64,000 nt of DNA from assembly GCA_000182565.2 (NCBI GenBank), contig KQ257454.1. The stretch is one strand, 5' to 3'. A program made the position numbers and the translations under genes. The notes below the pieces were generated by a model. That model did no database searches. It was given only the letters and a program-made list of their open reading frames with translations, and was not told where the DNA came from. Positions 1-64,000 of this stretch are shown here, piece by piece. This stretch comes from Spizellomyces punctatus DAOM BR117 (lineage: Eukaryota). Each line of letters opens with the position of its first letter. Positions within the stretch are counted from its first letter, which is position 1.

Positions 1-1
1 C

Positions 2-1609
2 ATGTCGGTGTGCCAATCGAGAGCATGGGACGCCAAAATAGTAACAAGTGCTTGGTGGGTCTATGATCATCAAGTGAGTAAGACTGCGCCAACCGGGGAA
101 TATTTGACGACTGGAAGTTTTATGATCAGAGGCAAGAAAAATTGGCTTCCTCCAGTCCAACTAGTTTATGGCTTTGGTATTCTGTTCAGAGTGGATGAGA
201 CTAGCGTGGGCCGACATTATTGGGAGAGAAGACCATGGGGTAGGGATGGTAACCAAGAGTTGGATGAACAGCCTCGGTTGGACAGCGTAGTGGATGGGAG
301 AGACGAAGGCAAGGCGGTGGATGGTGAGGATGAGGATGTGCTTAATCAGGTTGACGCGAATGTAAATTGCGATGAGCCTGTCAATGGTGCCAACAACATA
401 AATGCTCAACAATCAGAGGGACATTATGAAATGACGAAGAGCGACGATTCTCTGCTATCCATTCAGATGACAATAGAGGATAAGTATGGGCTAGCTGAAG
501 TCGGAGACGAGAATGAGCCACTCGATGGAGCGACGATTGAAACTTCGCTGGACGATGGCCAACAAAGCAAGAAATATCTAAGTGCTAAAGAGCGACGAGA
601 GATGAAGAAGCAGCGTAAGGGTGCGCCTGATTTGAACGAGTCGGATCGGTCTTCCGAGGCAGGATCAACAGCATCGACAAAAGCTCGTGGTTTGAAGAGC
701 AAGGGGAGTGCAAAGGTTGAACAACCCGAGCAGGAGAAGCAGCAAGCTATCCGAGGTAAAAAGGGAAAGTTAAAGAAACTGAAGGACAAGTATGCCGATC
801 AGGACGAGGAGGACCGTCAGCTGATGTTAGAGATTTTGGGGAGTAACAAGGGGCCACAACCGAAGGGCAAGAAAGCTAAAGCCCAGGCAGAGGCGGCTCG
901 GAAGCAAGCTGCACAGCACAAGCAACAGCGAAAATCGGATGTACCTAGAAGGATGCAACGGCTCGATCAGAATGCCGACACACGTATTACAAATCAGGAC
1001 GTGGAAGTACACCCAGAAGACGATGTAGCCTCTGCGGATGATGATACGGCACGTGCAGCAGATATGGAAGATGAGACAACACTGCCAAGCCGCCGAGGCT
1101 CAACGGCCTCAGACTCTGCCGAACTGCGACGGATGCTCGAAGAAGAAAATGTCGCGTTTCTCCCGGAAGAAGAATCCAACCTTACCTTTCTCGACTCTCT
1201 CACTGGCCAGCCCCATCCTGCTGATATTCTTCTTCACGCAATTCCAGTGTGCGCACCATGGTCCGCACTTCAGCGCTACAAATACAAGGTTAAGCTCCTC
1301 CCAGGCAGTCTGAAAAAAGGAAAGGCAACAAAATCTGCTGTATCTGCATTTGTGGCGATAGCAACAGACGAGGAAAGTCGTGCTGTAAGTAAGCGCGGTA
1401 GAGGACGAGGTGGAGAAACGAATAGTGTTGAAGATAACGATGGAGAAGAACAAAATTCAATTGTTGATGCAGCAAAAAGACAAAAGGATCTGATAAAGGC
1501 AATACCAGAGATGGAATTGATCAATTCGATGCTCGGGAAAGTTAAAGTCATGAGTGCTGTTGATACCACCAAAAAGGGTGGTAAAGGGGGTGGGAAGAAA
1601 GGCAGATGA
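2..1609 (+). CDS. RQC2: Ribosome quality control subunit Rqc2/NEMF, 3' part (gene starts before the window)
   Basis: NFACT-R-type motif 'SAWWVYDHQVSKTAPTGEYLTTGSFMIRGKKN', 'RGKKGKLKKLKDKYADQDEEDR', and C-terminal 'LTGQPHPADILLHAIPVCAPWSALQRYKYKVKLLPG..KKGKA'. Confidence 0.93.
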   Translation: MSVCQSRAWDAKIVTSAWWVYDHQVSKTAPTGEYLTTGSFMIRGKKNWLPPVQLVYGFGILFRVDETSVGRHYWERRPWGRDGNQELDEQPRLDSVVDGRDEGKAVDGEDEDVLNQVDANVNCDEPVNGANNINAQQSEGHYEMTKSDDSLLSIQMTIEDKYGLAEVGDENEPLDGATIETSLDDGQQSKKYLSAKERREMKKQRKGAPDLNESDRSSEAGSTASTKARGLKSKGSAKVEQPEQEKQQAIRGKKGKLKKLKDKYADQDEEDRQLMLEILGSNKGPQPKGKKAKAQAEAARKQAAQHKQQRKSDVPRRMQRLDQNADTRITNQDVEVHPEDDVASADDDTARAADMEDETTLPSRRGSTASDSAELRRMLEEENVAFLPEEESNLTFLDSLTGQPHPADILLHAIPVCAPWSALQRYKYKVKLLPGSLKKGKATKSAVSAFVAIATDEESRAVSKRGRGRGGETNSVEDNDGEEQNSIVDAAKRQKDLIKAIPEMELINSMLGKVKVMSAVDTTKKGGKGGGKKGR

Positions 1610-1743
1610 GGGCGGGATTTCATGCATATGGAGTAAGATATAGCATATAATTTGTATTTACACGTACACACAATCGGTAGAGGAATAATCAAGAAACACA
1701 AGCGAAAGACTTTCTAGAGACATGCGTCCGGCAATCCTCGTTT

Positions 1744-2373
1744 TCATTGAATCATACACCCCTTCTTGGGCGGCTCTGCATCGCCTTTCGATTGCTTTTC
1801 AATCTCACTCAACATCGTTTCAAACGCCTTTGCTACGCCTTGATTCATTTTTGCACTGCACTCCACGAAAGAGCACCTCCATTCCTTCGCCAGTCTTTCC
1901 CCTTCTTCCGTTGAAACTTGTCTCTGCATTTGCAGATCTAACTTATTTGCTACCAGCACCATCGGAACCCATTCCATCCCAGTATAGTTCAGAATCTTAT
2001 CTCGAACAACTGAACACATTTCAAAGGACGCTCTGCTCGCAATCGAATATACAATGACGTAGCCATGAATCCCAAGGGCATGTTTGGAGTTCAAGATTGA
2101 ATACTCGTCTTGTCCTGCGGTGTCGTAGATTTCAAGCGCGTATTCTTGGTGAGTTGTTGGGTGACGGACAGTCTTTGTGAATGTATTCTCGATGGTTGGA
2201 TAGTATGTCTCCGCAAAATGGTTTTCGACAAATTGGACAGTTAGAGAGGACTTCCCGACTGCTCTGGAGCCTAGAACAGCTATTTTGCGCACCTATTTGG
2301 CAATATGAAATGAGTTTGCGAATGGTAGACTCTCGTTGAGTCTTCAGTAAAATACCTTCGGTGGGGATGCCAT
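1744..2373 (-). CDS. RHEB: Rheb small GTPase (2 exons; exon 1 2356-2373 encodes MASPPK)
   Basis: 'RKIAVLGSRAVGKSSL', effector region 'YYPTIENTF', 'DTAGQDEYSILNSKH', C-terminal CAAX 'CMIQ'; GT..AG intron 2293-2355. Confidence 0.95.
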
Positions 2374-2830
2374 CTCTCAGAAGCTAATCTCTTTCTATTC
2401 GCTAAGTTGCCGTCCTTTTATTCCTTAATGATGCTTCAGGATAATGTAAATTTCGAAACTATGGCCAGTAACCCTGAAGTTTCATTTCGAGCGTTTGCTG
2501 TTGGCAAATGAATGCGGATTGTATGACGTGTCTCCGCGCGACTTCACTTGACCATCAAACCACCATCCAACCACCATCAAAGTGCAATTGCAGTGCATAT
2601 CGTAAGCAAAGAGCATGTCGGAGAGTTCTGAGTTTCTATTTTGATACTTGCAAGAAGATTACGACAAGGAACACGGGAAACCCGCAGTTCACGAGATCGT
2701 GAGAGCATTGAGGTGGTGTCGTCGCGTTCCGTCTTTTGAGCTGCGAGTTTCTCGGTGCGTATTTTCCTGTTTCGTGCTTTACCTGCTACAACTAGCTTCC
2801 CTTTATTGTTTCTCCACGAAGAGGGTCAAC

Positions 2831-4086
2831 ATGCGTGACCGAATGCTAGACCTAAAGGTAAAGGTCCGATGTGAACATGTTTATCACGGTGCTTGTAGGA
2901 TGACGTCCTTCTAGGGGCAAACCCCAGCAGATAGCTCACCTCTCCGAGAGACCGTTGAAGAGGCCGCACCATCCGCGAAGAAAGGCAAGGAAGAGAAAAA
3001 GGACAAGAAAAAGGGCGATGCACTCCATCAACCAGACCTGGAAAAAGGGGAAGGCGGAGAAAGTCCTGCCATGAGAGCCTTCTTCGACGAGATATCGTCA
3101 ATCAAAGATCAGATTGCCGCGATTCGACGGAATATTGAGAATATTGAAGGACTACATCAAAAGGCGCTGAATATAATCAGTGATGAGGAAACAAAACAGA
3201 ATGCCAAGGAGCTGGACAGGGTGATGGACCGAACGAACAAGCTGTCAGCGGAAATACGGGCCAAGTTGAAGGCCATGGATGGGGACAACAAAGCCATGGC
3301 CAAAAAGCCTGGACAGGAAAGCGATGCGCGAATCCGGATCAGCCAGGTACTCACACACTCTCATGTGCATCTGCCCGCATATAACAAACTTTGCTCTTGT
3401 CCTTTTTTGGGCAACCCATTAGCACGGCGCAACAACCAAAAAATTCCTGGATGTCATGAATGACTATAAAGCCATCCAAACAAAGTATCAAGAAAAATAC
3501 AAGCAACGACTTCAACGGCAATTCCTTATTGTCAAACCACAAGCGACTCCCGAAGAAGTTGACAAGATGATGGACGGACAGCAAGGGCCCATTTTTGCAC
3601 AACAGATAATGCAATCGGGACAGAGGGGAGAGGCACGACGGGCTTTACAGGACATTCAGGACCGACATCAAGACATCATTCGGATTGAACAAAGCATTAT
3701 TGTCAGTTTCCGCGCGAAATTGTTGACTTGTGTTCGTAATGAAACTTACCCTCGATTATCTGAATTCAGGAACTGCAACAATTGTTCATGGACATGGCAG
3801 TGTTGGTCAGCGCTCAGGGGGAGATGTTGAACCAAATCGAGGTGCATGTCAGCAATGCCGCGGAACACACAGAACAAGGCACACAAGCGCTTTCCAAGGC
3901 AATAAAACTACAGAAAAAGAGCAGAAAAAAGATGTGCATTATCATTTGCTGCTTGTTGCTACTGTGCGTGGCAGTGGCATTGGCAGTCTATTTTGGTGAG
4001 TTTTATTATTCTGCGGATAGCCAACCTGCTTAGTACTAAGATCAGCAACTTATTTCTGCGACTTTGCAGGAATTGGCAGAAAATAA
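2831..4086 (+). CDS. Plasma-membrane syntaxin (Sso1/STX1-like t-SNARE), multi-exon
   Basis: N-peptide 'MRDRMLDLK', Habc region '[12 protein letters not shown]', SNARE motif '[34 protein letters not shown]', C-terminal TM segment. Confidence 0.92.
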
Positions 4087-4547
4087 TCTTCCTGGCGCAA
4101 AAGAGACTCGATTCAGATTGATGGAATATATAAGATTGATAGTAGAGGATTGGTCGGGGGTGGCATCGATTTTCGATTTTCAAGTTATTGTCAATAATGA
4201 TAAGCTGTAGGTAAAGCCGGTATTGCAAGTTTCAAATTGTGGTAGTGAGGTGCAAGCGCTGCACGAAGTTCCGTGTGCCATGAATGTTTAATGAAAACAA
4301 CAGGCGAAGTGCTATTGATCGACTTCTATGGCGATCGTTACCGCCATGTTCAATTGCGGCTGCATTAAAATATCATTCCCGAGAGCCCAGCCTTCCTATT
4401 CTGCATGTGAGCGCATGTCCAACGTCCAACGTAATCAATCGTGCTGTGCCCTAACTTTGCGGCCCGGTCACGTTGCTCACCACTGTCACCTAATACACTA
4501 CTGCTTTGAAACGTCGACATTTGCTCAGAATATTTGGCGTATATACA

Positions 4548-6402
4548 ATGAGCGTTCTAGCCAAGGAGAGCGTCCAGGTAAACAAGACATATACTTGTCA
4601 TATCATATTGAACTGCACTTCATGTTCTCTCAACCTGTCGCGTAGGCCATTGCAGATACAGCTGGAATCTCACTGAAGGACGAAATTGCCAATGCGCTTG
4701 TCCAGGATGTAGAGTACAGATTACGGGAGATCATTCATGTATGACGATTCGTCGTTTCGAACACTTGCTCGATACCGACCGAGGTTTCCTTTTAGGAAGC
4801 TGGAAAGTTTATGCGCCATGCCAAACGGCAAAAGCTCCACTCGGATGATATTAATTATGCCCTTCGTGTGCGGAATGTGGAGGTCAGTATTCGTTACATA
4901 AGGTGCGACGATGGCCGTCTGATTAGTTACTGGAAAATACGAACAGCCATTATATGGGTGGGAATCAGGCAAATCGTCTCGGTTCAACCTGATCACGCAA
5001 GGCACACAGCAAATATATTATGTCGAGGACCAGGAGCTGGATTTGGAAGACATCTTAAATGCACCATTACCTCCTGTTCCCTTGGAGGTTACCTATACTG
5101 GTGAGTGGAATTGTGCAAAGAAATCAGTAACATGGAGGCTCATACGTGTGGATAATGTTCTCAGCTCATTGGCTGGCCATTGACGGAGTTCAACCTGCCA
5201 TTGTTCAAAATCCTACACCTGCTGGTATGTTTGTCCGTATATTTTCTTGATAGCTGCCATGGCTCGCTAAAGCATAGCCCGCTCAGAGTTGCAAGAGCGT
5301 AAACTCAAACCTGCCACCGCCGCACCAGCTCCGGCGGAACAGATCTCTGCTCCAGTTTCCATAAGCGGGGAAGCGCCAGCAGAAACATTGGTGAAAGCCG
5401 TTCTCACGAAAGAATTGCAGATTTACTACGAGAAGGTCACTGAAGCTGTGACGAGTGGCTCAGAAGAATTGCGATCTTTGGCTGTTGAGAGCATCTCGAA
5501 GGATCCAGGAATTCAGCCCTTACTCCCCTACCTGATCCAATTCATCGCTGAGCAAGTACGTAGACAGGGTACATATACATTTGGCAGCCATTTGACGCTT
5601 GTCCCTAGGTCACCCAAAATATGCGCAAACTCGATATAACCCATTCAATGATGCGCTTAATAAGAGCAATCTTGCATAATAACAACCTCTTCGTCGAACC
5701 ATATGTAAGAGTCACATACACCGACCGTTTTATGGAAGACTTATCATACTCACATTGATCAATATTTGTCATTTCTAGCTACATCAACTCATCCCCAATA
5801 TTCTAACATGTATTGTGGCAAAGAGATTATGTGCAGATCCAGCAACAGATGATCACTGGACGCTTCGAACATATGCTGCCAAATTAATATCGTACATATG
5901 CAATCAATATGGAGCGACGTATCAAAGCCTGCAACCCCGCATCACCAAGACATTATTGCGGGCATTTCTGGATCCTCTTAAGCCGCTAAGTACGAACTAC
6001 GGAGCGATTGTAGGTCTAGCAGCCCTAGGACCAGAGGCAGTGCGAGTACTGTTACTACCCAACGTGAAAGCATTTGGGGATCGCATACAGGACGATTTGA
6101 ATGCAATGGAAGATGACGGTCCTCAAGCGGTTCGAAAGATGGAAGCCGAGAAGTGTCGGGAAGCCTTGGTGGTGAGCATATGAATTTCTGTCATTTCTAT
6201 GCATTTCCGTTGTTTCTAAGTCGTGACCGATGTCTAGGGAACTGTCGCGGATCACATTCGGCGGGACATGGAGGAGAGAAGAAATAGTGGGCAATTAGTC
6301 ACCGAGGGAGATGCTCTACTGGAGGAAGTTCGGTCATCATACGGCTTTTTGGCTCATAGCATATGGCATGAGCTGTACCCTTCGGCCAACGGGTTAAGAT
6401 AA
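4548..6402 (+). CDS. TAF6: TFIID/SAGA subunit TAF6, multi-exon
   Basis: Histone-fold '[43 protein letters not shown]', 'AHWLAIDGVQPAIVQNP', 'LTKELQIYYEKVT', 'DHWTLR..AAKLISYIC..YG..YQSLQPRITKTL'. Confidence 0.93.
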
Positions 6403-6471
6403 AACCGTCTTTGCCTTGGAATTAATTTAAAAAGCTGGCAAAAGTAGTAACACCAGAGTCCCAGTTGCGCG

Positions 6472-7768
6472 CTAATCGCTCGTCGTATTTACAGGTCCTG
6501 GTAAGAACTTGCTAGCTAAACCAAGGTAAGCAGAATACGCGACCATGTCCTGAACGGCAGTCTCAAAGGGCCCAGCCGTTAATGCTGGATCTACACCTAA
6601 CTTCTTGAACAACATCGGCCCGAGACACCCAACAATACCCCCAAATGACGAGCTAATCAAGATACTGAATCCCGTCACTAATGCAAAACTCAAGCTTTTA
6701 CTCCACGCTAGTCCTATTCCAATCAGGGCAAAACAGGATACGACTGCAATGACGAGCGCCGAAAAAAACTGTAGTAGGATTAGGACTGTAATGAAATTCG
6801 CCGTGTCCGTTCTAGGAATGCACCTACTTCTTTAAGCATAACTCGCATTACGTCCTGCCAGTCAGAATTTGATGCATGGCCCGTTGCAAGAGCACGAAGT
6901 GTGGTTGTGGATGCTTGGAGGCCGATATTACCTAACCATGATTATGCAATTCAGTATTGTAATGGAATGGAAAACGTTAAACAGAAAGATCAGGATGGAT
7001 GTACCAGACATGCTTGATAATACTGGTGTGAAGGCTGTCAGTAGGATATGTCGATCTAAGACGTCTGCATAACTTGACACTATTGCGCCCACGAGCATTT
7101 CTAGCAGTAGGGTCGTGAGGATAGCGGGAGATCGGTAAAGGGCAACTTTGTAAAATGGGGTTCTGCATAAAGTAAAGAGCAGTGGAAATGAGAACATGTA
7201 GTATCGACCCACAGCCCAAACTATCCGATTGCACATTGGCAACCTTACCAACCTCAATAATTTCCTACCTCTGCAGCTTTCGAGCATCGTCCGTCTTTAA
7301 TAGATAATCCAATCTTGCCCGACATAGTTCTTGTGCGTCATCCAAATTCGCTTGATGCAGGATGAGATTGAGGAATTCTTGCTCTGGCAACTGCTCTGCT
7401 CCTCGCTTTTCCCTACTGTCTGAGCCAAATCTTCGTGGACTGGTTGCGCCCGTGAGCAATGACACAACAGCGGTCCCTTCGTCGTGTCCCAAACCGTCCT
7501 CTTCGATATCTCCATCTTCCTCGACTTCCAAGCTTCTACGTAATGGTACAAAGGTCTTGGATGTGCTGATAGTGAGGGGTTCTGCACTTCGTCTTCGTAC
7601 GTGCTTTGTATGTGTCCTCCTGGCATTTGCCTCGGCACCTGAGAAAGTCGCAAACACGAGTGGATCGTCAAAGTCAGACTGCGGCGATGGGGACCGTGAT
7701 GTCCGCGAGAGGGGGTTGAGTGCTACATATGAACCACCGTCATTTCCAAAGAAGCGTGAAGAAGACAT
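6472..7768 (-). CDS. MgtE-family divalent cation transporter (membrane domain only, no CBS domains seen), multi-exon
   Basis: Spliced motif 'FTPVLSSMSG|NIGLQASTTTLRALATG' and 'GVDPALTAGPFETAVQD' match MgtE TM signatures. Confidence 0.85.
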
Positions 7769-7953
7769 GGTAGTTTGGTCAAAGAAATGCGGTTCCGCGG
7801 TGAAACTTCAGGTCGGGACTATCGAAGAGTGGTCTGCTGTGCCACCAGATTGCAAGGATCACAGCCCAGAATATGTCAAATACAAAACTGAACTTTCGAG
7901 TAGCGACAGAAAATTGCTATTGCAATATAGTTGATTCATATAATACATCCATT

Positions 7954-9675
7954 TTAAATCTTTGCGGCCGCCACGGCTGGAAAACCAGCTCCTACTTTCT
8001 CCTCTATAGTGTTCCTCACTCCTTCTAGCCCAAGTTCCTTCTTTCCTCCGTCAGTCGAGATGTCTACGCAGCGTTTTGGCAGTCCTTCCAATTCCACTAG
8101 CTGACGTGGGGCAATATCTGCATAACTAACTGCCTTAAACCCTCTCTGTAATGAAGTATTCGGTACATTCTCATTTATCGCCTTCAGCACAGCCTCAGGG
8201 AATTTGCCGGGGCTTGCAGTGGATAAGCAGATGGTATAGGCAGTAGCGGATCCTCCGTTCTGAATGAAATTCTCCGCAGCCACAACTCCAACCGCCGTGT
8301 GAGGGTCCAGTACATAAGCCGGGCATCCCGAATCTGCGCCGGCATGTGAAGGGGTGGGCTCATAAGGCAGGCTGAACTGGTGGTGATAATATCGTTGTAT
8401 GGCGTCCGTAGTCTGTGCGTCAGACGTGCAAAATGACGAGAAAACCTCCTTTGCACGGGCGAGTACATCTTCCGGAACGCTGAAACCACCCTTCGCTTTT
8501 AAGTCGGACATCCATTGAGCGATAGTGGCACTGGCGACTTGCGCCTTTTCTTCCGTCTCAGCGTCCGCTCCTGTATGTCGACCATCGCCTCGGGAAAGGT
8601 ACCATATGAGTCGCTCAAAGTTCGAGCTCACTAAAATGTCCATAGCAGGAGACAGAGTTTGTCGTACTTCTTCATCCCCAGAGCCGGCCTTCTTCTTCTC
8701 GTATCTTCCGGTCTGGAAGAATCGATGTAGGATGTCGTTCTCATTAGTAGCAACAATAAGTCTTTCAATCGGAAGACCCATTCGGACGGCATAATACCCT
8801 GCCAGAATATCGCCAAAATTTCCAGTGGGCACACTGTATTGAACTTTGGTCAACGCTGCATAACTTGTTGCACCGGAAGGCGCACCAATGCGCTTTAACA
8901 GTGTGAAGTACGAGTAGAAGTAGTAGGTGGTTTGAGCAAGGATACGTGCCCAGTTGATCGAGTTGATGGCAGCAAGGTGGAATCGTCGCCGAAATGGTTC
9001 GTCTCCGAAGAGTGTCTTTACAATATCCTGACAATCGTCAAAGGTACCTTCCACAGCCACGTTGTGGACATTTTCATCGAGAACACTGGTCATCTGCTGC
9101 TCTTGCACAGGCGAGATACGACCTTTGGGGTGAAGAATGAAGACATTTACATTCTTCTTCCCTCGCAGCCCATAGATGGCAGCACCACCGGTGTCTCCAC
9201 TGGTGGCCCCCAACACAGTGATGCCATATTGCTCAACACTTCCTCTGTTCCTTCTGGCTAGAAAGTACTCGAACAGATTCCCGAGAACCTGCAATGCCAC
9301 ATCCTTGAAGGCAAATGTAGGCCCACGGAAGAGCTCCAACACATAGAGATTATCGAAGTTGTGATTGCCTAGTTCTGGCCGCACGTTAGGCAACTTTGTC
9401 AATGGAGTGACTTCCGGGGTAGAAAAGGTGGCGAATGAGCGAGTCAATATATCCTCCAGATCCTTGTCGGGTATTTCCTGCTCTGCAATGAATTTGCGAA
9501 AGATCTTAGCTGCCAGCTTTGGAAAGGGCAGGTCTGCCCACGAGAGGATCTCAGAGAGTGGCACTGTAGGAACATGGTGTGGAATGTAAAGTCCTCCGTC
9601 GGTCGCCAGACCTTCAAAGACCGCCTCCTCAAAAGAGAGGTTCGTTGACTTCCCTCTCGTTGAACGGTAACGCAT
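7954..9675 (-). CDS. THR4: Threonine synthase (intronless)
   Basis: 'MRYRSTRG', 'GLATDGGLYIP', PLP-lysine motif 'GPTFAFKDVALQ', 'GATSGDTG', 'NSINWARILAQ', 'VPTGNFGDILAG', 'DPHTAVG'. Confidence 0.97.
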   Translation of the reverse strand: MRYRSTRGKSTNLSFEEAVFEGLATDGGLYIPHHVPTVPLSEILSWADLPFPKLAAKIFRKFIAEQEIPDKDLEDILTRSFATFSTPEVTPLTKLPNVRPELGNHNFDNLYVLELFRGPTFAFKDVALQVLGNLFEYFLARRNRGSVEQYGITVLGATSGDTGGAAIYGLRGKKNVNVFILHPKGRISPVQEQQMTSVLDENVHNVAVEGTFDDCQDIVKTLFGDEPFRRRFHLAAINSINWARILAQTTYYFYSYFTLLKRIGAPSGATSYAALTKVQYSVPTGNFGDILAGYYAVRMGLPIERLIVATNENDILHRFFQTGRYEKKKAGSGDEEVRQTLSPAMDILVSSNFERLIWYLSRGDGRHTGADAETEEKAQVASATIAQWMSDLKAKGGFSVPEDVLARAKEVFSSFCTSDAQTTDAIQRYYHHQFSLPYEPTPSHAGADSGCPAYVLDPHTAVGVVAAENFIQNGGSATAYTICLSTASPGKFPEAVLKAINENVPNTSLQRGFKAVSYADIAPRQLVELEGLPKRCVDISTDGGKKELGLEGVRNTIEEKVGAGFPAVAAAKI

Positions 9676-9824
9676 TGCAATCTAGATTTTTGTGGGATGG
9701 AACACGAGAAAACCTTCCCCACCGCAAGCTACTGGAGTGTCTCAAAGATCTGGCCAGATATGGTTTCAGATGGTTTAGATGACTCCAACCAAATATTCAC
9801 ATTTCATATTATGTAAGCGTTTAC

Positions 9825-12800
9825 TTATATTGGCTCGTCTGAACCTTGACCGACCACTCCACGACGCAGGTTCTGCAAACGCATATGAGCAAAAGTGCAT
9901 TTCTGAGCCAATGATGACTAATTACCTTCAAGAACTTTTCAACTTCCAGTGACGTTCTCATCTTAAGATCCTGTGGACGGACGCCGAAGCCTCTGCCCAA
10001 AAGCTCATCAATGCCTTGTTTTGATAGCCCTGGATCAAATCGTGCTATTGCACGTGAATAGTCTAAAGCAGTGAGACGAAACGTTTGTGCTTCCTTGCTT
10101 CTAGTCTTTTCTGCCTCCATTCGGATACTTGTACCCAATAGGTCCTATAAACGGGGCATCGTCATATGCTTCTCTTTCTTAGATCAGTGTTCTATATCCA
10201 TTATGAAACTCACCGATAACCCCGTCACGTACGCCTCTCTACTCTCCATCTCTTGTTCCCGTACAATATCCAAGAAAAGACTTTCAGATTCTGGCTGGAA
10301 GAGCCAACGGTAAGTCAGCGTGCCACCAGGTTGGTCTGCGTCAAGGGCCTTTTCGAAGCCAAAAGCATTTAGTGTTCTATGAAGCGATATTGTCACAGTT
10401 TTGCGCTTCTGAAAGCGCAGTTCTTACGTTCTGAAGCTGCTCAAACTGCTGATCTCCCTTCGTTGGCCAGTGCTGCTTTAAGGCTGACATGGCTTCTTGC
10501 TTTGATATAATCCCCCTGACTTTCCCTTCGTGTACTTCTACGTCCAATCGGTAGAAAAGCGTTTTTAGTCGCTCAATTTTGCGTGATTGTTGATGGTAAA
10601 CTTCCTCGTCCAGCGCATCTAAGTGGGCGCAACAATCAGTTCCACAATCTTATTACATGACGACGACAGTAGAATACCTGTCAGAACGTTGTAAAACAGC
10701 TGACACTCGACACTTTGAAATTGGTGCTTCTTGCAGGCCTCATGAATATTATAACCCCATTCCGCTACAGCCTCTTGAGTACCAAACCGCTTTTTTAGAT
10801 ATGCGTATAAAAAATCTGCCAGCTGATAGGGAAATGAGTAATGAATCATCGAGAATCTCACAAGCTTAGATGCCCTACACTCGAGCGATTTCCGGCTCGT
10901 TTTGGACCAGCATCATAGATGGCTTTCGCGGACCAGATATCTCGAATCAACAAACAGAGGTTCTTGCGTGACAAGCGGCGATTCCTGATCTTTCCTTTGA
11001 ACCTTCCAAAAACGACAGATATATTTAGCCACACGAAACAAAGCCTGCTGGATGGGAGGTATGTGTACCTAAGATGTTTTGGTATTCCAGCCCCTAATCC
11101 GAGTCCAACAAAGAAACGGGGTTCCAAGTCTATCTGACCCCTGACCCGGTCCGGCTCTTTCTCACGTCTGAGTTCGGGCTTTGCAGTCTTAGCCTGAAAT
11201 CACAAAGTGAGAAATGCATTTATATAAATAACGAATATACACTTCTGGGCAATAATACCTTGATCAGTTCTCGGATAAGTAAGACAATAGAATCGTTATA
11301 GTCTCGGTCTTTGCAGAGTAGACCCCATTCTTGAACACTTGCGGGACACCTTGATTGAACATAGTCCCAATCTGGATACTATTATCAAGAAAGGCGATAA
11401 GTCAGGGCATGATGTCGCACTGCACTGTGATAATAACCTTATCCTCCTGCTCTCTTTTCAAGATACGTTCTAGTTCGGTAATCCGGTCTTGCAGAGCTCG
11501 ATTTGTGGCTGTCTGTTTTCGTTTGATGAGTTGTCACACAGGCGCTAGAGAAATCCTATACTCTCAAATCCCACCAGTGCTTCCAACTCTTGTAAGCGTT
11601 GATCCCCAAGGCTTGTTGCAACCTCACGCTCTTTGACGACATCCTCATACTGCCTTCGAGTGACCGAATTTGCATAGGAGGCGTTTAATGTATTCATTGC
11701 GTCGACCATTGATGCCAGATCTTCATGAGCTGGGACCAGAGGAGACCTCGCTGTCAGCAACTAGCTGAGAAGCTGGCTACTAGTCACTCTATGCCCAACC
11801 TTTTCGCAATCCACGTTGCAATTCAGAGTTCTCCTCTTCTTTTCTCCTTAGCTCTTCCTGAGATCGTCGTTCTAACGTGTCCATTTCAGCGCGTATCTCT
11901 GCTATCTTGCTCGAGACGTATTCCTGCGCTACCGTACTTAATGAGATTTCGCATCTTCAGGGAATCTCATTATCTCACATATCCGCACGAACCTCGTTAC
12001 GTGCATCCCTCCGAATCAATTCATCAGATATCTTTCCGTATTGATGTCGCAGGCTCTCCAACTCCGATTCAAGGAGGGAAGACTTTCGTTCAAGGTCGTG
12101 GTTGCGGTTCCTGAGGATATGGCTGTTATTCCTTGAGTTATGCAATGGGTACTGAGGGCCTCAACATACATGCACTGTTGTAACTTCTGATCTGCGTCCT
12201 CTCGCATTCGATCCATGTCTTGTGCCGCCTGGTATTTATGTATTGCCAACTGTGCCTGCAATGGCTCTGTGTACATTTCGGTCAAGGAATAAGCAATAGA
12301 AAAAGAGCAAGAATTGATGACCAGAATGAAAGCTATGAAAGGATATAATTTATCCAAAGCCCTCCGTTGTGCTTGCAGGGCCATTTCATACTCGTTCTTG
12401 ACTTGACTTAGAAGGGGCTCATATGTTTTGAACTCCTCTATGAAGCGATCTACGCGAAGCGTCAGTTTATTGAAGAATATCCTTGATTCTCTCCGCCACT
12501 GCCTACCAAAGACCTCGCGATAAACCTGCAGTCGACAACTGTCCCCTGCTGGTGCGCTGTCAATGACTATTCAGCATGTTGTATTGATACCAATTGCACG
12601 GAAAACGATGAGTATTGTACCTATCAACACCGAGCACCTTTGTTTCTGTTTTCATGTACTGCAATAGCGACATCAGAAGCCTCGGTTTGGTCTTGTCACC
12701 AGGGTACAGTATCCTGCTGGATGCATTACTAGCGCTATGAGGATCACTGGCCTGTGAACGTGTTCGTGTCGCGGACCCTGTCGATCTTGCACTGCATGGC

Positions 12801-13056
12801 CGTGAACCCCAACCCACACGACGATTGGCGTCCCCAAATCCCGCGGTTGATGTGCGTGGCATGAGCATATCGTAGGCGTTGACCGTAACCTTGCTTAAAT
12901 CCGCATCATAAGATAAAATATCCTCCGGACTTGGGGAAAGGTAAGCATTTGTTGAGGTTATTAGGATCTGGCTGCAATCTGGACTTACTTCAGGGATTCA
13001 ACATATCTGATAGCGTCGCCCTCGTCAAAGGACCCAACGGACTCTGCACGCATCAT
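9825..13056 (-). CDS. TSNAXIP1: TSNAXIP1-like (translin-associated factor X-interacting) ciliary coiled-coil protein, many exons; start inferred
   Basis: 'RLQVYREVF..FIEEFKTYEPLLSQVKNEYE' N-domain and 'FLYAYLKKRFGTQEAVAEWGYNIHEAC' and 'FFVGLGLGAGIPKHLR' blocks. Confidence 0.75.
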
Positions 13057-13918
13057 CTTCCTTCAGCAAGCCCAATGAGGATTTGAATACCTATACTACG
13101 CTTCGTTTCTATCCAAAAAGCTGGTTCTCCCAGCAATGCGCATTCTTGTAGCAATTCTGGTATGTGCGCGCCTGAAGCAATTGGCTTTGTGGATATTTGT
13201 ACGCGTCGACTAGACGCGTTATTAGGTGAGCGAAGTCCAAAGAACGGTACGAAAGGGGCAAACCCCCAAACCTTAACTGTTCTATTTATAATATTCGATA
13301 CATGTCGCTCATAGAACTTGAAATACGACCAGCTTAAAGATCTGAGAGTTGGCAAAAGCCTTGCTGTCACGTATACTAATACTCATTAGTCTGGCGCCTT
13401 TTTCCACTAATATCTCATCTGGGCACTGGTTCATATCTATGGTTCCTCATGCTGCCTGAGGAATTTACTGTAGGATAGTTTGCAAATCTGCCCCTTCGCA
13501 ATATCAATCCAATTTTATTCCTTGAACTCAGTTCTATGCTCGTTCATTGTTCGTAACGCTTGAAGGTACTTTAGATTAGATGTCTTGCCAGGGATTTCAC
13601 TGAACCACAGGTATAGATGCTCCTGTTGGACATCAGCTATCTCCTTATGGGAGCTCATGCCTGTATCGGCAATTGCATGGACCGTCACCGAGTTAGTTAC
13701 GGAGAGTGCCTGAAGAAGCTCCGACCAAGCCCCCCATATTACGTAATCAGTTTGAAGTCCATGATTTGTGACGTCACGTCGTCGACCCCCAACGCTTGCT
13801 CCACGTTTAGGTCGCGTGCAACCGCTCAAGGAATCACCTATTTTGAGGGCGATTTGGAGCATCTGCTCCCAAACACCCTCATCTTCATTTACAGCTTCCA
13901 TCCACTGCTTTTAGTAAA

Positions 13919-16900
13919 ATGGAGGACAACGAGTTACTCCGAACGAATGACACAGATGTGTCATTGCTAGGATCTATCTTCACTTCCGTTGCAGTGGTCC
14001 TTAGATCCTTATTCAGTGTGCCCTGGCACTTCTTCGGGTTTCTCTCGTACTCTGTAACAGCGACGATCACATTCAATTACTGGACTCTTCTCGTTGTGTT
14101 TCTATTGTGCGCAACGGCACTTTATCTGGTTGTCCGATACCGTCTCTTGACTCGATACTCCAGGCTGCCGGCGCCTCAAGTTGCAAAAATCACTGGTGTA
14201 TCCTTTGACCTACATCCCGATACAGCCTTTGACGATGACAAGGATCACATCAATTATCCGGATGAGTTGATGGGCGCATTTCTCTCATCGATAAAGATAT
14301 TTGGCTATCTTGATCGCGCTGTGTTCCACGAGCTTGCACGACATTTGCGCACACGAAAACTTAAGGCCGGAGAGGTTCTTTTCCAGTCGGACGATGACGT
14401 TCGGGACTTCTACGTGGTAGTTGATGGGACTGTGCAAGTGTTTGTGAAGGGCCAGGAAGACAAAGAGGAAGAATTACTTCATCAGGCCCCTGAAATGGAT
14501 GAGAAGGATGGCACATCGGTCGGACGAGATTGGCCAGGACACCACCTTCTTAATGAGGTGCACGCTGGCGGCACAGTTTCAAGTCTTTTCAACATTCTAT
14601 CTGTCTTCACAGAGAAAATGGAATTGAACTCAACACTCAGTGCAACAGGTGATTCTCTTGCGGACGCCTTTGATACCCCACCTGAGCACTTGACTGCGTC
14701 ACAAGAAGTATTTCCTGGGTTGAGACGAACAGAATCAGCACAGGGAATGAAGACCAAAGCGCAGCACGCAACGGACTCTGGACCAACTGGACGCCCAGCT
14801 TTGGAAGCTCGTGGGACTGAAGATGTTCTTAATCAATTTGATGAGCAACATTTGCCAGACACTGAGTCCGATATTTCCCCCAGCGCTAGCGCTCGTAAGG
14901 ACCTGCGAATAGCTACCGCTAATATTCTCCCGGCACGCAGTCGATCAGTACATGCCAACATCGCGACGCGCGCCGCCACAGATACTACCCTTGCTGTTAT
15001 TCCCGCGGAAGCGTTTCAAAAGCTTACCGAGAAATTCCCGAAAGCCGCTGCCCATATGGTTCAGGTGATCCTTACCCGCTTCCAACGCGTCACTTTCATG
15101 ACCTTGTATCGCTACCTCGGGTTGTCAAAAGAGCTTTTAAAGATTGAGAAGCGCGTGAACGAGATTGCCGGATATGGTCTTCCGGAAAATCTCTTCAGTT
15201 TAGCGGATTTTCAGCGTCTTCGAGAGAGGGCAAACGTGATGAGGGGTATTGGAGATGGATCACTATCAGACGCTGGTATTCGTCCCACTAGTGGGAAGCG
15301 TGATGTTCACAAAGCCAGCCCGCGTGCACGCCGAACTTCCAAGGTTAAGCAGACGCAATTTGAGGAGAACTATGAAGGCGATGTGGAGGATTCTGAGCGC
15401 GATAGTCCCAACCATTCTATTCCTAGCCTCCTTGTCAGCCGCCCGCGGAATGAAGGCAGAGGCTTTAGGCATCTGCTGGATAACGATCACGACGACTCTG
15501 ATTTAAAGGATTCAATCTTCTCTTGCATAGCTCAGATTATTGGGATGTTTCCAATGGAAGATGCCAGTTCAACGTCCATTATCTCCCCTCAGTCATCACA
15601 GAAGCCGTCGCCAATGGCATATGGTGGAGTACCTCCCAGGCCTCGGGCGTCCCCAAGCTTTAGCGACTTTGATGATACAGCGTCGACATCATCCCGCATG
15701 TCCGTTACTAGCGATAACGGAAGCGCTGATGTCCAGATTTTGTTCTACGAAAGAGGAGCTACACTTATTCGGGAAGGGGAGCGGAATGCCGGCTTGTATT
15801 TTGTAATTGATGGAATGTTGGAAGCATCAGTGAGGTCATCGGCTGAACCAGCATTCCGAGCAATGCCAAAAGATCGTAGCTCGGCCGGAGAAGAGTCTGA
15901 AAGCCCCCTCAATGAGGGATCGTATCGTCGGAGTTTGTTTTTCATCAAGCCAGGTGGATTGGCCGGATATCTGGCTGCAGTTACAGGTGTGTTGGTAGTG
16001 GCATCCAGGCACAGGACAGTCAGCCCCACCGATGCTTAATCATTGAACATTATAGGATATATATCTTTTGTCACAATCCGCGCGAAAACCGATGTCTATG
16101 TTGGCTTCCTTCCAAAATCTGTTTTGGAACGCTATATTGAAAGACATCCCAGTGTGCTGTTGTCATTGGCGAGGCGGCTTACATCTCAGCTATCGCCGCT
16201 GGTCTTCCACATTGATGCGGCATTGGGATGGGATCAAGTGAATGCAGGACAAGTTTTGTGTCGTGAAGGGGAACCTTCGGACTCCATATACATTGTTCTT
16301 AACGGTCGACTCCGTAGCATTATCGAGCGGTCGAAAGCAGATGACAAGGCAACCTTTGAGATCTTGGCCGAATATGGTCAGGGAGAGTCCGTTGGGGAAA
16401 TGGAGGTTTTAACCGATACTGCCCGACCAGCGACAGTTCACGCCATTCGCGATACGGAGATTGCAGTAATGCCAAAAACCTTCTTCAATGCGTTGGCTTT
16501 ACGCCATCCTGAGATAACGATAGCTATTTCTCGAATCATAGCTGCACGTTCACGATTGTCGGTGAAAGGCGCTGGCGGTCCTGTGCAGCCAAATTGGAGC
16601 GCACCTCAAAGCGTCAATCCCTCGAAGAACATGGTGAACGTCAACATGAGAACTGTCGCAATCTTGCCTGTTAATGGACTTGTGCCAATTGCGGACTTTG
16701 CCCGGAATCTCCATAATGCCATGAAGCTGGTTGGTGCTTCTGTGGTGATGCTGGATAATGGCAGCATTATGAATACCCTCGGGAAACATGCCTTTAGCCG
16801 TATCGGACGACTAAAATTGATGAACTGGCTTGCCGACCAGGAAGAAAGCCATCGGATGGTGTTGTACGTCGCAGATGGTGGGGTAAACTCACCTTGGACG

Positions 16901-18363
16901 CAAAGGTGTGTTAGACAAGCAGATTGCATTCTCCTGGTAGGACTTGGAGACGAAGATCCGGAAATTGGCGAATTCGAGCGCCTTTTGATTAGTATGAAGA
17001 TCACGGCTCGGAAAGAGCTCGTCCTTTTGCATTCGGCGCGGATGTGCATCCCTGGAAGCACGGCGCAATGGTTGAAGAACCGAGTGTGGGTACACGCTCA
17101 TCATCACGTATGTTATCTTGCGGTGAAACTTATTCTGTGAGCGTGGAACTCATAATTTTTTGCACCTCACAATGCAGGTCCAAATGCAATTAAGTACTCC
17201 CCGCCTGCTTTCTGAATCATCACGAAAGAATACGCTATCCAATCTTCGCAACCACTTCCAAGGAATCACGGCGCCGCATGTGGAGCAAATGACACCCCTG
17301 CACCTCCATACCGGGATCCGCTCAGATTTTGCTCGTCTGGCTCGCCGACTACTCTCGAAATCCATTGGTCTTGTTCTAGGGGGCGGAGGTGCTCGCGGAA
17401 TATCCCATATTGGAGCGATTCGTGCGCTGGAGGAGGCCGGCATTCCCATCGACATGGTTGGCGGTACCAGCATTGGAAGTTTTGTGGGAGGTCTCTATGC
17501 GCGAGAGAATGATCACGTTAGCGTCTATGGGAGGGCAAAAATGTTCTCTGGGCGCGTTGTATCAAAGTGGAGGCAGATTATGGACTTGACATATCCGGTT
17601 ACAGCCTTATTCACTGGACATGAGTTCAATCGTGGTATTTGGAAGGTATGACGACGTCATCAATGGCTATACAGCTCTAAACTCAAGCTAAAATATTCTT
17701 CAGTGCTTCAAAGAAACCCAGATCGAAGATTGCTGGTTGCCGTACTTTGCGGTGACAACCAACATAACCTGGTCGCGAATGGAAATTCATGAAACTGGGT
17801 ATATGTGGCGATATGTTCGAGCATCTATGTCGCTGTCTGGCTACCTCCCCCCACTTTGTGACAATGGCAACATGCTTCTGGATGGTGGATATCTCAACAA
17901 TCTTCCTGCAGATATCATGCGATCTCACGGAGCCGAAACCATCATTGCGGTTGATGTTGGGTCGGTTGATGATACGAGTCCAGTGACTTACGGCGATTCA
18001 CTTTCGGGATGGTGGGTCCTTCTTCAGCGGTACCTTCCATTCTTTGGACCATATGTGACGAGGAAATACGGCAAAATTCCGGGACTGGCCGATATTCAAG
18101 CGCGTTTGGCTTACGTCTCTAGTGTAAAACAGCTGGAAGATGCGAAACAGATAGAGGGATGTTTCTATTGGAACCCGCCTGTTCAAAAATATGGAACCCT
18201 AGAGTTTGACAAGTTTAAGGATATTTTCATGGTCGGATACAAGTATGGAAATGACATTGTTAAGAAATGGGAAATGGATGGAACGCTGAGGAAGAGGTTT
18301 GGAGTAAAAGATGTTGATGATATGGGAGGCAAGGGACGTCATGGGAGACGGGCGTCTATTTAG
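13919..18363 (+). CDS. NTE1: Lysophospholipase NTE1 (neuropathy target esterase; cNMP-binding plus patatin domains)
   Basis: N-terminal TM, cNMP domains, 'GLVLGGGGARGISHIG', 'GGTSIGS', 'LLDGGYLNNLP', C-terminal 'RRASI'. Confidence 0.96.
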
Positions 18364-19066
18364 TGGTGCTGTATCTTATAGTGTAGGTAGCGGCTAAGTA
18401 GCAGTGCAACTGTACGGTACAAAATTTCTTAGATAGGCCAAGCTGAATACATGCTTTCAATGACCGCATTTTTTTTGCCAGTTGTCGCATCCCAAGTCAT
18501 TTTGCGTCTGAGAAACCACAATATGTTCTTTATTGAACAAGGTAGCAAGTCCAAGTTGCAATATGCAGCTGCCATTTATGCGCGCTATATTCCTCTCCAC
18601 CCATCCTCCTGCTCTTCCCCCAAGACTTCGGGTATGGTGGGACAGCATTTGACTCCTCATATGTAATACCTCCTTTTACAATAGACACAGTTTATTTTGC
18701 GAGACAAGTCCTGAAGGTAAACCAGAAGCTACTCACGATGCATAGGTGACTCTGCTCTTTAAATATATCCAACCATATGGTTATGGAGCGTTCATGATCG
18801 AGATTTCGTAATCACCCTTGCCACAGTCACGACATCATTACGTTATACTGGCGGCTAAGCCTCCGAATTAGATGTTCCAACCTGCAAAACCGCAAGTGAC
18901 GAAATTCTCACCACCATTGACCGACATCAATTTTCTGAAAGGGCGGGGGGCCTCAAGTACGACGGGGAGAGTATAACAGTGTCCTGGATTGTGTCCAAGG
19001 GATTTCCTTGTATTCGTTTTCTGTTACGGACTTTCACAGGCAACCTGGTCCACGTTGTCCACTTCC

Positions 19067-19908
19067 ATGCGACTCAGGATTCCTATCCCCGTCGGGTTTC
19101 TGTTCCTGGCGGCATTGTATCCGCTTGCAGCTGCTCAAGGCGTTCTCATAGCAGCGGCTGGATATTTGATACCGGAAGCTGCCTTTGCAAGTTTTGCGGC
19201 GCAAATTCAGCAAGCTTGTAAGTTGAAACCGGCGTGGGAAACTGATCTGGAAGAACACAAACTTACATGGGAATTTTACAGACCAGCAAATAGCGACACC
19301 CGATGCATACGTGACCAAGGCAGTGGATGATGTGATTTCAACAGCAGGGCATGGGCCCGTAGATACGGCGGCTGTGACATATCTGGTGCAGGTAGGTTCT
19401 ATCCGCCGCCAATTCTCCACATCGAGCCGATCGTCTTACATTGAAATCATAGCAACTTAACACCGTCATCCCCCAAGACCCATCATACACCCCTCTCCGC
19501 GACGCCACGAACCAACTTTCGGCAGCCGTCTTCGCTGCTGAGCATTCGCAGCCTCTCCCGATCCCCGGCTCTGTGACTACTGTTACTTTTGTTCCTCGTC
19601 CTACAGGGAGTCCCATAGTAAGCACGGCACCTTCTCCGTCATCATCTGGGATAGCTTCTGGGACATATTCCCCGATCCGCGGACCAATCACTAGTACAGT
19701 ATCCGTTACAACCTCGGTGACAGTCCAGCCCACCGTCGCGCCCACCGCCGCGCCGTCGCCCATAGGGGGGGATGGTTCTGGGACTTTTCCACCTCCATTC
19801 CAACCTGCAGGAAGGTCTGATAGTGCTGCCATGATGAATAGCATCACAGACGCAGGGTGGAGCATGATGGCTACGATGTTGAGCGTATTCTTGGCTGCGG
19901 CATTTTGA
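19067..19908 (+). CDS. Secreted, Ser/Thr/Pro-rich, probably GPI-anchored cell-surface protein (3 exons)
   Basis: Signal peptide 'MRLRIPIPVGFLFLAALYPLAAA', two GT..AG introns that keep frame, S/T-rich stalk, hydrophobic C-terminus 'WSMMATMLSVFLAAAF'. Confidence 0.7.
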
Positions 19909-20080
19909 CGGCTTAGTTCGAAGCCTGATGAGACTTTTGAAACTTCCTAATGTAACGTGTATATAGACGATGTTCAGTGTTTGACATCATCATTAATTCT
20001 GGTCACAATGTGGTAAACAGTAGGGCAATCTCAATCTTGTGTTGAAATTTGCATAATTATGTAATTCTTTACGAAATTAT

Positions 20081-21872
20081 CTACAATAGATCTTTCATCT
20101 GACTCATAAACTCATCATACTCATCCGTAGCCGCCTTCACTGGTGGTTTTTTGACTGGTGGGGCGGGAGCTGATGGTGCCGGTAAAGGAGACTCGCCCCC
20201 TTCGCCTTCGACATCTGGTGCCGCATTAAGCGCCTTCTTGGGAGGTGGTCGCAGCGGCTTCGGTGCAGATCCAAGTTTCGGCTGGCCTGCTGTTGTCTTC
20301 TTTCTCAGCAATGACGCTGGAATCAATTTTACCGACTCTGCTTGAAGATCTCGCATTTGTGGTGCAGCTGCTATAACTGGTGCAGGTGCAGGCTGTGGTT
20401 CTGGTTGAGGTCCTGCTTCAGGCGCCGTGTTCACCGAAGAATGCGGATAACCGCCGTGAAAACCTGGTGGGGGACCATACGGTGCCATACCAGGTGGAGG
20501 TCCCATAAACGGTGGTCCTGGTCGCGGCATGAATCCTGGCGGTCCGAATGGTGGATATGGTGGCGGGCCTGGGGGCATGCCATGTGGGGGAGGCATAAAA
20601 GGTGGACGGTAGTAACCTACGTGAAACGATGGAGAGGTGCGTTAATGAGCGGCAGTAATACTGAAAATCACTGGGCTAGTACAGACCTGGTATGGGCATT
20701 CCTGGTCCGCTTGGCGGTCCCCATTGTCCAGGATGTCTATACGGGGGACCAAATGGAGGTTCTGGTGGCCGTTCGGTTGGATACGGGTTGTGGTGTTGTC
20801 CAGGTGTTGGTCTGACCTGACCCGGTGTCGCGGGAGGTTGGGTGGATGAGTCTCGAGCTGGGGACGTTTTGTAATCCGCCTTATTTCGGATTTCTGGTAG
20901 CTCCAATGTGACATATATCTGTGCTTCAAAATTAGGTGTTGCTCCGTCGGGTAATGGTATATAGGATAGGTCGTCATATTGAAGCATGGGCTCTGGCTCG
21001 GCTTTCTGGGTTGTGACAGTTTCTGGTTCATTTTGTTCGCTCTCCCCTGAAACGGTACATGGTTTACTATGTTATCCACGCACCGTGATCTTTCACAGTC
21101 ATACCTTCTGAAGATGAAACTGAAGAGTCAGAATCGCCTTCGCTCTCATCACTATCACCTTCGCTTTCTTCATCTACACCGACAATGTTTTGAGTAAATA
21201 GGTATCTTCTAGATATATCAGTGGGCACCTTGGCTTACCAAGGTGCGCAGGCTTCTTCGGTCCATGTGGGTTGAAAGTGGGATGGTACCATTTCATTTCC
21301 ACGTCTGCTTCTTTCTTTTGTTTCTGCTTCGGTAACGGAGCATTTGGGTCGACAGGTGCAAGTCCTAGTTGCTACAAAGGAAATAAGCACAAGGACTGAC
21401 AACTGATGGCAAAACACCTAAAATACCTGTCGTGCTTCATTGATCTTTTTGATCCTCTGTTCAGCATATTGTCGCTTCGTGCGTACAGTTGGATCAGTCT
21501 GCTCTGTTACGCCAAGCTCGTGAGTTCGCAGCCATAGTTTAAGAACTGCCCCAACAACACTCCACCTAGTTCTCGATATGTGGCAAGTTCTGCAAGAACC
21601 TTCGATGTGTCTTTTTGTGCAGTTGTGATCAACCGAATTTTCTTCCGCTCTTCTTTGTTCTAGACGGAGACATGTAAGATAAGTTGCGCGAGACTCCGAG
21701 AGGCGATACAAGATTCCTTACCTTTTTCAGCTCCCGTTTGCGTTGGAGCTTGCGGTGAGCCTACGTATGCATAGTGCCTAAAATCAGTTAAAGAGCGACA
21801 AGACGACCAATGAACAAAAGCGCCGATGCGTACATCCGCCGGGTTCATGCTCTTCCCCGATTTGCGACCCAT
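20081..21872 (-). CDS. WBP11: WW-domain-binding protein 11 (splicing factor), multi-exon
   Basis: 'MGRKSGKSMNPADAHRK..RKRELKK', Pro-rich core, 'IAAAPQMRDLQAESVKLIPASL', C-terminal 'DEYDEFMSQMKDLL'. Confidence 0.85.
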
Positions 21873-22486
21873 CCTCGAGACGAACGGTAAGATGTAGACT
21901 GGTCTTCGCTATAGTATCGTGATTGAGAGGATCTACGAGGATAATGTTTAGCTGTCGTGCGGAGATCTGGCGCTTAGCGAGACCAGACTAGCATGGTCGG
22001 CCTTCGAAGAGAGCTATATATTATGACTGTGCCACTTATGTCTCTCGGGTTAGCCATTGACACCCAGGCCTGGAGTCATCCTTGACTGAATTCGTTTCGC
22101 ACCAACTGCCGCATACCTTATGCTTCTGATGATGCCCCAAACATCAGTCCTTCGCATAGTATTACATTCAATCATCATTAAGTATGATGCCTAGTCAACC
22201 AGTTTACAGCCCATTTCCGGAAACCGATGTCGAAAGACTGAGGACCCGTCAGCGGTATCTTCTCACCTCTTTAGTTCCAACCTTACAATGAAGAACAGGA
22301 CCCACAATGGATGATGGCGCTCTCAACAATTAAAGAAGCATATCCCTATGCACGATCACGCACGATATATTTTAAAGTACATATGATAGTAGTGCTCATT
22401 CGCCAGTGTGTGATATCATTACAGCCGGGAATTGGCAAGGTTCGCCATCGTTTGTAGTGTCGAAGCTCCCATCATCCAAGGGCGCA

Positions 22487-22633
22487 TCACTGCTCAGCCG
22501 TCTCCTGCACATCGTCGTCAACCCCGGTATCATTCCCATCCTCATCAATAAGTCCATTGTTGTAAGCCAACACCATGTCCGCATCGCCGTTGAAGTGGGC
22601 GTAGAGTTCGGCTTGGGAGGGTTCGTCGTCCAT
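22487..22633 (-). CDS. Possible 48-aa acidic microprotein
   Basis: ORF MDDEPSQAELYAHFNGDADMVLAYNNGLIDEDGNDTGVDDDVQETAEQ*, good start context (ACT ATG G), A-rich leader, sits alone in an intergenic gap. Confidence 0.45.
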   Translation of the reverse strand: MDDEPSQAELYAHFNGDADMVLAYNNGLIDEDGNDTGVDDDVQETAEQ

Positions 22634-22882
22634 AGTAACGTCTTTTAGGTTTTCGAGTGAAGTTTGTGGGGAATGATGTTCTGATTGAAAGAGCTGCTAA
22701 AGCGGCGTGTGTGCTGTGATCACAGCCACACACAGTTGTCACACCAACATCGTACTGCACTGCGCTGTTGAGGCAATTGGGACATATTTTAATACGAGAG
22801 GCAGCTGCTGTATACTAAATGAAACTTTAGACCTTGGAAACAAAGCGCAAACACCAGTGTATGGACGAGAAATAGATAGCTT

Positions 22883-24620
22883 TCATATTGGTACAGGAGG
22901 AAGTTGAGGAACATTCGCTAATCGGTTATGGTCAATGTAATAGCGATTCTGCTGTTGATGGGCTGGATGTGGATGAGCATGAAGGCACATTTGCCGCCAA
23001 ATCTTCTTTAATCTATGAGGAGAGGAGAGTGATCGTATAGAGATGAGCGAGCGACCAGCGATGGCAAAAGCGGATCTGCATATCACATAAATCTGAACCT
23101 ACTTACCGTTGTGTTTGCATTGTAGCGATGCCAACCTTGCGCTCCCATGTTTTGAGTTTGCTCTTCAGATCCTCCTGCTGGGCCTGTGTGCCAACCCCAC
23201 TTTAGCTGGCTGCCGCACAACCATGGCGTACTTATAACCACAGTAATAACTTGCCTTTATAGAGACATAGTCCATCACCTGGAAATAAGATCGTCAATGA
23301 CCTCGACAGGGAGACAAGAACTCAAATATTGTAACGGAGTCTGCGAAAACCCGCTCACTTACATCGGGCACTCTAAACTCTTCAATCTGTTCCTTAATCT
23401 TTTGGTTTGTTCTCTGAGCTTGAGCTCTCTCCTGCTCCACGACCTCGGCTTCATCCAGGAGCTTGGTCAATACCTCCTGTCGTTGGGCAATCTCTTGCTT
23501 GAGAAAGTCGGACTCTTGGGTGAGAGCCTGAAGCTTTCTCTGGACTCAAAGATAAGTATCGTAAAGAATATGCGCCAAATAGGGGCCAAAATCTCGAACC
23601 TTGTGAAAGTTTAACACCTGCTGGGTATTTCCCGCTGTCATTTTCAACTTTAAGAGCTCAGCATTTCGCTCTTCAATTTTGGCCAAGTATTGCTTGTTTT
23701 CGATTTGCAACTGGTCAAAGTCGATGGCGTGGAGAACTTCTCCCATCTCTTCCTTTTGTTTAAGTTGGAGATGAAGTTTATTCTTTTGCAGTTTGATGGT
23801 GCTGTTTTTGAGCCGGGTTTTTTTAATGATGGCGTCCTGTTGACAAGCGAGAGCCCATCAGCGACTGATTCGAACTTGCAGTGATCATTCATCGTACCTT
23901 TCCCCGAATTTTGTCCTCAAAATAACGCAGAACCCTCTCTGCCACAACCTTGTTTGTGCGAGGATTGACAGCACCCTGCACAATGTCCCTCTTGAACTCA
24001 TACATTGCCTTCTTTGTCTCTGATATTCTAATATCAATCTCTTCCATCTCGGCTTTGTAATTGTCCAAGACTTTTCCCCACTCTTCCTTTTGTCTTTCAA
24101 TCTCGTCCTTTAGCTCTTCTAGTTCCCTCGTTGCAATCTCGCTCTTTTGCTCGGGGGTGAGGAGGATCGGCGCTTGATGCTTTTCGACCTTTTCTCCCTT
24201 CTTCTTTCGTGCTCTGCCAGCCGCCGGCGTAGCAGCTGGTAGTCCAGAGGTACCGGGAGCCAGGCCTCCAAAGTCCGACGGACCTTCTAGATCCATGTAT
24301 CCCATCTCGCCACCTGCAGTCCCCTTTGCACCCCCGGCTCCAGCAGAAGCACCACTTGCGACATCTGGGCCAACACGGTTCAGAAAGCTCTCAAACAGTG
24401 TATTCTCCGCTTCCAAGAATTGTGCCTTTTTGACCAACTCTTCGTATAGTTTTGCAAGTTCAGCGTCTGAGTACGAGTCAAAATCTGTATCTTCCAACAT
24501 GGGCAGAGCTGTTCCGCCTGTTGTTGAGAGAGGTGGACCATGTGCGGACGCCGGGATTGGGCCAGGGATGGATCGTTCCCTGACAATGGTGGACGGTGAG
24601 ACATCGTCCATTGCTAGCAT
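22883..24620 (-). CDS. CCDC113: Ciliary coiled-coil protein CCDC113/CFAP263 (DUF4201 family)
   Basis: 'LTPEQKSEIATRELEE', 'EVLHAIDFDQLQIENKQYLAKIEERNAELLKLK', 'TWERKVGIA'. Confidence 0.85.
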
Positions 24621-24934
24621 AATATGCGATATTGGTGTTCAGCTGTTGGCGATATTTGTATGTGATCCCATGCAAGCTTGCATCCCTCAGTTTAATCGTT
24701 CTGATCAGAGTTTATTCCGATAGGATTACATAATGACATTTCATAGCGACATTACATTCATGGATTTAAGAGGCGAAACCTGTAAATAACACAACGCACA
24801 TATGACTACGAAGACATGGTAAAATCAGGTGCACTAGTCATCGACATCTTTGTGTAGCCAGAGTCATCTTGCTTGTGACAACTACTTCCAAACATAGCAA
24901 TTCGCCATTTGTATTTCTTCCTTCAATAATAAGC

Positions 24935-25120
24935 TTGGCGTCACCCAGAGATAGTGCAATACTGGGGACACCGGTGCCAGCGTCTAGGGCAAGCCCATCA
25001 ACAGCCAGCGAGTTTCAAAAATAAGTTTGATAACAATTGTCCACAATGTGAACAGATTCAGTTATCAGACTGAATAGAACAGATACTACACTTGATCTTA
25101 GCCAAAAGGCCTGAGAGGAT
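24935..25120 (-). ncRNA. U2: U2 spliceosomal snRNA
   Basis: Minus strand reads ATCCTCTCAGGCCTTTTGGCTAAGATCAAGTGTAGTATCTGTTCT (U2 5' end with branch-site recognition sequence GTAGTA), Sm site TATTTTTG, 3' stem-loop with ATTGCAC loop; ~186 nt. Confidence 0.97.
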
Positions 25121-25154
25121 TAAAGAAAACAGGAGGGGGGACGGGGAACGTCGC

Positions 25155-25163
25155 CTTTTTATA
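25155..25163 (-). promoter_or_regulatory. TATA box of the U2 gene
   Basis: TATAAAAAG on the minus strand about 35 nt upstream of the U2 5' end. Confidence 0.7.
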
Positions 25164-28100
25164 GACGAGGGAGAACTGCGCTGTGGCGCAGGTTGAAAAA
25201 CGAAAAAAATGAAAAATTACGGAAAAAACCGGGTGACGTGTCCCATTCATTTCCCCTTCCAATTCCGTGATCAAGGGGACGCGCATGTGGACAATTGAAC
25301 GCGACGAGATTGTCCTCCTTGAAATACGCGTTTACCGCGGAGGGTAGAACTCAAACAGGAACCAGGGATTCTATATTAACCATTCTCAAAGCACAAGTAT
25401 GCAATACAAGTAGATTCGCGGTATTATAACAAGGTTTCCGCCGAACCTGCCCACAATCCATCCCTATCGTTCACCTACTTTCAGCACGCAATAAAGAAAA
25501 ATCATCTTAACAGACTCGTACTTATGAGACAAAGTCGGCCAATCCAACGCTACCTCGTACCTTCACTGAAGTGTGCTGGAACGCAAACACCGCCTTGATC
25601 GGCGCGAACCTCTACAAATTTACGACGTAACATCACAGGTACGAATCACGTACCTCTAGGGGCCTCCTCCCTGCACTTATATAACGACGCGATTAAACGG
25701 CCCCCGCCCACGCCGGGTTTGCTGTCGACACCTTTAAACTCTATTCGATCAGTAAACCACCATATCAGTCCGTTGTCTTACTTTAATGCCCGACTTTTGA
25801 TATCCTTCCATTTCAACAGTCGCATTTGCATCGTGATACCTTGCTTGAGGTTAGTTAACGTAAATATTAGAAATTACTCACCATTGAGCATGCGCGGAAT
25901 TGTCCTACTTCAACTTTCTCGCGCACCGGATATCCTGATCATATCAATAGTGCGAGACTTCAAAAGATTTGCAACAGCTTACTTTGAAAAACATTGCTCC
26001 TCCAACTTTTCCGTCTAGATGTCGAAGAAATACCTACACCTCGTTGATCAGTAACACGTACAGATGAGGTTTTAGCACTTGCGTGTGTGGGCGACATGTC
26101 CTTTTACCAAAATGACCGAATCCATGCATGTTGTGTTCCACGCCACTGCTCCAATTTGCGTCGCAATGTCAAAGAGGAGTCTACACATCGTCGTATCAGC
26201 AACACCAAAAGCCGAAAGTTTGACACTCACTTGTCCGACATATCTCGCCGTGTTCTCTTCCAACACAAAATCTGAAAACATACGAATAAGTAACATGCTA
26301 CAAGGGGGGAAAAGAGTATCAAGCCTGCAGTTCACAACACAAAAACTTAATAATTCTTAATAGCGTAGATCACTCTGGTTGGTCCTAAAGAAATAATCTG
26401 TCAGACACGCAAGTGTATGACGATGTGATCCTTAACGAATAGTCCAGCTTTGGCGGGTACACCACTCCTGAAAACCAGCACACATCAACAGACAAAAAAA
26501 AGCACAGACGGAAATACCAACGACAAATGGTTAAAAGTTACGTTTCTCATTTGCCCTAGGACGGAAATGTCAATCAAAACCCTTGTCATTTCACTAATCA
26601 TGCATGAAATGATACGAATGTGCTCTGCATCCCACAAGACGGTCTGCGTGGACGTCGGTAGACATGGAAATGAGCACCGAGCTATATATGGAACGATTTG
26701 ATAAGTTTCAAAGTGAAAAGCGAGGACTATGCATCTCACTGATACTACGGCGCTCCGGCGCGAGATCTAATAGCGCAGTGCATCTGGATAATTTGAAAAG
26801 TTAGCTTTAGCTTCTACTACCGGTGTTCGGTAATGACGCTAGTAGAGTTACGATTCTCTACTAAAACTCCCTCAGTTAGACCGAGAAGTGACCGATTAGA
26901 TTAACAGGGCTCATTGCACCATCACCAGCACTTCACTGGAATGCTTCTCAATGTGATGCATCACCCTAAAAGAAGGGAAAAGAAACCTCAACCCGTCCAA
27001 GAGGCATGCAAGGACCCTCAACTTTCCCACCTCTTTTCTGCATCCCCCATAGTTACTTCCGACGAATTTTGAAGGTCTCCACAGAGATGATCCAAGTGCA
27101 CAACGGCTGCAAATGGTAAAGCTTTATCAGCGTGACGTTTTATTATTTGCTTGTAACGTGTCAATCAATCCCAAAGGTGGTATAATATACTCCCTGATAT
27201 TCTTCCTCTCTAACGTGGGCTAATCACCGCCTAAAGTAGAAAAATGAAATCACCTCGACCGGTCCCCCCAAGAAAGCAGATGACCTATTGTACCACGCGC
27301 CCACCGTTTTCGACGGTTCACACTAGTTTCAATGACAACTGTCGAGACAAGCTGTCCTAGTTAACCTAGTTCAGCGCAAGAGTATGACCGCGGTCATTAG
27401 ATATTCGCACTAAGGTAAACATTCAAAGACTCATGTCATAGGCTGCCGATAGCACCCCCTTTACGTGTGTTGTAACACACAAACTTCTAAATTCCAACGC
27501 AGTTATTAAGGCTTTGCATGAAAGGAACTTTAACTTGCTGATAATATGTTGGAGGAATCACTACGACTGTTTTGCACGAAGTGCGCGACAGTACGGCACA
27601 ATATTGTCCTCAGATAGCCTTCGTTCCAATCTTCACAATCGCCAAACAGTTAATGTTCATGCAGTTAATGATCGTCGACTTATCTTCAGCGAAAAGCGGA
27701 CGGTGTCTTCAAGCATACATTTCCAAGATATAAAGTATAATGATGGTCTCTTCTTTAACGGCAATGCGTGTTCGAAACTTATTCCGGGATCAATTATGGG
27801 TCAAAACTCATTGTGAAAGTACAGTTGCGTTCTGACACGCGCATTTGTACGTGATATGTTCGTGCAATATCTTGAAGGATAAAGGTGTGAAGAATGCACA
27901 TCGAATGACGCATTTTTACTTCCTGCACCAAGTTTCCACAGATGATCGGATTTTAAGTATTGACGGTTGAGAGTTCATTCAATGTCACTTTCTTAAAGGA
28001 TGTTCGCGGCGAAGATGAACAAGACAAGCATGCAAGTATTGACTTTACCACCTAGCGGCTCTACTTGATTGGGGTCCTTAGGTGATTTCCTCCAATCCTG

Positions 28101-28499
28101 CGATCTCGGCAAATTAACGATTTCGCAAACAAGACACCACTCCCAACGGCAAGAACTTGCTGCGCCAAAGTGCCCGCAATGATCTATGCAAAGACGGGAT
28201 AAGATGGATGTCGGATGTTACTTTGTCCACGTTATCCACATCCCGCTGTATGCACGACATCGGGATATATTCTGCTGGGAGAATATCTTCCAGAGATCCA
28301 AGAATATGATGTTCTGGCTGCGCAATTCTTGCATGCACAGGCGAGACCAAAGTTCGGAAGCGTCCTGAAGGGTTCAGAAGCGTACTAATGTTCAAGAACA
28401 TCTTACTTCCATCCTTCACAAGAGTGATGTATCACGACCCAAGCTGATTTCGGTTTTTCGAACTAAGGATAAGGGTCCTCTAACAGTTTAACGACGTTT

Positions 28500-30455
28500 T
28501 AGATGGAAACGGGGTTCTCAGATTCAGACATCACCCAAGGAAGCAAGGTTCTCTAGATGGCTGCGGGACAAGACGTGTCACGGTCGTAAGAACATAGAAG
28601 AGCCTTACTTGAAGCATCGTAATCATCTTTCGTACCGACGTTCTGACGGTATCGGCGGATAGAAACTGAGCTCGAGAGCTCAGACACCATCCGAGGGAAA
28701 GGTTTCTATACACATGCGGACCAGGACGTGTCACAGCGTACGAATGTGTAAGAAGCTTACTTGAATATCAGATGCAACCTTCCGAGTAACATGCTAACGA
28801 TATCGGCGGACGGAATCCGAGCTCGAGAGCTCAGACATCATCCGAAGGAACGATGTAGTCTGTAGACGTGGGACAAGACTTGTCACGGTCGTTGTAAAGT
28901 ATTACTACGTTACATTAATGCACCATAGTCATTCCTCGTAATCCAGCAGCAAATCCGGTGTCGGCAGATGGTGACTGAGCTCGAGGGCTCAGACATCTAC
29001 CCAAGACGGAAGTATCATATTTTGCCGCAATCATCTGCACACCGACTGGAGACAACACTTCAAACGGGCGTCTGACGGCAGAACGTTCCTTCAATCCTTC
29101 ATAATCTATAAGCCGATCTCTCATTTCGAATTGACGGAAGTCCTACGCGTTATCGTGATGAGCTCGACGGATGGGAACCGAGTTTAAGCTCAGACGTCAT
29201 CCAAAAGAGCAATGCTATGCTGGGTAATTTCTCTATACACATGGAAGGCCAGACGTACCAGAGGCGTACAAATGCGTAAGCAAATTACATTGACGGTTTG
29301 TAGCATGAACGTTCTTGTCTGCAGTCGGCGGATGGAAACCGAGCTTGCAAGCTCAGACATCACCCGGAGAGCGCAACGGTCTACATGAATGGATACAAGG
29401 GAAGACTTGTCACGATCGTACGAATATTTAGGAACGTTACTTTGATTCATTAGGTCGATGCCCTGAGATGTTCGTAAAATCTCGACGGGTGGAAACTGAG
29501 CTCGAGAGCCTTAGACATCACCCGGAGATGGCGAAGGTCTACATGGATACGAGCAAGACTAATTACTGTCGTACGGATGTCAGAACATTACTTGTATGGT
29601 CGATGTCCTGAGATGTTCGTAAAATCTCGACGGGTGGAAACTGAGCCCGAGAGCCTTAGACATCATCCGGAGATGGCGAAGGTCTACATGGATACGAGCA
29701 AGACTAATTACTGTCGTACGGATGTCAGAACATTACTTGTATGGTCGATGTCCTGAGATGTTCGTAAAACCTCGACGGGTGGAAACCGAGCCCGAGAGCC
29801 TTAGACATCACCCGGAGATGGCGAAGGTCTACATGGATACGAGGCAAGACGGATTATGGTCGTACGGGATGTCACAACGTTACTTTGATCCATCATAATC
29901 CACGAGTCCTGGATTTGCGGCTTGAGGACGACGTACGGCGATGTTCTCACGATATGGGCGGAAGGAACTGAGCCCGAGAGCTCAGATATCACCCGGAAAG
30001 GACAATGCCCATACGGACGTTGCGTAAAACTTGTTATGGTCGTTACGGATATGTAATAACATAACTGTTCGGTTCGTAGGCCTTGCTGCGCTTCCACATC
30101 CAGGTTCAAAATAGAAGCCTTGTGACTTCGGATGACGGAAGTACTTGAGCGACCCGGACTAGTCGGCTGCGCGTCCAACTGTGGCCAGGACTTTAGACAC
30201 AGCGACGAGTGTATAAGAAGAAGTGCAAAGACTTACATAAAACTTGTAGCCAAGGGCGGTCAGAATCAGTGCGCTTCGCGTGTCGCATGTCGCTACCCAG
30301 TGCAGTTCAGGTTGTTAATGACAACGTCTTCTCCCCGGCCTGGCAAGATATTCGTCGTGCGGGAGACGCTCCAAGTTCCACGCATACCGCACAGATCCTA
30401 CAGGACAAGTTGGTAGAAAACACAACTCAACATCAGGCGTACCTTTGAGGAAGAG
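28500..30455 (-). ncRNA. Putative spliced multi-hairpin long non-coding RNA / small-RNA precursor (3' end unknown)
   Basis: TATA at 30481-30488 (-); leader introns 30398-30442, 30340-30387 and 30179-30236; repeated introns in the array; spliced exons give no continuous ORF. Confidence 0.6.
28501..30066 (-). repeat. Degenerate tandem array of 10 units (period 145-203 bp), each with a conserved hairpin core; 8 units also carry a GT..AG intron
   Basis: Plus-strand core CGG(A/G)TGGAAAC(T/C)GAGCTCGAGAGCTCAGACATCA(T/C)CCG starting near 28501, 28656, 28807, 28965, 29168, 29329, 29486, 29631, 29776 and 29959; units 7-9 are almost identical with a 145-bp period. Confidence 0.95.
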
Positions 30456-30480
30456 GCAATGGGGGAAAAGTCGAGCCCCC

Positions 30481-30542
30481 TTTTATAAACGCGAGCGGAG
30501 ATGACGAGGGGGGCGCAACGCGTTCAATTCGGGCCAATCAGA
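30481..30542 (-). promoter_or_regulatory. Candidate Pol II promoter (TATA plus CCAAT) upstream of the hairpin array
   Basis: TTATAAAAGGGGG on the minus strand ending at 30488, GGCCAATCAG near 30532-30541, ACGCGT near 30518, followed by a pyrimidine-rich start and a GTACGC donor at 30442. Confidence 0.6.
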
Positions 30543-31290
30543 ATTGAGTGGCGTCCCCGTGAGGACTTTCCAGAAATGATTGAGTAAGCGCGCTCCAGCC
30601 ACTGCCGGCCAGGGACGAAGGGACTTGTTGTATTGCTGTCCAGCCCTGACCATGCATCGTCATGTCATGGGTGGGTCGTTCAAAACTTGCCGACGTAGTA
30701 GTCTTGTACCCAATAATTCTTGCAGTACTAAATGCATGTCATGATCCCGTTGCTGCTAGTGCCATGATCGTTGTGCTGTAGTGCTTCCAACTATAGATCA
30801 AATTGCGTATTAAAATACAAGCACCCATGGTAAAACCAGATAGATACCAGTTACGAAAAACGAAAGAATGCTGAGAGCGCCAATTGCGTAGAATGAGATT
30901 CCATCTGCTGAGCAAATCAATTGACTGTGCCATGCTCGTTGCTATGGGCGGTATCTACACAACCTTATGGCCCCAACCCCATCGTTGAAAGTTCAAATCC
31001 AAGGGGCAAAGTGCGCTAAAGGTTGGATTTGGCTTTCCTTCCAGCTGCCGTTCCTTCCTCGACGGTTCGCCATCCCTCATCAAAAAAAAAATTGAAGAAA
31101 GGACCTCTTTGCTTTGGGTATTCCCATCGTCTAAAAACCACTACGGCCACGTTCCCCTTAAAAAAATCCAATATATCGCTAGTTCTGGAACGACCGTCTT
31201 TTGATTCAATCCCTCATACACACAGCCGAACACCGCCTTCCATTCTTGTATACTAGTTTTTTCGTTTTCTACTATTTCTTTATATCTACA

Positions 31291-31933
31291 ATGACGAACG
31301 CTGCAACTTTCAACGGAGAGAGGACCTGGGAGCAGGTTGCTGTTGGTATGTGGGTTCGGTGGCGTCAACGAACATATGGCAGATCAACTAACATTTAGAA
31401 CAATTGTCTGTCTGCTGGTAGATGTAACTGGCTTTGTCTACTGTCCCCCGGGCTGGGATGAACAGAGACTGAGGGCGGGCCCTGATGCAGAGGCTATCGG
31501 GTAGGTCAAGTGCCTGAGCTGGATATGCTGCCGTGCCGCACGCTGACTTTGATTTATTCAGTAAAATTGCAATGGATACGTACACCGATATCAGCTACAT
31601 CAAAGAGAAGAACGCCATTCAGATCTCTGGTGAAACCCACGATGATGTGTACAAAGCGTACGTATGATGCTCTTTGATTCAAATGTGTTGCGACTTTTCT
31701 CTGATTCCAAGCCTAGTCAGAATCAGCTCAACACTCTCTTCTTCCCTGTGATTGTAAAGTCCAAACGTCAATGGGCCCGTCCTGATCGCCCAGGCGTCTG
31801 GGGACAACGCCGTGATTCCACCACTCCTCGTCCTGGTTCCAACCCTAATGGCCTGAGGAAGATGAAATCTGAGTCTGCCCTTCAGGCTCGTTCGAGTGCA
31901 CAGGCGTATGGTGGATACGGTCAGTGGCGCTGA
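31291..31933 (+). CDS. Small (~150 aa) protein with a KH-fold-like segment, 4 exons
   Basis: Spliced product MTNAATFNGERTWEQVAVDVTGFVYCPPGWDEQRLRAGLMQRLSGSKIAMDTYTDISYIKEKNAIQISGETHDDVYKAQNQLNTLFFPVIVKSKRQWARPDRPG...; the pattern of the middle exon resembles the C-terminal half of a KH domain, but there is no GxxG; the exon-2 donor is ambiguous. Confidence 0.6.
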
Positions 31934-32201
31934 GATACATAGCAGCGGGGCTTCAACATGGTTGGAATTAAGGATGGCACCATTGCGCGGCTACTTGATT
32001 ATGATCAAACGTTTGCCGATAGCACATGGTTCATCGTGTAGCAAATTTAGTCTCTAATTATTATAGTGTGCACTTTACGTGCGTGTTGAAACCAAAAGAC
32101 TTGTCACAGTATAATTTGCTGCAAATGTGCTGAATAGGCTTTGCAAGCAACCAACAATACAATACATACTTTCTACTGTAACTTCCTTTTTCAAACTAAA
32201 A

Positions 32202-33539
32202 CTAGATAGTCTTCTTATCCAAAACCGTCTTCACTCTGCTTCTGTAATCATCCCAGTTATGATAGCAACCAGTCAATCTCCTGTGTCCAGTAAAAGCTGC
32301 TCGTCCATGCAATACCCGCCAGTTGTCCACCATGACAGCCCGACCGGGTCTTAATTGAGTCCACAATTCATTCCGCTTATCTCTCAATAATTTAATCCAT
32401 TCCTTCAAGGCTGCATAAAAGTCTCGCACTTCTGATGCAGAAAGATGATCCAATGTGGAACGATCATCATTGTTGAATCGGATTTGGTAAAGTTCTCTGG
32501 TGGTTGGGTCATGGTTGAGTATAGGTCGCCCGTATGTAGGTTCGATCAAGGTACTTTTGTCGCCGGCTGAGTGGGAGGAAATGCGTGTTCGGGAGAGAAT
32601 ATCATATGCCCATGGGTGCAGTGTTTGAAGTTGATGTGCAACGTGGAAACCATCCACGTAAAGTGATTCACCGCCTGTTCCGCGGTGCTCCAGAAGGTGG
32701 AAGAGTTGTAGTCCTATTGGATCCGTAAAGTACGTCGTGTCCGTGTGGGCAGGAAGACCGAGAGTCGTGTATGCAGTGTCGCCGTGTTCGAGATTGGCAG
32801 TAAAGTCCCAAAATCCTCCATAATGCGTTTCGCGAATGAATGAGATCCGCCGACCCAGCTGTTCTGTAGCTTCCGGGGTGGCCGGCACTCCATCTACGAA
32901 TCCTATTCCGTACACATCAATGTGTTCCAGCCACTTTGCCAATCCTTCTTCGTTTGCCATTACATCCTTATACTGGACAATCGGGAGCGATTCTGCAATA
33001 CTGGCATCCCACAGTTGTTTATCCCGCAGCAACTTCTTCTCTGCCAGTTTGGGATTGTAAGAATGCTGTCTCAGCCATGCCAAATCCATTACGCTTTCAT
33101 GTCCATCATCCTCCCAGACGAACTTGATGGTCTTGCCATCAGGCGACACGGCCATGCTAGATGGCTTGATGTTCAAGGGAATTGAGGCGGTATCTATCAA
33201 GCGCTGCTTCGTGATGGCATGAAAACATGAAGGGCAACGACAGTGGTCACGAAGCCAGATTCCGTTGAATGACGTTGTTGCATAATCCCCGAACCGGATA
33301 GTGACTCTGTTATCCGGCTCTACCCATGCAGTTGGCGTGTTGTCTAGATCATCGTCCATGCGTTGCGGGGCGGCGGTGGAAAGGGATGCGGCAGCGGAGC
33401 GAATTGGCAGCATAGGTGGCAGACATGATGGAAGGCTCGACGGGATGCGATTGACGGCAGGTAATAGAGGTCGCAAGATGCGACTTGACAGCGTCCGCGT
33501 TCGGTTTGCCAACAGCGTCGAGACGAGCCTGGTTGACAT
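32202..33539 (-). CDS. TMLHE: Trimethyllysine dioxygenase (carnitine biosynthesis), mitochondrial, intronless
   Basis: 'WLRDHCRCPSC..ITKQR', 'DTAYTTLGLPAHTDTTYFTDPIGLQLFH', 'QIRFNNDDR', 'DNWRVLHGR'; N-terminal presequence. Confidence 0.92.
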   Translation of the reverse strand: MSTRLVSTLLANRTRTLSSRILRPLLPAVNRIPSSLPSCLPPMLPIRSAAASLSTAAPQRMDDDLDNTPTAWVEPDNRVTIRFGDYATTSFNGIWLRDHCRCPSCFHAITKQRLIDTASIPLNIKPSSMAVSPDGKTIKFVWEDDGHESVMDLAWLRQHSYNPKLAEKKLLRDKQLWDASIAESLPIVQYKDVMANEEGLAKWLEHIDVYGIGFVDGVPATPEATEQLGRRISFIRETHYGGFWDFTANLEHGDTAYTTLGLPAHTDTTYFTDPIGLQLFHLLEHRGTGGESLYVDGFHVAHQLQTLHPWAYDILSRTRISSHSAGDKSTLIEPTYGRPILNHDPTTRELYQIRFNNDDRSTLDHLSASEVRDFYAALKEWIKLLRDKRNELWTQLRPGRAVMVDNWRVLHGRAAFTGHRRLTGCYHNWDDYRSRVKTVLDKKTI

Positions 33540-34259
33540 TTGACAGTGACTTTTGCTAATCAATAGTGAGCGTACAGAAGAAAACAAGGAATAGGTAAAG
33601 TTCAGAGTGCAAATGAAGAAGATGGGAAGACCAAGATGAATGCCACAAACTATGAAACCAACATGCGACAGAACGAGGACGGGAAAGATGTTCGGGAACC
33701 AGCTTTTATGGAAGCCTGATTTGTCTATATATAGTTACATGGCATTTGAATTCAGCCAATCACAGGCGTGGAATCTCTAAATGCAGTGGCACAGTCATCA
33801 CGGAAGACAATCCCGCCAAGTCGGGAGGCAATTGGACATCTGACGTTGAACTTGGAGTGCCGAGACTTTTATCCTGCAAGGTGTCAAGGCCAGCTGATGC
33901 GGATGGTGTGTGAATGAATGTTTGAGGATATGTCGGTTGGAATGTTGGTGCATATCGCATGGTGCATATCGCATAGTCATGGAATAGCCCGCGCATATCA
34001 AAACCATAATTAAATAAACGGTTAGATGGTAACTGAAATTGCCGACCTGGCGGATTTCCAACGCATTTGTTTAACCGCACGGTTCCAACGGGATTATCCG
34101 GATAAGCCACGTTGTCATCACTGGCGCTGAGGTATGAAAAAGAAGCTTCCATGCGACATCGCCGTCGTTATCTCATCCGCCTGTGATCTCAGCGTTGTTT
34201 CTCTGACTTCCTTTTTGTTTGCACGAGCGCTTGCCTGAGTCACTACCAGAACCCCAAAC

Positions 34260-35919
34260 ATGGTCAACTCACCCCTTCCCTCCGATCTCACGTCAGAATG
34301 CCGGAAAGCCGCAAAGATCATTGAACATTTTATCAAACCCGAGAAGGGAAAAGGTCCAGACCAACTCATTCCCCCTCATATAATTGGTATGTACCTATTT
34401 TTTTCATCCGTGCTTTTGCGTTTGCGTGTCATGGCATGATGCTCACATGTTTGACGTGCAGCAAATGCCAAAGGTATAGCGGTTTTGACTGTCATAAAAG
34501 CCGGTTTTTTATTTTCCGGTCGTGCGGGTTCGGGACTGGTTATTGCAAGGTAGGAGACTGGGGCTGTCGAGCAATGTATATTCTTGCAGCGTCTGACAGA
34601 TTGCGATGGCGCCCCTACCTCTGCATAGACTCGATAATGGAGGTATGTATACGTTCTTCTGCTGTTCCTTTGCACGCACTATACTGATGTACTTCGCTTG
34701 GGTTAGGTTGGTCGGCTCCTTCGGCAATCGTATGTACCGGTGTGTGTGCATCCGCTCGCTGAATTGCATAGTTTTAATGCTGGTTTGGATTTCACTGCAA
34801 CCAGGGAACCGCAGGAATGGTACGGAATCGTCTGTGTTGAACGTTTCCGCATCTTTACTTGATGCTGATAATTATGGTGTCTCTAGGGTGTTGGTGGTCA
34901 AATTGGAGCAGAATTGACGGACTTCGTCATTATCTTGAACACAAGAGATGCGGTAAAAGCGTTCAGTCATGGGGGAAATGTGACACTTGGAGGAAACCTT
35001 TCTGGTGTGTATCAAACGAGTTGGGACATTGGTCGTGCTGCATTTACTCAACAAAATACCTCACAGTCGCTGCTGGGCCAATCGGACGTAACGCAGAGGC
35101 CGCAGGTACGGTTGGTAATTTTGCAGCCATTTTCTCATACAGGTAATGTGGGATCGATACATATGTCGTGTTGTCAACATTATTTATCTATCGTTGAACA
35201 GCAAAACGCGTGGACTTTTTGCGGGTGTTTCAATTGAGGGATCAGTGATTGTCGAACGCAAGGACGCCAATGCGACATTTTATCACCGCAAGGTATCTGC
35301 AAAGGAACTTCTCTCGGGGTCAATTCCTCCGCCGCCAGCTGCAGAAGAGTTGTACAGGTAATATTTGCATTTTGCAATCACACGACATGCCACGCGAAAT
35401 GAACCTTCTGTATTGCGCAGAGCTCTGAATCGACGCGCAGGCACCACCTCTACCCTACCCGGAAATGGCACTATGCCCGCCTCTTATGGTTCCAGTGGCT
35501 CCATCGCTCAAGCACCGTCCACCGGTATTGAGAATAGCAAACCAACAGCACCTGCTGCATGGGCCGCTCCACCACAGGGCTTCCTTAGCAACCCGGCACC
35601 TGGTGTTGCGGCTCCAGCGCAGGGCTTCCTCAGCAGTCCGACACCTGGCGTTGCCGCTCCACCTCCTCCAGCCACCAAGAAGGGTGATACGGCCGTTGCA
35701 TTGTACGATTTCGCGGGAGAGCGATCGGGAGATTTGGGCTTCAAGAAGGGAGATATTATTGTGATTGTCCAGAAGACCCAGAGTCAGAATGACTGGTGGA
35801 CGGGCAAATGTAATGGAAAGGAGGGCGCGGTAAGTGAAGAGCCAAGACGGTTATAGCAATCATGTTTCTCATTTTTACTATCTTTGTAGTTCCCGGCAAA
35901 TTACGTTGCCCTGCAGTAG
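34260..35919 (+). CDS. YSC84: Ysc84/Lsb3/SH3YL1 family (SYLF plus SH3), many small exons
   Basis: 'NSPLPSDLTSECRKAAKI', 'KAGFLFSGRAGSGLVIAR', 'WSAPSAI', 'SKTRGLFAGVSIEGS', C-terminal SH3 'ALYDFAGERSGDLGFKKGD..WWTG..FPANYV'. Confidence 0.93.
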
Positions 35920-36465
35920 AGAGGCGTGATGTCTTGTTGATATGTACCTGTTACCTATTTTCGTACTTAGCTAGATTGTCTGCTGTATCGGTAGCACATG
36001 TTGGAGTGTTTGCGTTGTTTCCCGTCGTCAGCTAACGCGCCTGAATATCTAATAATATGTGGGAAGTATATGACATGAGGCACATCAGCTAGATATGGAC
36101 AGCATAACTGGCGTGACTGATTAAACTGCTCCAAGGACAATGCGACACTCATTGAAATTCTGTTCATTTTGCTCATGTTACGCCCCAAGCGCCGATTCTA
36201 TTTTGCAATATAAACAAGAACACTCCCGTGTGTGTACCCTCAATTCAGGCGAGATGCACCTCTTGAAAATGACCCTTGAAGAACCCTCTCTTGTTACCCA
36301 TGTTTCGTAACCAAGCTCTGTGACTAATGCGAGGATCAGGATGTGTGGTTAAATGTTACCGTGTGATGGTCAAAGAGTTTATCGTATGATATTAAATACT
36401 GGCAGGCCAAAAAAAGGATTATTTGAGCTGTTGGAGAAATTTGTGCATCGTATTTCATAGCTTAC

Positions 36466-36797
36466 CTAGAAATCATCGTTCACTTCTGAAAAATTGGTGC
36501 GCACGGCCGCTCCCCGCACGGAACTTCGTAGAAGGCTCGATAGCGAGATGACCTTAAGCAAACCAGAAACCATTCAACATACCAACCCAGCCAAAGCCAA
36601 AAAGCGTTCAATATATATACCGTGGACGCTCCGGCACTTTCCTCTCCTCGAACGGTTACGGTGGCAGGTGAGACTGTGAATAACCCAGCGGCAGCAGCTT
36701 GTCGGAATGTAAAAGATGGGGTAGTAGAAAAGCGGGGAAGGGAATGAAGGGTTGTTCGGCTGCGGGTTATCGATCGGAGGGCCGTGCGGAGTGACAT
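36466..36797 (-). CDS. Small hypothetical protein with a mitochondrial-presequence-like N-terminus (2 coding exons)
   Basis: MSLRTALRSITRSRTTLHSLPRFSTT...AGAST|VISLSSLLRSSVRGAAVRTNFSEVNDDF*; a donor site follows the stop codon. Confidence 0.45.
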
Positions 36798-36970
36798 TGT
36801 GGTCGAACTAGGGATAACTGATCTCCAAACGGAGAGCCAAAGGCAGTCGCGAACTGGATGGCTCAACATCCCCATAGCAACGCACACCCACACCAACATG
36901 GCTTGAATTCCAGCCCGCGTTCAAGCAGGCTGATTCACATCCGATAGCACAAGCCATTACGCTAGACAAG

Positions 36971-37712
36971 ATGGCGACGGTGCAGGACCTTCCCCCCCAG
37001 GGAGGATTCCCTGATACGATTCAGTACAAGCGCTATCTTCCACGACGCGGTCCTTCTGGATTGGTCATTTTTGTGGCTGCTTTTGGTGTCATGGGCTATG
37101 GATGGTACTGGGTTGCCAAGGCCAATGCCGAGAGAAGGTGAGTTGATGAGGTCTGCTATGGGTGGGCAGTGTGAAGAACTGTGGTGGCTCTATTTGACAA
37201 GAGCGGAGCATAAATTATTTTTTGTAAAACTTTAAAAACCAACCTTGCTTTACACAGGGAGCTCCGCCGTGAAAAGGCCTGGACTCGCATCAACCTTGTT
37301 CCTCTCCTCCAAGCCGAAACTGACCGAGACCTGATTCGCCGCCTCGAAGCAGCCAAAAAGCGTGAAGGAGGCGTCATGGAAAACGTTCAAGAGTGGAAAC
37401 CATTGGACTTGAAGGCACCTGTGCCTGGAGTCGGAAAAGGAGGAAAATTCGATGCAAAGCAAGCAGAACCCGTCTATCACACTGATCGCTATGTCAACCC
37501 GTCGTTTTTGTTTATGCCTTGGGAGAGTGATGCGCGGATGGAGGCCCAATGGTGGCGTGGAACAAAGATGTTTTTGAGGGTGCGTAAGATTAGCTGCCCA
37601 GCATCGGAGTGAAGTACGTCAAAGAACTGACCTGTTCTGTTACACCTATCAGAATCCTCCATATCACGAGCGTGCTGACTTTACCAAGGAGGCTCCTCTG
37701 GGAGGCCAATAA
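36971..37712 (+). CDS. NDUFA13: NADH:ubiquinone oxidoreductase subunit NDUFA13 (GRIM-19)
   Basis: 'QDLPPQGGFPDTIQYKRYLPRRGPSG', 'RRELRREKAWTRINLVPLLQAETDRD'. Confidence 0.92.
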
Positions 37713-38596
37713 GCGGAAACTCCCGATTATAGAACCAAAGACATTCCATATATATCCGAGACCCTGTCTACTCGCCTCCGTTGGATCCGCGGCATGCCAA
37801 TTTGTAAGCGTGTATCTTGAGGGCTTGGGCGAACAAAAAAATAATAAAGACAAGCTGTGCGTCATATATGATGATTGTATACGAGTTTTTTGCCTCTGGT
37901 TGTGCCGGTCCTGAGGAGACCAGAAAATGACAAACGAACGTTACCCCGGACCTCTGGACATCAAGTATGCACGATGAGATAGAGCGGGGCCTGCCTGTAT
38001 GAGCTGTGCCCCGCACTAACGTCATCGCTTGCCTGCGCGCTCATTGTTAACAACTTATTCGCTTTGGCCCGCATCGTAATATGCCCTCTATCAGGTGTTT
38101 ATAAGTACGTACGCACCTCTTTCGATTGTAGCCGCAATGCAAACCTTTTCCAGGGGTCATTACAACGTGTCTTAATTCTGAACCATGTCTGAGAGGTCCT
38201 CAATTTTATGCATGGAAACTAGGCCAGCGTCTGCGTTAGATGCCAAGAAAGAAGAGCCATCCATGAAGGCGTGACGCCCCAGTCCACTTTGAGCAATCCA
38301 CAAGAATGTAAACCATCTACTCAAGAGAGGGAAAATGTACAGTCGTGGATATCTACACGTTAACTTATGAGGGTCTGCATGTTTGCAACGATATATTTTC
38401 CACTCCAAAATCAGCGGTATGCATGAGTCCCATTTACTGCCAACATCATCCGGTCCTCCATTCACATCTCTATCAGCAAGAATTCCCAGCACATAACCGA
38501 GCCCACCAATTACCGCGACAAAGCGCGTCTAAACGGGATATCGGAGATTACTGTTCATTCGCCGTCCTCAAACTCCGCTGCTTCAGGATCTTGTAT

Positions 38597-38957
38597 TTAG
38601 ATGGCGGAAGGGCCAGTGAAGGGTTGACGGACAAGGACAGGCTTCTTCAACTCTCCTTCCATATGTTGAATGTATCGCTTGACGTAACCCTCCTCTTCCT
38701 TACTCTCGTATGTTATGGGCGCCGGGGGCTGCAACTTCTTGTACTGAATGACACCAGTGACGAGAGCCACGTAGCCGATGATACCGTAGAGGGCCACCTG
38801 ACGTGATGGAAAATTGTGAATATCGATGGAATTGTTACGTTCTCACGTCGTTCTCGTGTTCAGCGCGACTTCAGTAGAGACCTCTCACTCATACCTTGTA
38901 ACGGGGCACCTTCAAACCGGCAATGTTGTAAGGTTCAAAAGGGTTTCCTCCGGCCAT
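38597..38957 (-). CDS. ATP19: Mitochondrial ATP synthase subunit k (2 exons)
   Basis: MAGGNPFEPYNIAGLKVPRYK|VALYGIIGYVALV...PPAPITYESKEEEGYVKRYI, matching the Atp19 pattern (Y-x-I-x-G, TM, 'S-K-E-E-E..V..Y-I'). Confidence 0.75.
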
Positions 38958-39319
38958 CGCGTCTTACTCAATGACTGTTGAAAAGCGAAAGCGATTGTAA
39001 TCCGTCTGGTTCGCTGTGGGTTGTCTTCCGTCCTTCCCGAATGCGGACCGTCTGTTGGTTGTCATGGTGATGGTTCAGTCACGTGAGAAGATCCAACCAC
39101 AGCAGTGCTAAGCCATCCCCGCAAATTTCTCGCGCGTTTTGGTGCACACAAAGAATTCTGGTGATGACGGCAGAAGGATAACGGTCGGGAAGGCCAAGCG
39201 GCAGGAGGACCGAAAGAAGACCACGCATCGACATGGCAGAGGGCCTTGCGAATTCCTAGAACGTTTTACCATTATCTTCTTACTGTTCAAAGACCGGTTC
39301 GGCATCACCAACCACAAGT

Positions 39320-40324
39320 ATGCCAGGACTACCCAACCAGTATGCCGACGACACCCACATTGACGCAGCGGATATAATCTGCAACCCCGCTGTTCTCGAC
39401 CCACCTCGACGACCCCGCCCTTCCCTGCGACGTCCATCGTTTGGTCGTCGCCCTTCCTTTTTTCGTCGCCCATCCTTTTTCTCGGTCAAGAGCTTCCAAC
39501 TCCGCCGAGTTCCTGTTGGCGTCAAAACAAAAGTCGACTATAAACGCCTCTTCTTCTACTTTTCCCTCTTTTTCCCCACTTACGTTTTAACAGTCGTTAC
39601 TCTGGCGGCTATGAACGTCTACTATGTGCCATCTGTTGCAGATCAACGAAGTATTACTGCGTTGATGGAATACTCGTTTGGGTATTTCAAATATTGCTAT
39701 CGAATGGTGGACGACGGGGGAAGGCCCGAAGAGAACATTTCGCCTCAGATCAACTACCCAACTGAACTTCAATGTCAGTCTTACACAGATCTCTGTAGCG
39801 GGACGGGCACAGTGCGCTTTTGGACCAAGACGGATCCGTCACCCGGGGTGCCGGACCAATCTGTGTTTTGCGGAACTGAATGGCATTCAGCGGTTTCATT
39901 GGAAATTGCCGCCGCGGTTGCTGGAGCTGTAGCGGTTCTGTTCTTGATCGATAATGTTCTCGTGTGGTGGAATGTATCCTTATGGTATCACCCCGACCGA
40001 CACAAGTCATCCTCGGTCCGAACCGTTCGACGATTCTTTAAGAAAGTTATCATGATCTCTGTGGCGGCGCATATGATTTTGCAATGCATTGCCGTGTGGC
40101 TCATCTATGACATTCAGAGCAAAGGCAAGATTCGCTTCCCGAACGCCGTGCAGTTCCACTGGGGAATGTGGCTCAGCGTAATCAGTTGGGGGGCGGACTT
40201 CTTGTTTTTGGCACTGTTCCTGTTCTTTGATAAATTTACTTTTTTTGCTGTACCGGTGTATGAAGATGGGGAAGAGGCAACAGGTTCTGTAGCGTCCGAA
40301 TATTTGCGGAATCATAAAGTATAG
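39320..40324 (+). CDS. Four-TM membrane protein (claudin/Sur7-like topology), intronless
   Basis: Four hydrophobic segments, Cys-containing first extracellular loop with 'FGYFKYC', repeated RRPS kinase-site motifs in the N-terminus. Confidence 0.6.
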   Translation: MPGLPNQYADDTHIDAADIICNPAVLDPPRRPRPSLRRPSFGRRPSFFRRPSFFSVKSFQLRRVPVGVKTKVDYKRLFFYFSLFFPTYVLTVVTLAAMNVYYVPSVADQRSITALMEYSFGYFKYCYRMVDDGGRPEENISPQINYPTELQCQSYTDLCSGTGTVRFWTKTDPSPGVPDQSVFCGTEWHSAVSLEIAAAVAGAVAVLFLIDNVLVWWNVSLWYHPDRHKSSSVRTVRRFFKKVIMISVAAHMILQCIAVWLIYDIQSKGKIRFPNAVQFHWGMWLSVISWGADFLFLALFLFFDKFTFFAVPVYEDGEEATGSVASEYLRNHKV

Positions 40325-40466
40325 GTAGACTTAGAGTAGTGGTGATCTCATGATTGGCTCGCTATTTATTGTTTTTCGTTTATGTACAGATAGATAATAT
40401 ACAGTAAGATGCATAATGAATAAATACTGAATATCTGGTAATGGTTGCAGCATCTCCAGTATCAAG

Positions 40467-40862
40467 TCATTCGTCCCCTGGGGGTCTCGGCACCCTCACC
40501 ATATCCCAATCGTCCCAATCCTCTTTCTTGCTGGTCAAATTCTGTGAAACAACAATCAGATCTACAAAGTCGCTAAAACTTTAACTTCGTTGCACATACC
40601 CAATATGCTTCCTGAACACTGAATGGCTTTCGATCTGCATCAAGTTGCAATTGCTCTTTCTTTGCCAGCTACAAAGATGCTTTAACCCTCATATTCTCTC
40701 TCGCCCAAGGAAAACTGTACAAACCAGTTTTGTCTTCTTGTCATGGTAATCATATCGTGTTTGGGCCAAGTGTGCCATGCCGTACGTTGCAAGGAGCATG
40801 GCGCCAAAGAAGGGCACACCGAGACGAAGGATATGTGAACGTGAGCGAGGAAAGAGTGGCAT
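40467..40862 (-). CDS. COX16: Cytochrome c oxidase assembly factor Cox16 (3 exons)
   Basis: 'LRLGVPFFGAMLLATYGMAHLAQTRYDYHDKK', 'FSVQEAYW', 'DWDMVRVPRPPGDE*'. Confidence 0.85.
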
Positions 40863-41006
40863 GATGTCGCAGCAAAGAAACGACGCACTGTGTTGACGAG
40901 ATTGGGCATTTGGAGGGCTCAGAGATCACGTGACTAGCGACAGTGCTCTGGGGAACCCAACTCTTTCAACGATCTCCTCGCCCAGCCTGCAGAGAGATCA
41001 CCCAAC

Positions 41007-41997
41007 ATGACGCAACAAAATACTCGTTACGTTGTACTGGAAACGAGTGCTGGGTCAATAACCATTGAGCTGTACTGGAACCATGCGCCGAGAACCTGCG
41101 AGAATTTCTATCAACTGGTTGGTTGGAAATTGTCCCGAGAGGGCACGACGACAGATTAGGTTCCTGTGCACCTTCGAACTATTAACGTTAATATGGGATC
41201 ATCTTTTGTCAGGCGAAACGGGGGTATTATAATAATGTGAAAGTATGTCCTGCTAAAGTCACTAGCAAGCGCTAGCGTGTGAGAACCATGCTTATCTAGT
41301 TTCTCGTTGTTTTCAGTTCCACAGAATTATACCGGTATGTTTGACTATGGATTCAACTTGCCTCTCATTTGTCACTCTAGATCTTTTAACCTTGTGATTA
41401 CATGGTTGACGTTTTATACGTAGGATTTTATGATTCAAGGAGGTGTGGATCAAAAGAACGAACCTGTTAGATGGCGCACTGATTTTTGTATCTTCGTAGG
41501 GGATCCGACCGGAACAGGACGTGGAGGAACTAGTATTTACGGGTTGGCTATATCAGTTCAGCAATGAGCATAGTACTTGAGTTCTGATCTCCAATTACGA
41601 TCCACAGCGAGAAGTTCCCGGATGAGATACATCCTCAATTGAAGCACACTGGAGCAGGGATTATATCCATGGCAAACAGGTACGGTACTTGCGGTCATAG
41701 TTTGCGTTTGACTTTGTTCACCGATCATTACCCTCCAGCGGTCCAAATACCAACGGCTCCCAATTCTTCATCACCCTCGCGCCTACGCCGTGGTTGGACG
41801 GAAAGCATACGATTTTCGGAAGGGTTAGTGCGGGTATGAATGTGGTGAAAAGACTTGGATTGGTATGTGTGGTTTCTCTTTCCTAGAGTGCTTGCGGCCT
41901 TTTTGATGACGAATGCTTTGACTGTGTGCAGGTTCCAACCGACGCTGCAGATAGACCAAAAGACGATATTGTAATTTTGCGAACACAGGCACTTTGA
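41007..41997 (+). CDS. PPIL1: Spliceosomal cyclophilin PPIL1, many micro-exons
   Basis: '[26 protein letters not shown]', '[27 protein letters not shown]', '[27 protein letters not shown]'. Confidence 0.93.
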
Positions 41998-42217
41998 ATG
42001 ATATCCTGAGAGCCCCCTTTTATTTCCAATCACTTAATTAGTTACAAGACACAACGTGCGATATCGTTACGAGTTGGGCAATGGCTTCGCTCGGAGAAGA
42101 TATAGCACACAGTAGGGCGATATGGTTAGGGTTTCAAATGACTGGTTTTGTAGAAGAGCTTCTCATACGAGCCCCGAAGAGCCCACTGTCGGTCTATTCG
42201 TCTATCCCTACATTTGT

Positions 42218-42507
42218 TCACAAGAGTTCCTTCGCGTATTCCACCAAAAATGGTGCTATGGTTAAAAGAAAAACATATACGTCAGGTCCTCAAATACGTT
42301 GATATATGGTTTTGCCAATCCACTTCACTCACCGATGCGGATAGCAGCCACCACAGTCAGGAACTTGGTGAAGCTTTGTCGCACCTACGTGGTACATAAG
42401 CAACAGAGAAGCAACACTCAGAAGGGGGGGTGAGTAGATACCTTTACGCGGTTCTCGATAGCCTCTTCAAGGGTGATTTTTGGTGTTTGGGGACCGAAGG
42501 AGAACAT
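42218..42507 (-). CDS. TOM5: Mitochondrial import receptor subunit Tom5 (3 exons)
   Basis: Spliced product MFSFGPQTPKITLEEAIENRVKVRQSFTKFLTVVAAIRIAPFLVEYAKELL*, whose size and TM 'P-F' pattern fit Tom5. Confidence 0.7.
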
Positions 42508-42946
42508 ATTGTGCGTATGTCAAGGCGGAAGAAGAATGACAAACGGTAAAGACTGACATTACCGAATACCTTCTACTGTTACCTTGTTGTCATGGAAATA
42601 ACTAAATGACGAATGGTTGGAGGGTACATTGGAATCGCCGATCCCAGTTGGTGGTGTGCCCGAGCGTTGCTTGCTTCGAAGTGCGCTGAGTTTGATTCGA
42701 AGATCCCGAACCCTCGCCCTAAAGGATAGTGACGGACACGATTCACCGCACACCGACAGAAAGAGGCAAAGGTAATGCAGCGTACTGTGATTAGTAGAAC
42801 GCTTGGCTTCTTGTGTAGTTCTAGAGCCGCCAGATTACAACACGAACTGATCCGACCCCATCTATTAGCTCTGTGGCCGCTAGAAGGACCCACGCAGGAG
42901 GCCGAGCGGAGCAACCTTTTCCTCAGAGTTACCGGTCTGGTGAACC

Positions 42947-43896
42947 ATGTTCTTCCTTGTACGTGAGATGAACTTCCATTGCAATGGACATAACGGTTGA
43001 ATAAATGCACTATTTGCTCAACCGCTGAACCTTTTTGTTTCGTCGAACAAACCACCATTCGTGCAAATGTCAGAAAACTCTCCATCATACTGTCCGTCTT
43101 CCACCACAATTTTTTGGCCCACGGCTACGCGAACACGTTGAACGTAAGCTTTACGATGAAGTCGAGGGTCACATTGAGGGCCGATATGGGCACATTATCT
43201 GTGTATTGGACATACTGGACGTTGGAAGAGGGGTCCTCCAGCCGATGACAGGGCTGGCCGAGTTCAACGTTGTATACAAAGCGCTTGTTTTGAAGGTCTT
43301 CAAAAACATGGTGGTGGACGGAGTGGTCACGACGGTCAATCAGGTACATTGCGAGCAAAACCTCTGTTGGCAGTATGATCTTAATTATCCACTAACATCT
43401 TACTCTTTTTAATGTGTGGTAGCTTGGCTTTTGGGCGGAGATAGGACCATTGCAGATGTTCGTAGCTGCCACGGTATGTACCGGAGGATGGATCCTGAGA
43501 TCTACCAACACTAATGGTCGACCTCAATGTCCTCCAGCTTATCCCGTCGTATTATCGATTTGACCCCAGTGCCAACCCACCGGCTTATGTGTCAGATGGA
43601 GAGGTGCGAGCAGATAGTTGAATCTTGATATGCATCGTTCATGTTCACATACTAATGTGTGACATGGTTCAGGAAGCGGATATATCTCTTCGAATCGAAA
43701 AAGGACAGGCAGTAAGAGCGCGAATCATCGGTATGCGAACGGATGCTAGAGAAATTGTAAGTGGGGATACCGCAAATGCCTTGAACGATGCCTTTGTTGG
43801 CCATCTTAATGTCAAGCCTCTTCTAACATCTCCTTTTGTTAGTTTTGTGTTGGGACAATCAAGGAGGACTATCTAGGACCACAGGAGGAACTGTAG
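42947..43896 (+). CDS. RPB7: RNA polymerase II subunit Rpb7
   Basis: 'MFFL|KTLHHTVRLPPQFFGPRL..KLYDEVEG..GRYGHIICV', 'VVDGVVTTVNQ', 'GTIKEDYLG'. Confidence 0.93.
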
Positions 43897-44154
43897 GCTT
43901 CTACGCTGACCATTCCGGGTCGTGGACAATATCACAAGAAGGGAGCACTACAAAGAAATGCCATGATACGCACGCCTCTGCAGCACCAAAGGTTGTATAT
44001 ATTTAATACGTGTGCTCGCAGGCGTGGTGTGAAGAATGTGATGGTGGAGCTGAAATCAAAGAGGTGGCTACTTGCTCGAAACAGAATATTTCTGCTGAAC
44101 AAATGATATTGGCAAATGAATATATTTGAGCAATGTCGTAGAATCCATCCAATT

Positions 44155-46636
44155 TCATGCTCCATTTCTGATTGCCCGCGCTCTCCAGCGTTCCAATAGT
44201 CGGTTTGCCAGCGGTGATCGCGGTGAATCTGAGCAGGTTTTTAGAGGCTGGTGCGATGTACTCAGTGGCTTCTGCGGCGTGGAGATTGATGGAGGCATCG
44301 AAGCCTCTCTGGTCGTCGTCGTGCTTGACTGGGAGCCGACCGGAGATATTTGTAACAATCTAACCAACTCTCGCCCTACAACTTCACCAACCATCGGATC
44401 ACTTTGCATCATCTGCGTTAAGGTGTCTATTATTGTTGTCAGACGCTGCTGTGTGGACGGTGGAGCGTTGGGGTAGGCCTTATTTTTGTCAAAATAGGGT
44501 AGACCCGTAATCAGTCCGAATGGCCGCTGAATACTACGAAATCTGTACCTGTACCTGTTTAATTGCTTGGATTATGGAGCTCAGAACCGGAAGATATGGC
44601 CTTTGAGATGTGGAGGACATCGTTGTCGACGTGCTTGCTGATGAAGAAAGCGAGGATGAGCCGGAAGTCTCGGCGGACGATGTACTTGGCACGGCGGATG
44701 GTTTGGGAGTGGGTGGTGAGGTATCGTCGGCGTGTAATGTCTGATTGTCAAACTCATCTTCCCAGGCTATGCTATGGGATATTCAATATTCACTTTCTTG
44801 AACCAAAGACAGCAAGATTTCCAAATATTTACCTTCTTCCGAGACTCCTACTTGATCTCTCAGTCTAAAAATGAAACATCCCCCAGAAAAGATAAATAAT
44901 TTGACCCTAGAGCGTGTTGAAGATGAGCAGATCCCACCATTGTGCGAAGTGATTTCAATGTATTCTATCAAGCGGTTACCATTGAGGGATGCAGTCTTGT
45001 GAGCCGGCTGTTCGTTTGATGACGTCCCATACAGATAAAATCAAGGTTGTCCTCACCTGCTTCACCGTACCAAAATCCCATCCAAAGCTCGGAGGTAGAT
45101 CCCGGGTAGTCTCCGTGCCTCTTTAGTCAAGATCAAAAAATCAGTAAACAAATGTGGTTGAGCTCAAATACCCAATCACACTCACGAGGCTATATCGGCA
45201 GCTTTATCCAGATTTGACACCTCAGTGTTGCCTTCTTGTTTCATGAGTTTGTACTTTTCGATTCTCGCTTGGAATCGGGAGACATGGGGGGCATTGCGGA
45301 TAAACGGGTGTGAGAGAAGGTCGCTTGCAGTAGGCCGCTACACGAAGGTGTCATTCAAACTCTGACAATCTAAAAACCACATAACATGGAAGTGCACTAA
45401 CCTGACTTGGGCGCTTTGCCAAACATTGAGCCACGAAATCCCGGAATTCAGCGGAGAAAGAAGAGCCCAAGACAGGAGATGATTGTTGGGGGATCATGAA
45501 CAGGACTCGCATCGGATGGATGTTCGCGTGAGGAGGAAGACCTCTGTTGTTTTGAAGAAAATAAGTACGGTAAGTATTGCTATTGGACGATCTTCACACT
45601 CACTTTGCAAGTTCCCATGCCGTGATACCCAATGACCATATATCCGCCTATTTGATATCAGTATCAAAATTTCTTGGTATATAAACAGAGCATTGAAGAG
45701 TGTGTGCCGTTACCTTTGAATTGTAAGCTGATCGCAAAATAACCTCTGGTGCCATCCAGTAAGGGGTGCCGACAAATGTGTTCTTTTTTGTGATTGTCGC
45801 TGTTACCTGGCAAAGTTAAAAGTCGTCAGTATTGCCAACATTGCAAATTTTGGAGAGGCCCTCAGATAAAGTACCTGGGCGGAAACACCAAAGTCTGCCA
45901 ACTTCACCTCGCCTTTGTCCGTCAGCAACACATTCGCCGCCTTGATATCCCTATGAATCTTTCCGCGGCTGTGCAGATAGTCGAGCCCGTGCAATAGCTC
46001 TTTAGAGACAACTGCAACAAGACCTTCGTCTAGGACCCCGGTCTTGATCTGTTCCAACAGCACAACTGGTCAGGACCGGAATGGAGGCAATCCACTCAAA
46101 GTTCACAACTACAAACCAAATCTAAGCATGACCCCGCATCGCAATACTCCATAGCAATCCACAGCTTAGTGCCTCTCACATAAGACCCATAATATTTTGT
46201 GACCCATTGAGAATCGAGTTCGGAAAGAATCGAGATTTCTTGTCGTATTTCATCAATATCGTCTCCGGATTCTGAAACCAGCAGGCAATCAGATATAAAC
46301 ATCTATTACATCCTCCTGATATTGCGGCTATACCTTCGAAATCAATCACCTTGATAGCGACCGGCGTCCCACTCGCCTTATGTACACCTTTATAAACCTA
46401 CTCGACAGAATGTCAGCATCCGCGGTTATACACGAATTCAACGCACACAATAAACGAGCTTTTGTACAACGTACGCGGCAAACCTACGTGCCTCACCGAA
46501 TGAACCCTTTCCGATCTGATGATGGATTTCGTATATGTCGTCGGATTTTGTGTTCTGTAAAGGTGATCGATTTATACAACTGCAGGCGGATAATGAACGG
46601 AATGTTAAATTCTTCGCTTACCTTCTTCTTAGGCAT
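44155..46636 (-). CDS. STE20/GCK-family Ser/Thr kinase (Sid1/MST3-like), multi-exon
   Basis: '[12 protein letters not shown]', '[27 protein letters not shown]', '[23 protein letters not shown]', '[15 protein letters not shown]'; C-terminal '[12 protein letters not shown]'. Confidence 0.9.
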
Positions 46637-46864
46637 CCTAGCTTCTCTATATATTCAGATGTGGGTCACACTATGTGCACTGTTAAATTCATATACTGCC
46701 CTGTAGCGCTGGATCTGCAGAAACACTTCAAAAACGTCGGAGTTCCAAATGGCACGTGACAGCCGTGCCCGTTTCCACAGCTTGGTCCCATGGGAAGATA
46801 AGTGGTCCATGGCTGTCGCCGGGATCCCTTCCCTCTCCCCAGTTCTCACTTTATCAAGACGGAC

Positions 46865-47416
46865 ATGGCGGCTCATAGCTCCACCCTTCCCGCTTTACGT
46901 ACTGACGGTGTTCGGATAGAGCTTGTGGACCCGAGAAATGCGGCAAGCTATGAAGCTGGGTTGGCAGAGCTTCTGATTGACTGTGTGGATGGGGGTTCCA
47001 GCGTAGGCTTTCTGGCGGGCTTGACGCATCATGCAGCAGTAGATTGGTGGCATAAGCAATTGCAAAATCCAAATATACTTACCTGGGTGGCCGTGAATAG
47101 TGAGGGACAAATTCTTGGCACTGTTGGCCTCGCCCTTGCGCCGCAAGCCAATGGCAGGCATCGCGCTGAAGTTTGCAAGTTGTTGGTTCATCGGAATGGA
47201 CGCGGTCACGGATATGCTTCGGCTCTCATGTCTGCTTTAGAAGAAGAAGCCCGGAAACGATGCCGAACCGTGCTTGTTCTTGACACTGTAACCGGCAGTA
47301 CCGCTGAGCACATCTATCTACGGTGGGGTTGGCAGCGCGTCGGTGTCATTGAGGATTTTGCTGCTCTTCCTGATGGCCGTCTGTGGGCGACGACTGTATT
47401 TACCAAGAAGCTGTGA
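46865..47416 (+). CDS. GNAT acetyltransferase of bacterial Ttr (tabtoxin-resistance)-like type, intronless
   Basis: 'LAELLIDCVDGGSSVGFL', 'NGRHRAEVCKLLVHRNGRGHGYASALM', 'LVLDTVTGSTAE..Y...GWQRVGVIEDFAALPDG'. Confidence 0.85.
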   Translation: MAAHSSTLPALRTDGVRIELVDPRNAASYEAGLAELLIDCVDGGSSVGFLAGLTHHAAVDWWHKQLQNPNILTWVAVNSEGQILGTVGLALAPQANGRHRAEVCKLLVHRNGRGHGYASALMSALEEEARKRCRTVLVLDTVTGSTAEHIYLRWGWQRVGVIEDFAALPDGRLWATTVFTKKL

Positions 47417-47610
47417 TGACAAGTTATATAGTAATTGGTCTGCATAGATAGTTTCATCGTTGGTCCCCTATAGATATTGCAGATTTCAAGAGAATGACTT
47501 CTGATCAACTTCTGCTCCGTCTCCGCTGAGATCATGCAACAGATGGTTTGACGTGACACATAAAGCAAGCTGGTTTTATTATGTATATATTTTGACGATG
47601 GAGAACGCAT

Positions 47611-48566
47611 TTAAGCAACAAGTTCAACCTTGCCACCAGCCGCAACAATCTTCTCCTCAGCCTTCCTGCTCACGAAACGAGCTTTCACAATGAAGGGTAC
47701 TTCAGGGAGGCGACCCTTTCCAAGAACCTTAGAGTAACCCTAAAGAGCGAAGATGAAGCCTACGTAAATTCGTCGTTCGCGACAGCAAGCACAAAGACAT
47801 GATGAACTTACGTGACGAAGAACGTCAATGACGGGAACAGGGCCAGTGGGGTTGGCAGCAGCCTTCTCACGAGCCTCATCAGAGACCAAGGTCCAGAGCT
47901 TATCGACGTTGACCACAGGTGCCCATTGACTTTGGCGGGTCAAATGGAAGTGACGCATACCGACCTTTCCGAAGTACCCAGGGTGGAACATGTCCATGTT
48001 GATACGGTGGTGGTGCTGACCACCAGCAAGACCGCGACCTGTGAAAGTGGTGTCAACCCTTCTCGGCTCACTAAAAGATTCCAAAAACCTGTAACCTACC
48101 TCCGGGGTGCTTGCGGTGCTTCCCTATAATTTAGGCAGCAGGAAGTACACATCAGCAAGCTGTTCTTTCGGATTGACGAGAATCCCCATAATGGCCACTG
48201 CGACTGCCTCTCGCAAGTAACCAGGGGACAAAGCAAATCTACTAACCAACACGACCGTGACCAGCGGACACGTCTGGTAAAAAGACCAATATCAGACACT
48301 ATTTCGATAGACGAAAGTGCAAATGCGCCAGCTGTATACTTACGACCACGCTTCTTTCTGTTCTTGTGAAGACGGGAAGGCTAGAATGACCAACGAAACG
48401 TTCGGTAAGGTGTCAGTCAATGGTATCATTGGTATTGAAGTCGTTCCCCATTCGACCACGGTCCATCCATTTAATCATCCATCCATCCATCCGTTCATCC
48501 ATCTCGACAAGTCTTCCCATCCACCAATCCTCACTTCCTTCAGTAACCCAACAACCCACGTACCAT
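47611..48566 (-). CDS. RPL28: 60S ribosomal protein uL15 (yeast L28 / human L27a), multi-exon
   Basis: '[61 protein letters not shown]', 'KVLGKGRLP'. Confidence 0.96.
48462..48501. repeat. Imperfect (ATCC)n microsatellite in the first RPL28 intron
   Basis: tccatccatttaatcatccatccatccatccgttcatcca. Confidence 0.6.
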
Positions 48567-48806
48567 CTTGATGTATTGACCGGAGCGATCTGACGGGAGA
48601 TGCTATGCGGCAGTGGACACAGAACGATTTCAACTTCTTCCGCTTTTCATTGCCGAATGTGCTTCTCATCACGTGAATATAAGTCACGTGGAAATCATTT
48701 CTATGACAACAGTGGGAGTCAGCCATCGCCATCTCGCATTTCCGGCGTCACCCGGCCGACTGTTGCAGATTCACAGTGTCCTCAATTTATTACGAGCCCT
48801 ATCAGA

Positions 48807-49876
48807 ATGTCTCTCAACCGAGTTCTTGTTCCTGTGAAGCGTGTGGTGGACTACGCTGTCAAGATTCGCGTGGCAGGTGGAAAGGTTGACACCAATGTCA
48901 AGGTAAAGCAAAAGCATGCCATTTTCGAATGTTTGTCAACCTTCTGAGAATGATTGCCCATCCAGCACTCTATGAACCCGTTCGATGAGATTGCGATCGA
49001 AGAGGCTGTTCGCTTGAAGGAGAAGAAGCTGGCAAAAGAAGTCATTGCCTTGACAGTTGGTCCCAGCAAGTCGAATGAGACGCTACGGACGGCTTTGGCG
49101 ATGGGTGCTGATCGAGGTGTTCATATTGAGGTTCCGGAGGGGAGCGAGGTGTTACCTTTGCAGGTACAAACGGGAGCAGATATACGCGCTGCATAATGGA
49201 ACGCTAAAGCGAATTCATACGGGGTAACCCTAGGTGGCCAAATTGATCAAGGCTGTAGCAGAGAAGGAGAAGCCAGAGCTTTTGTTGCTGGGCAAACAAG
49301 CCATTGACGACGATAGCAGTCAGACAGGGCAGATGCTTGCAGGATTATTGGGATGGCCTCAGGTATGTACGGGTCATATGCGTGTTCCAGTAGCCAAAAC
49401 GTTAACCACATGCTCCACAGGCCACGTTTGCTTCCAAAGTCGAAGTTGCTGGGGACAAGCTGACGGTAACACGAGAGGTAGACGGTGGTTTGGAGACAAT
49501 CGCCTCAAAGTTGCCAGCTGTGGTCACAACCGATCTTCGGTATGCATGCAAAAGATCATTTCGACGCGGGCCAAGTTTAACACATCTGTACAGATTGAAT
49601 GAACCCCGCTATGCCACCTTGCCAAACATTATGAAAGCCAAGAAAAAGAAGGTGGAAAAGCTGACACCGAAAGATTTGGGAGTCGATGTAACACCTACTA
49701 TTGAGACTGTGAAAGTAATCGAGCCACCCAAGCGAGCGGGCGGAATCAAGGTTGAGAGTGTAGATGAGGTGCGCTATCCTGAGACGCGGAGGGATCAGCT
49801 GTATCGACTCGTAGGGCTAACTTTATTTTAACCTTAGCTGCTTTCAAAGCTCAAGAACGAGGCGCGTGTGTTGTAA
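48807..49876 (+). CDS. ETFB: Electron transfer flavoprotein beta subunit
   Basis: '[18 protein letters not shown]', '[18 protein letters not shown]', '[12 protein letters not shown]', 'GKQAIDDD', '[21 protein letters not shown]'. Confidence 0.96.
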
Positions 49877-50442
49877 TCATCCGCCATTTGAGAAATAGAT
49901 GCGATTACAATACCTGGGAACATATGTCATTCATGAATCTTTGTTGAGGTCTTAATAGATGTTGAGGTTTCCATTTCCCCATACTTGCACTTTGGTCGAT
50001 CGATACTTGGACAATCTAACTATTGTAAGCTTTTGCAGCCCTGGTACCTAGCAGATTTGCCAATGATGAATGAAAGCATTTTCAACTGCACTCCTTTTAG
50101 CAGTCTTGAAACTGGCTGGATATTCACTGACATTAACAGGTAGAAATCGCGGGGTAACCCCCCCCCCCCCCCCCCGCGTGGTTGATATAGCAACAACCAC
50201 CTAAAGAACACGTGTCCGGCAATTGGATCAGCAGGGGATGGCTGGGAGAACGCCCAAGTGTGAAATTCTTCCCCTCGTCGGAACGGAAAACAAGCGAGAC
50301 CTAATTCGAATGGGCGATCCTTCGGAAGCCGGCATTCTTTCAAATATAGAAGAACTCAGTACACACCTGCTACATGCAACCACACACGGTACGATACGAC
50401 CATCGCAAGGCCTAGGCGCCTAATTTACGTACAACGGACAAA

Positions 50443-51168
50443 ATGCTTTTCAATTCTACGTTGATCGCCTCAGAGCGTCTCGCAATTGCTGCTCGGTTGA
50501 AATCAGTTGATAGTGGACTGTTGCCATGCAGCTATATCACCGCGGCTATTGCTTGTACCGCCATTCTGACTGTGGGTATCCTTATTGCATTTTTCTGTGA
50601 GAAGAAATCTGCCCTTGCGGAGGAGGGAGAACAATGGAAACGGACGGATGGTAGCAACAAGCCGTCGAATGCAACTCTCCCGTTCGATACAAAAACAATA
50701 CATACGCCAATACAAACACCAAAGAAGAATAGACCAATATTCACCCGGCACTGCACACCAGTGGTTTACCCCACTGTGAAGGTGCCACCATCACCATCCC
50801 CACTGTATGATATTGACATTGACGAAGCAATTTTGCGCTCGCCATCAGTGTCTACGTCAGCCCTGCTGTTAAGCGAAGATTGCGTGGCTAGCCCCCCTCT
50901 CTCGGTAACAAAGCGTCTCGCAACCCTTGTCACGACCCCGGCTAAATCCGTATGGCGCGCTCTGAGGCACTCGGAGCCTGATGCGAGCCCGTTTGGTCCG
51001 TGCTACTCTCCAACAACTGCTGCGTCACCCATTTTAGAGGCGGAAACGCATGGGGCCTGGCTGGAAGATGAGGAGAACGATAATTTGGAAGGAATACCTG
51101 TGAGACGAATTGACGAGTTTTTGCGTACAGGGTTAGATGATACGGAGGAAATTTGGGATATTCGATGA
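50443..51168 (+). CDS. Hypothetical protein with one N-terminal TM segment and a Ser/Pro-rich tail
   Basis: 241-aa intronless ORF, A-rich start context, hydrophobic 'ITAAIACTAILTVGILIAFFC'. Confidence 0.55.
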   Translation: MLFNSTLIASERLAIAARLKSVDSGLLPCSYITAAIACTAILTVGILIAFFCEKKSALAEEGEQWKRTDGSNKPSNATLPFDTKTIHTPIQTPKKNRPIFTRHCTPVVYPTVKVPPSPSPLYDIDIDEAILRSPSVSTSALLLSEDCVASPPLSVTKRLATLVTTPAKSVWRALRHSEPDASPFGPCYSPTTAASPILEAETHGAWLEDEENDNLEGIPVRRIDEFLRTGLDDTEEIWDIR

Positions 51169-52172
51169 GCTGCAGAGAAGAATGCATGTAGATTTTTTTA
51201 ATTTGGTTTATTTGTACAGATCGATCCTAATGAATGCAAAGCTCTTCTTTAATAATACTCGCAAATATGTTGCTTGGTCGCGTCTACTTTTGTCATTTCC
51301 CTAGATATAATCATATCGCATAATCAGCACCCCCTCTATTGCTCAAAACGGTGTGGCATGTATTGTAATGTTTTTTTTTTAAACTGCGGTGAGGCGCATG
51401 TCAAAGGTCTATAAAAGGGGGGCCTTTTGCTGTCTCTTCCCTCTTTACCCATCCTCGACTCTTGAAGCATCTGCCCAACGCTCACGCAGCACTCTCAAGT
51501 CCACCATGAGAATACTGCTCTGGTGCCGAGGACCTCGCCCTCCCGACAAAAACAACATAACGCCTTGCAAACGCTGCTACTACTATACTGCTACGATTGC
51601 AGGTATGCATTATCTTTATGATTGTTCCCACGCGTATTCCTCAGTCTAAGTCTGACTTTACTAGTATCTGAACATCCTCCGACTAAAGAATTTCGGAATC
51701 AAGGGCTTAGTACGATTTCTCTCGTGTGGTGGGCTTAGTTACCCGGTTAGAACAACCGTGATGTTATCGCATGTGTAATTAGGCCTAGTGGTAGTTAGTT
51801 AGTGGAATCGAGACGTTAATGCGGCAAGGACATGAACGAGAACAACGGAGAACGCCCTTGCTGCTTTGCACGTACCCCAGTTCAACCCAGGCTGGAACCT
51901 GTAGCGAGTTAGGATAGGGGTGGGACTCATTTGCAGGATAGGTTATGAAGGGTTGGACAGGCTGGCTAATTGTACATTAGAACCGGTTGTAGTGGGTTGG
52001 AGGGAGAATGTGTCCCTAGTGACATTTTCTACCACCTGCACACTAATGATAGATATGAGGTTAATTGAGCGGTACTGCGCATATGATCGCTGTCATGGCA
52101 ACAATGGATATATGGACCTGTTTGTCAGCATGATAGCTTCGATTGAACTAGCTTCTCCATTCGAATATATAC

Positions 52173-52910
52173 ATGACAATGACAAGTCCGTCAACCCCAC
52201 CGAATACTCTGAAGACTCCTCTAAAGACGCAGTTTGCCGTGGATCTCCACTGCGAATCATGCGTCAAAACCGTCAAAACCGCACTTTCACCACTGAATGG
52301 CATTAGATCCCTCGACATTTCGGTTCCAAACAAAACAGTCACTATAGAAGCCACAACACCTCCCTCTCTACTTTTTCGCACACTCCGTTCAACTGGACTG
52401 AACACCGTCCTTCGTGGGCAATCGTCATCCGCACAACACCTCGGTGCTGCTGTCTGTATCTTTGAGTCGTTCCCTGGTGCGAAAGGCTGGGCTCAGACCA
52501 ATAACAAGGGCCTCGCTAGGATGGTGCAAGTGGATGATGAGACATGTTTAGTGGATGTAACAGTGGATGGGATGCCACCCGGTGAACTCTCGGTCTCGCT
52601 GCACGAATGCGGAGATATCAGTGGCGGCTGCGAGAGTACGGGAAAGGCCCTCAAAGAATTTGGTAAGCTGCTTGTGGATGCGAGCGGGAGAGGGGATCTG
52701 GTAGTAGAGAGTGGAGATGTAAAGGTTTGGGACGTCATTGGGAGATCTATCGTTTTGGAAAAGTTGCAAAGTTCGAAGCAGTCTGGAGTCCCAAAGAGCG
52801 ATTCCGTGTGTGGTATTATAGCCCGATCAGCTGGAGTGTTTGAAAACCCCAAGACAGTGTGTTCATGTAGCGGGAAGACTTTATGGGAGGAATCAACGGC
52901 ACATATCTAA
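52173..52910 (+). CDS. CCS1: Copper chaperone for superoxide dismutase
   Basis: HMA 'FAVDLHCESCV', SOD-like middle domain 'HECGDISGGCESTG', C-terminal 'IARSAGVFENPKTVCSCSGKTLWEE'. Confidence 0.95.
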   Translation: MTMTSPSTPPNTLKTPLKTQFAVDLHCESCVKTVKTALSPLNGIRSLDISVPNKTVTIEATTPPSLLFRTLRSTGLNTVLRGQSSSAQHLGAAVCIFESFPGAKGWAQTNNKGLARMVQVDDETCLVDVTVDGMPPGELSVSLHECGDISGGCESTGKALKEFGKLLVDASGRGDLVVESGDVKVWDVIGRSIVLEKLQSSKQSGVPKSDSVCGIIARSAGVFENPKTVCSCSGKTLWEESTAHI

Positions 52911-53559
52911 GTTAGGAGTAGATCTAGTATATAGCATACCATAGCGCCGCCCTGTTTTGCATCGCCCGGGTGACAAGTAATGAACATACTCAAGTAACAT
53001 CTAGAAATTCATCCGCGGTCTCGTATTTTCATCTGCCCTATATCTCTGGCCCGTAGCATATGTCCCAAATGCGGAAGAGGCTACTTTGAATCTTCCCCGT
53101 ATCCGATCAAGCGATGTAACTGGGTCTGGTCCCTCAGAGTCGTGTGTGTTTTCAAGCGGGAAGTCCTGTGCCTGTGCTCTCAGCAGCTGAACAGCCTTCA
53201 TACCTCTGAAGAAGAGGTCTTAGTATCCAGCTACAATGGAAATGAGCTGATCACGGTCCGCCAAACTTACCGGTCTGACGTCTCTACGAATCCTTTCTGT
53301 GCCGCTTCGGCCCACATTTTTGCAGCACCGAAATAGAATCCTGCCTCACGTGCCATTTCAAACCCACGTTCAGTCCCAGCTACTCTTCCTTCGGTATGCC
53401 CAGCATGTATCCCATCTCGCAACCCATCCTCACGGCCCAGCTCCTCGAACCTTGAATGAGCGAATCAAAAATAACAGCTCCATCAGTAAAAGGCATAGTC
53501 CTAGAGACGCCTCCCACAAAATGCAACAGTGGGCTAGGACTGATCTTATCGTATAAAAA

Positions 53560-54884
<1,325 letters not shown>

Positions 54885-55018
54885 TTCGTAGCGTTCTGGG
54901 AGATGAAAGCGAACACCAAGCTAACCTGTGGGTTTGAATGACTGCATCGGGCTTGTTGCCGTGGAAACCCATATAGATCTTGGTATTCAAGAGCATTTCT
55001 CTGGAAGTGTTCAACATC

Positions 55019-56495
55019 ATGGTATGTGCTAAATAGAACTATCGACTTGCGTTTTCAGTTTCTCTCTGATGCTCAGTGCCGACCATATTCGTCGTTTTCG
55101 TTTTCTTTAGGCTGATACGCCGCTCCCAATATGCTACGACTCGCAAGTTTTTACGCTGTCCTTCCACCCAAATGAAAACATTGTTGCTGCTGGACTGATC
55201 ACGGGAGAGGTTTTTTGGTATAGTATTCCACCATGACAATAAGAAATTTCAGCATACTCGTACTGACGCCTTGTCCAAAGTCACAGATATGAGGCAGGAG
55301 TAGCACCAACGGAGGTCGTTCGGTCTAAGCACCACAAAAAGAGTTGTCGTGCGTTAGACTTCAGTGCGGATGGGTCAGGTGTGTCATTGCAGCTGGTATT
55401 GTGCCTAGTCTGCATTAGTGTAACTCCTTGGCCACTATAGTACTGTTTACAGGTTCGAAGGATAAGAGTCTGCAAGTGCTTGATATTGAAACAGGCAAGG
55501 TCACGTTGCGCAAGCCTAATGCACACAGGTATGATTTGTTGACGACTAATTGTATTAGCATCCACTTTCTAATGTACCGGGCGTCCGACTGCAGTGAACC
55601 ACTCAATGCATTACTGACATTGAGTGATCACTTGCTGGCATCTGGAGATGATCAAGGGTGCGTTAAAGTATGGGATACCCGACAGCGAAAAGTTGCCATG
55701 AAGTACCATGAAAATGTCGATTTTATTTCCGATATGTCATTTGTTGAGCACAAAAAGACCTTACTTGCTACCGGTGGGGACGGCTGCCTCTCCATCTTCG
55801 ACATCCGCAAGTCGAAACCTGTAGCTGTGTCAGAAAACCAAGATGACGAGCTGCTTTGTGTTGAGGTTGTGCGAAACACGACCAAGGCGGTTGTCGGAAC
55901 GCAGGATGGAGTCCTCCTTTTATTTTCTTGGGGGGATTGGGGTGACTGTACGGATCGATTTCCTGGCCATCCATCTAGTGTAGATTCTATAGTGAAGGTG
56001 GATGATTCGACGATCATGACCGCATCAGGGGACGGGATCATTCGGGCTATTGGGATATTGCCAAATCGGTTGGTAGGTGCCGTAGGTGATCATGGAGATA
56101 TGCCTATTGAGCGGATCCGGTTAACGAGGGATGGGACTTGGGTGGGAACATGCTCGCATGATTCTACGGTTAGATTTTGGAGTGTAGAAGAAGCGCTAAG
56201 GGAGGACGAAGAAGATGAAGTGGCCGAAGAACAGGATCTTACCGCGCAGGATAACGGGGACAAGGATAAGGACGATCAGAGCGAAAATGAGGACGATGCC
56301 GTCGGCAATAGTACCATAGAGGCATCTCCAGAGCCAATCGGCAGTAAGCGAACAAATCCGAATGCTTCATCTGATGAGGACAGCTCTGACGAAGAAACGA
56401 AGGAGAGGCAACGGAAAAAGAAGCCTAAAAAGGCCAAGAGAGGAATAGGGGGCGTCAAGAAGGCCAATGCAGCTTTCTTTGCCGACATTGATTGA
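55019..56495 (+). CDS. WDR55: WD40 protein Jip5/WDR55 (ribosome biogenesis)
   Basis: WD repeats, 'SENQDDELLC', 'WGDWGDCTDRFPGHPSSVD', acidic/basic tail ending 'FFADID'. Confidence 0.88.
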
Positions 56496-56638
56496 TGCGA
56501 TGGCCGCAGGGCTTTTCACAATCACGACATTAATCATATTTACATGGTTGAGAACCTATTTCCCTAGCGCGTCGGATTTCGAATTGCAGCAATACCTGCC
56601 CTCTCCTAAGCTACGCTATAACAACCCCTATTTAAATA

Positions 56639-57307
56639 TCAATATACTCCGGCTCCTCCTTTGATGGCACGCAGAGGTTGTGCTTTTACTCTTGGCCAAT
56701 CGATTGTTTCATCCGTCTCAGTGTCGACCTGTCCAATTGCCGCACTAGAGCAGCATCTGTCATAACACTGCGGATGCAGGAAACGAAGAAAACAATGTTG
56801 TGTGCTTACACGTTATGTCCCCGTATAATGTACAACCCAAGTGGCACTTCTTCCACGCCCTCATCACCGAATACTCGTTCCGACGAACCGGATAGAATTA
56901 CGTTGGTAATTTGATCAAAACCTTTAAGTGTCCCCTGTATCGCAAATTCTGGGGTAAGCTGAATATCCTTATTGGCAACTGTCGCGACTGTTCCAACGGC
57001 ATCGTATAGAAGTAAGGAAAGTCTAACCCCAGGATCGTCCATTCATCCTCGGGCAACCTGTTCACTTAGAGCGTTCATCCGTGACACACCCAGAGGACTA
57101 TACGTGCGAGGAAGTGCTAGGCATCTGGTTCCAAGCATGGTTTATTCTGAAGTGCTGCTCTGCTCACCATAATTACTCTTCCATCGGAGGTCAGAACCGC
57201 CACAGTTTCTAGATGTAAGATCAATATGGTCATTATTTTGATGCCCGTTTCATTATAAAACCAGCCAATAACTGCGTACGATTTATATACTGCTGTAGGT
57301 CTGCCAT
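56639..57307 (-). CDS. LSM8: U6 snRNA-associated Sm-like protein Lsm8 (4 exons)
   Basis: 'VAVLTSDGRVIM|GTLKGFDQITNVILSGSSERVF..GVEEVPLGLYIIRGHNV', 'IDWPRVKAQPL'. Confidence 0.92.
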
Positions 57308-57468
57308 GACGATCGTCGGATCTCAATTCACAACAAACTCCCATGCAAAGCACACTCAAGGAATGGAATGGTCATAGCACGTGCTTCCCGTGACGTATAG
57401 GCACAGTCATGGACAACGCTGGATGACTTCGCACACTCGACCGACGTTTGGTCCTGGCAAACACAACA

Positions 57469-59875
57469 ATGTCAGCAGCAAACGAGAGATCCTCGCCAGT
57501 TAACAATTCAGACTCCCGAGCTGGAACTCCTGGAGCACAAGGAGGAAGTTCCATTAAATTATCATTTGGAGCGAAAAAGACGGCCACAGTTGAGCGGCGA
57601 ATAGGGACGTTTGACCGTCACGACGGAGTGGGTGGTTATCGGAGTACTCAAGCTGTGGATGAAACTATTACAGAAATTTCTGGGTTTGAGCTGAAAGGGT
57701 ATGTATGTCCGATGTGAAGCATAATTTTCACCGCGTTGAAATTTCATTGAATTCTTGAATAGGACAACTGTCGCGGAGCCAAAGGGTCCACTCGTAATAC
57801 CTCTTATCAAAACAAACCAATGGCGAAATTATGCAGGAAGCTCGGCATCTTCAAAATCAGATACGGACGAAGGGAAAAGAGAACCGAATCGTAGTCAATC
57901 TCCGGCACTACCCGTATCTTCGGTTGCAGATCCCATTGTTGAGGAGCGCGGAGGTGAACAAAAACAGGATTCTGTCAGAGATCCGGCAGAAGATGGATCA
58001 AAGTGGGGCTTGCAGATTCGAAAAAAGCGAAAAGTAGTCGAGACCACATCGTCTACATCATTGCCGACTCAAGTGACACTGCGAGACTCGGAGGAAATTG
58101 AATCAGCAGAAATGTCCAAGGCTCCTGCTGTGAATATGACTGTGGAGGAGGAAGCATTGGCCGCAGTATTAAAAGGTAAACTTACTCCCGTTAGCGTGTA
58201 ACGGTGTGCCTTGTCGCTAATGCCATGCCACGACTCCATCTAGATGCCAGCGGCGAGCAGGACGATACACAACCGCGCCTTCACACATTGCCTATTCTGG
58301 CGCAGAATTCTGTGCCTGGACTAGATGAAATCGAAGATGCAACCGAAAAGTACCGCCATGATGTGAATCTAAGACCAGCCGAGGTACACCACAATGTTGA
58401 GATGTGACATGCCTTGGCCGTACGGACCTAATTGTTATTCGGTTGTTCCTGATAAATAGGCAACACTGGATGATTATGAGCGGGTGCCCATAGAAGAGTT
58501 TGGTATGGCTATGCTGAGAGGAATGGGATGGGAAAAGGGAAGACCTGTCGGCAAGAACCCCAACGGGTAGATGTTTTCTCTCTATTGTTTCGAGGTGAAG
58601 ACAGCAATTTACGCTAATTAATCATAGCTTGATTGAACCAATCGTCAACAAACCGCGACCACATCTTCTTGGATTAGGCGCAACACCAGCTCCGCCAACC
58701 GAGGTCAAACAAAAAAAGTACATTAAACCCGGCGAAAAGCGGCAACCAGACGTAAGTCCCATGCAACAGAGTTTGCGCAAGACTCTGTATTGTTGTCGTA
58801 TCCCATGTCCTATCTTGGTTTGTAATTTTACCTACTCCAGCCTTTAGCGGAAACTCCCGCTCAACCTATTAATCGAGATGTACCCCGAAGTCGTAAGGAG
58901 AAGGAGAGAGAACGTACACCTCCACGAGAAGGTTGTATCACTTTGTTCAATGGTAAATGATTGTCGCCTCGAGACTGATACTGTCAAATATCTTGTTTTC
59001 TCTGTGGCTCAGCACCATTACGTGTAAACGACGCCGTGCTCGTGACTGTGGGCAGACATGAAGGCCAGGAAGGAACCATTGTGGAAATAAAAGAGCGATC
59101 GTCAGGGACCGTGGTGAAAGTCCAGTTGAATAACACTCAGGAGGTGGGTCCACTGGGGCTTGATGAGCGACAACTACTCTTTCTAACGTAACTAAACGCT
59201 GGTTTAGATTGCACGAGTATGGTTAGAAGATATCCGACGCCTTCCTCCACGCGGACACACTTCAACAGGCAAAAAACGCGATGTTGATGGAAATGCGCGA
59301 CGCAGCTCTTCACATTCTTCATCACCGGCTCCTAAACGGTCATGGCTACGACCACGAATAAGAGTGGTAGGTTCCTTTCCAGGCAGGAATTACGTGGACG
59401 CCCCTATTGAGCCTTGCATTCGTTACTTTACATAGCGGGTTATAAGCAAATCATTAGGCAATGGCAGATACTACAATCACAAAGGCACAATCCAAGACGT
59501 TTTTACTGCTGGAGAGTGCGTACTGCGACTGGACTCTGGAGAACTTTTAGAAGGTGCGCTCCATGCTGCCTTGATCCCATAGCCTTCTCACTGATTGGTC
59601 CTTTTAAGGAGTGAAAGATCGACATGTGGAAACAGTCATCCCAGCAGTTGGACATCTTGTCTGTGTCGTCCAATGTACAGACGCGGAACACATCGGACAG
59701 GTGGGACGACTAAAAGAACGGGATTCGGAAAGAGAGCGAGCTGTGGTGGAGATGGAAACGTCTTTTGAGTACCTGGTGAGAGTTTTTTTGTGACCGCTTG
59801 CTGTGATGGTCTGTCAATTGATGACTATTTCTGTAGACCTTCACGTATGATGAGATTGCAGAATTTGTAGAGTGA
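57469..59875 (+). CDS. GPKOW: G-patch and KOW splicing factor (Spp2/GPKOW), multi-exon
   Basis: 'PLVIPLIKTNQWR', 'ATLDDYERVPIEEFGMAMLRGMGW', 'PRPHLLGLGA', KOW-region 'WLRPRIRVRVISK', 'HVETVIP'. Confidence 0.88.
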
Positions 59876-60112
59876 AGTGTGATGGCAGTCTGTAAACAGT
59901 AGCCGGGTGAATCAAGTTTGCGCAAATATAGTGCTGGCCAACTCTGGTATTGTGACTCGAGAAACCCATTAGAAAAAAAGGAGATTGCGAAAACACTGAG
60001 GATGAGATAACCATATTTAAGACTCGAACACACTACATGCCACCCAAACTCATAAACCACCCATGAATAAAGCTCGCAACACCCCAATGAATTCCCAAGA
60101 CCGCTTACTAGT

Positions 60113-61526
60113 CTACTCATCATCTTCCTCTTCCTCGCTCTCCTCCTCATCAGCCTCACGCAACCAAGCAAGGAATGGTTCAGACTTCTCCCTGATTTCC
60201 TTGCTGATTTTCCTGTCCACAAACTTCTTGGAGGCCTTCTCTCCCCAACTCAAAAAAACTTCTTCATCAACGAGATCCTCATCGTACAGCGCCTTGAGAA
60301 TAACCGGCATTTTGGGAAGGAGGTCTTTATAGGAAACACCGACGAGACGCTCAATACCCCCGAGAAGCCCTTTCTGGGCTTTCTCATTCTTCAAAAACTT
60401 ACGCAAGAGATCAGCGCGTTTGGTGATCTGTTTGTCGGCCAAGATTTTCTCGTTAAAAAGAACCTGAGCGAGGATAACGCAAGCCTTGTCAGAACGAATT
60501 CCTAGGTTGTGAGCTGCATTCTGAATCTCAGCGTCAGAGGCAGAAGGATGCGTCGTAATGTAATCAGCGAACTGCTCCAGAGGATCTGTCAAACTCGTTC
60601 AGTAAGTTACAAATAAATAAGCTAGCAGCCAAATGGAATACAGACCATCACTGTCTTCGTCATCTTCGTCAGCGTTCGTGAGCTTGGCAACTGCCCCGCC
60701 AACGCTGAGCTCTTTCATGCGAGCAGCAACCGCATCCGCACTGGTATCAACCGCCCAGTCATCGTCGTCAGCATTGTCATCGGCAGCGGGTGCGGCCGCC
60801 AGCATGGCGGCGGCTTCAGCATCCATCATACGAGTGACTTCTTCATCGGCATCGTCGTCGGACCCGTTGGAGGCAGTGTCGGGAGGTGTGGGCATATCCT
60901 TCTTGCCCTCCGTGGTCCCATTCTTTGCCTTCTTGATCTTCTTTGGTTGAGCAGGAGGGTTCTTCACAATGAATGTGGTAAGCTTGTGACGCATGTCAAC
61001 AGGTAAATTAGCACCGCAAGCTTTGCAGTCCCTCATGATGAAGTCGTCCTTTGTAAGGATCTATGGAAGAAAGCTTTGTCAGTTATGCACCACTTGGGGC
61101 TAGAAGGATGTAGACCACTCTCTTACCAAGTCAGTTTCGGGGTTCTTACAGGATGGACACAAAACGAACTTGTCAATGAAACCATCCAAAAGCTTCTGCA
61201 ACTTCTCAGCATCGTGGGCACCGTTAACAATATAGCGGTCGTTCTTTTCATCACATTTGACTTGAGCGCCGAGCTCACAACCAAAAAACTTTGTCGTGTA
61301 GGTAGGCGGACGACTCAAGGATTTTGCAATATCAGACATGTTGGGGATAACCGTTTTTATTCCGTTGCCCTTGCCCTCAATTTTGGAGATTAGCCTATCC
61401 AACCATGTAAATGATGTAAGTATTTTGTCTAGAACTGCGCACTGCAAATCAACGCGACCTCGGCATCTTGTAACGGTAGAACTTGTCGCTGACATCGCGA
61501 CGAATGTTGATATTACCACCAGACAT
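60113..61526 (-). CDS. TIF5: Translation initiation factor eIF5
   Basis: '[35 protein letters not shown]', Zn finger '[14 protein letters not shown]', W2 domain '[17 protein letters not shown]'. Confidence 0.97.
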
Positions 61527-62329
61527 CTTGTTTTAATCGCTTTTCCGGAAAATGGTGTAGACTATGAATTTTTTTGTTTACTTGCTCGTGCTTTACTATC
61601 CAACTTGAATTCTTTTACGAATTGTTCAAACTAAAAGTTTTCTTCCTTCTAGTTTTGGAGATGTAGTGTGGGGATATATGATACGGGCGTGTATCCTCGC
61701 TAGGAAGGAGACTGTCGTAGACCGGAAGCACAACGTTCCAAACCAAGTTCATGAAGCGGACCGCGGGAAGAAACCGGGTGTATAAGGCGCGAAAAGGTTA
61801 AGTGTCGAGTGAGAAGATCAGCCAATATCTTGGTGCGCGGATATGAAAGCCGAGCACAACAAAGAAATCAGAAGCAAAATGCGCGAGGGAGCGTTGTAAA
61901 TGCACGCAGCCGTTCGAGTTGGAATGGGGGAAGTTCGAAAGGAAGAAACGAGGAAGGGAAGGGCACCCCAACCCTTTTGAAGAAATAGAAAAGCACGTGA
62001 CTCACTACAAACACACGTGAGTCATCACAAATACAGCTCCGACGTTGGGTGACAACGACAACGACAACGGCGTTTTGCAACGCAGAGTGTTGCATTGGAA
62101 TTGTTCAAGAGGAAACAGTGGGTTTATTCTTTTGATAAATATATAGAGTGATGAAAAGCAATGTACTTTAGTACACACAACACATTGTGACGCCAGTTGG
62201 GTGCTTCTTCGCAACTCCTTCTGGAGCTTTAACCAGACTTTGTACGTTTCTGCCAAGCCGAATCACCTCCCAATCAACCATACAAACACTCATCTTCCCA
62301 ACCAAAGCCTATTAATAAATACAGGTACA

Positions 62330-63121
62330 TTACACGACATACCACGTCGACCCTCCCGACTTTTTTCTCCCCCGACCCTTCAGATCAATCTCCTTCTTCC
62401 GCGCCTCTTCAGATTTTAGTTTGGAAGGCCTCTTTCCGATATTCTCGATAGGTACAGGGAACATTTCTTCCAGGGTTTGTTCAATCTTCACTTCAGAGAG
62501 ACCCTCCGCGCGGAGCACCTCGGCCTGTCGCTCGCGTTGGACAACAGCCTGTGCACGGACCCATTGCGTACGGCGCTCCCAGACAACTTGCTTGATCCGA
62601 TTCATTGTCAGCTTCACCTGTGACGACATATGTTAGTGTTGGGCAGGGGACGTTCTCATCGGCCCAATTATAGGGTAAACTCAAACTTTACCTGGAACAA
62701 TCGATCTTTGTGCGGAAAGAAAAGCGAGAACCGTCTGGCCTCCTCTTTTTGCGAATAGAGCTTATTTTGCTCCTTTATGCACACCCACCACAACTGGTGC
62801 AAGTCCTCAAAGCTCTTCTTCCGAAGTTCGGCAGCAAGCCATGCTCGTCCTAAGCATAAAGGAAAACATAAACCCTTTGCAATTGAATGATGCCATTTTG
62901 TTCCTCAACTTACCTGTAGGAAGTGCAGAGTCCGACCATGTCCATCCCTTTTCATTGTCAAAAAAGTCCTGCAGTCCTCGTCGTAGGATACCGCCAACTG
63001 GGCCGGCACTGGCAGCAGTGAAAGGGGTAGAAAGGGCAGGACGGTTTCTGGCGGCCGAAAATGCTGTTCGCACTGTTGAGGAGAAGCAGCGCTGGAGTGC
63101 TATCAGAGGTCGTGCTGCCAT
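62330..63121 (-). CDS. MRPL47: Mitochondrial ribosomal protein uL29m (MRPL47/Mrpl4)
   Basis: Presequence, 'RRGLQDFFD', '[31 protein letters not shown]', '[15 protein letters not shown]'. Confidence 0.9.
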
Positions 63122-63283
63122 GTCTTATATGTTGGCAATCTGCAAAATCCTACTCCAAGCTCTTGATGCGCGATTGTCCAAAAACGTGAGTCATGCGTTG
63201 TCATAGAAATCGAATCTGCGCTTCAACGTTGAGAATAAAGATCGGTTGGAACTCTTCGACATTGTTACTCCAGGAACCCCACA

Positions 63284-63600
63284 ATGTTCATTCGCACAAC
63301 ACGACTACATGCGCTTCGCTCGCTACGGAAGGAGACAGCTCGTCCTTCGTCTACATCAACCCGCTCCTCCCTTCCCCGCCGGACAACAGCATTTTCGAGT
63401 ACCCCACTAGGACCGTCTATCAACCCGCAACCCACCGCCTCATTTGCCTCCCGGAATATGTGTTCGGTATCCAGCAGCACAATGGTGAGTGCCACCAAAT
63501 CAACTTAGAATGTGACCAGGGGCGGAGCACCGGCTGAAGGTTCCGCTTAGACATCCCTTGTTCCGTCGACCCTTGCCAAAACCCTTCATGCGAGGTCAGC
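63284..63600 (+). CDS. Small hypothetical protein with a mitochondrial-presequence-like N-terminus; 3' end uncertain
   Basis: MFIRTTRLHALRSLRKETARPSSTSTRSSLPRRTTAFSST..., a GTGAGT donor near 63485 and further small exons. Confidence 0.4.
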
Positions 63601-64000
63601 TGCAGTAACACTAGCAAGAACGTACGGGGTTTGCGATTCAGACGATCTATAACGTTTTTTGTGGGTCATGTTTGAGTTTGGGGGTACACTAGGGCGAAGG
63701 ATATCTGAAGATGTCGATATGCGGAGGAGTTCTTGGAGCCGCCACAGAAGACCGAGTGACACATCAAATTTCGATAGCCGCTAGGGAATGGGTCCGGAAG
63801 AAAAGATGCTATAGAATCTGATGCGCGCGATGAGTCGTGAAACACATGCCATGTCTACATATCCTCACAATAAAATAATGGCACAAAGCGATATCGAGCT
63901 CACGATCAAAGAAATAATGATGCAGTTTTCAGTTTCTTGTTTCTCTGTAGTTGCGACGCATTTGTAGTCATTACGCTGGCACTATATATTAGGTTTTCCA

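Follow-up and report, generated by a model that had tools for sequence, protein, structure and literature searches.

We analyzed a 64-kb window of DNA from the chytrid Spizellomyces punctatus; positions below are counted from its first letter. An array of ten units on the minus strand, at 28494 to 29998, repeats a common core of 45 to 47 nt. With the G of GATGTCT as the anchor, the units sit at 29990, 29809, 29664, 29519, 29361, 29198, 28997, 28839, 28688, and 28532, and the spacing from one anchor to the next is 145 to 201 nt. We built a covariance model, R1, from the ten array cores. The original prediction of ten minus-strand units repeating a hairpin core held up: all 10 were found by R1 at 45 to 66 bits, and the best other match in the 64 kb scored 13.2 bits (E = 0.21). 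The R1 scan of the window for the hairpin motif outside the array returned the ten units only. Therefore, a role of the hairpin as a general cis-element is without support. Tandem Repeats Finder detected only three young 145-nt copies in the array, at 29453 to 29885, which are 95% alike.

The ten units lie where they had been placed, but the array is longer than was proposed. Upstream of unit 1, at approximately 30005 to 30160 on the minus strand, a repeat search and tail alignment identified a degenerate module with a decayed core and a tail that lacks GT. A second degenerate module lies downstream of unit 10, at approximately 28177 to 28300 on the same strand. It was identified by reading and tail alignment and contains a weak R1 match at 28270 to 28295 (8.6 bits, E = 4.5). 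The array gene comprises about a dozen tandem modules (at least 12), and the same small hairpin is kept in ten.

The locus is transcribed from the minus strand into an RNA of roughly 2 kb. A TATA box, TTATAAAA within GTTTATAAAAGG, was read in the minus-strand sequence at 30481 to 30488, just where it had been claimed, and an RNA contig (X3 record 7) has its 5' end some 50 nt farther downstream, at 30431. This contig end and a GT..AG leader splice found in two studies support the proposed minus-strand, Pol II-type transcript behind the TATA box. The transcribed body (28403 to 30431, minus strand) is represented by one X3 RNA-library contig of 1,681 nt, which aligns in pieces at 28403 to 29502, 29793 to 30178, and 30237 to 30431. 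The contig skips 290 nt (2 × 145), with two 145-nt repeats missing or collapsed. Further RNA contigs cover 28182 to 28500 (X7) and 28100 to 28182 (X3). Contig breaks occur at 28182 and 30087. Long unprocessed contigs, of 1,681 and 700 nt, are present in the RNA libraries, and a stable long RNA therefore fits better than a quickly diced precursor. The evidence consists of assembled contigs from runs X2, X3, X7, and X12 (15 aligned pieces of 11 contigs), to which rare spliced or processed forms are invisible. Gaps in the contig cover, for example, 28501 to 28780 (X7) and 29503 to 29792 (X3), were not taken as absence of RNA.

The array RNA is non-coding, as had been claimed, in that no coding capacity was found. 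Stop-to-stop frames between 25200 and 32200 are all shorter than 150 aa, and ATG ORFs in the transcript model reach 95 aa at most. None of 4 ORFs matched Pfam, and a protein search with a 106-aa array ORF gave no homolog, as neither of its two candidates scored. When the predicted introns are removed, the exon lengths are 92, 92, 98, 92, 99, and 97 nt, a multiple of three in one case out of six. Frame-shifting indels are present in 4 of the 10 cores.

The minus-strand transcript has at least one spliceosomal intron. The leader intron, at 30179 to 30236 on the minus strand (58 nt, GTAAGT..CACAG), is spliced, and its joint, 30178/30237, reads CT..AC on the plus strand. The splice is seen in X3 and X12 contigs, from two studies, and is absent from X2; the X2 contig, whose kind is unclear, runs unspliced through the leader intron and the promoter and is DNA-like. 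The X3 contig joins the 58-nt leader splice with 1.1 kb of unbroken array. Three leader introns had been predicted, and only this one is spliced in the contigs: 30340 to 30387 is not skipped, and 30398 to 30442 is covered only at 30398 to 30431, without a skip.

The GTAA..YAG segments of 53 to 60 nt that had been noted in 8 of the 10 units are indeed present. The idea that they are spliced, each unit being a hairpin exon plus an intron, was not supported. Seven of the eight unit introns are each spanned in full by at least one RNA-library contig that does not skip them, the eighth is partly covered, and no skip of any of the eight was found in the 15 aligned pieces of the 11 contigs. These intron-like tails, all on the minus strand, are retained in unit 1 (29829 to 29883, GTAACG..TGTAG, 55 nt; X3 record 7 and X7 record 10 unskipped), unit 2 (29684 to 29736, 53 nt; X12 record 2 unskipped), unit 4 (29381 to 29440, 60 nt; X3, X7, and X12 contigs unskipped), unit 5 (29233 to 29288, 56 nt), unit 7 (28860 to 28913, 54 nt; X3 and X7 contigs), unit 8 (28706 to 28760, GTAAGC..TATAG, 55 nt; X3), and unit 9 (28553 to 28608, 56 nt; X3 contig). 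The 53-nt tail of unit 3 (29539 to 29591) has contig cover at 29576 to 29591 only. Unit 10 has a retained 42-nt tail (28365 to 28406, GTAAGA..TTCAG), through which X7 record 8 runs unbroken from 28182 to 28500.

The sole splice observed within the array uses sites other than those predicted and removes a hairpin. This alternative intron, at 29163 to 29258 on the minus strand (96 nt, GTACGT..TCGAG), takes out hairpin core 6, and its donor, 29258, lies inside the tail of unit 5. The joint 29162/29259 was found in one X12 contig, at a depth of 2.6, with 96 letters on the shorter side. A crude ORF-based intron finder gave 96 candidates, mostly false, and no splice-site consensus was drawn from them. 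An alignment shows the spliced leader intron to be homologous to the tails of the units, the tail of unit 8 being its nearest relative. Therefore, duplication of an exon-intron module, as originally proposed, is a fair account of the origin of the array.

The element in the ten central modules is 38 to 47 nt long. A 6-bp outer stem (CGGRUG/CAYCCG) leads to a 4x4 internal loop (AUGU/UUUC) and an inner stem of 6 to 7 bp (CUGAGC/GCUCAG), which lies beneath an apical loop that varies by unit (CUCG, UGCA, CUUAAA, and CCUCGA). The two-stem fold had been proposed for the whole array; 7 of 10 units (1, 4, 5, 6, 7, 8, and 9) have it as their minimum-energy fold, but units 2, 3, and 10 fold differently. 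Compared with shuffled sequences, 6 of the 10 have a z-score of −1.75 or lower. All cores are on the minus strand. Energy minimization yields the hairpin for core 1 (29952 to 29998; R1, 51.4 bits; z = −1.97) and core 5 (29323 to 29369; 64.0 bits; z = −1.75), and core 4 (29480 to 29527; 66.4 bits; z = −1.13) forms an extended hairpin with a 5-bp lower extension, ATCTC/GAGAT. Core 6, within the alternative intron (29162 to 29206; 50.4 bits; z = −2.63), has a 2-nt apical deletion that the stem survives, and core 7 (28959 to 29005; 57.0 bits; z = −2.34) has an outer stem shifted in register, GGUAGAUG/CAUCUGCC. Core 8 (28801 to 28847; 65.0 bits) and core 9 (28650 to 28696; 63.9 bits) have z-scores of −2.51 and −3.24. 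The inner stem of core 2 (29770 to 29817; 64.0 bits; z = −0.57) is weakened by a G-to-A change and a 1-nt insertion, and core 3 (29625 to 29672; 63.2 bits; z = −0.02) combines this variant with an A.C mismatch in the outer stem; the minimum-energy fold of both is another one. Core 10 (28494 to 28540; 45.3 bits; z = +1.31) keeps the outer stem, with a C-G to U-A change, and has lost the inner stem, and its minimum-energy fold is without the hairpin.

Of the 128 pair cells in the proposed structure, 88.3% hold standard pairs, compared with 23 to 48% when the 3' partners are slid by 1 to 3 columns. The mean pairwise identity among the 8 older units is 0.71 in the core versus 0.44 and 0.33 in the flanks. 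The two internal-loop strands are conserved at 0.92 and 0.88 and the stems at 0.78 to 0.85. With an internal loop as conserved as the stems and a variable apical loop, the pattern is what recognition of both sequence and shape would fit. Of the 29 stem cells that carry a change, 17 remain paired, against an expectation of one-quarter to one-third (P = 0.004 against 0.33, for cells that are not independent). Significant covariation was not found among these ten paralogs of one array: three pairs change on both sides, which 62 of 500 shuffles reached, and 91 of 500 shuffles reached the covariation score. The conserved helix has 13 standard pairs and the 4x4 loop. Additional lower pairs are confined to some of the units and bring the helix to about 20 to 22 pairs, non-standard ones included, in units 4, 5, 6, and 8. 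Across the inner stem and internal loop, the 5' arm is conserved at 0.85 to 0.92 versus 0.84 to 0.88 for its partner. All 6 differences shown by the X3 and X7 contigs within the array fall outside the cores, an outcome with a chance of about 1 in 6. The inner stem is weakest in the three youngest copies (units 2 to 4), and the fold of units 2, 3, and 10 is not the hairpin; each single copy is therefore not strongly protected.

The array had been described as belonging to no known family, and our scans with Rfam 15 agree. At the gathering threshold, the whole window matched only U2, at 24929 to 25122. This U2 snRNA gene and an ORF at 32202 to 33734 flank the array. At E ≤ 10, the region from 28200 to 30700 gave only SNORD112 on the plus strand and outside the cores (17.8 bits versus a gathering score of 58; E = 5), a chance match, and at E ≤ 1 nothing relevant was found in 25100 to 28400. 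A tRNA scan of 27500 to 31000 found 0 genes. A metagenome pattern scan for the core gave two single matches, on the GC-rich contigs L001 and L002, with no array, and both are chance. Shuffles were as good as the core in complementarity to the neighboring U2 snRNA, and a telomerase template was not seen in the array, which has no telomere-type permutation beyond a single hexamer. In the parts of the literature available to us on Spizellomyces ncRNA, snoRNA, and lncRNA and on chytrid tandem-repeat stem-loops, nothing was found on the array locus, nor any description of an lncRNA from this organism. Among the full-text matches listed for four spellings of an 11-letter core motif, the titles were on unrelated subjects.

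Several structured RNAs were considered as models for the core and rejected. Like fungal snoRNA host genes and polycistronic snoRNA clusters (UHG-like), the array yields a non-coding Pol II transcript that has several modules and short introns, and its core sequence, RUGAUGU and then CUGA, resembles C and D boxes. A box C/D snoRNA has its C box near the 5' end, its D box (CUGA) near the 3' end, a terminal stem, and a 10- to 21-nt guide upstream of D/D'. In the array, however, the box-like motifs are directly adjacent, with no guide between them, and there is no conserved 3' CUGA with a terminal stem; a downstream CUGAC is present only in units 2 and 3 and partly in unit 1, and its flank is unpaired near the C-like box. 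The tails (53 to 60 nt) are too short for a snoRNA, and no snoRNA family matched beyond the chance SNORD112 match. The hammerhead core is CUGANGA, stem II, and GAAA. Self-cleaving ribozyme repeats gave no Rfam match, and the array core reads RUGAUGU, hairpin, and UUUC on the minus strand and GAAAC, hairpin, and ACAUCA on the plus strand. The histone mRNA stem-loop has a 6-bp stem, a 4-nt U-rich loop, and an A-rich 5' flank. It gave no Rfam match at E ≤ 10, and the array element has a 7-bp stem, loops such as CUCG and UGCA, and the flank GAUGU. SLBP is reported in chytrids in the part of a source available to us (10.64898/2026.10.14.759114). By eye, the defining motifs of H/ACA, k-turn, SECIS, Helitron-end, and U12-intron readings were absent or not common to the units.

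We tentatively favor the reading, possible rather than probable in our judgment, that the array RNA is stable and mostly unspliced and that its hairpins are putative repeated protein-binding sites. In this scenario, a stand-alone Pol II gene of the chytrid would make a non-coding RNA of about 2 to 2.5 kb from the minus strand. The gene would have grown by tandem duplication of one exon-plus-intron module to its present size of at least 12 modules. The intron of the first module would still be spliced, and the later intron-derived tails would stay in the RNA that accumulates. The hairpins may serve as docking sites for a single RNA-binding protein whose recognition depends on sequence and shape alike, and with 7 to 10 sites per molecule the RNA might be a multivalent platform on which that protein is titrated or assembled. 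Contrary to the docking reading, the core is gone from the edge modules, a pattern shared with arrays whose copies are kept similar by unequal crossing-over alone, and one RNA form splices hairpin 6 out. It is conceivable, if rather doubtful, that the array is a natural multi-hairpin cassette of an early-diverging fungus, with a dedicated function. It could be an array of ten copies of a protein-docking hairpin, similar to synthetic tethering arrays, that controls the availability of an RNA-binding protein in the zoospore-to-sporangium cycle, or the first polycistronic short-hairpin small-RNA cluster of Chytridiomycota, in either case derived from an exon-intron module by repeated duplication.

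We consider it unlikely that the array is a functionless tandem duplication in decay. In that case, unequal crossing-over would have multiplied a transcribed exon-intron module, the likeness of the central copies would reflect younger age or homogenization, and the RNA would be a by-product. The most degenerate modules are at the edges, the 95%-alike 145-nt expansion of units 2 to 4 bears the weakened inner stem, and the copy number may differ or be collapsed in X3, where 290 nt are skipped. The lack of significant covariation among the ten paralogs, and of relatives in the metagenome pattern scan and the protein search, points the same way. However, homogenization of whole units leaves unexplained why the core is at 0.71 and the flanks at 0.33 to 0.44, as well as the pairing kept in 17 of 29 changed stem cells, and the locus has a dedicated TATA promoter, a spliced leader, and RNA in the libraries of two studies. 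Another reading, quite improbable, makes the cores elements that act in cis on splicing or retention. The hairpin, 10 to 20 nt after a relic acceptor and about 45 nt before a relic donor, would block these sites or join hairpin-containing introns, and the RNA would be unspliced and perhaps nuclear. Seven of eight relic introns are retained, and the homologous leader intron, beside a decayed core, is spliced. The only internal splice joins a GTACGT donor to the CGAG at the end of core 6, and by reading, GTACG donors with an AG soon after the next core recur in about six junctions. However, one such splice was seen, in one contig at a depth of 2.6, the AG after the core is missing in about half of the units, and the proposal explains retention and not the purpose of the RNA.

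A polycistronic small-RNA precursor is improbable. Hairpins with 4 to 6 lower pairs would be excised from it, with or without Dicer, and the conserved 5' arm of each would supply a small RNA. The array does offer ten homologous hairpins within one Pol II transcript, an inner 5' arm slightly better conserved than its partner, and a helix that reaches about 20 to 22 pairs in units 4, 5, 6, and 8, and known polycistronic miRNA or milRNA precursors likewise carry several homologous hairpins per primary transcript. The stem of a miRNA-like precursor hairpin has about 20 or more pairs, and a helix of 13 standard pairs and a 4x4 loop is short for Dicer. The conserved array helix has only these 13 pairs and loop, the internal loop is as conserved as the stems, which is unusual in a dicing substrate, and long unprocessed contigs assemble in the RNA libraries. 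Highly improbable is a polycistronic micropeptide RNA of the tal/pri type, in which the ATG within the conserved GATGTCTGAGC would open a short ORF (MSELSSSVSIRR...) in each unit. ATG or ATG GTG stands at the same position in 9 of 10 cores, and by reading, the next 12 codons are similar in units 5, 7, 8, and 9. However, the frame is shifted within the conserved part in units 2 to 4 (+1 nt) and unit 6 (−2 nt), unit 1 has ATA, a peptide does not need complementary arms, and there is no homolog or Pfam match.

The protein-docking reading has parallels among repeat-built regulatory lncRNAs, such as the Xist A-repeat, the roX stem-loops, the NORAD repeat units, and hsr-omega, whose usual mechanism is a multivalent protein platform. 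Like them, the array places many short, conserved, partly structured elements between poorly conserved linkers in one Pol II transcript. Unlike them, it is found in a chytrid fungus, its modules derive from an exon-intron unit with relic splice signals, and its sequence is unrelated to theirs. If the hairpins are binding sites or sources of small RNA, the locus would be a tractable case of a repeat-built regulatory RNA made from an ordinary exon-intron module, in an organism that can be cultured and has public RNA data sets. Zoospore and growth-stage sets are mentioned in 10.64898/2026.10.14.759114, and PMC10432273 describes native small-RNA-seq of S. punctatus. If the array is merely a decaying repeat, it would be a warning against taking relic splice signals for introns. 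In the available part of its description, the Fanzor omegaRNA of S. punctatus Spu-1 has a 75-nt scaffold at the transposon right inverted repeat and a 14- to 15-nt guide (PMC10432273). It comes from the same organism group and, as far as that part describes it, resembles the array in having a conserved structured part followed by more variable sequence (PMC10432273). The two are set apart by description only: neither such an inverted-repeat pair nor a Fanzor ORF was found in the window, and, compared with the omegaRNA as presented there, the sequence that follows the array core shows fading homology rather than hypervariability.

We searched the whole 64 kb, on both strands and with no filters, with R1, a covariance model of the ten cores. 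The ten cores scored 45 to 66 bits. The runner-up matches, at 16 bits, were the plus-strand reading of the palindromic inner stems, and outside the array the top match in the 64 kb on both strands reached just 13.2 bits (E = 0.21). Therefore, the predicted ten-unit hairpin repeat is real, and within the window it is confined to a single locus. Its units, 145 to 201 nt in length, form a tandem array on the minus strand (28345-30010), with unit 1 at the high-coordinate end. Each has a core of 45 to 47 nt with the consensus CTCCGGGTGATGTCTGAGCTCTCGAGCTCAGTTTCCATCCGCCGAGA (alignment A1 of the ten cores). Tandem Repeats Finder reported three young copies of 145 nt each, 95% alike (29453-29885), and nothing else in the array, because the older units have diverged too far outside the core. 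An assembled contig from the public RNA run X3 lacks 290 nt (29503-29792), which is exactly two 145-nt repeats and reflects either assembly collapse or a copy-number difference. A contig from another run, X12, aligned on unit 3 has the three letters characteristic of unit 2. In 29503-29792, strains may differ in how many young repeats they have or in how these are ordered, or the assemblies may have collapsed them.

Twenty-four public runs were listed; 20 contained some of this DNA, including 5 recorded as RNA. Contigs of four runs gave 15 aligned pieces. The X3 contig (1,681 nt) spans 28403-29502, 29793-30178, and 30237-30431, and it skips a 58-nt GT..AG leader intron on the minus strand (30179-30236). 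The identical joint occurs in a contig from X12, which comes from a separate study. Therefore, the locus yields minus-strand RNA that is processed by the spliceosome. A contig from X2, whose run kind is unrecorded, reads through the leader intron and continues beyond the promoter, as expected of DNA. The TATA box (30481-30488) is some 50 nt upstream of the assembled 5′ end (30431), in agreement with the proposed minus-strand transcription behind that box. Three leader introns had been proposed. One is spliced, but of two further candidates that could be located, 30340-30387 is covered by contigs with no skip, and 30398-30442 is covered only to 30431. The transcript is dedicated, TATA-driven, minus-strand, and non-coding, with one spliced leader intron. 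The RNA may extend past unit 10, since further RNA-library contigs lie on 28182-28500 and 28100-28182; the contig on 28100-28182 continues leftwards past the aligned stretch. Contigs from X7, the fourth run, share boundary base 28182 with X3, two bases past a YAG of the degenerate last module, and base 30087 with X12, adjoining GCAG. These boundaries could be additional splice junctions or variants.

The original prediction was largely correct, except that splicing of each unit is unsupported. The intron-like GTAA..YAG tails of 53 to 60 nt are present in 8 of 10 units, as it stated, and it read them as introns between hairpin exons. However, seven of these eight tails are spanned end to end, unskipped, by RNA-library contigs, the eighth (29539-29591) has partial contig cover, and tail skipping was seen in none of the 15 aligned pieces. 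Two of the contigs that retain tails can be recognised as RNA-derived by their splices: the one from X3 has the leader splice, and one from X12 has an internal splice. A long RNA with its tails retained accumulates, and a chain of hairpin exons is not the dominant form. Tails may still be spliced at a low rate, since contigs drop rare forms. The sole splice seen inside the array removes an intron at 29163-29258 (minus strand; GTACGT donor at 29258, AG ending ..CCGTCGAG at 29163) and takes out hairpin core 6 entirely. It comes from a single X12 contig with a depth of 2.6.

The spliced leader intron can be aligned with the unit tails (alignment A2). The closest is the tail of unit 8, with which it shares CTTCTTA.ACA.TCGT..CGCTGTG and GTCCTGG. 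There are also degenerate modules upstream of unit 1 (~30005-30160) and downstream of unit 10 (~28177-28300), and the modules at the array edges are the most decayed. The gene thus has 12 modules or more, all descended from a single exon-intron unit, in line with the duplication originally proposed.

The structure scored has an outer stem of 6 pairs, a 4 × 4 internal loop, and an inner stem of 7 pairs. Standard pairs fill 88.3% of its 128 cells, compared with 23 to 48% after shifting the 3′ partners by 1 to 3 columns. We folded one 61- to 66-nt piece per unit. The two-stem hairpin predicted for all ten units was the minimum-energy structure in seven (units 1, 4, 5, 6, 7, 8, and 9), and the z-score was -1.75 or lower in six of ten; unit 6 has a 2-nt deletion in the apical loop and still forms the stem. 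Different folds are predicted for units 2 and 3, whose inner stem has a G>A change and one inserted nucleotide, and for unit 10, which lacks the inner stem.

Units 3 and 4 nearly duplicate unit 2 and were left out of the next comparison. The other eight units have a mean pairwise identity of 0.71 across the core versus 0.44 in 98 upstream columns and 0.33 in 50 downstream columns. Within it, the unpaired strands of the internal loop (0.92 and 0.88) are no less conserved than the stems (0.78 to 0.85); the apical loop varies between units (CUCG, UGCA, CUUAAA, CCUCGA). The ten hairpin copies, internal loop included, are thus better held than their surroundings. We tentatively suggest that each hairpin copy is a docking site for the same RNA-binding protein, so that the RNA would be a multivalent platform or sponge. 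It is less probable, yet a serious alternative, that the repeat is functionless, decaying and homogenised. Covariation among the ten paralogs was not significant: 3 double-sided pair changes were equalled or exceeded by 62 of 500 shuffles, and the covariation score by 91 of 500. By a cruder count, pairing is retained in 17 of 29 changed stem cells in the eight older units, whereas single random changes should leave roughly one quarter to one third paired (binomial P = 0.004 against an expectation of 0.33); flank differences in these units comprise 749 transitions and 762 transversions. Common ancestry makes the cells non-independent, so this count lends mild support to the view that pairing has been kept.

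A small-RNA precursor is an improbable reading of the same hairpins, and cis-acting retention or splicing elements would be slightly more so. Micropeptides are very improbable. An ATG within the conserved motif starts a short ORF (MSELSSSVSIRR..), and its frame is shifted in units 2 to 4 (+1 nt) and unit 6 (-2 nt), with ATA in unit 1. With the originally proposed introns removed, the exons measure 92, 92, 98, 92, 99, and 97 nt, one of six being a multiple of three. The longest ATG ORF in the transcript model minus its leader intron is 95 aa, none of four ORFs matched Pfam, and no homolog of a 106-aa ORF was found in the protein collection. These results bear out the claim that the RNA is non-coding. 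The remaining weight goes to some explanation outside these readings.

No Rfam family matched the array, consistent with the earlier failure to recognise one, and a tRNA search found none. RUGAUGU and CUGA resemble the C and D boxes of a box C/D snoRNA; however, they abut, with neither guide nor terminal stem. The cores do not have the motif order required of a hammerhead or the features of a histone stem-loop, and there is no telomerase-type template. Fanzor omegaRNA of Spizellomyces is described as sitting at transposon inverted repeats (PMC10432273), and by that placement the array is set apart, as no inverted-repeat pair of this type turned up in the window. A metagenome pattern scan gave two matches, both by chance. 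Full-text literature searches, judged by listings and abstracts, gave nothing on the locus or motif. This early-diverging fungus has, at this locus, a new non-coding RNA that is built of repeats and unclassified.

The array is enclosed by about 7 kb (25200-32200) with no stop-to-stop frame of at least 150 aa. On the same strand, 3.2 kb downstream of the array, is a full-length U2 snRNA gene (24929-25122, minus strand; RF00004, 154.6 bits, model 1-192). Complementarity of the core to this U2 is no greater than that of shuffled sequence, and Rfam had no match in 25100-28400. An intron-less threonine synthase gene (7954-9681, minus strand; protein encoded at 7957-9675) has a product that shares 98% identity with a protein of Spizellomyces sp. 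'palustris' and 77% with its Gaertneriomyces semiglobifer counterpart. The host is therefore a Spizellomyces-type chytrid (Spizellomycetales), in keeping with the original assumption. The next gene upstream of the array promoter is a 510-aa open frame (32202-33734, minus strand) that, by eye, looks like a candidate dioxygenase of the TauD/gamma-butyrobetaine-hydroxylase type.
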